The position numbers were made by a program, and so were the translations under genes. Of a stretch of 64,000 nt of DNA, positions 1 through 64,000 are shown in pieces. Below the pieces are notes generated by a model. The model did no database searches. It saw only the letters and a list, made by a program, of their open reading frames with translations, and was not told the origin of the DNA. Source of the stretch: Podarcis cretensis (taxonomy: Eukaryota); contig OX638164.1 in the NCBI GenBank assembly GCA_951804945.1, positions 22,878,001 through 22,942,000 on the forward strand, in the 5' to 3' direction. Numbering within the stretch: position 1 is the first letter of the stretch; each line of letters begins with the position of its first letter.

Positions 1-48
1 ATCCCCTCTACCAACCAAAAAATGAACCAATGCCTAACCATAACCTTA

Positions 49-397
49 GGGACGCGGGTGGCGCTGTGGGTTAAACCACAGCGCCTAGGACTTGCCGATC
101 AGAAGGTCGGCGGTTCGAATCCCCGTGACGGGGTGAGCTCCCATTGCTCAGTCCCTGCTCCTGCCAACCTAGCAGATCGAAAGCACATCAAAGTGCAAGT
201 AGATAAATAGGTACCGCTCCGGCGGGAAGGTAAACGACGTTTCCGTGCGCTGCTCTGGTTCGCCAGAAGCGGCTTAGTCATGCTGGCCACATGACCTGGA
301 AGCTGTACGCCGGCTCCCTCGGCCAGTAAAGCAAGATGAGCGCCACAACCCCAGAGTCGGTCATGACTGGACCTAATGGTCAGGGTCCCTTTACCTT
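49..397 (+). mobile_element. Sauria SINE, full length
   Basis: tRNA-like head (gggacgcgggtggcgctgtgggttaaa; B-box ggttcgaatcc), ccctttaccttt tail, TSD taaccataacctta (35-48) / taaccacaacctta (398-411). Near-identical copies occur elsewhere in the window. Confidence 0.9.
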
Positions 398-769
398 TAA
401 CCACAACCTTACAAGTTGTGACAATTTGCTACACAGTAGGCAAAAACCAAATGGCACCAGCCAATCAGCCAAATGGCAAAATTCCTACCAGGCCCCTGCT
501 CCAAAGCAGACGACCCCATGACAGGAATAGCAAACAAACCCTAAATAAAGGGAGGGTGGGCAGGTAATCCGATGTGCGCAGCGAAAAGAGGAAGCTCAAC
601 GCTGCGCACAGGGACCTATATAGCACCCCCATCAATCAAATAAAATTGCAACAGTCAATTTTCCCCAGCAACACTGGAGGTGCCCATTCAAATCCATGGC
701 CATCCAAACTAACCCGCCCAGCAACAGGGGGTGTCATGGTTGCTCCCACCGCAACAGGTGCTCTCCAAG

Positions 770-985
770 AAGGAGAATGTGCTCTATCAACAGCGACTGG
801 CCAGGATGGTTGGAGGCAGGGACGACTCTGAATACTAACTGCTGGAAGCCACAGGAGGGTAGAGTGCTCTTGTGCTCGGATCCTGATTTGCAGGTTTCCC
901 ACAGGCATCTGGTTAGCCACTGTGAGAATAGGATGCTAGACTAGATGGGTCCCTGGCCTCATCCAGCAGGCTCTTCTTATTTTCT
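770..985 (+). mobile_element. CR1-type LINE 3' end fragment
   Basis: Motif ttcccacaggcatctggttagccactgtgaga...ggactagatgg...atccagcaggctcttctt recurs at about 12640-13060, 28900-29030, 31740-31920 and 56925-57040 (minus). Family assignment is from recognition. Confidence 0.55.
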
Positions 986-1099
986 TATTCCAAATTGAAA
1001 TGCCACATTCCCAGAGTGGTTTAACCATCAATCCCTCTTGCCAGGGAACTCTGGGAACTGTAGATCTACAAGGGGAATAAGGGCCTCCTAACAACCGCT

Positions 1100-1770
1100 C
1101 AAAAGAAACGAAGATCATGGCCACTGGTCCCATCACCTCCTGGCAAATAGAAGGGGAAGAAATGGAGGCAGTGAGAGATTTTGCTTTCTTGGGCTCCATG
1201 ATCACTGCAGATGGTGACAGCAGCCACAAAATTAAAAGATGCCTGCTTCTTGGGAGAAAAGCAATGACAAACCTAGACAGCATCTTAAAAAGCAGAGACA
1301 TCACCTTGCCAACAAAGGTCCGTATAGTTAAAGCCATGGTTTTCCCAGTAGTGATATATGGAAGTGAGAGCTGGACCATAAAGAAGGCTGATCGCCGAAG
1401 AATTGATGCTTTTGAATTATGGTGCTGGAGGAGACTCTTGAGAGTCCCATGGACTGCAAGAAGATCAAACCTATCCATTCTTAAGGAAATCAGCCCTGAG
1501 TGCTCACTGGAAGGACAGATCATGAAGCTGAGGCTCCAATACTTTGGCCACCTCATGAGAAGAGAAGACTCCCTGGAAAAGACCCTGATGTTGGGAAAGA
1601 TGGAGGGCACAAGGAGAAGGGGACGACAGAGGATGAGATGGTTGGATAGTGTTCGCGAAGCTACCAGCATGAGTTTGACCAAACTGCGGGAGGCTGTGGA
1701 AGACAGGAGTGCCTGGTGTGCTCTGGTCCATGGGGTCACGAAGAGTTGGACACGACTAAACGACTAAACA
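1100..1770 (+). mobile_element. Bov-B (RTE clade) LINE, 5'-truncated 3' fragment with open C-terminal ORF (1117-1767)
   Basis: ORF MATGPITSWQIEGEEME...KSRDITLPTKVRIVKAMVFPVV...RRRIDAFELWCWRRLLRVPWTARRSN...RRRGRQRMRWLD is the recognisable Bov-B C-terminus. Short repeat tail cgactaaacgactaaaca; 10-bp TSD aacaaccgct at 1090-1099 and 1771-1780. Confidence 0.95.
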
Positions 1771-2449
1771 AACAACCGCTTGGCACCCATAACAAATGAC
1801 AGTTCTCAAGGTCCTTTTGAGAAAACCATGACAGTTTACCATAAAGTGCTACGATGCTGCTTTAAATGAATAGTGCAGGTGGGCCCCAAAACATAAACGT
1901 GATGAGGGAGAATAAGCAAGAATCCTGTTTGATCTGGGAAAGCTATTAGCATTTCCGTGCAAACTCCCTTCATCCAAACAGCCTCAGGGGCACGGAAGAA
2001 AACACTTGGATATCCAGACAGCTGATGCAACACAACACATTGTTGACACAAGGTTACAATGACATATTCAGCCTGGCCATGAAATTTAGATAACCAGAAC
2101 ACTTCTGGGAATAACTGGGGGTTTTTTACAAAAAAAAAAAAAAAAAACACCATCAATGTCGATATAAGGAGAAATCGTAATGCAGGGGACTGTAATGAGC
2201 TTTTGTTTTTCTTTGGGTTTTAAAAGGCTGCCATTTTGTCTGCTTTTATTTGTGGGATGGGAGGTAAATAAAAGCCATGTGACACGTAATAACTGTGGGA
2301 AGTTATCTGCCTGAAAGTAAATCCTTGGACAGATAAGCTTTCAATTTCTGCTAGCAGAATGGGGTGTGTAGGTCTGAGCGGAGAACAAAGAAATAAAGAG
2401 GGCACAGGCAGGGGCCTGGCGATCCACCATTCTAAATACAGGAGGCTAT

Positions 2450-2735
2450 GGGAAGGGTTGTGGCTCAGCAGTGGAACATCTGCTTCCCGGTTCGACCCCC
2501 ATCGTCTCTATAGGAGAACCTTGTCCAAAATCCTGGACAAGTGCTGCCAGTCAGTGAAGGCAGTACTGAAGTAGGTGGATCCAGTGGATCTATTTTGGGA
2601 GGGGCCACAGCTCAGTGGTAGAGCATCTGCTTTGCCTGGAGAAGGTCCCAGATTCAATCCCCAGCATCTCCAGCTAGGACTGGGAATGTGCCCTCTCTGA
2701 AACCTTGGAAAGTCATGGCCTGGCAGTGCAGACCA
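2450..2735 (+). mobile_element. Two tandem tRNA-derived SINE copies (Squam2-like)
   Basis: Heads ggttgtggctcagcagtggaacatctgct and ggggccacagctcagtggtagagcatctgctttgc...gattcaatccc (A/B boxes). Same family at 6343-6692 and 59145-59290. Confidence 0.65.
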
Positions 2736-2850
2736 GGCACAAGGAATCTTTGGCTCTCGCAACGTTTCTGAACTACAACTCCCATCATCCCTACACATCA
2801 GCCGTGCTTGCTGGAGCTGATGGGAGTTGCAGTCTAGCAGCATCTGGAGG

Positions 2851-3629
2851 TAAAATGTAAAGGGACCCCTGTCCATTAGGTCCAGTCGTGACCGACTCTG
2901 GGGTGCGGCGCTCATCTCGCTTTACTGACCGAGGTCATGTGGCCAGCATGACTAAGTCGCTTCTGGCGAACCAGAGCAGGGCACGGAAACACCGTTTACC
3001 TTCCCGCCAGAGCGGTACCTACTGTATTTTTCGCCCCATAGGACGCACTTTTTCCCCTCCAAAAATGAAGGGGAAATCTGGGTGCGTCCTATAGGGCGAA
3101 TGCAGGCTTTCGCTGAAGCTTGGAGAGCGAGAGGGGTCGGTGCGCACCGACCCCCCTCGCTCTCCAGGCTTCGGGAAGACATCCGCAACCTAGGCAGCCC
3201 TGCGGGAACCCCACGCTGCGGATAGCAGCCTGCCGCCCGGCGCGCAGAGCGCCCTGAAGCAGAGCGCCCCTCGTGCCGGGCAGACATCGACCAGCCCCAC
3301 AAGCTCGGGGGACAGCGGGGAGGCGCAGCACCGCCATCCCGCTGTTCCCCGACCTGGTTTTGGGAGAGAAATAAAGGAAAACATTTTTTCCTTTATTTCC
3401 CCCCCCCCCAAAAAAAACTAGGTGCGTCCTATGGGACGGAGCGTCCTATGGGACGAAAAATACGGTAATTATCTACTTGCACTTTGACGTGCTTTCGAAC
3501 TGCTAGGTTGGCAGGAGCAGGGACCGAGCAACGGGAGCTCACCGCATTGCGGGGATTCGAACCGCCGACCTTCTGATCGGCAAGTCCTAGGCTCTGTGGT
3601 TTAACCCACAGCGCCATCAGCGTCCCATA
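2851..3629 (-). mobile_element. Sauria SINE interrupted by a MITE
   Basis: Reverse complement of the 49-397 element, split at ggtaccTA|TAattatctact. TSD catctggagg at 2841-2850 and 3630-3639. Confidence 0.88.
3020..3467. mobile_element. Non-autonomous Tc1/mariner (Tc2-like) MITE
   Basis: Terminal inverted repeats ctgtatttttcgccccataggacgc ... gcgtcctatgggacgaaaaatacgg flanked by TA duplication; GC-rich core. Confidence 0.85.
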
Positions 3630-4016
3630 CATCTGGAGGAGATGGAGGCAAATTCATGGTGCGCTAGATGGACTAAGGCAGCTTTTTCCCATGTTCCTAG
3701 TTATCCAGCCACCCTGCTTCTTGATTTTGCTGCCTACCTGGGACTGCAAAAATGGTAGGTGGTGTTGTGAAGCCTCTAACAAGCTGGATCCCCAAGGCTC
3801 TTGAACGATGCTGATCTTGCAGGGGGAAAGAGTGCTCCAAGAGTGCCAGTCTTGGACAATCAGTGGAGGGGGCTCATGCCTGCTCCCCCACTGACTGTCA
3901 CCCCTAACTGACCTTGTCTTTATAGCTTGATGAGGGTCTGGGGTGGTGGTCAAATACACCATGGTTAAGGAAATAGGCTAAATTCACACAGAATGCCAAG
4001 CCATAGTTATAGCATG

Positions 4017-4276
4017 CCAAGGTTTGCAAGCCAACAGCAACAAACTATGGATCTAAGCTACGCTTTGTTGCCAATAAACAAACCACAGTTAAGCCACTGG
4101 GAAAGGTTCACACATAATGCTATGCCATTGTTTAATAAACCATGGTTCGGTATACTTTGATGGCAACCCTGGCTTACAATTCAAGAGCCCATAGGAAGGC
4201 TTAACTGTGGTCTGTTTATTGGCAACAAAGCACAGCTTAAATCCATAGTTTGTCGCTGTTGGCTTGCAAACCTTGG
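4017..4276. repeat. Long imperfect inverted repeat (about 79-bp arms)
   Basis: 4017-4095 is the reverse complement of 4198-4276 with a few mismatches. Confidence 0.85.
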
Positions 4277-6342
4277 TTTACGCAGAAGAAGAAAAATCTG
4301 AGAGCTTTAGAATAATCATCTATAAAACCACACAATTTTTTAAAAAACCATATAATGTTTTAAAATCAGAAAACCATATGTTTTAAAATCAGAAAACCAT
4401 ATACGTAATGATTTAAAATCAGACTGGGGTCTGTTCTATATTCCACCATCACCTGTGTCACAGTAGGTGGGAATATGGGAGAGGGCCTTTTCCACTGACG
4501 TGCCCCTGTGGAACTCCCTGCCCCAGGAGATTTCACTGAGCGGCATTTAAAACGACAAGTGAAAACTTCTCTGTTGCAGAGCATCTTTGGCCTGAATACC
4601 TTCTGAACAGCTATCCCCTCTGCTATTGGAAGTGAGTTGTTGCTGTCCTTTCAATCTGGCTACATTTCACTATTTTTTACAGGACTATTTTAAAAATAAA
4701 ATATGCAACAAAAACAGGAACCCCCCAAAAGGAAGTGAAAGCAGAAGCAAAAATTGAAAACCATTTGATAGCTGTAGGCAAATGAAATAAGATAGTATAA
4801 GAAATAGAAGAGAGGTAGCACCTATATATTTTGAATCAGTTTTCAGAATTTCTCTGAAGGAAGTCCAGCAGGAGTTGAAATGTGTTGGATCAATAAACCT
4901 CTTTACAGTCTACTCTATAGTTCACAGTGGGGGTCACTTCTGCTTCCAGTTTCTGTTTTTATATATATATATAAAAGATCTGTGAAACTAGGTGGAAAGA
5001 AGAAATATAAATGCAAACTAGTCCAACATGTGGACCCACGCCATCAACAAAAGGCCAAATTTTTTTTAATGGGAAGAGCCAAATAAGAACAATTTGGATA
5101 AAGTCTGGGAACGCCTTTAAGGAAGCATAACTGTGCTCTGAATGCTCCTTTTCTGTATCGCCTAAAAATAGTGGTTGCCATTTCTGAAAACGGATCCGGC
5201 AGCCTGTTAGAAATGCAAGTAACTCTTTGATTTCAGCACGGATAAGAACAGTCTTTCCACAAGGATGTTCTAACTCTTCTCCTTTCTAACACTTCGTACA
5301 AGTCCAGCATCCTCCCTCCCTTCTTCCCATTAGGAGTAAAACGAAACATGAGTCCTCTAATTCACTGGGGGGGGGGTGGACTACACGTTCCCCCAATACA
5401 GGGCCGGAGAGAACATTTTTTTTCTGACGGAGGGCCAACGTCCCTTCTCAACAATCTTCCAGCGGCCACATCCCAGTGGTGGTGGGTGGGGCCGGAACCA
5501 AAAGTGGACGAAGCAAAAAATTGTAAATTTTACATTTTACAGTAGGGTTGTTTCTACACACACACACCCCTTCCCCTCTGTCCTTCCAGCAGGCAAGCAA
5601 GAGGCATGATCAGAGTTCAAGGACAAAGTCCAGCCAGGCAAGAAGCCTCAAGGAAGGCGCAAAGCAAGGCGACTGATGGCTGTGGCTGTGGACGGATGTG
5701 GAGAGTCCAGGAGGCCAGATGGAGAGGTTGGGAGGCCCATATTGGGGCCCCAGGGCCGGAGGTTCCCCACCTATGCTCTGTCCTGGCTGTTTTTAACAGG
5801 CCATACAGAATAGGGTGAGGCACCAGGCAGCAAACCATGGCTCCACAACTGAGGTATAGTGAATCAGGCAGACTTGAGAGATCAGGGATCAAAATCCCAC
5901 TCAGCTGCGAAACTCACTGGGTGACCTTGGAAGCCACTGCTCACTGTCTTTCAGCCTGACCTACCATGCAGGGTTGTTGTATGGGTAAAATGCAGGCAGG
6001 GAGTGAAGAAGTCTGCACACCACTTTGGAGGAAAGGGAGATCCAAATGTCATAATGAAAATACGGGCTTTTTAACCTCATTCCCCGGAACAGCAAGACAG
6101 GCCTTCGGAACTCAGCTGCTCAGTACCATTCCCCTGTGTCTTGTTCGTGAGACAGACAGACAGAGAGAGAGAATATCATAGAATTGTAGAGTTGGAAGGG
6201 TCCCGAGGGTCATCTAGTCCAACCCCCTGCAAGGCAGGAATCCCATGCTGTGTTAATGATGCAGAAGAGGAGGTTAAGGAGTCCCTTGGCTGCATCTCAG
6301 CTTGGGTGGAGGTATCCAAGGCATAGACCTGTGTGTTTTTAG

Positions 6343-6692
6343 GGGATGGGCCATAGGTCAGAGGCAGATAATTTGCTTTGCTTGCAGATGGTCCCAGGAT
6401 CAGGACTGGGAGGAAGGCCTGTCTGAAGTCCCAGAGAGCTGCTGCCAATCAGTGTAGACAATAATGGGGTAGATAGACCAACCGTCTGACACGGTGTTAG
6501 GCAGCTTCCCATGTGGAAAGGGCCCTAGCTCAGTGCTAGAACACCTGCCTTGCATGCAGAAGGTTCCAGGTTTAATCCACGCCATCTCCAGTTATGTTCT
6601 CAAGCTGCAAACCCTGAACAGCTGCTGCTTGTCAGTGCTGAGCTAGGTGGATCCACAGTCAGACATGAAATAAGGCGGCTTCCTATGTTCTT
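6343..6692 (+). mobile_element. Head-to-tail pair of tRNA-derived SINEs (Squam2-like)
   Basis: Two units, each with a tRNA-like head and a ggcagcttcc(c/t)atgt tail. Confidence 0.7.
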
Positions 6693-6897
6693 TTGTGCAT
6701 GTTTTGGAGCAGGGGCGGCGCGGGGGGGGTTGTACCTTGGGATCAGAGGTTACGATGGAGGCCAGTTGAAAAATCTCTATCAGTGTTTCCCAAACCTGGG
6801 TCTCCAGCTGTTTTTGGACTACAATTCACATCATCCCTGACGACTGGTCCTGCTAGTTAGGGATGATGGGAGTTGTAGTCCAACAATAGCTGGAGAC

Positions 6898-7110
6898 TAC
6901 AGTGGTACCTTGGGTTAAGAACTTAATTCGTTCCAGAGGTCTGTTCTTAACCTGAAACTGTTCTTAACCTGAAGCACCACTTTAGCTAATGGGGCCTCCT
7001 GCTGCTGCTGCGCCGCCGTCACGCGATTTCTGTTCTCACCCTGAAGCAAAGTTCTTAACCCAAGGTACTATTTCTGGGTTAGCGGAGTCTGTAACCTGAG
7101 GTACCACTGT
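6898..7110. mobile_element. Tc1/mariner (Tigger-like) MITE
   Basis: TIRs cagtggtacctt ... gaggtaccactg preceded by TA. Second copy in opposite orientation at about 11560-11798. Confidence 0.75.
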
Positions 7111-8479
7111 GTTTGGTACCCAGAAACCTATCACTACTCTCCGGCCTAAAGTGATCAAACACGCAACCTGCACCTGCTTATTATCAGGTACGCAACTTGA
7201 TGCATTTGAGAGATTTCATGTTCAGAGGAATGTGGTATTATCCTCTTACACACCTTCCCCTGTGGTAAATCATTCAAAGAGGGTCTGGTTTGTTTGTTTT
7301 TTATTTAAACTCTTTTATCCTGTTCTTCAGTTGGGGGAGGGAGGTTCCCAGAACAGCTTACCAATGTCAGTGATAAAACGGTCCCCACCCTCAGGGCTTA
7401 CAACCAAAAACACAACACAAAAGGAAAAGGGATTTGGAGGGAAGAGGAGAAAGGGAAACTCAAAAGCAAAAAAAAAGACTTGTTTTCTCCGAAAGGACTC
7501 AGTATGAGATGCCTGCTGCCATCCTAGGTTTGCAAACAGGCAAAACAATAAGATGTTTGAACAATCAAAATCCAGAAATTGCTACCCCAGGGCTTTTTTC
7601 TCCTGAAGTAACTTCCCCCCTGCTCACATGCATAAGCAACAGCAAGGTGTGTCAGACCCACTCCTGAGACAACTGTCTTAAGTTAAATCACAGGTGTGTT
7701 TCTCTTGTTCCCAGAGGGAACGTGCCAATTAAGCTGCACCAGAACTTAAGATGAGAATTAAACCTCTGGTTTGGATGGATCTCAGAAAGAGTAACCTGTG
7801 ACAAAAAGGTGAAAGGCACTGTACACAGCTACTCGCCTATGGCGATGCAGAACTGCCATCAGGTGACCATGAAAGGAGGTCTTGCAAAAGTTGGATATCT
7901 TTCTTTCCTTCCTTCCATCCACCATAAACAAACAAAAAGGGCTATGTCACAATGTTGGACTAGTTAACTAATTTGCAAAGCTAACCTGAATTGCATCAAT
8001 TCCTTGCCATTTTTTCCAGAGCAAAAAACAACAGTGGCAACCCGAATCGCAGTCTGACGCTTTTAAACTTTTGGGAGGGAGAAGGTTGCAAGATGAGAAA
8101 AAAAAATAAAAAAATAAAAATGACAGTGTGGTCCAAGGTTGCCCAAAACTGGCCTCCTGCCCGAGCAGCGGCTGAGAAGCGGCTGCAGCGCTCAGTTCCC
8201 CGCACTGCATTGTTTGCATCTGACACGCACCGATTCCAAAGAAGAAATATTTACAGTTCGATTCCCACCAGTTACGCGTGTGATACAACAACAACCAACA
8301 ACCACCCTTGCAACTGGACCCGCGAGTCACCTGAGTCGCAAACCTCCCCCCGTCCCCAAAAAAAAGCAGAGAGAGATCGCCTAAGAGCCAGGAAGCCCAG
8401 AGCCCCTGATCCATTTGGAGAGGGGGATGCGGAGTATGATGGTGGGGAGAGGAAGAGGCAGGGCGAACTGAAGGGCGCC

Positions 8480-9560
8480 CACTACCCAATTTGAAACCGC
8501 GCGTGGCTCAAAGGCGGCGGGGAACGAAGGAACATTGGACTGAGAACTGCGTGCATTCCAACCAGACAGCGCCGCGCAAAGATGGGGGCATAACAAAAGC
8601 TCCTTTTGCAAAGAGGGGGTGGAGTGGAGGATGTTGCAAAGAAAACGCAAGGACCTGGAAGCAGAGCGCGCGCCCCCTCCCCGCTCCAAATTCCGCGCGA
8701 TGCTGGCTGGCTGGCTGGCTTGCCAAATCGGGGGGAGCCTTGCGAGACAAGGCGATGGAGGGGTGCCAGAAGGTGGCCCCAAAGGTGCCCGCTCACCTGT
8801 CCGTACACCTTCATGGACTCCTGCTGCTGGGCGGCGGCGGCGCTCCGCTTGCTCCGCAGCATCTCGCCCGGCGTCGGCTGCCTGACTGTGCCATCGGGAC
8901 TGCTCGCCCGCAGCACCTCGAAGCCCCGGTCCTGAGCTCGGGATGTGAAAGCGGCGTGCAGCCGCAAGGTCTTGCCGGCGGACTCGGCCGGCCGGAGGCT
9001 GCAAGCGGATAACAGGAGGAGGAGGAGGAGGGCGAGACGCGGCGGCGGCATCGCCAACCGGGCGGCCGTTTCCCGGAGCGGAGAGCGCGGCTCCCCGGCG
9101 CGGCTTCTCCCTGTCGCCATGTTCGCTGCTTCCGCGCTCCGCCGGCTTGGCGAGCTGCAAAGTGGGGCGCCGCCGCCAGGACAGAATGTGCAATAGGATT
9201 GCAAAGCCGGGAAACCCGGTGGCGGCGGCGAGGGGGGGGGGGGGGTGGCGAGGGAGCAACAGCAGCGAGCAGATTCAGGCCAGCTGCAGGCAGCTCGGCT
9301 CCGGCGCGCGCCACGGGCCCGGGGCTGCACGCGCTGCTTCCCGGGGCATTGCAACCCTTCCTTGCCTTTTGCGCGGTGCGGGGCAAAGCAGCGAGCGAGC
9401 GCGCGCGTAGCGAAATTATTCGCTCGGGTGTTGTTGTTGTTTGTATTTGCAGCCTCTGGCTTGCACCAGCCGGCCACGGTGTGCGGGTGCAAGTCACGTG
9501 TCATCTCCCCACCCCCACAAAACGCACACACACGCATGCACGCTTTTCTCCGTAATCTTC
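8480..9560. promoter_or_regulatory. SORL1: CpG island covering the SORL1 promoter, exon 1 and start of intron 1
   Basis: Very high GC and CpG density compared with flanks; surrounds the first coding exon. Confidence 0.9.
8797..9120 (-). CDS. SORL1: Sortilin-related receptor (SorLA/LR11), coding exon 1 (108 codons: signal peptide, propeptide, furin site)
   Basis: MATGRSR...LALLLLLLLSACS...QDRGFEVL...LRSKRSAAAAQQQESMKVYGQ matches SORL1 hallmarks (QDRGF, RxKR|SA, KVYGQ). Strong Kozak gaacATGG; phase-0 donor CAG|GTGAGC at 8797/8796; position downstream of SC5D fits vertebrate synteny. Confidence 0.96.
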
Positions 9561-10009
9561 TTTGCCTGCTCCTGGCTTTGACCTCCTAGCAGTACAGCAG
9601 CAGGACCTTAAAAGCGAAAGGGCTTTCGCGAATTAAAAAAAAAACTCAATAACATCGCCTTTATTTGTTTCGCCCCGCGCAGAAATGTTTTCTTTGCAAG
9701 CGCAAAAAGAAGAACGTGAAGCCTTGGAAAGGTTCCTCCGGGTTCCCTGCGGTGTGTTTTGGTGCGTGCACGTGTGCGTTTGCAGAAGAGCCCATGGTCT
9801 CATGTGACAACCGCTTTTCTGAAGCTAAGCGGGGGTATGAATGAAGGCAGCGGCCTGATCCAGCCGGCTCTTCTTCCTTTACTTTCTTATGTTGTAAAAC
9901 GAAAGAGGGTAAGCTCAGCATACTAAATATGTTGGAGCTGGAAAATGCATCCGTTTTGTTCTAGCGTTATGTTTATTTATTCAATATCTGTATTTATTTA
10001 CTTACTGCA

Positions 10010-10215
10010 TTTATATCCCACCTTTTCAGTAAGGAACTCATAGTAATGCGTGTACAGATCCACCTATTCATTTCATCCCTTTGAGATAATTTAGGCAGAG
10101 AGAGAGGCAGCAACTGGCGAGGACACCTGGTCAGCTTCACATCCCAGTGGGGATTTGAACCCTATTCTCCCAAGACCTAGTCCGGCACTCTAACCACTAC
10201 ACCACACTGGCCCTC
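10010..10215 (-). mobile_element. MIR/Ther1-type SINE, old copy
   Basis: ggatttgaaccc...ctctaaccactacaccacactgg reverse tRNA head plus core. Similar copies at about 5840-6050, 10870-11070, 14520-14710, 31350-31495, 33420-33650 and 61750-62100. Confidence 0.7.
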
Positions 10216-10564
10216 TTAAGCAGTGAGGAGGAGCACTCATGGGAAAGGTGGTGATCTGACTACACATAGAGCCAGTGCCATGGGCACACACACACACACC
10301 CTTCACACGCTGCTTTCCCAAGGGATCTGGAGAGCACTGAAAAGCACATGGAAGTGAAAGAGGCAAGTGGGAATGAGCATCATTCTTCCAAGTTCCTACT
10401 TCCATTCTCTTATGTTATTTTTTCAGGAAGAAGGTAACCACCCTCACTTCATGACCAAAGGGGCAGTGGCTGGCAGGGAGATACTGATAACACCAAGGTT
10501 GCTGGTTCGATCCTTATAAGGGACAACTAAATATTCCTGCACTGTGGAGGGTTGGACTAGATGA

Positions 10565-10697
10565 AGCATCCCCAAACTTGGCCCTCCAGATGTTTTGGAA
10601 CTACAACTCCCATCATCCCTAGATAACAGGACCAGTGGTTGGGGATGATGGGAATTGTAGTCCGGAAACATCTGGAGGGCCAAGTTTGGGAGTGCCT
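10565..10697. mobile_element. Small palindromic MITE inserted in a CR1 3' end
   Basis: ccccaaacttggccctccagatgtt...actacaactcccatcatccc / gggatgatgggaattgtagt...aacatctggagggccaagtttggg. Related copies at about 2735-2850, 6780-6897, 60098-60238 and 61598-61730. Confidence 0.75.
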
Positions 10698-11559
10698 GGA
10701 CTAGATGGTCCTCAGGGTCCCTTGCAACTCTACAATTCTGTGATTCTATGTACACCAGGGGCAGACCTCAAGGGCACCGTTGCATCCATAAGGGCCACAT
10801 AGGTGACCCCTGTCCTAATGGGTGGTTTGGTTGATGCTACAAGAACAGGACCTGAGCCAGAGTGGAAGAAGGCAGTGTGGTGTAGTGGTTAGAGTGTTGG
10901 ACTAGGACCTGGGGGACTAATTTGAATCCCTGCTCAGAAACGAAGCCTACTGGGTGACCTTGGGCCAATCACAGTATCTCGGGGATAAAATGGGGAGGTG
11001 GAGAACTGCGTGTTCCCCCTATGTTCGCCCCTTGGAAGGAAAATGGGATTTAAATGGGAAAAGTAAATAAATCCAGCAAACATTCCCAGGATCCTTTGGG
11101 TGGCCCAAACTCATGTCAAACACATCCTGCCAGGCCCCTTTCTCCTGACGTCTGCATGAGCCAGGTCAGACCTTCTGCGGGATGATATATGATAATATAT
11201 GGCCAATTCTCCCCTGACAACAGGAAGATGGATTTTCTGACCTTTGAGGTCTTTTCCTCCGTCTCTGGGCTTTGTATGATAAATGGCTAGAATGAAGCAC
11301 TCGGCTTCTCCTAGGGTTAGAGGCAAAGAGGAATATGATTGACTCTCCGTGTGTAGGTGGCAGAGGCCCATTATGGAATATTAAAGCTATGCTAAATATT
11401 CTAGTCCCCATCAACCTCTTTTCCTACCGCTCTCAAAAATGCTCAGAGGGCTGATCTTGATGCCAAGGGTGTCATGATGAAAGGGAAAGCAGTTTTGCTG
11501 AGCTAGCAAATAAAAAAGGGGGGCTCTCCTGTGCTCTTTCTCCCCCCCCCACAATATGT

Positions 11560-11798
11560 ACATGGTACCTCGGGTTACAGACGCTTCAGGTTACAGACGC
11601 TACAGGTTACAGACTCTGCTAACCCAGAAATAGTACCTCGGGTTAAGAACTTTGCTTCAGGATGAGAACAGAAATCATGCTCCGGTGGCGGCAGCGAGAC
11701 ACCCCATTAGCTAAAGTGGTGCTTCAGGTTAACAACAGTTTCAGATTAAGAGCAGACCTCCAGAATGAATTAAGTACTTAACCCGAGGTACCACTGTA
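11560..11798. mobile_element. Tc1/mariner (Tigger-like) MITE
   Basis: Same family as 6898-7110, reverse orientation; TIR tggtacctcgggtt ... aacccgaggtaccactgta. Confidence 0.75.
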
Positions 11799-12160
11799 CT
11801 TGGGAGGGTCGAGGAAGGGCAGGAGACTTGATGCTATTTCATTTCACTTTTAATTACTGGTAGTACACCTTTCTATATTACTATTCACAAGGCAATTTAC
11901 AGCAACAAAATATACAACAAAGAACACACACCTTATAATCTTTGACCCCTCGGAGAAGGATCTGAAATATTCTCCTTGAAGCTTGAATATGTTTCATTCT
12001 GGATTGTTTCATTTGATGTTTTGATGTGTTGTAAACCGCTTTGAGATTTTTCCTTTAAAATATATGGCAGTATACAAATGAAATGACTAATAATCTGATC
12101 CACTACAGAAAGTCATAATAAAACATAACTTTAAAATGGAACGACTTATATCAAATAAAG

Positions 12161-12408
12161 TACCGTATTGCCCCAAATATAAGCTGCACTTTTTTTTCCA
12201 AATTCCGATTGTGAAAAGTAAAAGTGCGGCTTATATTCGCGATCTTACGCCACCAACAAAGCGGTGCAGCTCTCCCCCCCCCCCCCCCAGAGATCAGCCC
12301 AGGAGTGCAAGGCAACGGTGCCCATCCTGTCCACGGCTCCCCCAATCTGCCGAATTTTAAAGGTGCAGTTTGTTTGCAGGTGCGGATTATATTAGGGCCA
12401 ATACAGTA
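12161..12408. mobile_element. Tc2-like MITE
   Basis: TA-ccgtattgccccaaatataa ... ttatattagggccaatacag-TA termini. Confidence 0.7.
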
Positions 12409-15400
12409 ATATTGAATAATCTATTAGAATATAATAGTACACAATAAAATTACCGTAACTATCAAAACCTCAGCAAACAACAATTAAAATCACACTTACC
12501 TGCAAGGCTGCTGGTTGCACCTGTTCGATTGCACCTGTGTGTGGAAGGAGGAAAGGGAGAAGCAGCTCTGAATCTGCCCATCAGAAAAGTACGAAGTTAT
12601 GAGGTTGACAGCTGTGTTCTACCTCCACTGGCGAGGTAGGATGCTGAGAATCACAGGGTGTGGAAGAAGCGATACCCTTGTATCCTGCGTGAGTGTGTCA
12701 TTGGGGCATCTACTTGGCCACTGTAAGAACAGAATGCTGGACTTACTACCTAAGTGTTAAACTTCCACATTCTATTTAAGCTTTCACATGCTGTAAAAGC
12801 CACTTCTGGAACTATCGTGGGATATCACAGAAGTTTAGTACTCATTTCCGTATTATTTGCCAATGGGTTTATCCCAGAAGCAAACAACACAGAAATGAGC
12901 ACCATATTCCACTATAGTTCCTAAAGTAGTTTTTATATCGTGCAGAAGCTCAAATTTTGTGCAGGACTTAACAGTTGGGGAAAAGTCTTGAAAACGGAAT
13001 AAGCTGCCATGTGAACACAGACTAGATGGGCTGTGGTCTGATCCAGCAGGGCTTTTATGTTATTTTATTTATTGGTTTCATTTCATTTCTTACCTGCCCT
13101 TCAAGCACAAGGTACCTGGGCAGGTTATAGCGATCTTTGTAATCTCACAAGGAATCACAGAATGGTAGAGTTGGAAGGGATCCCGGGCTCATCTAGTACA
13201 ACCCCCTGCAAAGCAGGAATCTTTCTGCCCTATGTGGGGCTCAAACACACAAATGTGAGATTAAGAGTCTCGTGCTCTGCTGACTCAGCTATGATTTTTC
13301 CTAGTGGAATTCTCTGCTGTTTAGAGAGCTGAAAAGAATATACACTGCATTTTGGGTTTGGTTTGAAACTGGCCACTGACAGAGGGAAGTCTGTACATCA
13401 ACACATTGATCTTAAAGCCAGATCATCCCTACCATTGGATGGTGTTTATCTTGCTGGGGCCATTCCCTGTGATTTGCTTTACACGTCCAAATCCAGTTAG
13501 CATTCTTTTTTTCTTTATTTATTTTTCTTTCTTTTTAACTGATTGAGTGAACTGCAATTATGTACCTTTCAGCTGTTCTGACTCAATCAGTGAGAAACGT
13601 TTCTCCAGAGTATTAGGGGTCGTGATATTAAGGAGGGTATGAAATTGTTTCTCCTTACGAGATTTCTACGGTACAAGCTGGAAGGTAATGCTGGATAGGA
13701 ATGGGGCAGGATGGGGAAGAAATCCTGATCGCAGCAAGATTTTTGCTAATTGACCTTATAGAAGGGTTGATCATATTCTGTGATCATGGCAGAGGAGAGC
13801 TTCATTGAAGATCCCCAAAGGTTTTAAAAAGCTTGTTCTAGGACAGCACAGAATTGTGTGGTGAAATCCTGAACTGTAGCACTTCAGATTTCAGATCAGG
13901 GTGGGTGATTATTATTACTAGTAGTAGTAGTAGTATTAGGTGAGTACTACTAGTACTCTTTTGCCTCCAGAGACTGGTGTGTTGAGCCTATGGAACCCAC
14001 TCTAAACCATGTTTAGTGTATACGTTATGGCTGGTTCAAACCACATTTTTGCAGGATGTCTTGACTGTGCCAATCTCTCACCCAAACCTACCCCGCAGGA
14101 CTGCCATGAGAATAAAACAAGCCTCATGCATGATGAAATGAGTTTGTTGGAAGACGCAGATAAAATTTTAGAAGATTTACTTTAGAATCAATGTAATTAA
14201 ATAAACAGCTTTCTCAACAGAAAATTTATAAACAAATATTTATACAGTATCACATTTTTTACATGTGCTCAAAGCAATTCCCATCCATAATCTCCGTAAT
14301 CCTTACAACAAACCTCCAAGGTAGGCCAGTATTATGCTATATTACTTTTGGCATATTGTAGACTGACAGACAGACAGATAGATAAACCAGGTTCCTTCTT
14401 TAAGCTGTTTGTTTGCTCCCAACAGTAAGTGTATGGTTTTCATTTGGCTCTATATAGAGCTTTCTGTTTCTATTTTTTGTCTATTGCATTTTTCTGCTTT
14501 GGCTTTGATCGTTGTCGTTAACACTTCCTCCAAGGAGCACAAGGTGACATAATATGATTTCCCCTGTCTCTGTTTTCTCCTCACAACAACCCTGTGAAGT
14601 AGGTTAAGCCAAGAGACAGTGACTAGCCCAAGGCTGTGAAGTGAGCTTCATAGCTCAGAGGGGATTTGAACCCTAGTCTCCCAGGTCCTAGACCTAGTTC
14701 AACACCCTAATTCATTTATTAAATTTATATTCCGTCCAGCTTTGGATCATAGCTGATGCCTTTAACTGCTGTGTTGCACCAGCCCTAGTTCACTGCAACA
14801 ACTGACTCCGCTAAGAAGTGGTTTCCCACAAAGGAGCAAAGTGAACCCAAAGTGAACCAAACACGCTAGTTCCACTCCGCGCCTGCGCTTGAAAGAAATG
14901 CTTAATGCATTGCTACCAGCTTCTCCATCCTATAGCTTATAGGCAGAGAGGGAAACACATTAGAATTTATCTTGCATCTGGAACCCATCAGCAAGGAACA
15001 GCATGAACTCCGAACACTTAGGTAAAGAGACTTAAAAAAAGAAGTCCCTTGCCACATTGCTTCATAAAAAGAGAGAGAGATTGAAAACTCAAGGAGTAGT
15101 TTAAAACCTTCCAGCAAACGAGAAGTATGTTGACATGGAATTCCCTTTTCCAGGGATGTGGGTTACATTTCAGACCTGCAGACGCACTAGTGTAACATAT
15201 TTTTTTGTTAAAGTAATTGCAACAAATCTTTTCTGCAAAGAACAGACAGAGCTGATTACCTTTTCCGCTGGCTACGAAGAGGCCTTATACAGAGTCAGCG
15301 TTTTGTCCAAACAAGCTGATGGGATCAGCAGGACCCAACATTTGCCACACTGAATTTTGCCTAAAGCAAAACAACAAGGAAGATTTGTCCCTTCCAGGTT

Positions 15401-18400
15401 TTACTTCCTTACTTACTGACTGACTTAAACAAGAACATACACTTCAATAATGTGCAGGCACAAAGCAAAGCAAAAGAATGAAAAACAAGTGAACAGAACG
15501 AAAACTAAAAATAAACGTAGGCGAACAAAGTACAAATTTAGCTTTCTGAAGCGAAAAACACCTGACAAATTTTGAGACAAACAAAAAAAATTAAAGGGGG
15601 AGGAGGAGGAGGAAAAGGAAGTTTTGATAAACGCTATGAATATTTCCAAGAGGCAAAGATGGCCAAAAGCTGCAATCCTTTCAGCTCTTACCTGGGAGTA
15701 AATTTCTCGGAACTCCGTGGAGCTTCTGAGTAGACATGAGTAGGATTGCACTGTTAAGAACATTTTGGTTCCTGAGTCTGCATATTTTTTTGGAAATCAC
15801 AAGTTAGGTAGGTTTGCCTTTCAATGAATTGTGTTTCTTCCCCACCCCTGACACACGTTTGCCTCTGGACAAATAAAAATGGTGATTAGCTGGGGTCTCG
15901 CCAGCCATATGTTTTGCAGAGTCCCCAGCCACCCTGTATGCAAATGGTGGTGTTGTTTTTCTTTAATGGTCAAGCAGCAGGAAATCTGTTGGCCAGTGCA
16001 GAAGACCCAGAGCTCAGGCGCAAGGGCCACCCTTTATTTCCACCCATGACATTAGTCACTTGTGATTTCCACAGAGGCTGCCGTAACTTGTAAAATATAT
16101 TTGTGTGTGACTAGTTGAGCCAGAATGATGAATGGGGATGAGCATTCCTTCAAAAGCAATCCTGTGGTTCATAAACCAGCAAAGATATGGAAGACCACCT
16201 GTGCGCACCCATCTCCTTTGCTAGTCGTTCCTCGTCTTGTAGGGACCACGAGTCAAAGCATATGTTTGGAGGCTGCTATTATGTTATCCCAGCAGTCTTA
16301 TATTCCTCATATCATTATATCTGCTTCCCACAAAGAATCGGGGGAATGTGTGTGTGGTGCTGAGAATTCTCTACCAATGTTTCCCAATCCACAGGTAAAA
16401 GGGAATGGCTGTCTAGCCAAGTCTGCAGTGGATACATGCAGCTAAAAAAAGGCCAGTTTCCCGATGTGGAGTTAGGTGGGGGAATGATACCTAGGAAGAA
16501 AGCCTGTCTGAGCCTTTTTTGAGTGGCCTTCTCATTCTTATTGGAGCAATTAGCAGGCACTTTTCTGAAAGTGCCAAATCTCATGAGGTGGGCACAAAAA
16601 ACCCGAGCCAGGCAGGTCACCGCTTAATCGTTTCCCATTTCCGCACAGTCCGGCCAAGTTTTCTCAGCTTGTATGTAATCCACTGGGCTGAATTGTTTCC
16701 TGCAGGTCTTGGATCATATTGTTAAGAACAACATAGAGCTGCAGTAAATCCGCTTCTGGTGTCAGGCAAGGGGAAGTAATCTCCCGGGGAGAGCACAGCA
16801 TTAAGAGATGCAAAATTAAAAGATGGACTTTGGCAGGGACGGGGAGAAAATCCTAAATGGCCTTTGTCCGTTACTTCTGGTTGGTTTGTTGCTTTGCCTT
16901 TGGCAGTGTGTAAACACCCTTTGGCAGACACCCCCTAACAATGCCCCCTGTCAAATAAAACCCCCCTATCATTTACCATTTATGTAGCACATTTTATACT
17001 TTGCAGTTGTGCTCTCCCTGTCCTCATATGGCTTTGTTAAGTACATCGTAGTAATTTCCTCTGCATATATGGGAAACAGGCTGACAGCTGGTGACCTGGT
17101 TCACAAACAGGCTAAGCTGTGGTTTGTTTATGCCATGGTTTGTTTAAGAAGCTATGAGTTATCCGCAAGTTGTCCCACAGGTGTTTGTTTTGTTTGCCAG
17201 ATGCTCTTGCCTTATGCCTTTGAAGCTCGTCTGATGGGGCAGCCAAACAAACCACAGTTAAAGAGGGATGTTCAATTTGGACATAGCTCCAAGACATGGT
17301 TAACACAAACCAAGGTTTGTAAGCCAGCAACAAACCATGGCTTCAGATTATAGTTGGTTGGCATTAAACAAATATTGAAGCCACTGGGTGGTGGTTGCAC
17401 ATAGCTCTAAGCTATGGTTTCACAGACCACAATTTAACAAACCATAGGTTTTTGTCAAACCAGACCACTGACTTATAGAAGAAGATTTTGAGTCAGGTCC
17501 ATTCACAAGAGGAACACTGGTTCTTGATTACCTACTTTGGTTTCAGGGGTCTGAAGGAAGTGGACTTGGCTCTTGAACAAACATGAAGCTTTCTTTTTGC
17601 CAAGATAGATCTCAGAAATCACCACTGGCTGCTTAGGTTGCAGTCACAGAAACAGGAATAAGCTCCATTTAACTGAATGTGTCTTACTTCTCAGTAGCCA
17701 TGTGTAGCACTGAACTCTTAGCGTGTGTGGTGAATAAATGTGTTAATTTTATTTATTACAAGATTTTCTCTGCCCTGCCTTTCTGCAAAGCAGTGCACTC
17801 CAGCTGGCTCATAGATAAAACTAAAACAATAATTGCAAAATAAAACAAGCACATTGAGACACTTGATTTAAAAACCCAGCTTTTTAAAGCCTTCTTTCAC
17901 TCGAGAAACAAAAGTCAGTGGAACACACACTGGAACAAATGCAATCTGACGGTGCACAATGGTGAAAGAGGGTGAGAGGAGAGTCCTCTTTGCCCCCGAG
18001 TCAGCCTGCTCTTTACAGTGTGATTTATTGAAGTTCTCTTATCGTTCAGGGAAACGGGAACACATTTCTTGGCAGGCTTCGGCGTCCTTTTGGCCCGTCG
18101 CTTTGCAGAGCGGTTATGAAGCCCCCCTCAAAAAACAGCTTCCTTAGCACTTTTCGAAAGGGGGAGCTCAGTAACCCTGCAGCCTGCGCTGCCTTGCTAG
18201 GCTTCAGCTAGCAGGGACATCCCTTTCACCACCATGGCCACAGTTTCATCCCAAGTCAGCTGCAATAAAGGCACCGAAAAGCTTCAGCTGCTGCTTTTGG
18301 TGGTTGCTGTGCCTGAAATTTGAGCCTGCTTCATTGGTCCACGGGGACCAATCGTGGGCACGCCTGTGGTTGCTGGCGTCTGCAGCCCATATGTGGTTTC

Positions 18401-18560
18401 TTCTGGCCTCCAAGAGGGAAATCGCAGAGTTTTGAAAGCAGAGGGAAGTAGGAATCCTAGAAAGCAAAAGGTATTAGAGCTGCGGTTGCCAAACTTTTTC
18501 TGGCCACTGGGTCCCATAAAATCATCCCCGGTGCCACCCTATAAGACGCATCATTCAGAG

Positions 18561-18828
18561 TATTAAGTTGTGGGTTGACATAGCAGACGACACAGTGATT
18601 TCTCCAAAGCAGCTCTTTATTTTGTAAGCTGGAATAGAACTGACTAGCAAACAGCTCAGCCAGCCTGCTTTTATAGGCAGCCGGCTGTCAACATTGTAGC
18701 AACAACAACCCAGAGTTTCCCGCCTAAAATAACTGACGTGGACCTGAGTGAAAACTATCTACAGACCTGAGTGAAAACTATCTACAGTATCCCCCTGCTG
18801 GCCCAGGGTGAAACTTCACTACATAACA
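18561..18828 (-). mobile_element. Solo LTR
   Basis: Homologous to 29811-30057; ends cataaca; 5-bp TSD cagag (18556-18560 / 18829-18833); TATA-like ctataaaag and AATAAA on the minus strand; internal duplication of gacctgagtgaaaactatctaca. Confidence 0.8.
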
Positions 18829-20658
18829 CAGAGTAACAGTTTGCATGACCCACTGAGGAAAATGATAACACAATAAATCAACGATTAATTGCACATTCCT
18901 TCAACATCCAATAAAAACTATTTAGCTTAATTAATTCCACAAAATGGATGACCTATATCCAGTGACACCAGCTTTTCAAAGTTGGATAGCAGAAGTGCCA
19001 ACTTGAATAAAATATTGGGAGGGGGGCAGGTAAGTCCCACCCTGCAGCATCGATCACATGATAAGCACATGAACACAATTTGAATGGCAATGCCACTCAA
19101 CTTTGAGTGGCCCAACCCCTTCAAATACTTTATGGGGGGTGGGAGAGGGACCTTGGCCCCTAGGATTTGGCTCCTATGTCTGAGAGTCATTTATACTTCC
19201 AGCCAGAGCAGTTTTTTTAGCTTGAACTCACCTGAACTCAGTTCTGGCACCTCTCTGGTAGGTGCCATTGCCATTCTAAGAGAATGAGGGAGGTGTTCAT
19301 GGTGAGTTCCAACACCTCTTTTTCCAGAAAAATGGCCCTGCCTCCAGCGCCCGCCCCGCCCCCATGATTCTTAATGCCCCCTGGTAATCCCACTTTTCAC
19401 CAGGGGGCACTACCACCCACTTTGGAGGTCAGAATGTCGACACGTTAGCCAGGGTTGCCATATCTTCAAGAGCAAAAAAGAGGGCAGCCCAAGCTGGGGA
19501 AATAGGCACCGGGGAGGGGGAGGCCTGCTGCCACACATCTCTTTCCTCAGCTCGGGCTGGCAGCAGCTACGGCATGCAGAGCAGCCCGAGCAGCTGCCAG
19601 CCTGAGCAGAGGCAGGGCCCCAGCTCCTACCTGATCTTCACTGCACTGGCCTTGCTCTGCTTCCGCTTCCGGGGCACAGTGCTCTCCCAAGCATGCACAT
19701 GCCCCCCTCCAATAAAACAAAACCCCAAACCCCTGACATTGCCTTTAAAATGTAAAAATCTGCCCAGAGGAGCATGTTATCCCCCACAAAGAGAACACAT
19801 ATACAGTACAGTTTTCTTGAATGTATGCCAACCCTAACGATAGCATTCCCTAGAGAAACACACACACACATATTTTCATCCAACGTATGCCAAAGTGATG
19901 ATTGGAACGCTCCTCTCCATGAGTGTCCATGTATACTCATGTGAGTGGTGGGGAATCACCCCCTCCCCATTGAACCATAAATGCCAGATATCCAGATTTC
20001 CCTTAAAAAAAATAAAAAGCAAGTTTCTATGTTTTTTGAACCTAAGGCATGAGGTCAAGGTACAGGTGGAGATGGGGAATTTCAGCTTCCTTCACTTCCT
20101 CAATTTTCTAATCTTAAGTTCATTTCTCCACATTAGTTTGTGATTAAAAAAAAAATTCTCATGGAAATCTGTGATGTATGAACACCCATTTTATGCAGTT
20201 TTGCCTCATATCCATGTTTCTGCAAGCTGTTTTCCTGAATACAATGCATATCTGTATGTTGCTTTCACAAACAGAAGCATTTTTAGGGGGGGGGCGACAC
20301 TTTTACCCCAGTATATGCATTCTTGTACATGTTACTAGGCTGAAGAAATGCACGAAAAAATTCAGAGAGTTTTGAAGGATGACTATTCTAGCAGTTGTCT
20401 TATTTTAGTTCTCTTATTGTTTTGCGAAGTGCAGATTAGGTTTCCATGCACTTTCCACATGCGGAAAGTTAAATTCAGTTCATGTGAAATAGCAAACCTA
20501 TTGTGCTTTTCGAAACAATACAGGAACGGAAACAAAACCATCCTCTGAAATTTGCACTTCAGTAAGTTTTGCAGTGCAGTTCTCTAGCAGAGAAATGAAT
20601 ACTGAAAGGCATCTACTGGGGTACAGCGTGCATTAAAATGAAGGTATTAGTGAAAATA

Positions 20659-21010
20659 GGAACACGGGTGGCGCTGTGGGTTAAACCACAGAGCCTAGGA
20701 CTTGCCAATCAGAAGGTCGGCGGTTCGAATCCCCGTGACGGGGTGAGCTCCCGTTGCTCGGTCCCTGCTCCTGCTAACCTAGCAGTGTGAAAGCACGTCA
20801 AAGTGCAAGTAGATAAATAGGTACCGCTCCGGTGGGAAGGTAAACGGCGTTTCCGTGCGTTGCTCTGGTTCTCCAGAAGCAGCTTAGTCATGCTGGCCAC
20901 ATGACCCGGAAGCTGTACGCCGGCTCCCTCAGCCAATAAAGCGAGATGAGCGCCGCAACCCCAGAGTCATCAGTGACTGGACCTAATGGTCAGGGGTCCT
21001 TTTACCTTTT
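20659..21010 (+). mobile_element. Sauria SINE, full length
   Basis: Highly similar to 49-397; perfect 14-bp TSD tattagtgaaaata (20645-20658 / 21011-21024). Confidence 0.93.
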
Positions 21011-21813
21011 TATTAGTGAAAATAACGTGCAAATGCATTATATAGGGGAAAACTGCTGTGTGAACATGCATACATAAGAGGAAATGCGGGGCATAAGTGG
21101 TGGCCAATGCAGGGCAAAGGAGGTGGTATAATGTACAGAGTGCTGTGAGAAATGTAGAATCATCGAGCTGATAGGGACTCCTGAGGGTCCAACCCCAAGC
21201 AACGCAAAAATATGTGCATTAGGAAACATTTGCACTAAATTTCCCCCTGCACTCCTGCCTTTGAGGGCTCCCCTTTGCAGATCAGCTAGCTCTGCCCAAC
21301 ACCTGAGAAGTGGCATCAAAGCCAGGCCTGCTTAGGCAACAGAAACACCTGTGATCGCTCCCTGTGGGCATTTAGTCACTTAACCTCCTGGGCAGCTCAG
21401 ATCATCCTGACACGCTGCAGTTCCTTAGTAGCTCAGCGCCGTTCGATTCTCAAGTCAGGGGCTGCTGTAGCTAATTAACGCTCCGTGCGCATGAGTGCCG
21501 TGGGTTATTTGGAGGGAGAGAAAATGGGATTCTGGGGAAAAAAAACAAGCAAGTTTATTATGGTCTGGGAGAGATGGAGCAGCTGCCAGGGCAAAGCAAC
21601 CTTTAAATCAGAATCACAAGGACGCTGCTATAGAAGGCTGCGGCGTGGGGGGGGGGAGGCAATGCTGCATAATTCACGCATCCCAGTTCCTGAGGAAATC
21701 CTGCCATGATTAAACATTTCTCACCTCCATTTATGAGACTCAATCGGCTGGTGGCAGATTCAGACGTGCAACAGTTAATTTAACTGAACAAAAGTTACAC
21801 GCGTCCTAATTGT

Positions 21814-23534
21814 TTTTTTGTTTTTTTTAATAATATTTATTAAAAATTTTCCAGAATAAAAAGGAAAGATAGCAAGCAAGAAAGAAAAAACAGATATGAT
21901 TTACACTTGGTTTCAGTGGCATCTTTCCCAGACTTCCCCCCCCCTCCCTCTTGTATTCCATTTCCCTTAAATTGATTCCACAGATTCTTACCCCAAATTT
22001 TAAAACCTTATTTGTAATTTTAAATAACCCATTTATTCCAAATTAATTTATCTTATTTATCTTAATGAACCATTTCTCCTTATATTTTATATAATTCCCT
22101 AAGATCGACCCCATTTCCCTTCCACGAATTCCCCTATTTTCAAACAACAGACATGAAAAAAGAAAAGAAAGAAATAATATATAATTTTACAGCCTTTGGA
22201 TTCCAAATCTTCCCCCTCCCCCATTCCCCGGTTCCAATCCCCAAAGTTCATCCATTGTCTACTGCCAGCCTGGTGTATCCACGTCTATATCTCAACTCCA
22301 CTTTGCCGTCTTTTGATAGCTTTTAATTTCAGAAAGTCCAATCTCGAAAAAACTCTCAGAAAAAGTCATTGTTCTTCCATCCAGACCTCTATGTTTAAGA
22401 GTCTAACTTAAATTCTATTTCTTGGTCCTTTTAAAGTCTGGATGTTCCAAATACTCCAGCTTCAAATTTGGTCCGGCTCTTATTCCTCAGGTTGCTTTTT
22501 CCTGTTCTGCTGCAGAAACATTCTAATTCAGAAACTTCTTGTTCTCCACAGAGGCTTTTGTTATTCAGGAACATAACTTGCGTCAAGTCCCTTCCTTTCT
22601 TCAATAGATAAATCCATTGTCTCCTTTAGTGTAGAAACCTCTGTAGACAAAATAATGCTTCGTTTTTGCAGCTTTCCCAAGAGATAACAGATCCTGCTCA
22701 AATTCATAGTATTTTTCCACTTGCTGCTACTGTTGCAATGTCCCAGCCTCCCTCTAGAGGGAATATGGTAACTTAATTTCTTTCAAAATCAGACCCAAAA
22801 GTCAAATAACTTGTTGCCTTTATTTCCAATAATTTATGTCCAAATTGTAACAAATCTAACCAGCAAAGCCATCGTAACAAAGTTCTCTTTTATTTTCCTG
22901 CTTTGACAGCTACTTTGACAGCTGTCAAAGTTTCTGTGTCTCTTCACCAGTCTCTCATAGCAGATCGTTCCCGGTTCCCCGGGGGGGGGGGGTTGCACTT
23001 TAGTTCAGCACAATTATTGTAATTTCCCTTCGTGAAGTTAAAAATTTTTTTCAGGTAAACAAGTTCATCTCTCGATCTTAGTTGTCAAATCCTTGCGTTG
23101 AGCCATCTACAACAGGGGGGGCGGACTTCCTTTTTGCACTCCCCCCGCTCGCTCCAAATTCAAAGATCAAATTTCCCTTTTAAGTCCAATCAATTTACTC
23201 ACGGGTTGTTCCTTTTAGTCCAAATCCGAAATTTTCAAAGAAGAAGTCGTTGCTCTCCGCCGAATGGCATGCGGCTTCGCTGGGCAGGGGAAGCATTGGA
23301 CTCACAGCACCACACCCCCCCCGTCACCCGCTCTGCAGCCTTTAAAAAGGCTCCTTCGCGGGTCGGGGGGCGCAAACGGTGCCCGCCGAGTCACCAAGTC
23401 CATGGGCATCTCCGCCCATGGTTTTTGAGGGTCCCCGCGTCGCCGGCACGGCAGGACCCGACCCCTACCCAGCCGACTCCCTCCGGAGCTCGGAGGGAGT
23501 CCGCCATTCGGCGATGGCGCCGACCCGGAAGTTC
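21814..23534 (-). mobile_element. Full-length non-autonomous polyadenylated retroelement, probably L1-derived or L1-mobilised
   Basis: 12-bp TSD cgtcctaattgt (21802-21813 / 23535-23546); AATAAA (21836-21841) plus A-rich tail; GC-rich 5' end beginning GAACTTCCGG...ATGGCGG; no long sense ORF. Confidence 0.8.
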
Positions 23535-24169
23535 CGTCCTAATTGTAAACGAAGCTTCTAAGCGATTTACAAAATAACGCAAAACATACGTTATAATTAT
23601 CTGTTAAAGGTTAAAAACAAGTTTTTTTTAAAAAATCAAAATACAATTACAATTAAGCTAAAATTACAAAACCAAACCCATAGCAGCTTTTGCGTGTTAG
23701 CGCAGGCAGTCTTGACTAAAGAATTCATTTTTTAATAGCAGAATTCGTCAAGGGTACCGTGAAGGTGGTTGCCTAATGTCAATAAGCAGGGAGTTACAGA
23801 GTTTAGATGCTGCCTATATAGTGACAGCCATGGCCCCTCATAGCTAAGCTCCCTTCTAGAAATACACAGTTTTCTAGGGATGCATTGCAATGATCAGTAC
23901 AGATCTCCATGTGATGTGGGGACAACCAAGGGCAGTGGGGCCTCCTTGGATCCCCTTTTGGGCAGAGTATCTTCTGGGCACATCACTGTGCCTCAGGGTG
24001 GGGACTGATGCCCCAAGGTCCCCATTTGTGCAAGTGGCCACCCGAGGATCCTGCTGCCCCTTATTTTAAGAGGAAGGCCCATTGAGGCTCAGGTTCGAGT
24101 TCTGGTGCATCTTATCTGGAGCATGCCTCAATGCTTGCATCCTCCTTCCAAGAACAGCTCAGCGTCACA

Positions 24170-25160
24170 TTGTCATCAGAGCTCAGTGGAGGGAGAAGCC
24201 AGCCAACCAGCCGAGCCTTGCGGGGGAGGAGGGTACTTGCCTGGAGGCAAAGTCTGTATACAAGGTTCAGTCCAGCCCTAAGGTCAGGAGTATCTCAGTT
24301 CACATAGTCAGATGATCCAGGGGTCAAGAAAACCGAGGGTCCAAGGTCACAAGAAGCAGTAAGATCTGGCCAGGAATGACAAATGTTGTTTCTAGCAACT
24401 GACTGAATGTGGAAACCCTGCTTAAGAAAGCTGGAGCCAGCTGGTTCTCATCAGGAGCAAGAAGGCTGATCAGCAGCAGGCGGAGTCACTTCACCTTCTG
24501 CTCCTTCAGGCTGCTGCTCAGCAGGTGAAGTCAACTCCTGGCCCATGAAACTCATGCCACCAGGTGTGCCCCACAGACAGGGCCAGTGCCAGGACAGCCG
24601 CAGTGTATGCCAACTCCCCTCAGCCCTGGTAGGTGCTAGGCCCAGCAGAGGACTCACTGCAACTCCTCATAGCCCCTTGTCCTGCTCTCCATGCCTGTTC
24701 CCCCATTGTCTTCTCACCATGCAAGGCGACAAAGTCACCTCCTCCACTACCCCCATGCATTCCACCAGATCTGGCAAGCAAATGGATTGTAGGAAAAGCA
24801 AGTGGGAAACTTAGAGAGGGGGCCCAATGAGTGCACCTTGCCCAAGGTGACCTCCCTGCAGTTCCTGGAGATGACCCTGCCTGTACCTTCTCATCTGTAC
24901 ATCAGCTTGAGGTTATCACTATCTCCTAGCCTGGGATCCTAAGGGTGAAGATGGAGCGTTTGGAGCTTTGTGCCCAGCCGGTGAGCACCAAGTCTTCTGA
25001 CTTTGAATATATGTATTCCAGGGTGTCCCTCAGTGTATGCCAACTTCCCTCACCCCTGGTAGGTGCTGGACTAGCTATGAGGTCCTCCTCTAAGTTAGTC
25101 TCAGCTGATTCTGGTCCCTGGTCCTCTTGCTTGTGTTTCAAAACATGTCCACATCCTGAT
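24170..25160. mobile_element. Possible degraded LTR-element remnant
   Basis: Begins tgtca, ends cctgata; internal duplicated segment cagtgtatgccaact(c/t)ccctca(g/c)ccctggtaggtgct at about 24601 and 25031. No TSD confirmed. Confidence 0.3.
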
Positions 25161-25179
25161 ACTCCTCCTCTGAGTTTCT

Positions 25180-25850
25180 TCTTCAAAAATTTTTTATTCA
25201 TTTTATAACACAAATAAAGAACACAAGCAAAAAAAACAAACAATACAAACAAATTCTTGTCATATAATTATTTTTCTAAACATTGTTAAGTACGCTTCCC
25301 CAGGTCCCACCTATCTGATTTTCATTTTACTTCATCTTTAGCAGTTTACATATATAATAGTTTTTAACCATCTTTTTTTAAAATCACTCTTAAAATAACT
25401 TCACTTTTTATCACTTTCAGATAATACTATTTTAAAATACACTATCTTCTACTTCTAACCCTACAGCCTATATCAACTTCCAAAGGTATTCAAAGCTTTA
25501 AATATTAACATATTTTTTTCAAATATTCCTTAAACTTCTTCCAGTGTCTCTTCTCTCTGGTCTCGGAGTCTCCCGGTCAGTTTGGCAAGTTCCATATAGT
25601 CCATCATCTTCATCTGCCATTCTTTGATAGTTGGTAAATCTTGTTTCTTCCAATTCTTCGCTAGCAATATTCTCGCAGCTGTTGTGGCATACAGAAAAAA
25701 AGTAACATCCTTTTTGTGGATTTCAGCCTCCACTATACCAAGTAAAAAGGCTTCTGGGTTTTTTAAAATGTGTGTTTCAACACTTTTTTCAATTCATTAT
25801 AAATCCTTTCCCAGAAGTCTTTTACCTTGGGGCACATCCAATTTTAAAGA
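25180..25850 (-). mobile_element. L1-clade LINE 3' fragment, degraded
   Basis: ORF remnant YATTAARILLAKNWKKQDLPTIKEWQMKMMDYMELA is homologous to the 46382-47155 ORF; AT-rich 3' UTR with AATAAA. Confidence 0.85.
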
Positions 25851-27989
25851 AACTTTGTCAAAGAATGAGGTTCTAACAGCAAACATACTTCCTTGAAAGT
25901 AAAAATGGTTGCCGTTCTTAGCTTGGCGCTGGATTTCTAACCCAGAGCTGGATTCTGTACAAATGGCAGCTTCTCAGAAGAGGAACGCCCCTGACTGCAT
26001 ATTTCCTGCATCATCATTCTCCTCCCATGCTCCTTATTGAAATTGTAATAGGGCAATTTCAAGGCTCCATATTTTAGCAGTAACATCTACTGCAGCTCCT
26101 TTCTGGAAACAGCTGCTGCTGCTGGGGGAGTGATCTGACCACAGTTCATGAAGCTCAGTCATTCATATGTCAGGGAGAGACCTTGGCAGGTGACACTACA
26201 CTATGATGCTCAAAAGGTCCGAGCCTTTTAAAACACACAAATGCATTTTGGGTGCATTTAAACCTCTTGAGTAGCAGATGCACTTTGGAGCAGAAGAAGG
26301 CACGTCCTACAGGAGCTCAAGGTCCTTTGCAATCACCCGCTGCCTGCTTATGCAGAACTGACGGAAGCAATTTAAAGACTTGAGGAGACACAGCGATTTG
26401 CAGTCTCTCTGCCTGGGAGATGGATGGCACATCCCTTCGAGATGATGGCAGAACTCTCCCTCTCTCTCCCTGCATAGCAACTGCTTGCCAGCCGTTCCGC
26501 TTCGGTCTCTTCCAAGGAAAGGGGGATACAATATATTGATCCCTCATCCTGCACACTCTTCCTAGCAAATGACAGATCTGGGAGGTCCCCTTAAAAACAT
26601 CAGAGCCCTCTCTGATCCAGCTTTTTTCTTTTCTGCTCCTAATGTCATTAGACAACAGGAGCAGAATCAGGTCATGTTGAGGAAGCCTATTTAAAAACCA
26701 CCTGCCATATTTTGAAATGCCTGGGCCAGAGAGGCAGAGAGCATCCCACATTTATAAGCCTGACATGTGGCTGTTTCAGGTGAAATCAAGGCAAGCTGGC
26801 CATGTGTTGTGCTCCATGTTCGTTTCAGCCAGGGTGGATAGTGAGATGACGAGACACAGGTTTTAGCAGAAGCTGAATTGTAGCGGAACAGAAACAATGC
26901 AGGTTACATTGAAACCACAGGCTCCATCCATCCCTAAGCATAGACCTATGCACAGTCATTTCTGATGTGTGGGACTTCTAGAAAACCACGTCTTTTCCTT
27001 GGGAAGGCAGAACGTGCTCCAGGTGTGAGAACCTGATGTGGTGGTTTCTTTTTAAAATAAATAAATGTACAGTATTTGTATTTACTTAATCAAGATCATA
27101 TGCTTCAATGGCATATGGAAAGAAAGAAATAAAGGGGTGGGGAACAATGCAATTGAATTAAAATTAAGATTGCACGCAAACACATACAAATGTGGGTCAT
27201 TTGATGCACAATCCCTGGAAATGAAAACATTTATTTATTTATTTATTTATTTGGGAAATAAAAATATTTGTTATTATTGGTGTTGGCAGGGGAAGGTGGT
27301 AATCTTTTTCTTTTAAAAGGTTTGTTTTATTTATAGATATCAGGATATTGTCCTCAAGGTCTTGTGATATTCTCACTGTAGCAATTTCTGATAGCCCACA
27401 GCAAGGTGGGGGTGAGGGGCTGAGTCATCTTCCTGCCTGAGATGTAGAACAAGATGGTATCTCCTCAGCTTGCACACAGGAACTGACCAGACTAGCCGTT
27501 GATTTTTATTATAAGAAAACAGCAGACCCCGGGAGGCACACGGCCCCCTCCTCATGACATCTTGCTGCCCAGTCCCCAGCTTCTGGAGCCTGAAATGCCA
27601 AGCTCGCTCTGCCTAACGGTAGAGCCGGCCCTGTCCCAGGGGACTGTCACAAAGGCACCACACACAGTACTGCTACCCCCCAGGAGGTGAATGAGCTACT
27701 GTACGAGTGGAATGACCTGACAATTAGTGTGTGGGTTTTTTTTTAAGAACTAAACAAAGACTGTATTGTTAGGTCTGGCTGACCATTTAACTGCTAGTGA
27801 CAACACTTGCTAAACTGCACAGTATGGTCCACTGATGTCACTCATGTCACAGTAATTGTTAGGGGACAGTTGGAGAAATCAAGTACTTTGAAAGCGACAG
27901 GCGTCCGATGGAGAAAGTGGCCCTCCCCTCTCCCCGACTAAGGGAAGGAACCTGATGCTAGTGGATGCATGAGAGGAAGAGTGTGAAGA

Positions 27990-28900
27990 ATGAGTATTTT
28001 GCATTTGGACTACCGTGTACACTTCTGGTCACCTCACCTCAAAAAGGGTAATGTAGAGCTGGAAAAGCTTCCGGAAAGGGTATTTGACCAAGGGGCTGGA
28101 GAAACTCCCCATGAGGGAAGGTTCCAGCATTTGGGACTCTTTAGTTTAGAGAAAAAGAGAGTAAGAGGTGACAGGAACGTTGTTGTTGTTGTTTGTTGCT
28201 GCTGCTGCTGCTGCTGTTTAAAAAAGCTATGCGGAGAAAGTAGATAGAGGAAAGTCATAACACAGAACTTGTGGGCACTAGGGCTGGGTGATATATCGAT
28301 ATATTGTCCCAAACCTGCTTAAAGTCCACATCGTGTTCTGGGTTTCATCAATTTTGACCTGACAATATATCGTAAATCATGATGTGCATTAGGGCTGGGC
28401 AATATATCGTCCGAAACCAGTTTCAAGTCCATATCATGATATTGGTTTCAGAATTTCTGACCTGGCAATATATCACAAATCATGATATATTGGGGGGAAA
28501 TCACAATGTGGGGAAAACCGTGAAGCCTCTACATAGTGCCATCCTTATTTCAGACTGTGATATATCAGTATATCGTGATGTTTAGCTGGTGATATATCAC
28601 GAAGATATCGCCCAGCCCTACTGTTCGCCTCTACATAGTTCCATCCTTATTTCAGACATATATCAGTCTATTGTGATGTTTACCTGGTGATCTATTACGA
28701 CGTTGAAAGCCATCTGTCACCCAGCCCTAGTGGATCCCCAATGATGCTGAATGTTGGGAGATAAAATAAAGTACTTCTTCACACAGAACAGAGGTAAGGT
28801 ATGGAAGAGGTAGCAGTGGCCATCAACTTGGATGGCTTTAAAAGAGAATCAAATAAATACATGGAGGAGAAGGCTACAAATGGCTACTAGCCACAGTTAG
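27990..28900 (+). mobile_element. CR1 LINE fragment (RT C-terminus and 3' region) interrupted by MITEs
   Basis: HLDYRVHFWSPHLKKGNVELEK...LGLFSLEKKRVRGD is the typical CR1 ORF2 motif; the element resumes after 28730. Confidence 0.85.
28279..28729. mobile_element. hAT-like MITE with a nested copy of the same family (28390-28620)
   Basis: TIR tagggctggg(t/c)(g/a)atatatcg at 28279 and 28390; cccagcccta ending at 28620 and 28729; degenerate 8-bp flanks gtgggcac/gtggatcc. Confidence 0.7.
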
Positions 28901-29810
28901 TGGCAGTAATGCTTCTGGAAAACACAGGAAGGGAAGAGGGCTCTTCTTGATAGCTTCCCACAGACATCTTGGTGGCCACAGTGAAGATGCTGGACCAGGT
29001 GGGCCATTGGTCTGATCCAGGAGGCTCTTTTTAAGTACCTTTCCCACACACCCCTCCAGCGTGGAGCAAACAGAAAAAGAAGTGGAGAGAAGGAGCTGTG
29101 GATTAGCTCACATGGAAGCCCCCCCCCTTTGGGTTGTGGACCCCTCTGTCTGGGGAACTGATGTAGGGCATTTGATCCATTCCTTGATAATCCTGGTGTC
29201 CGTCTCTCTTTACGCTCCGCTTGCATAGCTGCACATCAAGCAAATATTGCAAATACACACAAGCTGCAATCTATGCACACTTTCCTGGGAGAATAAGTCC
29301 CATTTAACAGAAAAGGCCTTCTCTTTTGAGTAGACATGCATAGGATTCCACATAGACGCTGCACACATATCATAATTCTGCACCACTCTCTCGTTTTAAG
29401 GGAAACAAATCCTGGACAGGCTGCCCTTGGAACTTCTAAACCTTCTTGGGAAAGTGGAGAACAATGGAGCAGTGTTTTCTCCTGACTGGAGGCTGATGCA
29501 GGTATGAGATAAATTGTTCTTTCCTCTTAAAGGAGGGGAGGGGCAGCATCTGTAGGGTCTTTTTCTGGTGCACATGGCTGTGCAAAGTAAAAACATCAAA
29601 GGGGGAGCAGGCTAACTGACCACACAGAAAAATTAGGGGGGAAATAGTACCTATACCAGTAGGGAATGAGTTGAGCCTACATTTTTAAAAATTCAAACTG
29701 TGAAAGACATGGGCCACATTCCCACCATCTATTCAAAGTGCTGTGATGCCCATTTAAACAGACATGACTTCCCTCCAAGAGTTATGGGAGCCGTAGTCCT
29801 TTAAGGGAGC

Positions 29811-30057
29811 TGTTAAGTTGTGGGTGAACATATCAGACGACACAGTGATTCTTCAAGCAGCTCTTGTTTATTCACAGGCCAGAACAGAACTGAACCAAAG
29901 GGTTCAGCCAGCCTGCTTATATAGAGCTCCACTAGAACGCAACAGTAACCATTTTCTGTAACTATCCAATCACTGAATGTCACTTTCAATCCCTTATTTG
30001 CATATGTGGACCTGAGTGAAAACTATCTACAGTATCCCCCTACTTCAGTACATAACA
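29811..30057 (-). mobile_element. Solo LTR
   Basis: TGTTA...TAACA termini; 5-bp TSD ggagc (29806-29810 / 30058-30062); same family as 18561-18828. Confidence 0.85.
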
Positions 30058-31177
30058 GGAGCTAAGAGTTCTTAGGGGACCCTTGATTTCCTCACAGAGA
30101 TACAATTCCTAGACTGGTTTAACCATCAGCCTCTTTCCCCAGGAAACTTTGGGAATTATCTGTGAAGGGAATATGGGTCTCAGCATCTTTAACAAACCAC
30201 GGCTCCCAGAATTTGTTGGGGGAAGCCGTGGCTGAGTTGCTCTCTGGTAGGATCTTATGGCCCTGTTGCTCCCACAGTAAGCTTAATGGATGGGAATCAC
30301 CACCACGAACATCTGCCCTATGCCCAGCTTTCGTATCTGTAAATAAATGCACATATTGCAAAATCCTCCTGTGAACTCATTCCAAAGGAAGCCAATGCAG
30401 GGTATACAGTGGAACCCCTGAAACCTCTCACCGCTTGGAAATTAGAACAGTCTGTGTGGGAAAGTCTGCAGTGAACATTTGGCTAAGGCATTCAAAGAAT
30501 ATCTGTAGTCTTTTTCAGCATGGAAATTCAGAAAGGATAAATTCTGGCCTTTGTGCAGGTCATCAGCTACAAGCAGCTGACTTGAACAATGTTACTTTTC
30601 AGACCAAGGGAGCTTGCATTCCATTTTTACAAAACCTTTCTAATATTTCCAAATCCTCTTTCTGCAAGAAACTTGACTTGGACTGGACAGAGAGTGATGT
30701 TCTTTGCAAAGGAAAGCCTGGAGGCAATAAGATTTTGCATGCAATTTAGTGGTTGCCGCATTATTCACCAAAGGTGACTCCCCTCCCCCCTAAACAGTAT
30801 GGGTTCCTACTTCCCTTGTAAGCCACAAGGAGGGTGAATCAAGGCTTGTCTCCTGATAAAATAATTTGTGAAGTGCCATCCTAAAACAATTTCCTCACAA
30901 TTGTGTGAGGGAAACCCCTTTGGGGTTAATGGAGCTTATGTCTTACTAAGTGTGTTTAGGACCACAGCTGTACTTGGCAAATAATTTAAATTTTGCTATA
31001 GGAAGAGTAAAATCAATGGTAATAAAGAGGTGCTTGTGTATATGCAATGCTTTTTTCCCTAAAAAAATGTTTAGTGGTACTCTCATTTTCCAACTCATAT
31101 TGAAATACTGCCCCACAATGAGGCCAAACTTAGATTCACAAAATGTTTAGGGGTATGCGTACTCCACAGAAAAAGCA

Positions 31178-31190
31178 GTGTGTTTGTGTG

Positions 31191-31242
<52 letters not shown>
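31178..31242. repeat. Compound microsatellite (TG)n(AG)n
   Basis: Seen directly; a similar one lies at 51905-51955. Confidence 0.95.
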
Positions 31243-31246
<4 letters not shown>

Positions 31247-32162
31247 AACATCACCATCTTAAAAGAAGCACGCTTCTTAATGTGGCAGAAAAGGAGCACT
31301 GCTTTTTAAAAATAGCAGTTATGCACCATAGTTTTTTAAATATTTCTTGCATTTATTTCCTACCTTTTCTCCAGGTGGCCTACATGGTTCTCCCCCTCCT
31401 CACTTAATCCCCACAACAACCCTGTGAGGTAGGTCAGGCCGAGAGGCAGTGACTGGCCCAACGTCAGCCTGTGAGCTTCATGACTGAGCTGGGATTATCC
31501 TCTTGGGTTTCTGGGATGGGTCACCAATAGACCTGAACGGAAACACCCACCCTTTTCTTTGCCACCTGTAGCTAGAGACAAACCTCTCTTGCCTAAATGC
31601 AAACCTCTCTGCATGGCGTTTTACATAGAAAGCATTCAGACATAGCATTTTATGCATACTGAACTTATATCTTTAACATACTTAACCATAGCGTACCAGC
31701 AACCTGTCAGGCCAGCATTTCTACCTGAATCTGGTGGCGATATTCTATCTTCACAGTCAGAGGCACGAATGCTTCTGAACACTAGTTTCTGGAAACCACA
31801 GGAGGAGGACAAGGCTCTTGTGCTCAGCTCCTGCTCGCTGGTTTCCCACAGGCATCTGGGTGGCCACTGTTGAGAACAGGAAGCTGGATTAGATAGGCCA
31901 TCGGCTCTGCTTATGTTCTTACATCTAGTCCTTATAATTTGCATTCTAGATCTACTTAGTGCTGCAGATGTTTTAAAGTTTTTTCTAGCACACACACACA
32001 CACACTGTGTGCACACACACACATTATTTTAATCCTTAATGTGTAAAGTGCCCTGGCAAGTCACAACTTACGCAGTGCCAATTAAAGTCCAAAAAATCCC
32101 CCCAAGCCTTTTTATTCTAGGGTAAACACAAGCATAGACCCAAATAATTATCCAATTAATTA

Positions 32163-32529
32163 AAGGTAAAGGTAAAGGTACCCCTGCCCGTACGGGCCAG
32201 TCTTGACAGACTCTGGGGTTGTGCGCCCATCTCACTTAAGAGGCCAGGGGCCAGCGCTGTCCGGAGACACTTCCGGGTCACGTGGCCAGCGTGACATCGC
32301 TGCTCTGGCCAGAGCCAGAGCCAGAGCCGCACACGGAAACGCCGTTTACCTTCCCACTGGTAAGCGGTCCCTATTTATCTACTTGCACCCGGAGGTGCTT
32401 TCGAACTGCTAGGTTGGCAGGCGCTGGGACCGAGCAGCGGGAGCGCACCCCGCCGCAGGGATTTGAACCGCCAACCTTTCAATCGGCAAGTCCTAGGCGC
32501 TGAGGCTTTAACCCACAGCGCCACCTGCG
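32163..32529 (-). mobile_element. Sauria SINE, variant subfamily
   Basis: (aaaggt)n tail, TSD atccaattaatta; diagnostic 3' body shared with 50934-51296. Confidence 0.9.
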
Positions 32530-35489
32530 ATCCAATTAATTACATGCACTTAAAAGGCCACTGGATTGTACCCTTGGAACAGCAGAGACACACGTTGAAG
32601 CATCCACACCATGCCCTGCAACATTTTGCAGTGAAAACAGACACACACTTGTAATGACCGTATTATCATGTCAAGAATCACCACCTGATTTCTTCCCCTC
32701 CTTATACATTCCTAGAAGCTCTATTCGCCCGCAGGACCCTGCATTCATCCCTCCCTGCAATGGCCTCTCATGCCCTGTAACCAGGCCTTGGGCTGATTAA
32801 TGTTCTGTGGCCTTTTAAATGTGTTTGAAGAGAGTGGTAATTGGTTTGTTTTTGTTTTATGATGTATTTTGTGTTCTCATTTTGTATTTTTACGTCGTGA
32901 CTGCCTTGTGGTCTTCGGATGAAGGGCGACATACAAATTCAGTAAATAAATACATAAATAATATAAAATAATATTTCCAAAGCCAAGAAGGTGCCTTGTG
33001 CTGGGAAAGCCTAATTGTGCATGATCTGTAATCAAAAACAGACCATGGCGGCTGCAAGCGCAGAACGGCAGGCTGTGAACATCATGGCGGTGCTTTGGCA
33101 TTCAGGCACTCGGGGATTTAAATCTCAGAGAACCTGGGGAGGGAGCTGAACTCGAAATGAGGGAAAGCTCCGCCTTGGCCCACACCAACAACACTCAAAG
33201 GGTAAAGAATAGGGTCCAGTTAGGGAGAGCGGTTTCCCAGGGTTCAAGAACAAAGAGAAAAGGTGCTGTCTCTGGTAAATGGGCACATGGGCACATATGT
33301 ACACAGACACTGATCACTGCGTGGCAAGGTGTCATTTAGGCAGTTTTCAGGAGCAGCCTGTACCATGATGTTGACAGGATGTCCAGAGGTCCTACTTTGT
33401 TTGTTTGCTTATTCATTCATTCATTCTTGCATTTATATCCCACAATTCCTCCAAGGAGCTCAACAGGGCATTCATGATTCTCCCCTTCTCATTTAATTCC
33501 CACAACAGCCCTGTGAGGTGGGTTAGGCTGAGAGGCAGTGACTGGCCCAATATCACACCCAGTGAGCTTCTTGTCCTGGTAAGGATTCCAACCCTGGTCT
33601 CCTAGGGTCCTGGGATTCTGATCCTAACCACTACACCACACTGGTTCTTAATTGCAGGACTATTGAACCCAAATCTGGTTTAAAGGTAAGAAACCCTAAG
33701 AAGGGAGAACTGCAAAGACTATGGTGTTGCTCGTCAACCATTAGCAAACCCTGGTTGTCTGAAAACTGAGCAGCAGGAGCATAAAAGACATCTGGCTGGC
33801 CACAGTCTTTCTCACTAGGGTAAGATGGGTTGTGTTTCTGTTTAAATTGCAGTACACATTTCTAAGTGTGCATCTGTACATAGAAATCAGCATATGCATA
33901 CCCTCCAATATTTCTCCAATGAAAATGCTGACGTCCTAAGGAAAAGCGGGACATTCCAGGATCAAATCCAAAACCAGGACGGCTTCTGTAAGTCTGGAGC
34001 TGTTCCTGGAAAATAGGGACCCTTGGAGGGTCTGCATATGTAAATTTTATGCAAATCTCCATTCCTTTTTGTTGATGCCCCACTCCCCCACCCCACTGTC
34101 TAAGTAGCCACCACTGGTAACCCACAGTGGAAAGAAAATCCAGCTTGCATAACAGAAGAATTCCTATGAGGTTCTTGCCAGGCATTATGTAGCTGAAACC
34201 TTCGGTAAGTGTATTTACACATAAGCAGGTGCTGTCCCTCCAGCCAGTGCTGGGTTCAATAGCATTTTCTGCCAAGTTAAGGGTGCCTAGGATTGCAGCC
34301 TCAAGAAAACCGTTCTCCTCAGTGTGATCTGCATATTCCTGTGGTTTGACGTGCCGTCGACTGAACTGCAGCTGTGACGTGGGCTCTGTGGCATTGCCAA
34401 GAACAATGTAAACATGCGTTTTTTCCTCCCCTCCTGGGCTGGGAGAGCACTTTGATGTGCTTCCCCTTTGCCAGAACACGAAAGCATTTAATAATTAAAT
34501 GAGCCTACCACCCAGTCCGAAGTGCCAACATGTACACAGACAATGCCAACTGTGAACAACAGACCTCACCGGCAACCTTCTGAGGATGCCCTCCGGGATC
34601 TCAGGTTACAGAATCCATTCAGCTCAGTCCATCAGGCTGTAACATTGCTGCTAGAGTGTCTGATGCTTCACCATGACTGATTCCCTCTCCTAGCCAGTCT
34701 CTTTGATCACTGGTTTCTCTGGGTTGGTTTTGTGGAGTCTAGTGGCTCCAGATGGCTCAATTTTTCCAAGACAGTCCTTTTATTCTGAGTCCCGTCCTTG
34801 GGATATCACTAGGGATGAGTAAATATGTCAGTTTCAGTTTCTCAGGAATCTCAGCACGTGGTCCCTCATCCAATTTGAAGTCATACCAGGCCTTCCTTAG
34901 CCTTGCAAATGTTTTAGCAATTTTATCGCTTCTGAAATGCACCCCATGCATCCACATTAAATGTGGTCAGTAGCTAAGAGCTGTCACATGTCACAAACAT
35001 GTTTCACTATCGCGGCTACAAAAAAAGTAGAGGCAATGTTCTTTTTCATTTGATTATTATACCTCAAGTCCTACTGGTGCTGGTTGGATCTAGAAAGTTC
35101 TGACTTTATATATAAAATATTAAGGCAAGGGTGAGGATCCTGTTGCCTGTTGGATGTTGCTGGACTACAAGTCCTGTAATGCTGTGATCTTGTTGCTCTT
35201 TTAACTTCTGTTGTGGGGACTACAACACCCATTACCCTTGGCAATTGGCCATGCTGACTGAGGCTGATGGGAAAGGGAGTCCAGCAACATCTGGAGGGCC
35301 ACAAGTCCCTCTTCCGAATTCTAGGGGTCCACAGTACCTCCGTGTCAAGACTGAGATGGGAGAAAGGATTATGCGAATCAGAGATTTTTTAAATCCAAGT
35401 CAGCATCTGTTCTCGGATTGATTTTATTTTTTAAAACATTTATCTTATTATTTATATGGGTTATAGCCTACTAAATTCTACTCAGATTA

Positions 35490-35786
35490 AAGGTAAAGGT
35501 ATCCCTGACTCTGGGGTTGTGCACTCACCTCGCTTTATTGGCCGAGGGAGCCGGCGTTTGTCCTCAGACAGCATGACTAAGCCGCTTCTGGTGAACACCG
35601 TTTACCTTCCTGCTGGAGCGGTACCTATTTATCTACTTGCACTTGACGTGCTTTTGAACTGCTAGGTGGGCAGGAGCTGGGACCGAACAACGGGAGCTCA
35701 CCCCGTCGCAGGGATTCGAACCGCCGACCTTCTGATCAGCAAGCCCTAGGCTCTGTGGTTTAGACCACAGCGCCACCTGCGTCCCT
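35490..35786 (-). mobile_element. Sauria SINE with internal deletions
   Basis: TSD tactcagatta (35479-35489 / 35787-35797). Confidence 0.9.
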
Positions 35787-36904
35787 TACTCAGATTAGAT
35801 ATACAGAAATTGATAAATGTAAGTTAGCCAGGTCCATTAAATTGAGTGTGTCTACTCTGAGTAGGAGTAGCATGGGCTACAACTAATGTTTTTATGGAAT
35901 GCTAGAATCGCTTCAAGATTTTTCATAGGAAGCAATTAATAAATGGAAATAATCATAATAATTATATCTTTGCCCTTTAATTCCTGCAGCCTGCCTTCTT
36001 GGTGTTTGCAACTACAGACATCAGAGGGCAGAAACTGAGCTACTCTGTACTCTTGATTGGTGACTAAGGGGATCCCAAGGGATGTTCAGGTAAAAGGGCT
36101 GGGAAGAATTAAGCATTCCTTGAGCAGAGCCGCTCCATCAAAGTCATGTCCTCTGGCCACTGTCTGCACATTTTGTCTTGTGCCATTTCCCAGATGGATG
36201 GAAAGTCAAGCCAGAGACACTCATTGCTGGAGGCAAGAGGAGGCTGGCAAGGAGGTGGGGTGGCAAGATGATATTTCAAGGTTTGCTTATGCATCCTCTT
36301 TGCTGCAGACAGATTAAAAAAGAAGGGATGGGAAGACTATTTCATATCATTAATGGACAAGTACCAACTTTTTGTGGATTAAAAAAAAAAGCCTTCTAAG
36401 GGGAAGGTCAGCCTTGTTGATAATTCAGCTAATCACGAGCTTGCACTTAGAAATCAAACAAAACAGCTCATCTTTCCTTCTCACCTTCTAGGAATATAGA
36501 AAGCTGCCTATATTGAGCTTGGGTGATCTACTGCTGAGTAACTTGCATTCTAGCTGTGGTCATCCACTGCAAAATGGCTTACGAAGTAGACTCCTTTGAA
36601 TGGGTGCCCCCCCCCCAATAAAGACAACATTTATATTGCTCACCGATTGCATTTATATGCTACCTTTCTGCCAGTGGGCTCGAGGCAGTTCAGAGTTCTT
36701 AAAATAAATCTCCCACTTTGTTGAAATCCAGGACTGGAAATGAGGAAAGGAAGAATTTTCCCTTTGAAGTGTGATGTTGTCATAGGATGTCTGCTGAGCC
36801 CTGTAATTATTACCCAATTAGCTGTCTTGAATCATCTGGAGAAAATACTCAAGCAGGGCTTTATCTCATGTGTCCACAGGTGAAATTGCTTAGTTTGGCA
36901 AGCG

Positions 36905-37105
36905 CACAAGGCAGGGCAGGGGCGCCAACTTGGATAAAATATTGTGGGGGGAGGGAGGTAAGCCCCGCCCAGCAAAATCGATCACAAGATGTGGCACACA
37001 CAAACACCATTTGAATGGCGATGCCCATCAACTTTGGGCGGGCCGGCCTCCTTAAATATTTTATTGAGGGGGGAGGGCTGAAGGGACTTTGGGCCCTGTG
37101 ACACA
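36905..37105. mobile_element. Unclassified short repeat (MITE-like); second copy at about 18990-19180
   Basis: Shared gccaacttg(g/a)ataaaatatt...tcgatcaca...atttgaatggc(g/a)atgcc...caacttt...aaata(t/c)tttat. Confidence 0.6.
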
Positions 37106-37363
37106 GGAACTTTCCGGTGGTGGCCCTGCAGTTGTGGAACTCCCTTCCTGTTAAGGGCCCCCCTGGGTTGGTGTTTTATTGCAGGTGTATTCTGTACCCT
37201 ATCACCGGTGCAATAATAGCGCATTAGTGCTGGATTTATACATGACTGTCCACACATAATTCCACTTTATTAGCTGTTCTGCAATGCTTCCCCATTGTTA
37301 CTGCATTAGTGCTCCTGGAAGGGGAACTCTTGTTCTACAGTGCAACAAAAGTAGAACAATATA

Positions 37364-37665
37364 GAGAAGAAGAAGAAGAAGAAGAAGAAGAAGAAGAAGA
37401 AGAAGAAGAAGAAGAAGAAGAAGAGGAGTTTGGATTTGATATTCCACTTTATCACTACCCAAAGGAGTCTCAAAGTGGCTAACATTCTCCTTTCCCTTCC
37501 TCCCCCACAACAAACACTCTGTGAGGTGAGTGGGGCTGAGAGACTTCAGAGAAGTGTGACTGGCCCAAGGTCACCCAGCAGCTGCATGTGGAGCAGTGGG
37601 GAAGCGAACCCGGTTCCCCAGATTACGAGACTACCGCTCTTAACCACTATACCACACTGGCTCCC
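37364..37665 (-). mobile_element. Young MIR/Ther1-derived SINE (Squam3-like) with (CTT)n tail
   Basis: Reverse complement of the 42778-43070 element; long (GAA)n run at 37366-37422. Confidence 0.85.
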
Positions 37666-40149
37666 ACTGGCCAGAACATTCATGGTACATGATAATTTAG
37701 GTAAGAATTTACTGGGCATGCTCTGATAAGAATGCAAGCAGTATGACTGCCCCAAAACATCTGCAGGTGCAAGCAGTACACAGGATGGCGTATAACTGTG
37801 TCAATACCATGAGCACAGGCCATGAGGAATGCGTAATAAAAAGGACATGGGTGGGGGGTGGTAAGTGGTAGCTCCTTAAGCGAGTCAAATGGGGAACAGT
37901 CATGATCTAGGGAAGATAGATCAGGGTCAGAGGGAGACAGAATGTCTCTAAGAATGGGGTGAGTGGCTGGGACTGAGATATAAGGCAGCGATCCTAGTTT
38001 AGAAGGACCAAAAAGCAAGTGTGCAGTGAAGCCAGACAGGGGTCACAACCCAAGACTGGGAAAGGAATTTTTGCAGACAGTTTCCTTTGGCCTGTTTCCA
38101 TTTGAGAAGTAGGTTTTTATTTTTAAGTGCTTACATAAATAGATAGATTGCTGTTTCTTTGTCATCCCTTGAGAATGAATATCTTCTCTAGAAGCTAGGG
38201 CCCAGATATACATCCCCACCAAATGAACGTATGTGCTACCAGTTGCATGTCAAAAAAATATTTCCCTGACAGGTCTCAGCTCTGGCTCATCTGACATCCA
38301 CTGTTTCCCACTGCTTGTGATGGGTGAGTTTCGTTGGCGGCAGTAATGGTTTCATTAACTTGATCTATGATTCATTCCCTTCTACACTCTGCTTTCCCCA
38401 CATGGAAGATGGCCATGCATTCTGAGTGACCCCTGGCTGGATCGATGGGTGGCCTTTTGGGAGCCTCTTGCAAAATGTTGCCACAGAAAGTCTGCTCTTG
38501 AATCACCATCCCCCAGGCTCGGCTTCAAAAGGAGGTTTGGGTGGCCAGAAATTACTTGCAAAGACTAGGATCTGTTAGTTGGATCATCAATGGATGGGGG
38601 GGGGGGGAGAGAAAGCTGCGGGGGGTTGAGAGTGTTGTTCAGAGCTGTTTCACATGTTTCAGAGATGGGTGGACCAGGCACTTCAAAGCAAACCGAACAT
38701 AGGAAGCTGCCTTATCGTGGGTTGTATCCAATGTGATGCTAAGTTAATGTTACTTTGTGGTATACTTGTTGCACCGGTGGAAGGGGAAAGACAAGCACAT
38801 TCCTGAAGACTGGTGTGCAGCAGATTGCACAAGAATCAGCTGTTGCCCAACAAGAATCAGCTGTTGTTCCATAAACTTTAGTTAGCACAACTCTTGCATT
38901 CGATTCCTTTGTTGCGCAACCGTTCAGCTCTGCCAGAGTTTAAACAGAGAGCCTTGCTTGAACTATACCACTGGCCTATCTAGGGCAATATTACATGCAC
39001 CTCTGAAGTTTGGCCCTCCATATGTCAGGCGCCATCTCCCAGCAACCAGCATGGCCAATGGTCAACGATGAGGGGCGGTGCCACCCATCAACATCTGAAA
39101 AAGTTCGCCAGTCTTGGTCCATGCCACCTGGTAGTGCCAGTGCTGGACTAAATGGCGCCACAGGTAAGGAGCATCTTTGGTGCCTTTGTTCACGTATTGG
39201 ATACCTTTTTTTAAAGACATCTGTAGCTCATTTTGACTCAGATGCATGCCTTGCATGCAAAATTTGCCCCTGTCGCATAAGATCATAAATGTGCACACAT
39301 GCTGTCTGATAAGAACCACTCAGTGTCACTCTCTCTCACACACACACCATCTGTTGGTCACTGATGTCATGAATTTTCTTGTGAAAGCTTCCTGTCTAAA
39401 TACATAAATGCATAAATGCATATGCAGAGAAAGGTGGCCCCTTACAATTGAAGCTGAGCCTTTTGTACTGTTTCGTTTCAGCCGTTCAACGTGATGCAAA
39501 GTAGGCAAGTGGGACCTGCCACAAAAAGTTGAACTCAATTTTCACCTCCTAACAGACACGTCGGCTTCCTGGAGACTCCATTCCATTCTTCTCTTTGAAG
39601 ATTTCTCTCTCTCTCTCTCTATCTCTCTGTTTTACACAAATGCACATACTTCAACTGTCCATGCCTCGTTAGCATGTTCAGTCCTCTTTGGGCTGCTTAT
39701 CCTTTTTGGATGGGGGATAAATTTAGGGTGAGATTTTCAGGATTTGTCCCTAGTTCACGTGAATGGAAATTTGGATGGATGGATCTGTGGAGCTGGCTGG
39801 AATCTCATCACCGTCTGCATTTCAACACATCTATCTCTGAACCCTGTTGAGCAGTTTGGTTTCTTCTGATGCCACTGAGGATTCTGCCATCCATTCTGGA
39901 TTTTGGTTCACTAGTTCTTAAGTGTGACTACTTGCTCATCACTACAGGTGAAGCTTCAAGGATTGAATGTAGTGTCAGGAACCTACAGATTCATGTGCAG
40001 CTGCCCCCATGTGATGAGACACTGAACTGCAGGTGGCAACTCATCTTTATATTCAACATTATTATTATTAAAACTCTCTGGTTTGCTGGTTGGTTGGTTT
40101 TTACAAAAAATAAGTCAAAGCTACTTAACAACAGTAAATAAGTAATGTG

Positions 40150-40503
40150 GGGTGGTGGGTGGCACTGTGGGTTAAACCACAGAGCCTAGCGCTTGCCGAT
40201 CAGAAGGTCAGCAGTTTGAATCCCTGCGACGGGGTGAGCTCCTGTTGCTTGGTCCCTGCTCCTGCCAACCTAGCAGTTCAAAAGCACGTCAAAGTGCAAG
40301 TAGAAAAATAGGTACCACTCTGGCGGGAAGGTAAATGGCGTTTCCATGCGCTGCTCTGGTTTGCCAGAAGCAGCTTAAGTCATGCTGGCCACATGACTCG
40401 GAAGCTGTATGCCGGCTCCCTCGGCCAAAAAAGCGAGATGAGTGCCGCAACCCCAGAGTCGTCCGTGACTGGACCTAATGGTCAGGGGACCCTTTACCTT
40501 TTT
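40150..40503 (+). mobile_element. Sauria SINE
   Basis: Same body as 49-397 and 20659-21010; ccctttaccttt tail. Confidence 0.9.
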
Positions 40504-42149
40504 ATTCTAGATATTGTGCTTTACAGCTTCCATTAGTCTTGACCAGAATGGTTGATAGCCAGAGATGATGGGAGTTGAAGTCTAAATATCTGGAGAGTAG
40601 CACATTGGCCACACCTGCTGTCATTATTTAAAATATTTTTTCTGCTTTAGACATTACTGTGTTAGTTTGTATCCTGCCCTTCCTCTAAGTACCTCAGGGC
40701 AATGTATCTTCACAACAACCCTGCGAGGTCAGTGGGTCAGGGGATAAAGGTTTGCCCAACTCCCGCCCCCAACCCCCCATGAGCCTAATTGCTGAGCAAC
40801 GCTGAACAGTAAATTTATTATAAAATGTTGTCTTTATATCTAATTAGGATGGGCCAAAGCTGCTGTTGTGAATGTTATAGAATTGACCAGATTCCAATTT
40901 ATTGCTTCTTAAACACCCTGTTTCCTGCCTGTCTACCCAACTCCATCTTGCTTGCAATAACAAGATTTTAAAAATCGTATTTACGTGTGGGACAGGACCA
41001 AAAAGGCAGCATTGTAGAATTGCAAATGGAAGTGTTTCCTTTAAAAAAAGGTGCTTGTGTGTGCCCAGATTTTTAAGTGAGCGTGGATGCTTTTTACACG
41101 TGCTAACAACATCACTCCCGGCGTAAAAATTTCCCGACCCTTTCAAGGAAATTAGTTACATTAAATAGATGATGTCAAAGCCGGGTCTGCAGCCTTGTTT
41201 ACAAAATGTACGTGCATGGCTGATGATGCCCCTTGCCCCCCAGTTCCCCGGCATGGTTTTGCATTACCGTTTCCAAAGCCCTTCCAGCGACTAGAGTGCC
41301 TAATAACAAAACAGTGGTGGATATTTATTACGCTTCCAGGTTTCTCATTTTCTCCATTTCAAAACAAAACAAAACATAACGTCCTGGAGAGTCTGCATTG
41401 CAGCAAGATGGTGATTTGCTGCCTAGGAGACTGTCTTAAGGACCGACAACCATTTATTTGCTGTGCCCTGCCAGCGACCTTGTGTCTTTATGGGCACCGC
41501 CTCTTTGTTAGACTCCCAGCGTCCTCCCCGCACGCGAATGAACTTGGATGGCTGTTTGCAGATTAACTCAGGATCAATAGTGGGGTCAAAGGGCGAGCAA
41601 GAATAAATAATCAATCTGGAGGGAATAAATTAAGGCCTTTCTCGGGTTATTCATGGACGGCCTTCATCTCTCCCAAGTACTCCTTAGGCCAATTAATCTC
41701 CTTCATTTAATTTACGCCTCCCAGCATCTAATAGCAACGAAGGTCGTTTCTTTTGAACCAGCCTGAAAATCGCCAGGTTTTTGCTGCTACTCACAAGCCA
41801 GTGGGCAATTTGGTACAGCCGCTTACAGCTCTACTTCTCTAGGGGCGAACAGGTATAATTCATCCTATCCTGTGCATGCAGAGATGTGTGAGCAGATGGT
41901 GACCTATAAAGCAAGGATAATGTGGGGTCCTACAGGTGGTGTTGGACTACAAATCCCATCATTCCTGATTGTCGCCCCTGCTGACTCCGGCTTGTGGGAG
42001 TTGTAGTCCCAAACATCCCCTTCCATAAGGCATTCCGGAGCCCTTCCAGCCAACCTGCAGCCAGGCGTACTACTACATCATCTGTTCATTTGTATGCCGC
42101 TCCTCCACAAAATTGTACCTGAAGTAAGTGGCGAAGCTGCATGCTCCGG

Positions 42150-42290
42150 AACTGGGGGTGGAGAGCAGGTGGTGGCGTGGGTGGCGTGCATCCTGGGGGC
42201 ATGGTGTGCCGTCCTGTGGGGCGTGGCGTGTGTCCTGGGGGCATGGCATGTCACCCGCGGGGGCATGGCGTGAGTCCCGGGGGCGTGGCA
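42150..42290. repeat. GC-rich degenerate tandem repeat (about 21-bp unit ggggcatggcgtgtgtcct)
   Basis: About six diverged units visible. Confidence 0.7.
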
Positions 42291-42309
42291 GGCCACCCGC
42301 ACCTCCTGC

Positions 42310-43198
42310 TCTGGAGGGTAGGACTCGAACCAATGGCTTCAGGTTACAAGAAAGGAGATTCCAACTAAACATACGGGGGGGGGGGAGAGAGACTGTCTGA
42401 CAGTAAGAGCTGTTCGGCCGTGGAACGGTCTCCCTCTGGAGGTGGTGGACTTTCCGGGAGCCAGTGTGGTGTAGTGGTTAAGAGTGGTAGTCTCGTAATC
42501 TGGTGAACCGGGTTCGCATCTCCACTCCTCCACATGCAGCTGCTGGGTGACCTCGGGCCAGTCACACTTCTTTGAAGTCTCTCAGACTCACTCACCTCAC
42601 AGAGTGTTTGTATTGTAAATACCTCGCACTTTCTTCCTTTGCGTTAATGCTGCGTTGAATTGTATGGCTTTAAGTCTGCTTTGAGCCGCTTTTTGAGCTG
42701 ACTTGCCAGAACTTGTGTGGTGTAGTGGTTAAGAGCGGTGGACTCATAATCTGGTGAACTGGGTTTGATTCCGCGCTGGGAGCCAGTGTGGTGTAGTGGT
42801 TAAGAGTGATAGACTCGCAATCTGGGGAACCGGGTTCGCATCTCCGCTCCTCCACATGCAGCTGCTGGGTGACCTTGGACTAGTCACACTTCTTTGAAGT
42901 CTCTCAGACTCACTCACCTCACAGAGTGTTTGTTGTGGGAGAGGAAGGGAAAGGAGATTGTTAGCCGCTTTGAGACTCCTTCGGGTAGTGATAAAGCGGG
43001 ATATCAAATCCAAACTCCTCCTCCTCCTCCTCCTCCTCCTCCTCCTCCTCCTCCTCCTCTTCTTCTTCTTCTGCCTTGGAGGTTTTCAAGTAAAGGTTGG
43101 ATGGCCATCTGTCATGGATGCTTTAGCTGAGATTCCAGCACTGCAGGGGGTTGGACTAGATGAACCTTGGGTCCCTTCCAGCTCTAAGATTCTATGAT
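42310..43198 (+). mobile_element. CR1 3' end split by a cluster of Squam3-like SINE copies (42456-42610, 42715-42776, 42778-43070)
   Basis: CR1 sequence ggtaggactcgaaccaatggcttcaggttacaagaaaggagattcc...ggtggtggactttcc resumes as ccttggaggttttcaag...attctatgatt after the (CCT)n(CTT)n tail. Confidence 0.8.
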
Positions 43199-44856
43199 TT
43201 TTAAACCACTCTGGGAACTGTAGCTTTGGGAAGGGAAAAGGAAACCTTCTAAAAACCCTCAGTAACCTTAACAAAACTACAAGTCCCAGAATTTTGCAGG
43301 GGAAGCAATGATGTTTAAAGTGGTATTATAGTGCCTTCAGTGTGTGGTGTGGGTGTGGTCTGAATGTACCTCACAGCTCTCCCCCCACCATCATTGCTGG
43401 AGTTACACCCCATTTCCCAGTAGGTAAGGCAACTGAAGGAAACAGCAGAGAGTGGGTTTGGCCCTACATGTCTAATTTTAGCTTGTTTAGCACTTGAGAG
43501 AGGATTAGCTAGGCTGTGATTAGCTGAGCTTATTTTCCTCTGCATTACATGTGAATTGTTCGTGCTTTTATAGCCTTTAAGGAAAATCTTAGAATGACTT
43601 GGGGGATGGCAGGTATTAAGCATCAAAGGGTAATCCAACCACATTTATAATTTCTCTGAACATCTCTGAAGGGGAATAAATATGATTTCTGGATACCTTA
43701 TCATTTCTTCATAGGTAATTTGGCCACACCAAATATAAAATATTAATTATCCACATTTTCTCTTCTTCTGCCACAGGTTTTAATGATATGCACCCTGTCG
43801 TAGATCTCTGCTTTGCCTATGAAATGCAATTACCGCTCCCCCCTGCTTTCAAAGTGAAGGCAGATGTTATATGAAAATTTACAGCTGCAATCAGCACTCG
43901 ACAGGTTATGAACCTAAATCAAAGCAGCAGCAATAGTTGGGAGGGGGGCCGCAGGATCCTGTATCTGGTGTCTGGCCTGGGCTATTGGTTGCAGTTTAGG
44001 AACCAGAAGCCCCAGTACAAGCTGGTGGCTAGGATCAAAGGACAAACAAGGAGGCAGAGTCCAGTTGCTGTCAGCTCCCCCTCAAGTCAGATTTCCCTTT
44101 CTTTGATGGAGGGGCCACCCTCAGAAGCATTTCTGTCTGATGAGCCTATGGGGTCAGCATCCCTCTGGCCTGATGGTGTGGCATTGCTGTCCTTGGACTC
44201 CATCTGCCTGTAGAACATCCCCTGCTCAGTTCTAATAGGAAATGACCGGAGCAGGTTGGGTGTCTTTTACTGAAGAATCACCTTCCAGTGCAGGTGGAGC
44301 TAGAAGCTTGGATGCTGCTGTCACTGTAGGGCTCAGACTTAGCTTGTTTGTGGCCGAAGCAACAGCAGAGGTCTCTGTGGCCGGAGTAATAGTGAGCCCA
44401 AACCAATGAACCACCAGGGATACAGTAACACGGCAGAGACCAAGAAGACCTTGTTGCTTAAGAAAGACTGGAGGAGGAAGCCCTCTTCTATTCATCCCTG
44501 TCTAGGAAATTCTGGTGAGCAGAGTCATTTCAGGGCTGAAAGGTACTGAGCAGAACCCTTTGGCTCAGACCCGCCCTTCCAACACCTTGAGGACTACCTC
44601 CCCACATTTGGACTGACCTGGACACTGTGATCATCATCTGAGGCTCTTATCCATGTGTCTCCACCATGGGAGATCTAGAGGATGGCAACATAAGAGTGGA
44701 CCTTTTCTGTGGTAGCTTCCTGTTTGTGGGCTACTGGCCCCAGGGATGCCCTGCCTGACCCCCATATTACTTATCTTTAGGTGCTAGGCAAAAGCATTTC
44801 TTTTCTGCAAGACCTTTGTCTTCTCATTATCCTTGGCCTACTTCAGTGGATGGGCT

Positions 44857-45281
44857 NNNNNNNNNNNNNNNNNNNNNNNNNNNNNNNNNNNNNNNNNNNN
44901 NNNNNNNNNNNNNNNNNNNNNNNNNNNNNNNNNNNNNNNNNNNNNNNNNNNNNNNNNNNNNNNNNNNNNNNNNNNNNNNNNNNNNNNNNNNNNNNNNNNN
45001 NNNNNNNNNNNNNNNNNNNNNNNNNNNNNNNNNNNNNNNNNNNNNNNNNNNNNNNNNNNNNNNNNNNNNNNNNNNNNNNNNNNNNNNNNNNNNNNNNNNN
45101 NNNNNNNNNNNNNNNNNNNNNNNNNNNNNNNNNNNNNNNNNNNNNNNNNNNNNNNNNNNNNNNNNNNNNNNNNNNNNNNNNNNNNNNNNNNNNNNNNNNN
45201 NNNNNNNNNNNNNNNNNNNNNNNNNNNNNNNNNNNNNNNNNNNNNNNNNNNNNNNNNNNNNNNNNNNNNNNNNNNNNNNNN
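44857..45281. other. Assembly gap (425 N)
   Basis: Run of N. Confidence 1.
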
Positions 45282-45325
45282 TATATGGAATACTTATTTA
45301 CTGTTGTTAATGTTATATGCTGATA

Positions 45326-45326
<1 letters not shown>

Positions 45327-45372
<46 letters not shown>

Positions 45373-45433
45373 CACGCCTCTGATTGGCAAGTCCTAGGCT
45401 CTGTGGTTTAACCCACAGCGCCACCCGCGTCCC
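45327..45433 (-). repeat. (AT)n microsatellite followed by only the 5' head of a Sauria SINE
   Basis: (AT)n to 45370, then tctgattggcaagtcctaggctctgtggtttaacccacagcgccacccgcgtccc. Confidence 0.8.
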
Positions 45434-46016
45434 AATATCTAGAGGATTCTGTGTTAAAAGGGGTTTCTGTGAGGCCAAAACATTTGTCACAGGGAGACTG
45501 CTTAATGTATCTCTGTATGATTGCTTGCTCTCTGTTCTCATCAGCTTTGACTGTGTGGGGTTCAGTAGCGTTTGCACATGCTCACATTGGGTTTGAGAGG
45601 ATCAGTAGCTACAGGTACAAAACATAACTAGCTGTGCTTAGGAGCAGCAAACCCAGTGTAACTCACAAAGAGGAGCAGCAAACCCAGTGTAACTCACAAA
45701 GAGACACATAAGGTGCACTCTTCTGACATAAGTCAGTCTTTGTTGTGCATAGCCAAGGGCCTTACAATATCTAAAATGTAGACATACCTACCCGGTACAC
45801 AAATTAAAAGAAAACTCAATATGGAAAATTACAGAACAATCACTAATAGCTATGTATTCTACCCTCCAAGGGCAACAAAACGTTGAATTAAGATTTAGAA
45901 TGCATTGCAATTCTTAATATAACTAGAGCGCAGCTTCTTAGCTGCCAGTGAAAATTTAGCTGCCAAATATGTAATGTGCAATGGTTTATCAGATAGAAGT
46001 TCAATTAGCACTTCCT

Positions 46017-47200
46017 TTTTTTTTTTATAAAATTGTTATTACATTTTCAATTTACAAAAAAAGAACAAACAAAAAAGAAGAAAAGGAAAAACAATCCAAC
46101 TTTCAAAATGCATTTTTACGTTGCTAACTGGACTTCCCCACATCTCCCTCACCCTGCATTCTTTACAATAAACATATCAGCAAATTATTACCTTGTTTCG
46201 TATCTTATTTATATCTTTCAAATTATTTTACTTCTAAATTTAAAGTACTTTTTGTCAATTATTTATACCTTAAAGTAATACATAAATTAACTTTAAATTT
46301 CAACTTTTTCTTACTTATAACTTAATCTTCTATTTTCCCAATCTAGTTGCAGGAGCTAGAGTTTCCAAATCGTGCAGATTCTTAACATTCATACAACTTA
46401 TAATGTTTTTGTAAATAGTCCTTAAATTTTTTCCAGTCCTCTTCCGTTGTTTCTTCTCCCAAATCTCGGATTCTGCCCGTCATTTCGGCCAGTTCCATAT
46501 AGTCCATCAACTGCGTCTGCCACTCTTCCAGCGTGGGAAGGTCTTGTATCTTCCAATATTTTGCAATGAGTATTCTTGCTGCTGTGGTTGCATACATAAA
46601 AAGAGTTCTATCCTTCTTTAACACCTTTTGGTCCACAATGCCCAGGAGGAAGGCCTCTGGTTTCTTAGGAAAGGTGTACCTAAACACCTTTTTTAACTCA
46701 TTATAGATCATTTCCCAGAAGGCCTTCACTTTTGGACAAGTCCACCAAAGGTGAAAGAATGTCCCTTCAGCCTCCTTACATTTCCAACATTTATTATCAG
46801 ACCGATGATATATTTTTGCAAGTTTGACTGGGGTCATGTACCACCTATATATCATTTTCATAATATTTTCCTTCAAGGCATTACATGCCGTGAATTTCAT
46901 TCCAGTGGTCCATAACCTTTCCCAGTCTTCTAACATAATGTTGTACCCAATATCCTGAGCCCATTTTATCATGGCTGATTTGACTATCTCATCCTGGGTG
47001 TTCCATTTAAGCAGCAAGTTATACATTCTCGAAAGTACCTTGGTCTTAGGTTCTAACAGTTCTGTCTCTAATTTCGATTTTTCCACCTGGAATCCTATTT
47101 TTTTGTCCGACTTAAAAACCTCTTGAATTTGAGCATAATGAAACCAGTCTTGCACCCTATTCTTTAATTTTTCAAAGCTCTGCAGCCTCCAGTTGTCTCC
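46017..47200 (-). mobile_element. L1-clade LINE, 5'-truncated, young; open ORF2 C-terminus (47200-46382)
   Basis: CWKC-x7-HLWWTC zinc-knuckle motif; poly(A) tail; perfect 16-bp TSD tcaattagcacttcct (46001-46016 / 47201-47216); frame stays open up to the truncation point. Confidence 0.93.
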
Positions 47201-47414
47201 TCAATTAGCACTTCCTGAGGTGATTGGTCCGACTACAACTGAAGAGAACAGAGGGCAATGTTTTTCCACTGGGCTCCAAATGGAAAGAACAGCAAATAGT
47301 GCATAGTATCGCCAATCTGATTACAATCAAATATACAATTCCATTCTGTGACCGAGATTCCAAGATGTCTCCCATCTATATATGCTGAGAGCCTGTCCTG
47401 GAACCTAAGTAATA

Positions 47415-47677
47415 TACCGTATTTTTCGCTCTATAAGACGCACCAGACCACAAGACGCACCTAGTTTTTGGAGGAGGAAAACAAGAAAAAAAATATTCTG
47501 AATCTCAGAAGCCAGAACAGCAAGAGGGATCGCTGCCCAGTGAAAGCAGCAATCCCTCTTGCTGTTCTGGCTTCTGTGATAGCTGTGCAGCCTGCATTCG
47601 CTCGATAAGACGCACACACATTTCCCCTTTCTTTTTAGGAGGAAAAAAGCGAGTCTTATAGAGCAAAAAATACGGTA
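47415..47677. mobile_element. Tc2-like MITE with internal hairpin
   Basis: TA-ccgtatttttcgctctataagac ... gtcttatagagcaaaaaatacgg-TA. Confidence 0.85.
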
Positions 47678-50600
47678 AAAGCCCTGTCTGAATGTGATGG
47701 CGCTTTGAATGATTTATCTTGATTTGGGGGTACCAGATGAAAAGCAAGCAACAACTATTTCAAGGTCAAGCGATTCTCTGGCTGAGGTTCCTTTTAAACA
47801 TGACAGCAGCTGCTGTTTTATGAGTTTATTTCCATGTTTGGCAGGAGTGTCCAAGGACTCCTGCTCCCATCAGCACTAGCCAGCATGGCCAATGTACAAG
47901 AATGATGGGAGCTGTGGTCCATCATCACCTGAAAGGCAAGGGTCTCCTATCACCGCTTTAGTGGCTCATAATATGTATGGAGGCAACCGCACACATCTTT
48001 AACATCAAATCATCCCAACCCTGTGGCTGCAGTGTTTGCACATTGAGTGAGCCCCAATCTCTGAACAGTGAAAAGCTCCAGCACTCTCCCAGCATTTAGT
48101 TTCCTTGGAACGAAGGTCAGTTGAGACTGTGGTATCTTTAGGACATGTTGTTTTACTAGCAGGGAGTGCCTGGTGGTTGCTGCTCGGGTATTTTGAGATG
48201 TTTAAATGGATAGTGCAATTTGTGAATTTGGACCTGCCATGCCAAAAATTAGGGGGAGTTGCACACAAGTCACAATTTGGTCTGCCACCTTAATTCAAAA
48301 TGGCGTCCGGCATCCAAACTTCAACAATCTTGAGAGCCTTTGTGCCAATTTTGGCAATGATATCTGCTTACCTGTAATTTCGATAAAGGTGGTCGAATTG
48401 GATTGGTGACCCTCATTCTCTCAAGATTTCTAAGTGTGATTTTTGAATATATCTGGTCTAACTTTTGGCAGAGTCAAACAAATAATTAACAGAGATGGTT
48501 GCTAGATTTCTTCTTCTGGCTGTAGAAACACAAAAGGAAATCTCCCCCAATTAAACTCATCCCATCCACTTGCTGTTCTTTCACACTACACTTTTTAATC
48601 TGGTTATATCATCATTTATTGGCTCACTCTTAGCTGCCATATTTTAAGGTATCGTGATGGACGTCATATTTATACATGTTTTAGATACTCCTGTTATTTT
48701 ATACCATTTATATGACAACCCACTTTAATGTATTTTTATGCTTTGATATTTTACTTGTACAGTTGTTGGTTTTAGTTTGTTTGGGTCTATAGCGGTATAA
48801 TAAAGAATTTGTATCTTACTAGATGGGCTATTGGTCTTCTACAACAGGGCTTTCCCTATATTTTTATGACTTGGATTTCCATCTTTTAGTTTGGAGTGTG
48901 TGTGTGTGTGGGGGGGGGTTTAAGGGAAAAAACCCTAAACATGGAGTTCATTAAATGCTTAATATGCATTCCACCCCCCAAAAAAGCTAATGAAGTATCA
49001 GCTTAAGCGCACATTTTATGACCCACCAATAAACATGGGGCAACTGATTAGCCTCTGGCTCACTTGCCTGAAAGATAAATTGAACTACGATTGAAAGAAA
49101 GTTAATACAATTTAACTGCTAATATTGCAAATGTCACTTTAATTCAGTTACGGAGCAATTAGAGTGACCACTTCTGTGCCTGCATTCAAGAGTTATAGCA
49201 ATTACAACCACGTGCAATTAATTTATTTTAAAAAGGCAATTTCAGGAAAGCATCCATTTGACAGTCACACTGAGGAGAGCTACTTTTTCTGACCTCTATG
49301 CAGTATTGCACGTCTTGAGAGGCCATTTGTGCAGCTGCACAGGTGCTTAGATGTGGTATTCTGCACTTATCTTCCCCCATATTTACACAGGTCTGGAGGC
49401 TCTATCAAAGACCACCTATTGCAATCATCCCATGCTAGCAACATGATCTCTTCATTACAAAACTGTTTTTTTAAATAGTAGTCTCCATTTTGGGAACCTG
49501 TTCTGTTCCTGTGGGATAATCAGCCTCATTTAACCAAGATGCTTAAATCTAATTGATGCATGAAAGGATGAAGACCCGAGAGTAAGCTATCCTGCCAGGC
49601 ATAGCTCACCTTGGAAGGCACTAAGTAATCAAACCATTGTTTCTCTTTAGTCTACCTGGTGAACTCAGCATGTGAAGAAGCTAAGCTGGTTGCTTCAGCT
49701 TAGCCGCATGGCTTTCACAAGCCATTCTTGAGTTCCTGTTGCAAGGCATTTGACGGATCCCTCTTCTGCCTTGAAGTTGGGCACTGTGACATCATTGAGC
49801 AACCCCACATTGTACCTTCCGCCTTCTCTAATGGAAAGTTTTAATGAGCAAACAGCCATAGATGGTGGCAGCAGTGGTGCAGTTAGATAAACTTAGATTG
49901 TAATGCATATTACTTCAGAGTATGGTAAACACGAACTCCTTCTTAGATGGATGAATAGGAAGCTATCCCTCACATTCTAGTCCAGTACATTTCGAAGGTA
50001 TGAGACTTTTGAGAAATAATTTATCCCCAATATACTTTCAGGTTCTCCCCCACCCAAGACACAATGAAAACAGAGGAAAATGCTGATGAGCTGGGGATTT
50101 TCACCATGTGCTGAAGAGGCAAGCCATTTGCTGCTTTAAACTTTTCAGCAGCACACACAACTCCAAATTCATAGAAACCTACAGTTGTGGCATTGTCAGC
50201 CCTCCCACCCTGTGCTCTTAAAGTGCTATCAAACTGCAGCTGCTGGAGATAAACACAGAATAAAAAGTGGCGGCCTTTAAACTAGCACAGCAGTCCTAAC
50301 AGGAGGTTTCAAAACATGTTCAACATGCCCCAAACTCTCTCCATTGGAGCGTCCTGTGGATCTTTAACTCAAGCATTTGCTTTCTCAGTCTGCCTTTTAA
50401 AATAATCTGACATGAAGTGGGCTATTATTTTTGTTTTCTTGCTGGTGTCTCTGGCACCTTGAAGGTCTTTCCATCTACTAGATTTATTTTCCAAGAGCAG
50501 GAAGTTCTGACTAGGTTCAAGGGCTCCACCTCGTGGCCAGCCTGCATTATTAGAAGCTGTATGCTTTTTAGGGTCTTGGTCTGCACCCACCATGTTAAAG

Positions 50601-50933
50601 CACTCCCCCCACAAAAAAAGAATCCTTGGAAGTGCAGTTTACCTCTCAAAGAACTACAATTCCCAGCATCCTTGGACAACAGTTCCCAGGATTATTGGGG
50701 GTGAGGAGGAGGTGCTTTAAATGTATGGTGTGGGCACAGCCTTTCTATTTTAGGAAAACCAGACCATAGGATGCAGAGCTCAACCTAAAATGGCCATTCT
50801 ATGTGACAGCTCTCAAAAGTGAGGAGAAGGCAACTAGATCAACTTCAGCAGTCTCACTGGGACAAGCCAAAAGTGGGCTATTCCGTTCTGGAATCGCTGC
50901 GGCTGTTCCATCTTGCAGGCATTTAAAAAGATA

Positions 50934-51296
50934 AGGTAAGGTAAAGGTACCCCTGCCCGTACGGGCCAGTCTTGACAGACTCTGGGGTTGTGCGCCCATC
51001 TCACTCTAGAGGCCAGGGGCCAGCGCTGTCCGGAGACACTTCCGGGTCACGTGGCCAGCGTGACATCGCTGCTCTGGCCAGAGCCAGAGCCGCACACGGA
51101 AACGCCGTTTACCTTCCCGCTGGTAAGCGGTCCCTATTTATCTACTTGCACCCAGAGGTGCTTTCGAGCTGCTAGGTTGGCAGGCGCTGGGACCGAGCAG
51201 CGGGAGCGCACCCCGCCGCAGGGATTCGAACCGCCGACCTTTCGATCGGCAAGTCCTAGGCGCTGAGGCTTTAACCCACAGCGCCACCTGCGTCCC
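50934..51296 (-). mobile_element. Sauria SINE, variant subfamily
   Basis: Nearly identical to 32163-32529; flanked by aaaaagata repeats. Confidence 0.9.
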
Positions 51297-51921
51297 ACCA
51301 AAAAAAAGATATATATACTAAATTCATTTTACTCTTCTTTCCACCTTCTTCTCTTCCTTTGGCATGATGTTTGGGCAAGATTTCGTCTGTGTTATTTTTT
51401 GTTACCCTGCTTAGAACTTTAGACAGCTTGTGAACAATAAATTGTGATTGTACTATCAGCTAGCAATAATATTCAGTACTATTGCACAGTATTCTAGAGG
51501 AGAGCAGGGTGGAAATTCAATCTGCAAGTTGGGAATCTGGATGGGAACCAACCTAATTTGCACGTCCTGAAACAATACATGAACCAAAACACAGCTTTCT
51601 TTTGGCATTCACTTTCCCGAATGTTCTGATGTAATTCTCCAGCCAAATAATGTGTACAAGCAGTAGTGAAAATAGCATACAAAAAAATCCCATAAGGGGA
51701 ACTGACCCCACAAGATTGTGAGCATTAGGCATACAAAAATATGTTGTAAGAGAAGCAGACTCTAAAACGTGGACAAATTTTCATGAGGACTTTAAAGAAA
51801 TCCATAAACTCATATAGAAATGTGGACAACTGGGCTAAAGACTGGAAAAATGAGGAACAGAAATTGACAGATTTATCCATCCCTATCTGTAAGCGGCAAA
51901 AAGGGTGTGTGTGTGTGTGTG

Positions 51922-51962
<41 letters not shown>

Positions 51963-54900
51963 CATGCGCTGTAATTCCCCAAAGGGATCCCATATAAGTT
52001 GAACCCACAATGAGCAAATGTCCAAAACTTTTAAGTGGTATCATTAATTACAAAACAGACAGTTTAAAAGAAAAGAAAGAAACAGAGAAAGCTTTAAAAT
52101 GAACGTGACTGATGCTCTGACCTTTGGTTTTGGACATTCAGGGTCAAGCATGTGGCTCAGCTGGAACGATGGAGTCCGTATGCATTTGGGGAACAGATGC
52201 CTTATGTTAACCACAGAGGTATATGGAAACACACTCATTTATACCCAGTTCCTTTTAAAATTCTTTATTATTTGCCACCAGGAAACATTAGTATGAGTGA
52301 TCAACAAGCAGATCAACAACCCCATTTGACAGCCATTTGGAATCCACAGTCACTTTTTAATTATTATTTACAGACAACAAAATACAAAGCCCTATTATCC
52401 CTGTTTGTTTTGTAGCTCTTTAGACGGACAGTCTGTCTAAGCTCTTTAGACAGACAGACTTTTGTAGCTCTTTAGACAGACAGACTTTAGACAGACAGAC
52501 TTAACTAACAGTCATGCCAAGGCTGGGAGAGGGGGCAGAACCCTTTCTGCAAACATGGCACTTCAAACCAAAGGTAAGAAACCTATTTTTGGCCTGAGGT
52601 TGCCCTTGCCTAACCCTCCAGTGGCTGCATTCCAGTGATGGGCACAGCCAAGACAAGAGCTTGCATGGCCATTAAAACACATACCAACAGGTCAGGTAGC
52701 TGTGCACATGCATCAGAGGTCCCTACAGCCACATAAAATATAAACAAGATTTTCTCACTGCCTTCCTCTTGATCATTGTCCCGAACACTCCAGCCAGAAC
52801 CAGCTGACTTCTCTCTACTGCAACAGTTAACAACGATGGATCTTCAAATAACGTCAGATGGCTTCAGCAGCTCCTTCTTCAGTGACAGCTTCAAGAACCC
52901 CTAGACTGAATCTCACACAGCCTATGTTAATTTGCATCTTCAGCTGAACAGATGCATATATGTATTTTAAGAGAAGGAAAAACACAAGGTGTTCAGATCC
53001 TTCAGTAGGATGGAATTATTCATGATTCTCTCAACAGTAGAGACAGCTTTCCACATTAAAAAACAACAACAACCTGAACTCAGCTTTCTTCAGCTTCTTC
53101 CTGTTCCTACCCAAGCAAGGACATGGATGAAAGAGAACAAAGGAATTACTAGGGGATTTGTTTCATGACTGCTGGGGGTTATGTGAAAGGAGAGTGAGGC
53201 ATTCACTATGAATATGCTTTGTTGCCTAATCAGTGGAAGTTCCTCTCCTACAGGACCCTGATGATTTCTGCCCACACAATGTCATGCACAAGAATGGGGG
53301 CTTTTAAAAAAATGCAAGCTGTATCCTTGCAAAATACAATTATCACCACATATACACCGTATTACTAAGTAGCACTGAGTTGCTCCCCAGCGTGTGGAGA
53401 TGCGTGTCACACGAAGGAAAAAGGAGCAAGCATGGATGCAATTAACCTAATTATTGGAAGGGCTGCCCAATAAAGGACCCAAAGTCATTTACTACAGTCA
53501 TCAATGACTCACCTCTATAATATGGCATGGTCTCACTTGGTGTGTGTGTGTGTGGGGGGGCACTTCCTGCCTTCCTTTATTTTGAAGGCCAGAAATTTTT
53601 GGTCTCAAATCTTTTTTGCTTTAAATATCTTTTTTGGATATTTTTTGCTTATTTACCCAGTTCAGGATACAAGGAAAATGGCACATACAAGCAAACTTAC
53701 TTGTGACATATGCCTTATGTAGTTCTAGAAAGCTCACAACTTCCATTAATTTGTAGGTAATTTGTAAAGCTTCATAACTTTAATAGCAGTCATGCTTTTA
53801 TCTCTTGAAAACCTTTTCTTTAAAAAGAAAAAGACAGTTTCCAGAGGCTGCTGCCTGGTTTAACCAGAAAACACAATCCTTCATATGATATAATTATCAG
53901 AGAACTCCTTTTTGCAGTGTCTCTGAAATTCTATGCATTTGTCTATATCAAAGCAGTAAAGCATAGCACTGTTGAATGTTTTTGGCATTTAGACTTCAAA
54001 GTGACACATGCTGAGAGGAAAGAAAGTAACAGCAAATTGCAAAAAAAGAAGAGCCAATGAGACAGCTTAGAAAATGTGCTGGGTTTAATCTACTAATAAG
54101 TTGACTAATGCAAGCACCACTAAAATAAACTTACTGGTGGACTGGACCCACTGACAAGGCTCAAAACGGAAGCCAAATGGGATTCAGCTCTTAAAAAAAC
54201 TTCCCAAGATGGCTTTTTTCCCCACTTGACCAAACCTCTGTCCCCTTCACTCTCATAGGGCCCCTCGAGAATTGCAAAGAGCGCTCTACAGCCTTGAGAA
54301 TCTGATCATTTTTGTCTTTAGCTAGATCACATCGCTCTGCTTCTAATATACAATGCACTCTATGGAAAGGCAACATTACCGTATGCTTCACTGCGATTCC
54401 CTATAAGATAATCATCCAAAGGATTCCTGAAAGTATAACAAAGGCATTCTGAAAACATAGCAATAGTTTCTTTGCCTTATTTTCTGCATTTGCATTATGA
54501 TGCTTTCAACAGAGGGACATTGAAATACCAAACAAGTATCTACTCCACAACAGAAGTCAGGCATCAACCTTGCCGTTCAATTAAGAAAAAAGGGCATTTA
54601 AACACATATTTTCTAAAAAGCTAGGGAGCATCTTTTGAAAACAACCTATAAAGCAATCTGGACATGTGATGCTTCATGAAAAACCACCCGTTTTATCTTA
54701 TCTGATAAACTGGGGCACTTGGAAAACAGAAAGTGACATGAATGTTGCATGTTTAATATTCATCCTGCAAGCCCATTTTCACGCTAGTAAATGCAGTCAC
54801 AAAGGCAGCTATCTAGTTTGTCAACTCCACACACTGACTTCTAGCATCTTGCCGGAATTACAATTGAACTGCAAACTATGGATTCGAGAGTGTTAAGGGT

Positions 54901-55280
54901 CGCACAAAGAAGCAAATGGCTTCTAAACTCATTCCAATGGCAACAGAGTTCATGTCAGGTTTCGACTCCTATGTATCGTGCAAGAAAAAGCAGTGTTCCC
55001 AAATTAACTTACCATTAGCATCATCAGCTACAGGCATTTTCTCCATTACTGTATACAACAAAGTTGTTGCTCTGCAACTCACAACTTATGTATTTCTGCC
55101 TTACCAAGTGTAGTCTTCATTACAGAACAACTTAGTTCTCAATTATATAATTCCATCACCAAGATATCTGAGTGATGTCTACAGTGCCTGTCTCCCAGTA
55201 GTGTTACAGGAGAGGGAAGTTTATATAGTTATTTAAAAATAATGCATATAGGGCTTTCTGATCCTTGGAGAGAGAGGAGC

Positions 55281-55733
55281 CTATTTATTTTTAAAACTGC
55301 CTTCCTCTAGCACTCCCTCATCCCCACAGCCATTTTTAAAACTGCTCAATTTGCTTTCTTTTAGCTTTTTCAAATAATCATGGGGCCCTTTCCCTTCAAA
55401 AGAAGAAGGGTTTTTGTATGAGCCCCCAATTCTATCCCAGAGTGTAAAATACTGGCCATAGTTGTAATCAAAGAACAAATGGTGATCAGTGTGATGGGCG
55501 GCACCATTGATAATTTCCTTCAGTATGCCAGGAACATGATAGTCCCCGTCATGGATGGAGATTGTCCAGATATTGACGAAGACATAGAGGCCCAAATAGG
55601 TGACCTTGTGCAGGGGAAAAAGGAATGGGTAGATGTGATAAGGGACGCTTTGAAGGAAGCCATCCATGGGGTGAAAAGCATGGCTTGCAAATGGAGTTGG
55701 GATCTTCCACAGGTGATGGGGCTTGTGCAAACG
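55281..55733 (-). CDS. SC5D: Lathosterol oxidase / sterol C5-desaturase, last coding exon (453 nt including TAG)
   Basis: [22 protein letters not shown]...SIHDGD...[30 protein letters not shown] contains two His boxes; acceptor ttccacag|CGT at 55734/55733. Confidence 0.98.
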
Positions 55734-57178
55734 CTGTGGAAGAAGAGAGAGGAATTAGAACCTTAGAATAGAAACAAGAAAGAGCCCAGAACACTTTCAC
55801 TTTAATACAGCAACAGAAAGCATCACCTGTGGCAAGGAAAGACCATTCTGAGATGCCCTGGCAGAGAGGTGGAGGATTATTTGTGTGTGTGACTACTACA
55901 GGTATGTGAGAATCAAGCTAGGCTTTTATTTTATTGAAAAATAAGATGGCAAAGATCACAATTCTGCTACATGAACCCCTGGTCCGGCTACATTTAAAAC
56001 CTAGCTCACAGTCTTTAAAAAGCAAAGTGTGGAGAGTTGATGGGTGGAAAGAGATACAGAAAAGGGAAATGTAACTGTCAAATTGGACCACGCTTTCCAT
56101 AAGGAAGAATTAACGCATCTAAGGCTTTTTAGTTTAGAAAAAAGAGAGACAACTGCTATTAAGTTATTTGGTGAAAAGAGTGAAATCCATATATTACTGA
56201 GTGTCTGAAATACTTCCTTTTGTTGGGCTACATTAATTTCTTTCTCTGTGATATTCATGATTTATACATCTGTACTATGTCTGTCCTTTCAGCCACTATG
56301 GTCTGTCCTATGTTTGATTACACTTTAAAAAACATTTCTTTTAAAGAAAACGTTCAATTCTCTCATCATTTTTGCCACCCTTTTGGATAACTTTTCCAGC
56401 TCTACTATACTCCAATGCCTTGAGATCTGGCACCACAATAACGGTACCCCCTTAACAGTTGGAGAAAGGTAACTCCTTGGTTTTCTTTTCTTATTGCCAA
56501 TCTGCACCAACCTCGGGGCCGTACCATCCTTTGCACTTGATCCCATCAACAGTGGGCTGCTGGTCTAGTCTTTTAGTTCTCTGGCTTTTCCTGCAAGTTA
56601 AGCAAGTAGCCTCTAGGGCCAGATGCATATTCATAAGTTTCCTACCTCAAAGTATACATTTATCACACAGCTTCACACACATCTGCCTTGAATCCTATTA
56701 TTAGTGGTCTACAGTAAAGCAAGTTATGTAGACACTGAACCGAGAAATTAGAATCAAACAGCACAACTCAGAAAAGCTTAAGAAGCAGCGACATGCTACC
56801 TGGCTTACCCTACTGCTGCATATGACCACATAACTGATTTGCTGCAAAGGAAACAATGCTAGAGAAGAGCACAATGGATGCAAGTGTTTCCTATCTCCAA
56901 ACTGGCTGATCCTTGTAGGAACTCTAGAAAAGCCTTCATGGATCAGACTGAGGTACATCTACTCTAGCATTCTATTTGCACCAGCAGCCAGTCAGAAGCG
57001 AGGCATGAAACTGAGGGTCCTTCCCTGCCTTTTGTCTCCAGCATCTGGTAATGAGGGATATACTGCCTTGATACATGGAGAGTCCCTTCACTCCACCCTC
57101 ATCTGCACATGGAATGCATCCTCCAGATTGGGTGCACTGTTCTCTAAGCATGTCTTACTATTTAACACTTTGCCATAC

Positions 57179-57279
57179 CTTATACAAAAGCTTATGATGG
57201 AGAAATCGATGAATCCAGTAGATACACATATCAGTAAAAAAGAGGAAAGAGAGCATGCTGAGGATAACACCAAACCAAC
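57179..57279 (-). CDS. SC5D: SC5D third coding exon (101 nt)
   Basis: Manual translation (G)WFGVILSMLSFLFFTDMCIYWIHRFLHHKLLYK includes the first His box. Acceptor tttgtctag|GT, donor AAG|GTATGG; phases join the neighbouring exons. This frame is absent from the ORF track. Confidence 0.96.
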
Positions 57280-58249
57280 CTAGACAAAAAAAGAAAGGTG
57301 TGAGTTTCTTTTTTAAATAGACATTTAAGAATGTTTAGAATATTTCTGGATTTGTACAATATTGGATTATGAAAACAAAAAGTAGTTTTTATGAAATCCA
57401 TTTTGAAAGAAGTCTCCTTACTTGAGCCTTTGGCAACGCTGAATCTCAAGCAAACAGAGCTAATTAATACATTGGAAAGGATCTGAAGGCTAAAGAGATA
57501 AAACCTGAAGAGCAACTCCAGCCGGACAGTTTACCATGGCAAGGTGCTCAAACACGTACAAAGGTGCTTTAGAAACACATATTGACTAAGCCGAAGGCAC
57601 TGCTTTAGATGTTGCTGACCTACAACAGGAGCTCAGAACGTCTGGCCTGCAGAGCATTCTTTGCCTTCCAGGGGGTTCAACTTGGCCACTTCTTTGCTAA
57701 ACTGTTTCCCCATGTCAATCAGACAATGTCATCTGATATCACTTGTCAATCATCTGTGGTCAACTGAACTGTTGTACCCTTGCCACAGCAACTTCGGATG
57801 CTGATTGCTCTCTCCATGGCTAAAAGGCGAGCATAATAGATATTCTCAGACACACATAATGCTTTGCCTCACTCACACATGGCTGGCTCATAACCAGCCC
57901 TGTCCTCTTGTTAAGGCTGTTGCTAAGGGCACTCTGGGAGCTTCTTTCTCCTTCACTTTCTCCAGATGAGAAGTGCCTGATATGGGATTTCACTGGAAGC
58001 CTCATTACTTTGTAAGCAACTTTTCTCCCTACAATTTGCGCGCTCTCTCTGTGTGTGTCTCTGCCTTTTATATGGGGGTGAGTAATATGTGGGCTGAAAT
58101 GCTGTTGTAAAGCTGCAGTGGAAAAACTCCCCATCCCAAGGAGGTTGCTGAGTGATCTGCCCAGGTGCCCAGAAGATGAGCTGAGTCAGAGCTGAGAAAC
58201 AAACCTGAGCAATACTTCCCTTGTGTGGAGTAAGCTATTTTCTTCTGTT

Positions 58250-58500
58250 CCAGATTGGAGGACACAAACTAACTGATCCAATTTATAAGAAAGGAGATTC
58301 TGACTAAACAATGGGGTGGGGGGGATTCTGATAAGTGCTGTTTCACAGTGGAACAGACTCCCTCAGAAAAGACTCTCCATCCTTGGAGGTTTCTAAGCAG
58401 AGGTTGGATGGCCATCTGTCTGGGATGTTTCAGCTGTGATTCCTGCATTGTGGTGGGTGCGCTGGACTAGATGACCCTTCTGTCTCTACAAATCCCATGA
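58250..58500 (+). mobile_element. CR1 LINE 3' end fragment (intronic)
   Basis: Same motifs as 42310-43198 (gaaaggagattc...ccttggaggtttctaagcagaggttggatggccatctgtc...ggactagatgacc). Confidence 0.75.
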
Positions 58501-59492
58501 GTTCCTCCACGATAATGGCCCTCATTATTCTCCATAAAGTAGGGTTAGGTGCATTTTCTTCCATGCATGTTTAAGTGTAAGGGAAGCCCAGAAAAGCTGC
58601 ACATCCTGGAAGAATCCTGTTGGGGAAGGAAGCAGCGGCAGCCCACCTCACAGCACTGGCTGGAGAAGATCTCCTAATAATTATACCCTTATTACCTGCA
58701 TGGCAGGTGAGCAAGATTCAGTAGTGGCATAAATATCCCATGACAGACTATGGAGATAGTTGCCCATCTGGTGCTTCAAAGTAAATAGCAGGGTGTTTTT
58801 TGCTCTCTGCGCTGAAGTGGTCAGTGTGAAGGCAGTGCTGAAATGAGGGGTGTGCAGTATAGCCTGAGACTGAGGCGGGTGTGCAACTGAAAAGCTAGCT
58901 CAGGGACTGGATGGCCACCTCTCAGATATTCTTCAGCTGCAATTTCTGCGTTGCAGGGGTTGGACTAGATGGCCCTTGGGGGTCCCTTCAAATTATACAT
59001 TCCTGTGATTCTACTGTCCTTGCCAGCATCTGTTCAAGTTGTGGAAGGAATTTGAAGGAGAGAAACAGCAGGTGGGGTTTTGCACTCTATTTTTTCCTGC
59101 TTTTGCACACTCAACCCCTTCCCTCCCCAAAACAAGGACAATGGGGAAATATCAGAGCTCAGTGGTAGCGCATGCAGAAGGCCCCAGCGTCTCTAGGTAG
59201 TGCTGGGAGAGACACCTGCCTGAAACCCTGGAATGCTGCTGCCAGTCTGTGCACACAATACTGAGCTAGATGGACTAATGATCTGACTCCCTTTGTTTCT
59301 AGTGCTTGGGCTTTAATATGCATGTCATATGTAGCAAGGTCCCATGAGAAGAAATAAATAAGAGGCCATCCTATGTACAACAAATGGTGGCTAGAAGAAA
59401 TGAGAAACAAGTTACATAAAGTGGACTCTTGAGATAAGGAAAGGACAGAGACTTTGACCCGATAAAGAGGACATGCCAAGCAGTTTCCTTAC

Positions 59493-59625
59493 CATAAGGA
59501 GAGTCATCAATGTTATCATAGAGTTTGCTGTAGCCTCTGACTTCAGCAAAGAAGATGGCAACCGTGGGGATACTGATCCATGGCATTGATTTGAGGGTGT
59601 ATTTGATTTCACGCTGCACTTGATT
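59493..59625 (-). CDS. SC5D: SC5D second coding exon (133 nt)
   Basis: NQVQREIKYTLKSMPWISIPTVAIFFAEVRGYSKLYDNIDDSPY(G); acceptor gtgttcag|AAT, donor G|GTAAGG. Confidence 0.97.
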
Positions 59626-60097
59626 CTGAACACAGGAGAAGACACTTTGTATAAAATAATATCCTGTACATTTACAGCATTTTTGAAAGTTTAGCACAAA
59701 TATTATCTCAGTAGTCCTTTTAAGGCAGAGACATATTGTTATTTGCATACTGCAGGTGAGACGCTGAAGCAAAGAGAGGATTGTCTAATGTCACATGACA
59801 AAATGACATTTGAATCTGAGATTTCCTAGCTTAGTTTTTGCCAGTACAGTACGCTGCTTTGAGAAGCGTGCATGTTTTAAAAACGTAAGTATCTATTCTT
59901 CCGCAAAGCAGAAAGATAAACAGGTCATGTTTCTTTGTGAAAAACCTTGTTAAAAGGACTCATCTCAGACAGATGAGGTTTACTAGACCTGGTAAGGAAA
60001 GGCAAAACCTACTCCCAATCAGGTAACAATGCTTGTGGCCGAGCTAGCTGTGAGATTCCTAGGACCCCGCCCCTTACTGTTGCCTGCATTCTGCTTT

Positions 60098-60238
60098 AGA
60101 GCAGGCATAGGCAAACTCGGCCTTCCAGATGCTTTGGGACTACAATTCCCATCATCCCCGACCACTGGTCCTGTTAGATAGGGATGATGGGAGTTGTAGT
60201 CCCAAAACATCTGGAGGGCCGAGTTTGCCTATGCCTGC
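60098..60238. mobile_element. Small palindromic MITE, well preserved
   Basis: gcaggcataggcaaactcggcc...ggccgagtttgcctatgcctgc inverted arms flanked by duplicated ctttagag-like sequence. Confidence 0.8.
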
Positions 60239-60360
60239 TTTAGAGTTACTACCCTGGGGATCTATACTTATGGCAAAATAGCTGCAAGGCTCTGCTTGCT
60301 TCCTTTCCCCCACAAAACTACTTTAACCTCACCCAAAGAGCTTTCCTTTACTAGAAGAGC

Positions 60361-60747
60361 TACCATATTTTTCGCCCTATAGGACGCACTTTTTCCCCTC
60401 CAAAAATGAAGGGGAAATGTGTGTGCGTCCTATGGGGCGAATGCAGGCTTCAGGACTTCGCGCCGGTCTCCCAAGGGTTGCGCAGAGCTGCCTGCATTCC
60501 TGGGCTTCGCGCAGCTCTGCGCAACCCTAGGGAGCCCGGCGCGAAGTTGCGCCGGTCTCCTGAGGGTTGCGCAGAGCTGCCTGCAGTCCCGGGCTTTGCG
60601 CAGCTCTGCGCAATCCTAGGGAGCCCGGCGCGCAAGCCTGGGGAGACCGGCGCGCCAGCCCCGCGCCTGGGGGGCGGAAATAAATTTTTTTCTTTATTTC
60701 CCCCCGAAAAAAAACTAGGTGTGCCCTATGGGGCGAAAAATACGGTA
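60361..60747. mobile_element. Tc2-like MITE with tandem hairpin core
   Basis: Termini nearly identical to 3020-3467; TA flanks; core of two units of about 90 bp. Confidence 0.85.
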
Positions 60748-60855
60748 AATCCCAAGGTTCAAACTCCAGTATCTCTTAATTAAGGAGGATACCACATATC
60801 AAAGCAAGTGAAAGACACCTGCAAGAGATTTAGAGAGCTGCTGCCAGTGACTCAC

Positions 60856-61065
60856 CTCCAAATACTGAGGATGTTTCTTTAGAGAGTGATCAAATATGAA
60901 GTAATAGCTGAAACTGCCAATCAGCAAATAAAGAACAAGAGCACCCACATTTGTTATGACAATAAGGCTAATAAACTGTCGAAAAGGGTTATCTTCTGGC
61001 CATGCTGCTGGATAAACATAAGGCGTCAAAACGGAGTCATCTGCATATGCCAGGACAAGATCCAT
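60856..61065 (-). CDS. SC5D: SC5D first coding exon (210 coding nt; exon begins at 61073)
   Basis: MDLVLAYADDSVLTPYVYPAAWPEDNPFRQ...FDHSLKKHPQYLE; acceptor ttttatgcag|GTACAACAATG, donor GAG|GTGAGT. The four exons total 897 nt, or 298 aa plus stop. Confidence 0.97.
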
Positions 61066-62281
61066 TGTTGTACCTGCATAAAATTGCCATGAATTAATGG
61101 AAGGGGATACATCAAACCTCAGTGAAGACACAAGAATGGTAACCTTGACAGGTAGGCTGTTCTAAAAATAGGCTACAATGCTGTGCAAATGAGTTCCCAA
61201 ATGTTTAGTGAACTAACAATATACAAATAATCTAACAGAATGCCAGCATGGCTAATGAGCAGAGTCAATGAAGCAAAAAAGCTTTACTTGAAAAGTCTTA
61301 TTCAAATAAAAATAATAAAGAACACATAATGTGGCAAAACAAGCATTAGTTAATGGGTGATACAAGTGGGGGGAAATTTGAAGAGCTTATTGGTAAGACA
61401 AACTTTTACATAGTTTTTAGATACATCGGAAGTAGGAAACCACACGGAGACATGGAAAAAAGAGGCTAGAAAAGCTGTACTAATTCCTCATTTTGGCCTT
61501 CACTCTGGAAGGTATCCTACCAACTTTCGGCACTCTTAATAAACTATAGCTCCCATAATTATTTGGGGGAAAAGACAGCTATGACTGTTTGAAGCAGGAT
61601 TCCTCAAACTCAGCCCTCCATGTTTTTGGCCTACAACTCCCATGATCCCTAGCTAGCAGGACCACTGGTCAGGGATGATGGGAACTCTAGTCTCAAAACA
61701 TCTGGAAGGCTGAATTTGAGGACACCTGGGAAGTGACTTTATATTGTGATGCCCGTGTGGTGCAGTGGTTAGTGTCAGACTAGGATCTGAAATCACCCAT
61801 GAGACATCTGAAGGCAGCCCTGTTTAGGGAAGTTTTTAATGACTGGTGTTTTAATGTATTTTTAATCTTTTGTTGGAAGCCATCCAGAGTGGCTGGGAAA
61901 ACCCAGCCAGATGGGTGGGGTATGAATAAATAAATAAATAAATAAATAAATAAATTATTATCATCATCATCAGGAGGGACGTTGGGTCAGCCACACACTC
62001 TCAGCCTAACCTAACCCCACAGGGCTGTTGCGAGGAGAAAATGGGGGGAAACATACATGCAACCTTGGGCTTCTCGGAGAAAAAGGTGGGATATATATAT
62101 GGAACAAATAACTAAAGCATGTTTTAAATGTATGGCCTGAGAAAAGGCAGTTTTGAGGACAAGCTACAGAACCTGCCAATTTGTTCCCGCTGTTTCAAAA
62201 AGAGCTCCTACAATTAAAAAGTCACCATGACGCCCACGCAGACTGAATTTTAAGCCCGGCAAGTAGCTGCATCCTACTTAC

Positions 62282-62500
62282 CCAAAAGGGGCTTGCGCAC
62301 AGGAGGAGGACCAGAAGGTGGACTAGTGGGGGGCTACACCCCGTTGCATTCTGGGAACCCGCCCCCCTCGCCCGGCCTTTGTCCTTCGAGCCGAGGGAGG
62401 CCCCTCGCCCTCCACAGGTGTTTCCTCTGCCTGCCTGCCTGCCCGATCCTGCGCCGCCTCCTTCCTCTTACTCCGCCAAAAGCGCCGCGCAGGTCGAAAT
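62282..62500 (-). other. SC5D: Probable non-coding exon 1 of SC5D (5' boundary uncertain)
   Basis: Consensus donor TGG|GTAAGT at 62282/62281 at the downstream edge of the CpG island. The first coding exon has an acceptor 8 nt before the ATG, so an upstream exon is implied. Confidence 0.6.
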
Positions 62501-63035
62501 CCAACGCTCTCGCGACGTGACGTGTCAGCAGGTAAGCGGTGGGCGTGGCCGCTGCGGATAGCGGCCCAATGGCTGAGGAGGGAAAGAGGGGGCGGGCAAA
62601 GAGAAGGAATCGCTAGCCTGATGGTACGACAGCGCCCCTGGCCAGGAGTCGCGCGACGCTGGCCTGTTGTGTGACGACACCCGCGCGTGGCTCAAAGTAC
62701 GGCGTCGGATTGGACGGGTCTCCAGAGAGGGGCGGGGCCGTTGGAGGAAAGGAGGAGGCCGCGAGCGAATGAGCAGGCCGGGCGTCGAAAGGGGGCGGGG
62801 CTAGGCGTGTCGCGCGGTTTTGTTTTCCCGTTCCTGAGGTAAAAAAGTACCCCGTCAGAAGCTTCTCAAGGGGAGGGTGGAGCTCTGAGGGGAAAGTTGG
62901 CCTAGGTTTTTTTTTTAACCTCAGGTGTGTCAGCCTCAGCAGCAGGTTGACGTGACCTGCGTTCAGTAATGAAGGGCGCGCACACCCACCCACCTATATT
63001 TATCTCACTTCATAAAAATTATTCACCACGTGATG
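62290..63035 (-). promoter_or_regulatory. SC5D: CpG-island promoter of SC5D with CCAAT boxes, GC boxes and CRE/E-box-like motifs
   Basis: CCAAT 62566-62570, ATTGG 62709-62713, several GGGCGG boxes, gacgtgacgtgtca at about 62515-62528, ATCACGTG (minus) at 63027-63034. Confidence 0.8.
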
Positions 63036-64000
63036 GTTAAAAAAACCCTCAAAAGCGTTTTTGTTTTTTAAAAAAGAGAAAACAATAGTGGTCTTCAACT
63101 GGTTGAGATCCACCTCTGACTGCCCACTTTCACATAGTCACTATAGATTTTATGATGGAATAGTTTATTGTTTCAATATTAATGGTCATAATATCAACCA
63201 CAGGGGAAAAAATTATATAGAACCTATATATATATTGAAATATACCAAAAGTAATAATAATAACAGTACTCCAAAATGTTAACATACAAATGGTTAAAGG
63301 AAACTAATATATTAAAATCATCCCATTAAATACTTGCAGTTCACCATATTTACCTCAATAAAATTTCTCAGCTTTTGGGCAGCCGCTGCAAATCTCGCAG
63401 CTGTCCCAACAGATAAGTGATGTTCACTTGATCACCATCTGGTATCATGCTTAACAAATTCAGAATAAACTGTCCTCTGTTTAGAATGAAAAGAGCAGTA
63501 AAATAAATAATGATAAAAGATCTGCTGCTTGAGCCACACATATGGTATAAGACTGGCTGTGTATGTACTATGCATTTGTTTTTAAAAAAATCTTACTATT
63601 TTTTTCACAAAGAAAAAAAGCGTTACAAATTTTTACATAAACCATAAGTTACTTTATCAATTGACTTCCCATCCTCCCCTTTCATGGTTTCTGTATTTAG
63701 CCTCAAATGCTGTGTATTTTGCCTATACTATTCAATACATTCAATTTAACCTATTTATCTTAATAATTCACACTGTTGCTCATATTTCAAATGGGTGGGG
63801 TATAAATAAATATATTATTATTATTACTATTATTATTTCTGTGCAAGGGAGGAGGATGGGGCTGAAACTTAGAAGATCTCTTTGCCTCCAAAGCAACCCC
63901 ATCAAGTCCAGGGATCAACCGCTGCACTTGTCTGTGTGCAAAGATCACCAGTGTTGAAGCAATGATTCTTCAACATCAACGTCGTTGGACTGGTCATGTG

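Follow-up and report, generated by a model that had tools for sequence, protein, structure and literature searches.

A recently inserted, internally deleted half-L1 with a decayed ORF1 in the lizard Podarcis cretensis

Main finding

The stretch of Podarcis cretensis DNA analysed here (64,000 nucleotides, contig OX638164.1, positions 22,878,001 to 22,942,000; called the window below) very probably carries a recent insertion of a multicopy, internally deleted half-L1, whose ORF1 has decayed to 48 codons and which is likely to be transcribed from its own promoter and copied in trans by the proteins of intact L1 elements. The insertion is real and recent, and is one copy of a multicopy family. Judged by its alignments, the element is an internally deleted L1, composed of a 5'UTR, a decayed ORF1, the tail of ORF2 and a 3'UTR.

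The insertion and its surroundings

The element occupies window positions 21814-23534 on the minus strand, running from 23534 to 21814. It is flanked by two identical 12-bp target-site duplications (TSDs), the 3' copy at 21802..21813 and the 5' copy at 23535..23546 (both minus strand), at the target site TTT|ACAA. Its AATAAA and A-rich tail were read directly from the sequence at 21814..21841 (minus strand, AATAAA at 21841-21836), and the other family copies displayed have the same end. The first 330 nt form a CpG island with a GC content of 63% and a CpG observed/expected ratio of 0.95. A preliminary description of this DNA had reported a perfect 12-bp TSD, AATAAA plus an A-tail, an insertion site of this kind and a CpG-rich 5' end, and all of them are present at these ends.

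We found the orthologous site empty, with a single copy of the TSD, in three related organisms (B, C and J), each bridged by one contig; in organism J the contig joins 21801 to 23535 with 12 letters matching either side. Contigs from two samples of organism A cross from the flank into the element. Those of organism E end on either side of the site without bridging it, the flanks are barely covered in organism D, and the contigs of family copies in one run, which we guess to be RNA, are uninformative on this locus. Since three related organisms lack the insertion, the element at this locus was inserted after the split from these close relatives. The empty alleles that the preliminary description proposed to look for thus exist, and its view of the element as young holds for the insertion, though not for the lineage behind it, which is old and layered.

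The element lies between two genes. One is a fatty-acid-hydroxylase-family gene with exons at window 55281-61161 (minus strand; Pfam PF04116), which we take to be SC5D-like; the other is represented by what is presumably a first exon, resembling SORL1, at about 8800-9300 on the minus strand. The element is about 12.5 kb upstream of the latter exon and on the same strand. The window also holds two 5'-truncated L1 fragments (46382-47200 and 25514-25840), the first from a young L1 family with an open frame of 1,246-1,248 aa in 9 of 142 scored matches. Dispersed repeats of ~350 bp and another repeat fragment are found at 47-398, 20657-21009, 40157-40506, 32163-32529, 50933-51292 and 1081-1767; we take the former to be Sauria-SINE-like and one fragment to be BovB/RTE-like.

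Size and age structure of the family

We searched the 1.5-Gb assembly of 51 contigs from the same genome with the element; L-numbers below denote fetched loci. The best 40 scored of 3,437 candidates are all 95-100% identical to the element and nearly full length. Both ends are common to all 30 fetched copies, and 29 of the 30 have their own TSD of 12-20 bp, with a mean of 16.5 bp (25 of 30 copies scored). The copies with common ends and different TSDs that the preliminary description had suggested counting are hence there in number, and the element is not a single copy. At non-CpG sites the copies differ from their majority sequence by 1.3% on average, a value biased low because it was taken from the 30 best-scoring matches. 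Allowing up to one mismatch, the pattern of the 5' end has 930 genome matches and that of the 3' end of the youngest form has 449, with 0 for the reversed control in both cases, while an internal 28-nt motif, common to this branch (branch A/C) and its sister family B, has 2,400 (control 0). The family is roughly thousand-copy and young at its tip.

The subfamilies are 99, 92, 88, 85 and 73% identical to the element, several of them resting on one or two copies. Twenty loci chosen for a 5' match without a listed 3' match are mostly older full-length subfamilies at 88-94% with TSDs, and L123 is a full-length relative at 73%, also with a TSD. The same internally deleted structure recurs across the subfamilies and both ends are common to the copies, in agreement with the earlier view that this is not an ordinary 5'-truncated L1. 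When the first 30 copies anchored at the 3' end were inspected, 27 reached the locus edge, one had both ends with an internal deletion and two were 5'-truncated; the short length of the element may by itself account for the scarcity of 5'-truncated copies.

Two loci are of separate interest. L180:329-743 is a copy of only the 5' 450 nt, apparently between duplicated sites, and is possibly a 3'-truncated retrotransposed form. In L074 (G000:C4:39288149-39297648) an L1 with an open ORF2 of 1,253 aa lies in the opposite orientation inside a 98-100% family copy, with a 16-bp duplication, and therefore L1 was active after this subfamily of the element spread.

A family of this size could already be catalogued in Dfam, Repbase or the supplement of a genome paper under the label L1 or Unknown, since automated repeat finders would be expected to recover hundreds to thousands of near-identical copies. 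Against this, no lizard half-L1 appeared among the literature titles and abstract beginnings searched. We consider an existing entry a real possibility, with the balance leaning somewhat against it.

L1 ancestry of the two ends

The head of the element (23085..23534, minus strand) is an L1-type 5'UTR within the CpG island and is likely to hold an internal Pol II promoter. Its BLASTN identity to the 5'UTRs of full-length L1s of this genome is 66-72%, the matching stretch being element bases 7-453. The match comes from a second L1 lineage, found via a neighbour in L062, and the start of the element fits the lizard clade-1 L1 consensus in the available part of Boissinot and Sookdeo 2016 (PMC5381506). 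The distal 5'UTR (22731..23084, minus strand), where the 28-nt motif common to branch A/C and family B lies at 22929-22902, aligns to L1 weakly and unevenly, with z-scores of 1.5-4.6 that are no better than those of other-lineage controls in two of three cases.

At the other end, local alignment to second-lineage L1/HAL1 3' ends identifies 21842..22268 (minus strand) as a degenerate end of L1 ORF2 followed by an L1 3'UTR. The z-scores against three 3' ends of this lineage are 5.2-8.2, and none of 200 shuffles reaches the score; the controls, four L1s of the first (other) lineage, give 0.3-2.2. The segment upstream, 22269..22560 (minus strand), has weak collinear profile matches in shifted frames and appears to be the dead remainder of a shortened ORF1, with frameshifts and stops, joined to the ORF2 tail at a deletion junction near 22269. 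The preliminary description had proposed a non-autonomous L1 derivative still with its promoter end but without ORF2 and most of ORF1. Aligning both ends to full-length lizard L1s, as it had suggested, supports this origin, as does the ORF remnant; its complete loss of ORF2 is nearly right, except that the degenerate ORF2 end is retained before the 3'UTR.

The first L1 lineage, with an ORF2 of 1,242-1,264 aa, has no useful match to the element, and TBLASTN of its proteins against the family majority sequence gave only noise among the matches listed. Intact two-ORF L1s of the related second lineage are present in the genome (L245, L246, L250 and 7 of the 8 loci L260-L267), and the parent type is an L1-type element with an endonuclease-bearing ORF2. 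No autonomous L1 exceeds about 73% identity to the element in its 5'-most 450 nt, and no partner L1 with a near-identical 3' end was found among about 60 fetched L1 loci. One full-length L1, at L080, has its 5' part inverted relative to the rest inside one TSD, i.e. of the twin-priming type.

Two other classes were considered for the element and rejected. An autonomous L1 does not fit a longest sense ATG frame of 103 aa among 30 copies, most having about 50 aa. A SINE with a small-RNA-derived head does not fit either, as there is no tRNA and no Rfam match at gathering level, and the head is an L1 5'UTR.

The 3' part carries the motif GGAAGTC at 21937-21931 on the minus strand. Of 66 related 3' ends, 60 have the form GGARGTY, against 11 expected from shuffles, the rows not being independent. 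In L1 lineages that otherwise cannot be aligned it lies 95-245 nt ahead of the tail, and it is the reverse complement of the first bases of the elements; the section on lizard L1 in PMC5381506 has no mention of such a 3'UTR motif in the part available. In folding predictions the 5' end pairs with the 3'UTR GGARGTC motif with a probability of 0.76 in one B copy, 0.29 in A85 and 0.11 in C, and no such pairing is predicted in the folded copies of A99 and E. Pairing of this kind as a general feature is not supported by these models.

Decay of ORF1

A 48-codon ORF lies at 22561..22707 (minus strand); it starts at a formerly internal ATG and appears to be a remnant of the ORF1 coiled-coil region; the protein profile of sister family B matches it with an E-value of 2e-4 among 36 frames. 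The ancestral start codon position, 22728..22730 (minus strand), is lost in this copy, whereas an older A85 copy has an ATG there that reads into the core without a frameshift. Older subfamilies (two A88 copies and the A85 translation) share a stop at 22489-22487. A85, the oldest A subfamily, retains the ancestral ATG and has frames of 55 or 81 aa in its two copies; the younger A subfamilies have lost the ancestral frame and start at the internal ATG, with 47-48 aa; in subfamily C3 (9 of 70 loci) the core is preceded by a stop and by no ATG, and C3 was nevertheless amplified. This series indicates that the ORF1 frame decayed in the master elements during continued amplification.

The element has two further sense ATG frames, of 50 and 47 aa, and several ATGs upstream of the 48-aa ORF. 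The ORF that the preliminary description located at 22707-22561 is hence real without being the only sense ORF. Its label "non-coding" has to be qualified, since the subfamilies have preserved the 48-aa ORF as a remnant of ORF1. The ORF1 remnants that it proposed to search for are visible in the sister-family profile match and in the weak shifted-frame matches downstream. Pfam gave no match on 11 frames of the element. PF02994, the Pfam model of L1 ORF1, has no match across the genome either, which is uninformative because the ORF1s of this genome are not recognised by that model.

Sister family B and the separately formed families D and E

Family B is a 1.83-kb relative, whose copy at locus L179 carries a 189-aa ORF. 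All 150 scored matches belong to it, so that it has at least 150 copies, in subfamilies that are 80-97% alike. On the 5'UTR tree A and C form a clade with support 99/99, and A, B and C one with 97/97. Inside a young family-A copy sits a family-B element flanked by a TSD of its own (L179:5400-7226), and therefore A and B were active in the same recent period. We examined 70 motif-anchored loci, the first 30 being consecutive matches and the other 40 chosen by motif variant, and found an ORF of at least 170 aa in 29 of 41 B copies (one of these counts, L283, is possibly an out-of-frame artefact) and in none of 29 A/C copies.

Of 21 subfamily pairs in family B, which are not independent, 20 have a dN/dS of 0.25-0.63 and the remaining one has 0.86; in simulations, a neutrally evolving frame stays open at 20% divergence in at most 0.7% of cases. 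On these substitution patterns, the ~190-aa ORF1-derived frame of family B appears to be under purifying selection. Seven full-length homologues of the B protein (176-202 aa, 39-60% identity) were obtained from other runs. The B protein profile matches the second-lineage ORF1 profile with an E-value of 0.0024, collinearly from the N-terminal region to the end, and with 3e-4 over 48 coiled-coil columns, versus 0.74 for first-lineage ORF1; the hhalign probability is 12-40% (E 3e-4 to 2e-3). The derivation of the B frame from ORF1 is thus of modest statistical strength and rests partly on position. Pfam has no match for the B protein, and none of its L1 ORF1 families matches even the two genuine ORF1s scanned; the ESM Atlas gave a best score of 0.79 for the B protein and no lead.

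Two more half-L1 families were observed. Family D is 2.45 kb long with a 276-aa ORF1 fused to the end of ORF2 (L116 and L118), and family E is 1.6 kb long with a 115-aa frame covering only the coiled coil (L119, one copy seen). Both are placed among other L1 subfamilies on the 5'UTR tree, and hence arose separately from A/B/C. By these placements, half-L1s appear to have at least three separate origins within this genome. The junction between ORF1 and the ORF2 tail in family D is at almost the same two places as in A/B/C (window 22276-22269), and the coding frames of the two end in a similar motif. These near-identical junctions could reflect either a recurrent junction or a later exchange of parts.

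A conserved core within the remnant

A block of 101 nt (22683-22583), in the frame of the 48 codons, is far more conserved than its surroundings. Between A and C its 30 core codons differ by ~0.20-0.25 per synonymous site, close to the 0.21-0.25 of the whole element, and by 0.07-0.10 per non-synonymous site; between A99 and A85 the core has one non-synonymous change in 69.5 sites versus 0.127 overall. Near-background synonymous divergence together with less than half the non-synonymous divergence suggests a selected peptide encoded by the core, for a block picked post hoc and with small counts. RNA folding of the block gives z-scores of -0.4 to +0.5, i.e. no special structure.

Such selection would be expected if the 48-aa ORF were a minimal coiled-coil hook, made in cis and co-assembling with L1 ORF1p so that the RNA is drawn into L1 particles, which would make this the smallest coding HAL1. 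An ATG-led frame of 47-81 aa covers the core in all A subfamilies examined, non-synonymous divergence in the core is below background in both comparisons, and the independently made family E likewise retains only the coiled-coil part. A complex of the peptide with two ORF1 coiled-coil chains is predicted weakly, with a score of 0.35 against 0.00 for the best of three controls, a contact agreement of at least 92% and a partner pLDDT of at least 58. Among solved pairs 51 of 78 reached the mark for this score, and among mismatched pairs 2 of 108; it was reached at 0.60 or under, however, by only 5 of the 78 solved pairs and by all 4 passing mismatches. The controls were unrelated proteins not selected as coiled coils, and the predicted complex may show likeness only, given that peptide and partner coiled coil are homologous. 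Amplification of the start-less C3 also argues against a hook, as do the upstream ATGs and the choice of the block after its conservation had been seen, with synonymous divergence being low within A as well. We regard the hook as unlikely. We are equally doubtful of its wider form, in which this one lizard genome would hold a reduction series from a 276-aa ORF1 through a selected 190-aa frame and stubs of 115 and 48 aa to start-less elements, the coiled coil acting as a cis hook to the ORF1p trimers of intact L1s until RNA-level signals replace it.

Proposed origin and mobilisation

The reading we prefer is an internally deleted L1 whose copying proteins all likely come from intact L1s. An old L1 would have suffered a deletion between the end of ORF1 and the last ~45 codons of ORF2. 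ORF1 would then have been cut to ~190 aa, a frame presumably retained by purifying selection in branch B and truncated stepwise in branch A/C while the element went on amplifying. Established L1 biology suggests the remaining steps: Pol II would transcribe the element from the retained internal L1 promoter, with polyadenylation at AATAAA; L1 ORF2p would bind the poly(A) tail of the RNA; and insertion into T-rich|A-rich sites by target-primed reverse transcription would give TSDs of about 16 bp. Full ORF1p would be supplied in trans, as the available text of PMC11260458 describes for SVA.

A poly(A) tail, a TSD and a CpG-rich start would also be seen in a processed pseudogene derived from a host mRNA or non-coding RNA, and the preliminary description named a processed pseudogene as a competing explanation; it is extremely improbable, as both ends and the ORF remnant are L1-derived, successive subfamilies have their own diagnostic changes, and tRNA and gathering-level Rfam matches are absent. 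Just as improbable is a one-off internally deleted L1 copy multiplied by duplication at the DNA level: single-copy internal deletions do occur (L154 and L175), but 29 of 30 copies have different flanks and TSDs, and the same structure is found across the 73-99% subfamilies.

Significance

The success of half-L1s is thought to be due to their own ORF1p coating their own RNA. Here one lineage went on amplifying as it lost ORF1 step by step, and its sister retains ORF1 under selection, which makes the need for ORF1p in cis testable with natural variants. The data extend half-L1 elements to a lizard, in whose genome they arose separately at least three times. With about 2,400 copies carrying a CpG-island promoter-like head, and with an insertion after the split from relatives, the family is a source of lineage markers and of possible regulatory change. 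If the coiled-coil series were true, the L1 clade would have its first ORF-less bipartite family, and the series would map in nature how little is required to hijack L1; if the hook is wrong, a well-defined new repeat family is still left.

Comparison with known elements

As far as the consulted parts of these papers describe them, HAL1s are ORF1-coding elements born repeatedly in mammals (PMC5753468, PMC2241872, PMC4859970, PMC3342881). The element here shares with them, e.g. with rat RNHAL1 (PMC2241872, PMC5753468, PMC5786205; Bao and Jurka 2010 via citing papers), the L1 5'UTR, an ORF1-derived region and a 3' end with ORF2 deleted, as well as the poly(A) tail, TSDs, multicopy state and repeated independent origins. 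ORF2 is lost as in HAL1, both ends aligning to one L1 lineage with only a degenerate ORF2 end left. In contrast to HAL1, which encodes ORF1p, the element has 48 codons and no intact frame over the RNA-binding region, and none of the 29 A/C copies reaches 170 aa. Family D has an intact ORF1 as HAL1 does, and family B has one in part (190 aa). The spread of C3 in the absence of an ATG-led frame speaks, indirectly, against a requirement for its own ORF1p in cis. HAL1s are mammalian while this element is from a lizard, and its lineage is long-lived, ~70% like current L1s, whereas RNHAL1 is 98% like the active rat L1. The element would work like a HAL1 that no longer supplies its own ORF1p, and on its sequence it falls outside HAL1 in the strict sense.

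SVA combines Alu, VNTR and retroviral parts, while the element here appears wholly L1-derived. The two may be alike in mode, a long polyadenylated Pol II RNA being mobilised in trans; in the available text of PMC11260458, SVA is mobilised best with ORF1p and ORF2p both, and a HAL1-like reporter requires functional ORF1p. With lizard clade-1 L1s, for which PMC5381506 gives the 5' consensus, the element shares, in the part available, the 5' terminal consensus, a long CpG-rich 5'UTR and AATAAA plus poly(A), and it differs in having no ORF2 and no full ORF1. The passages of that paper searched make no mention of non-autonomous derivatives, in either spelling.

Kojima 2018 (PMC5786205), in the passages available, divides bipartite non-autonomous LINEs into those with ORF1 (HeT-A, HAL1 and Ag-Sponge) and those without any ORF, for which it gives RTE, Ingi, Vingi and R2 as the only sources. 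The element resembles the ORF-absent group (RIME, NARTc, Bov-A, and the Vingi and R2 derivatives) in its internal deletion with a 5' and a 3' part left and in the Pol II transcription assumed for it; it may also resemble it, most clearly in C3, in offering no usable protein, although the 48-aa remnant has fewer amino-acid changes than background. It differs in being L1-derived and 1.7 kb long, and in a gradual decay of its ORF rather than a single deletion. Placing it there would extend the ORF-absent class to the L1 clade, which would set it apart from the description in the available text of Kojima 2018.
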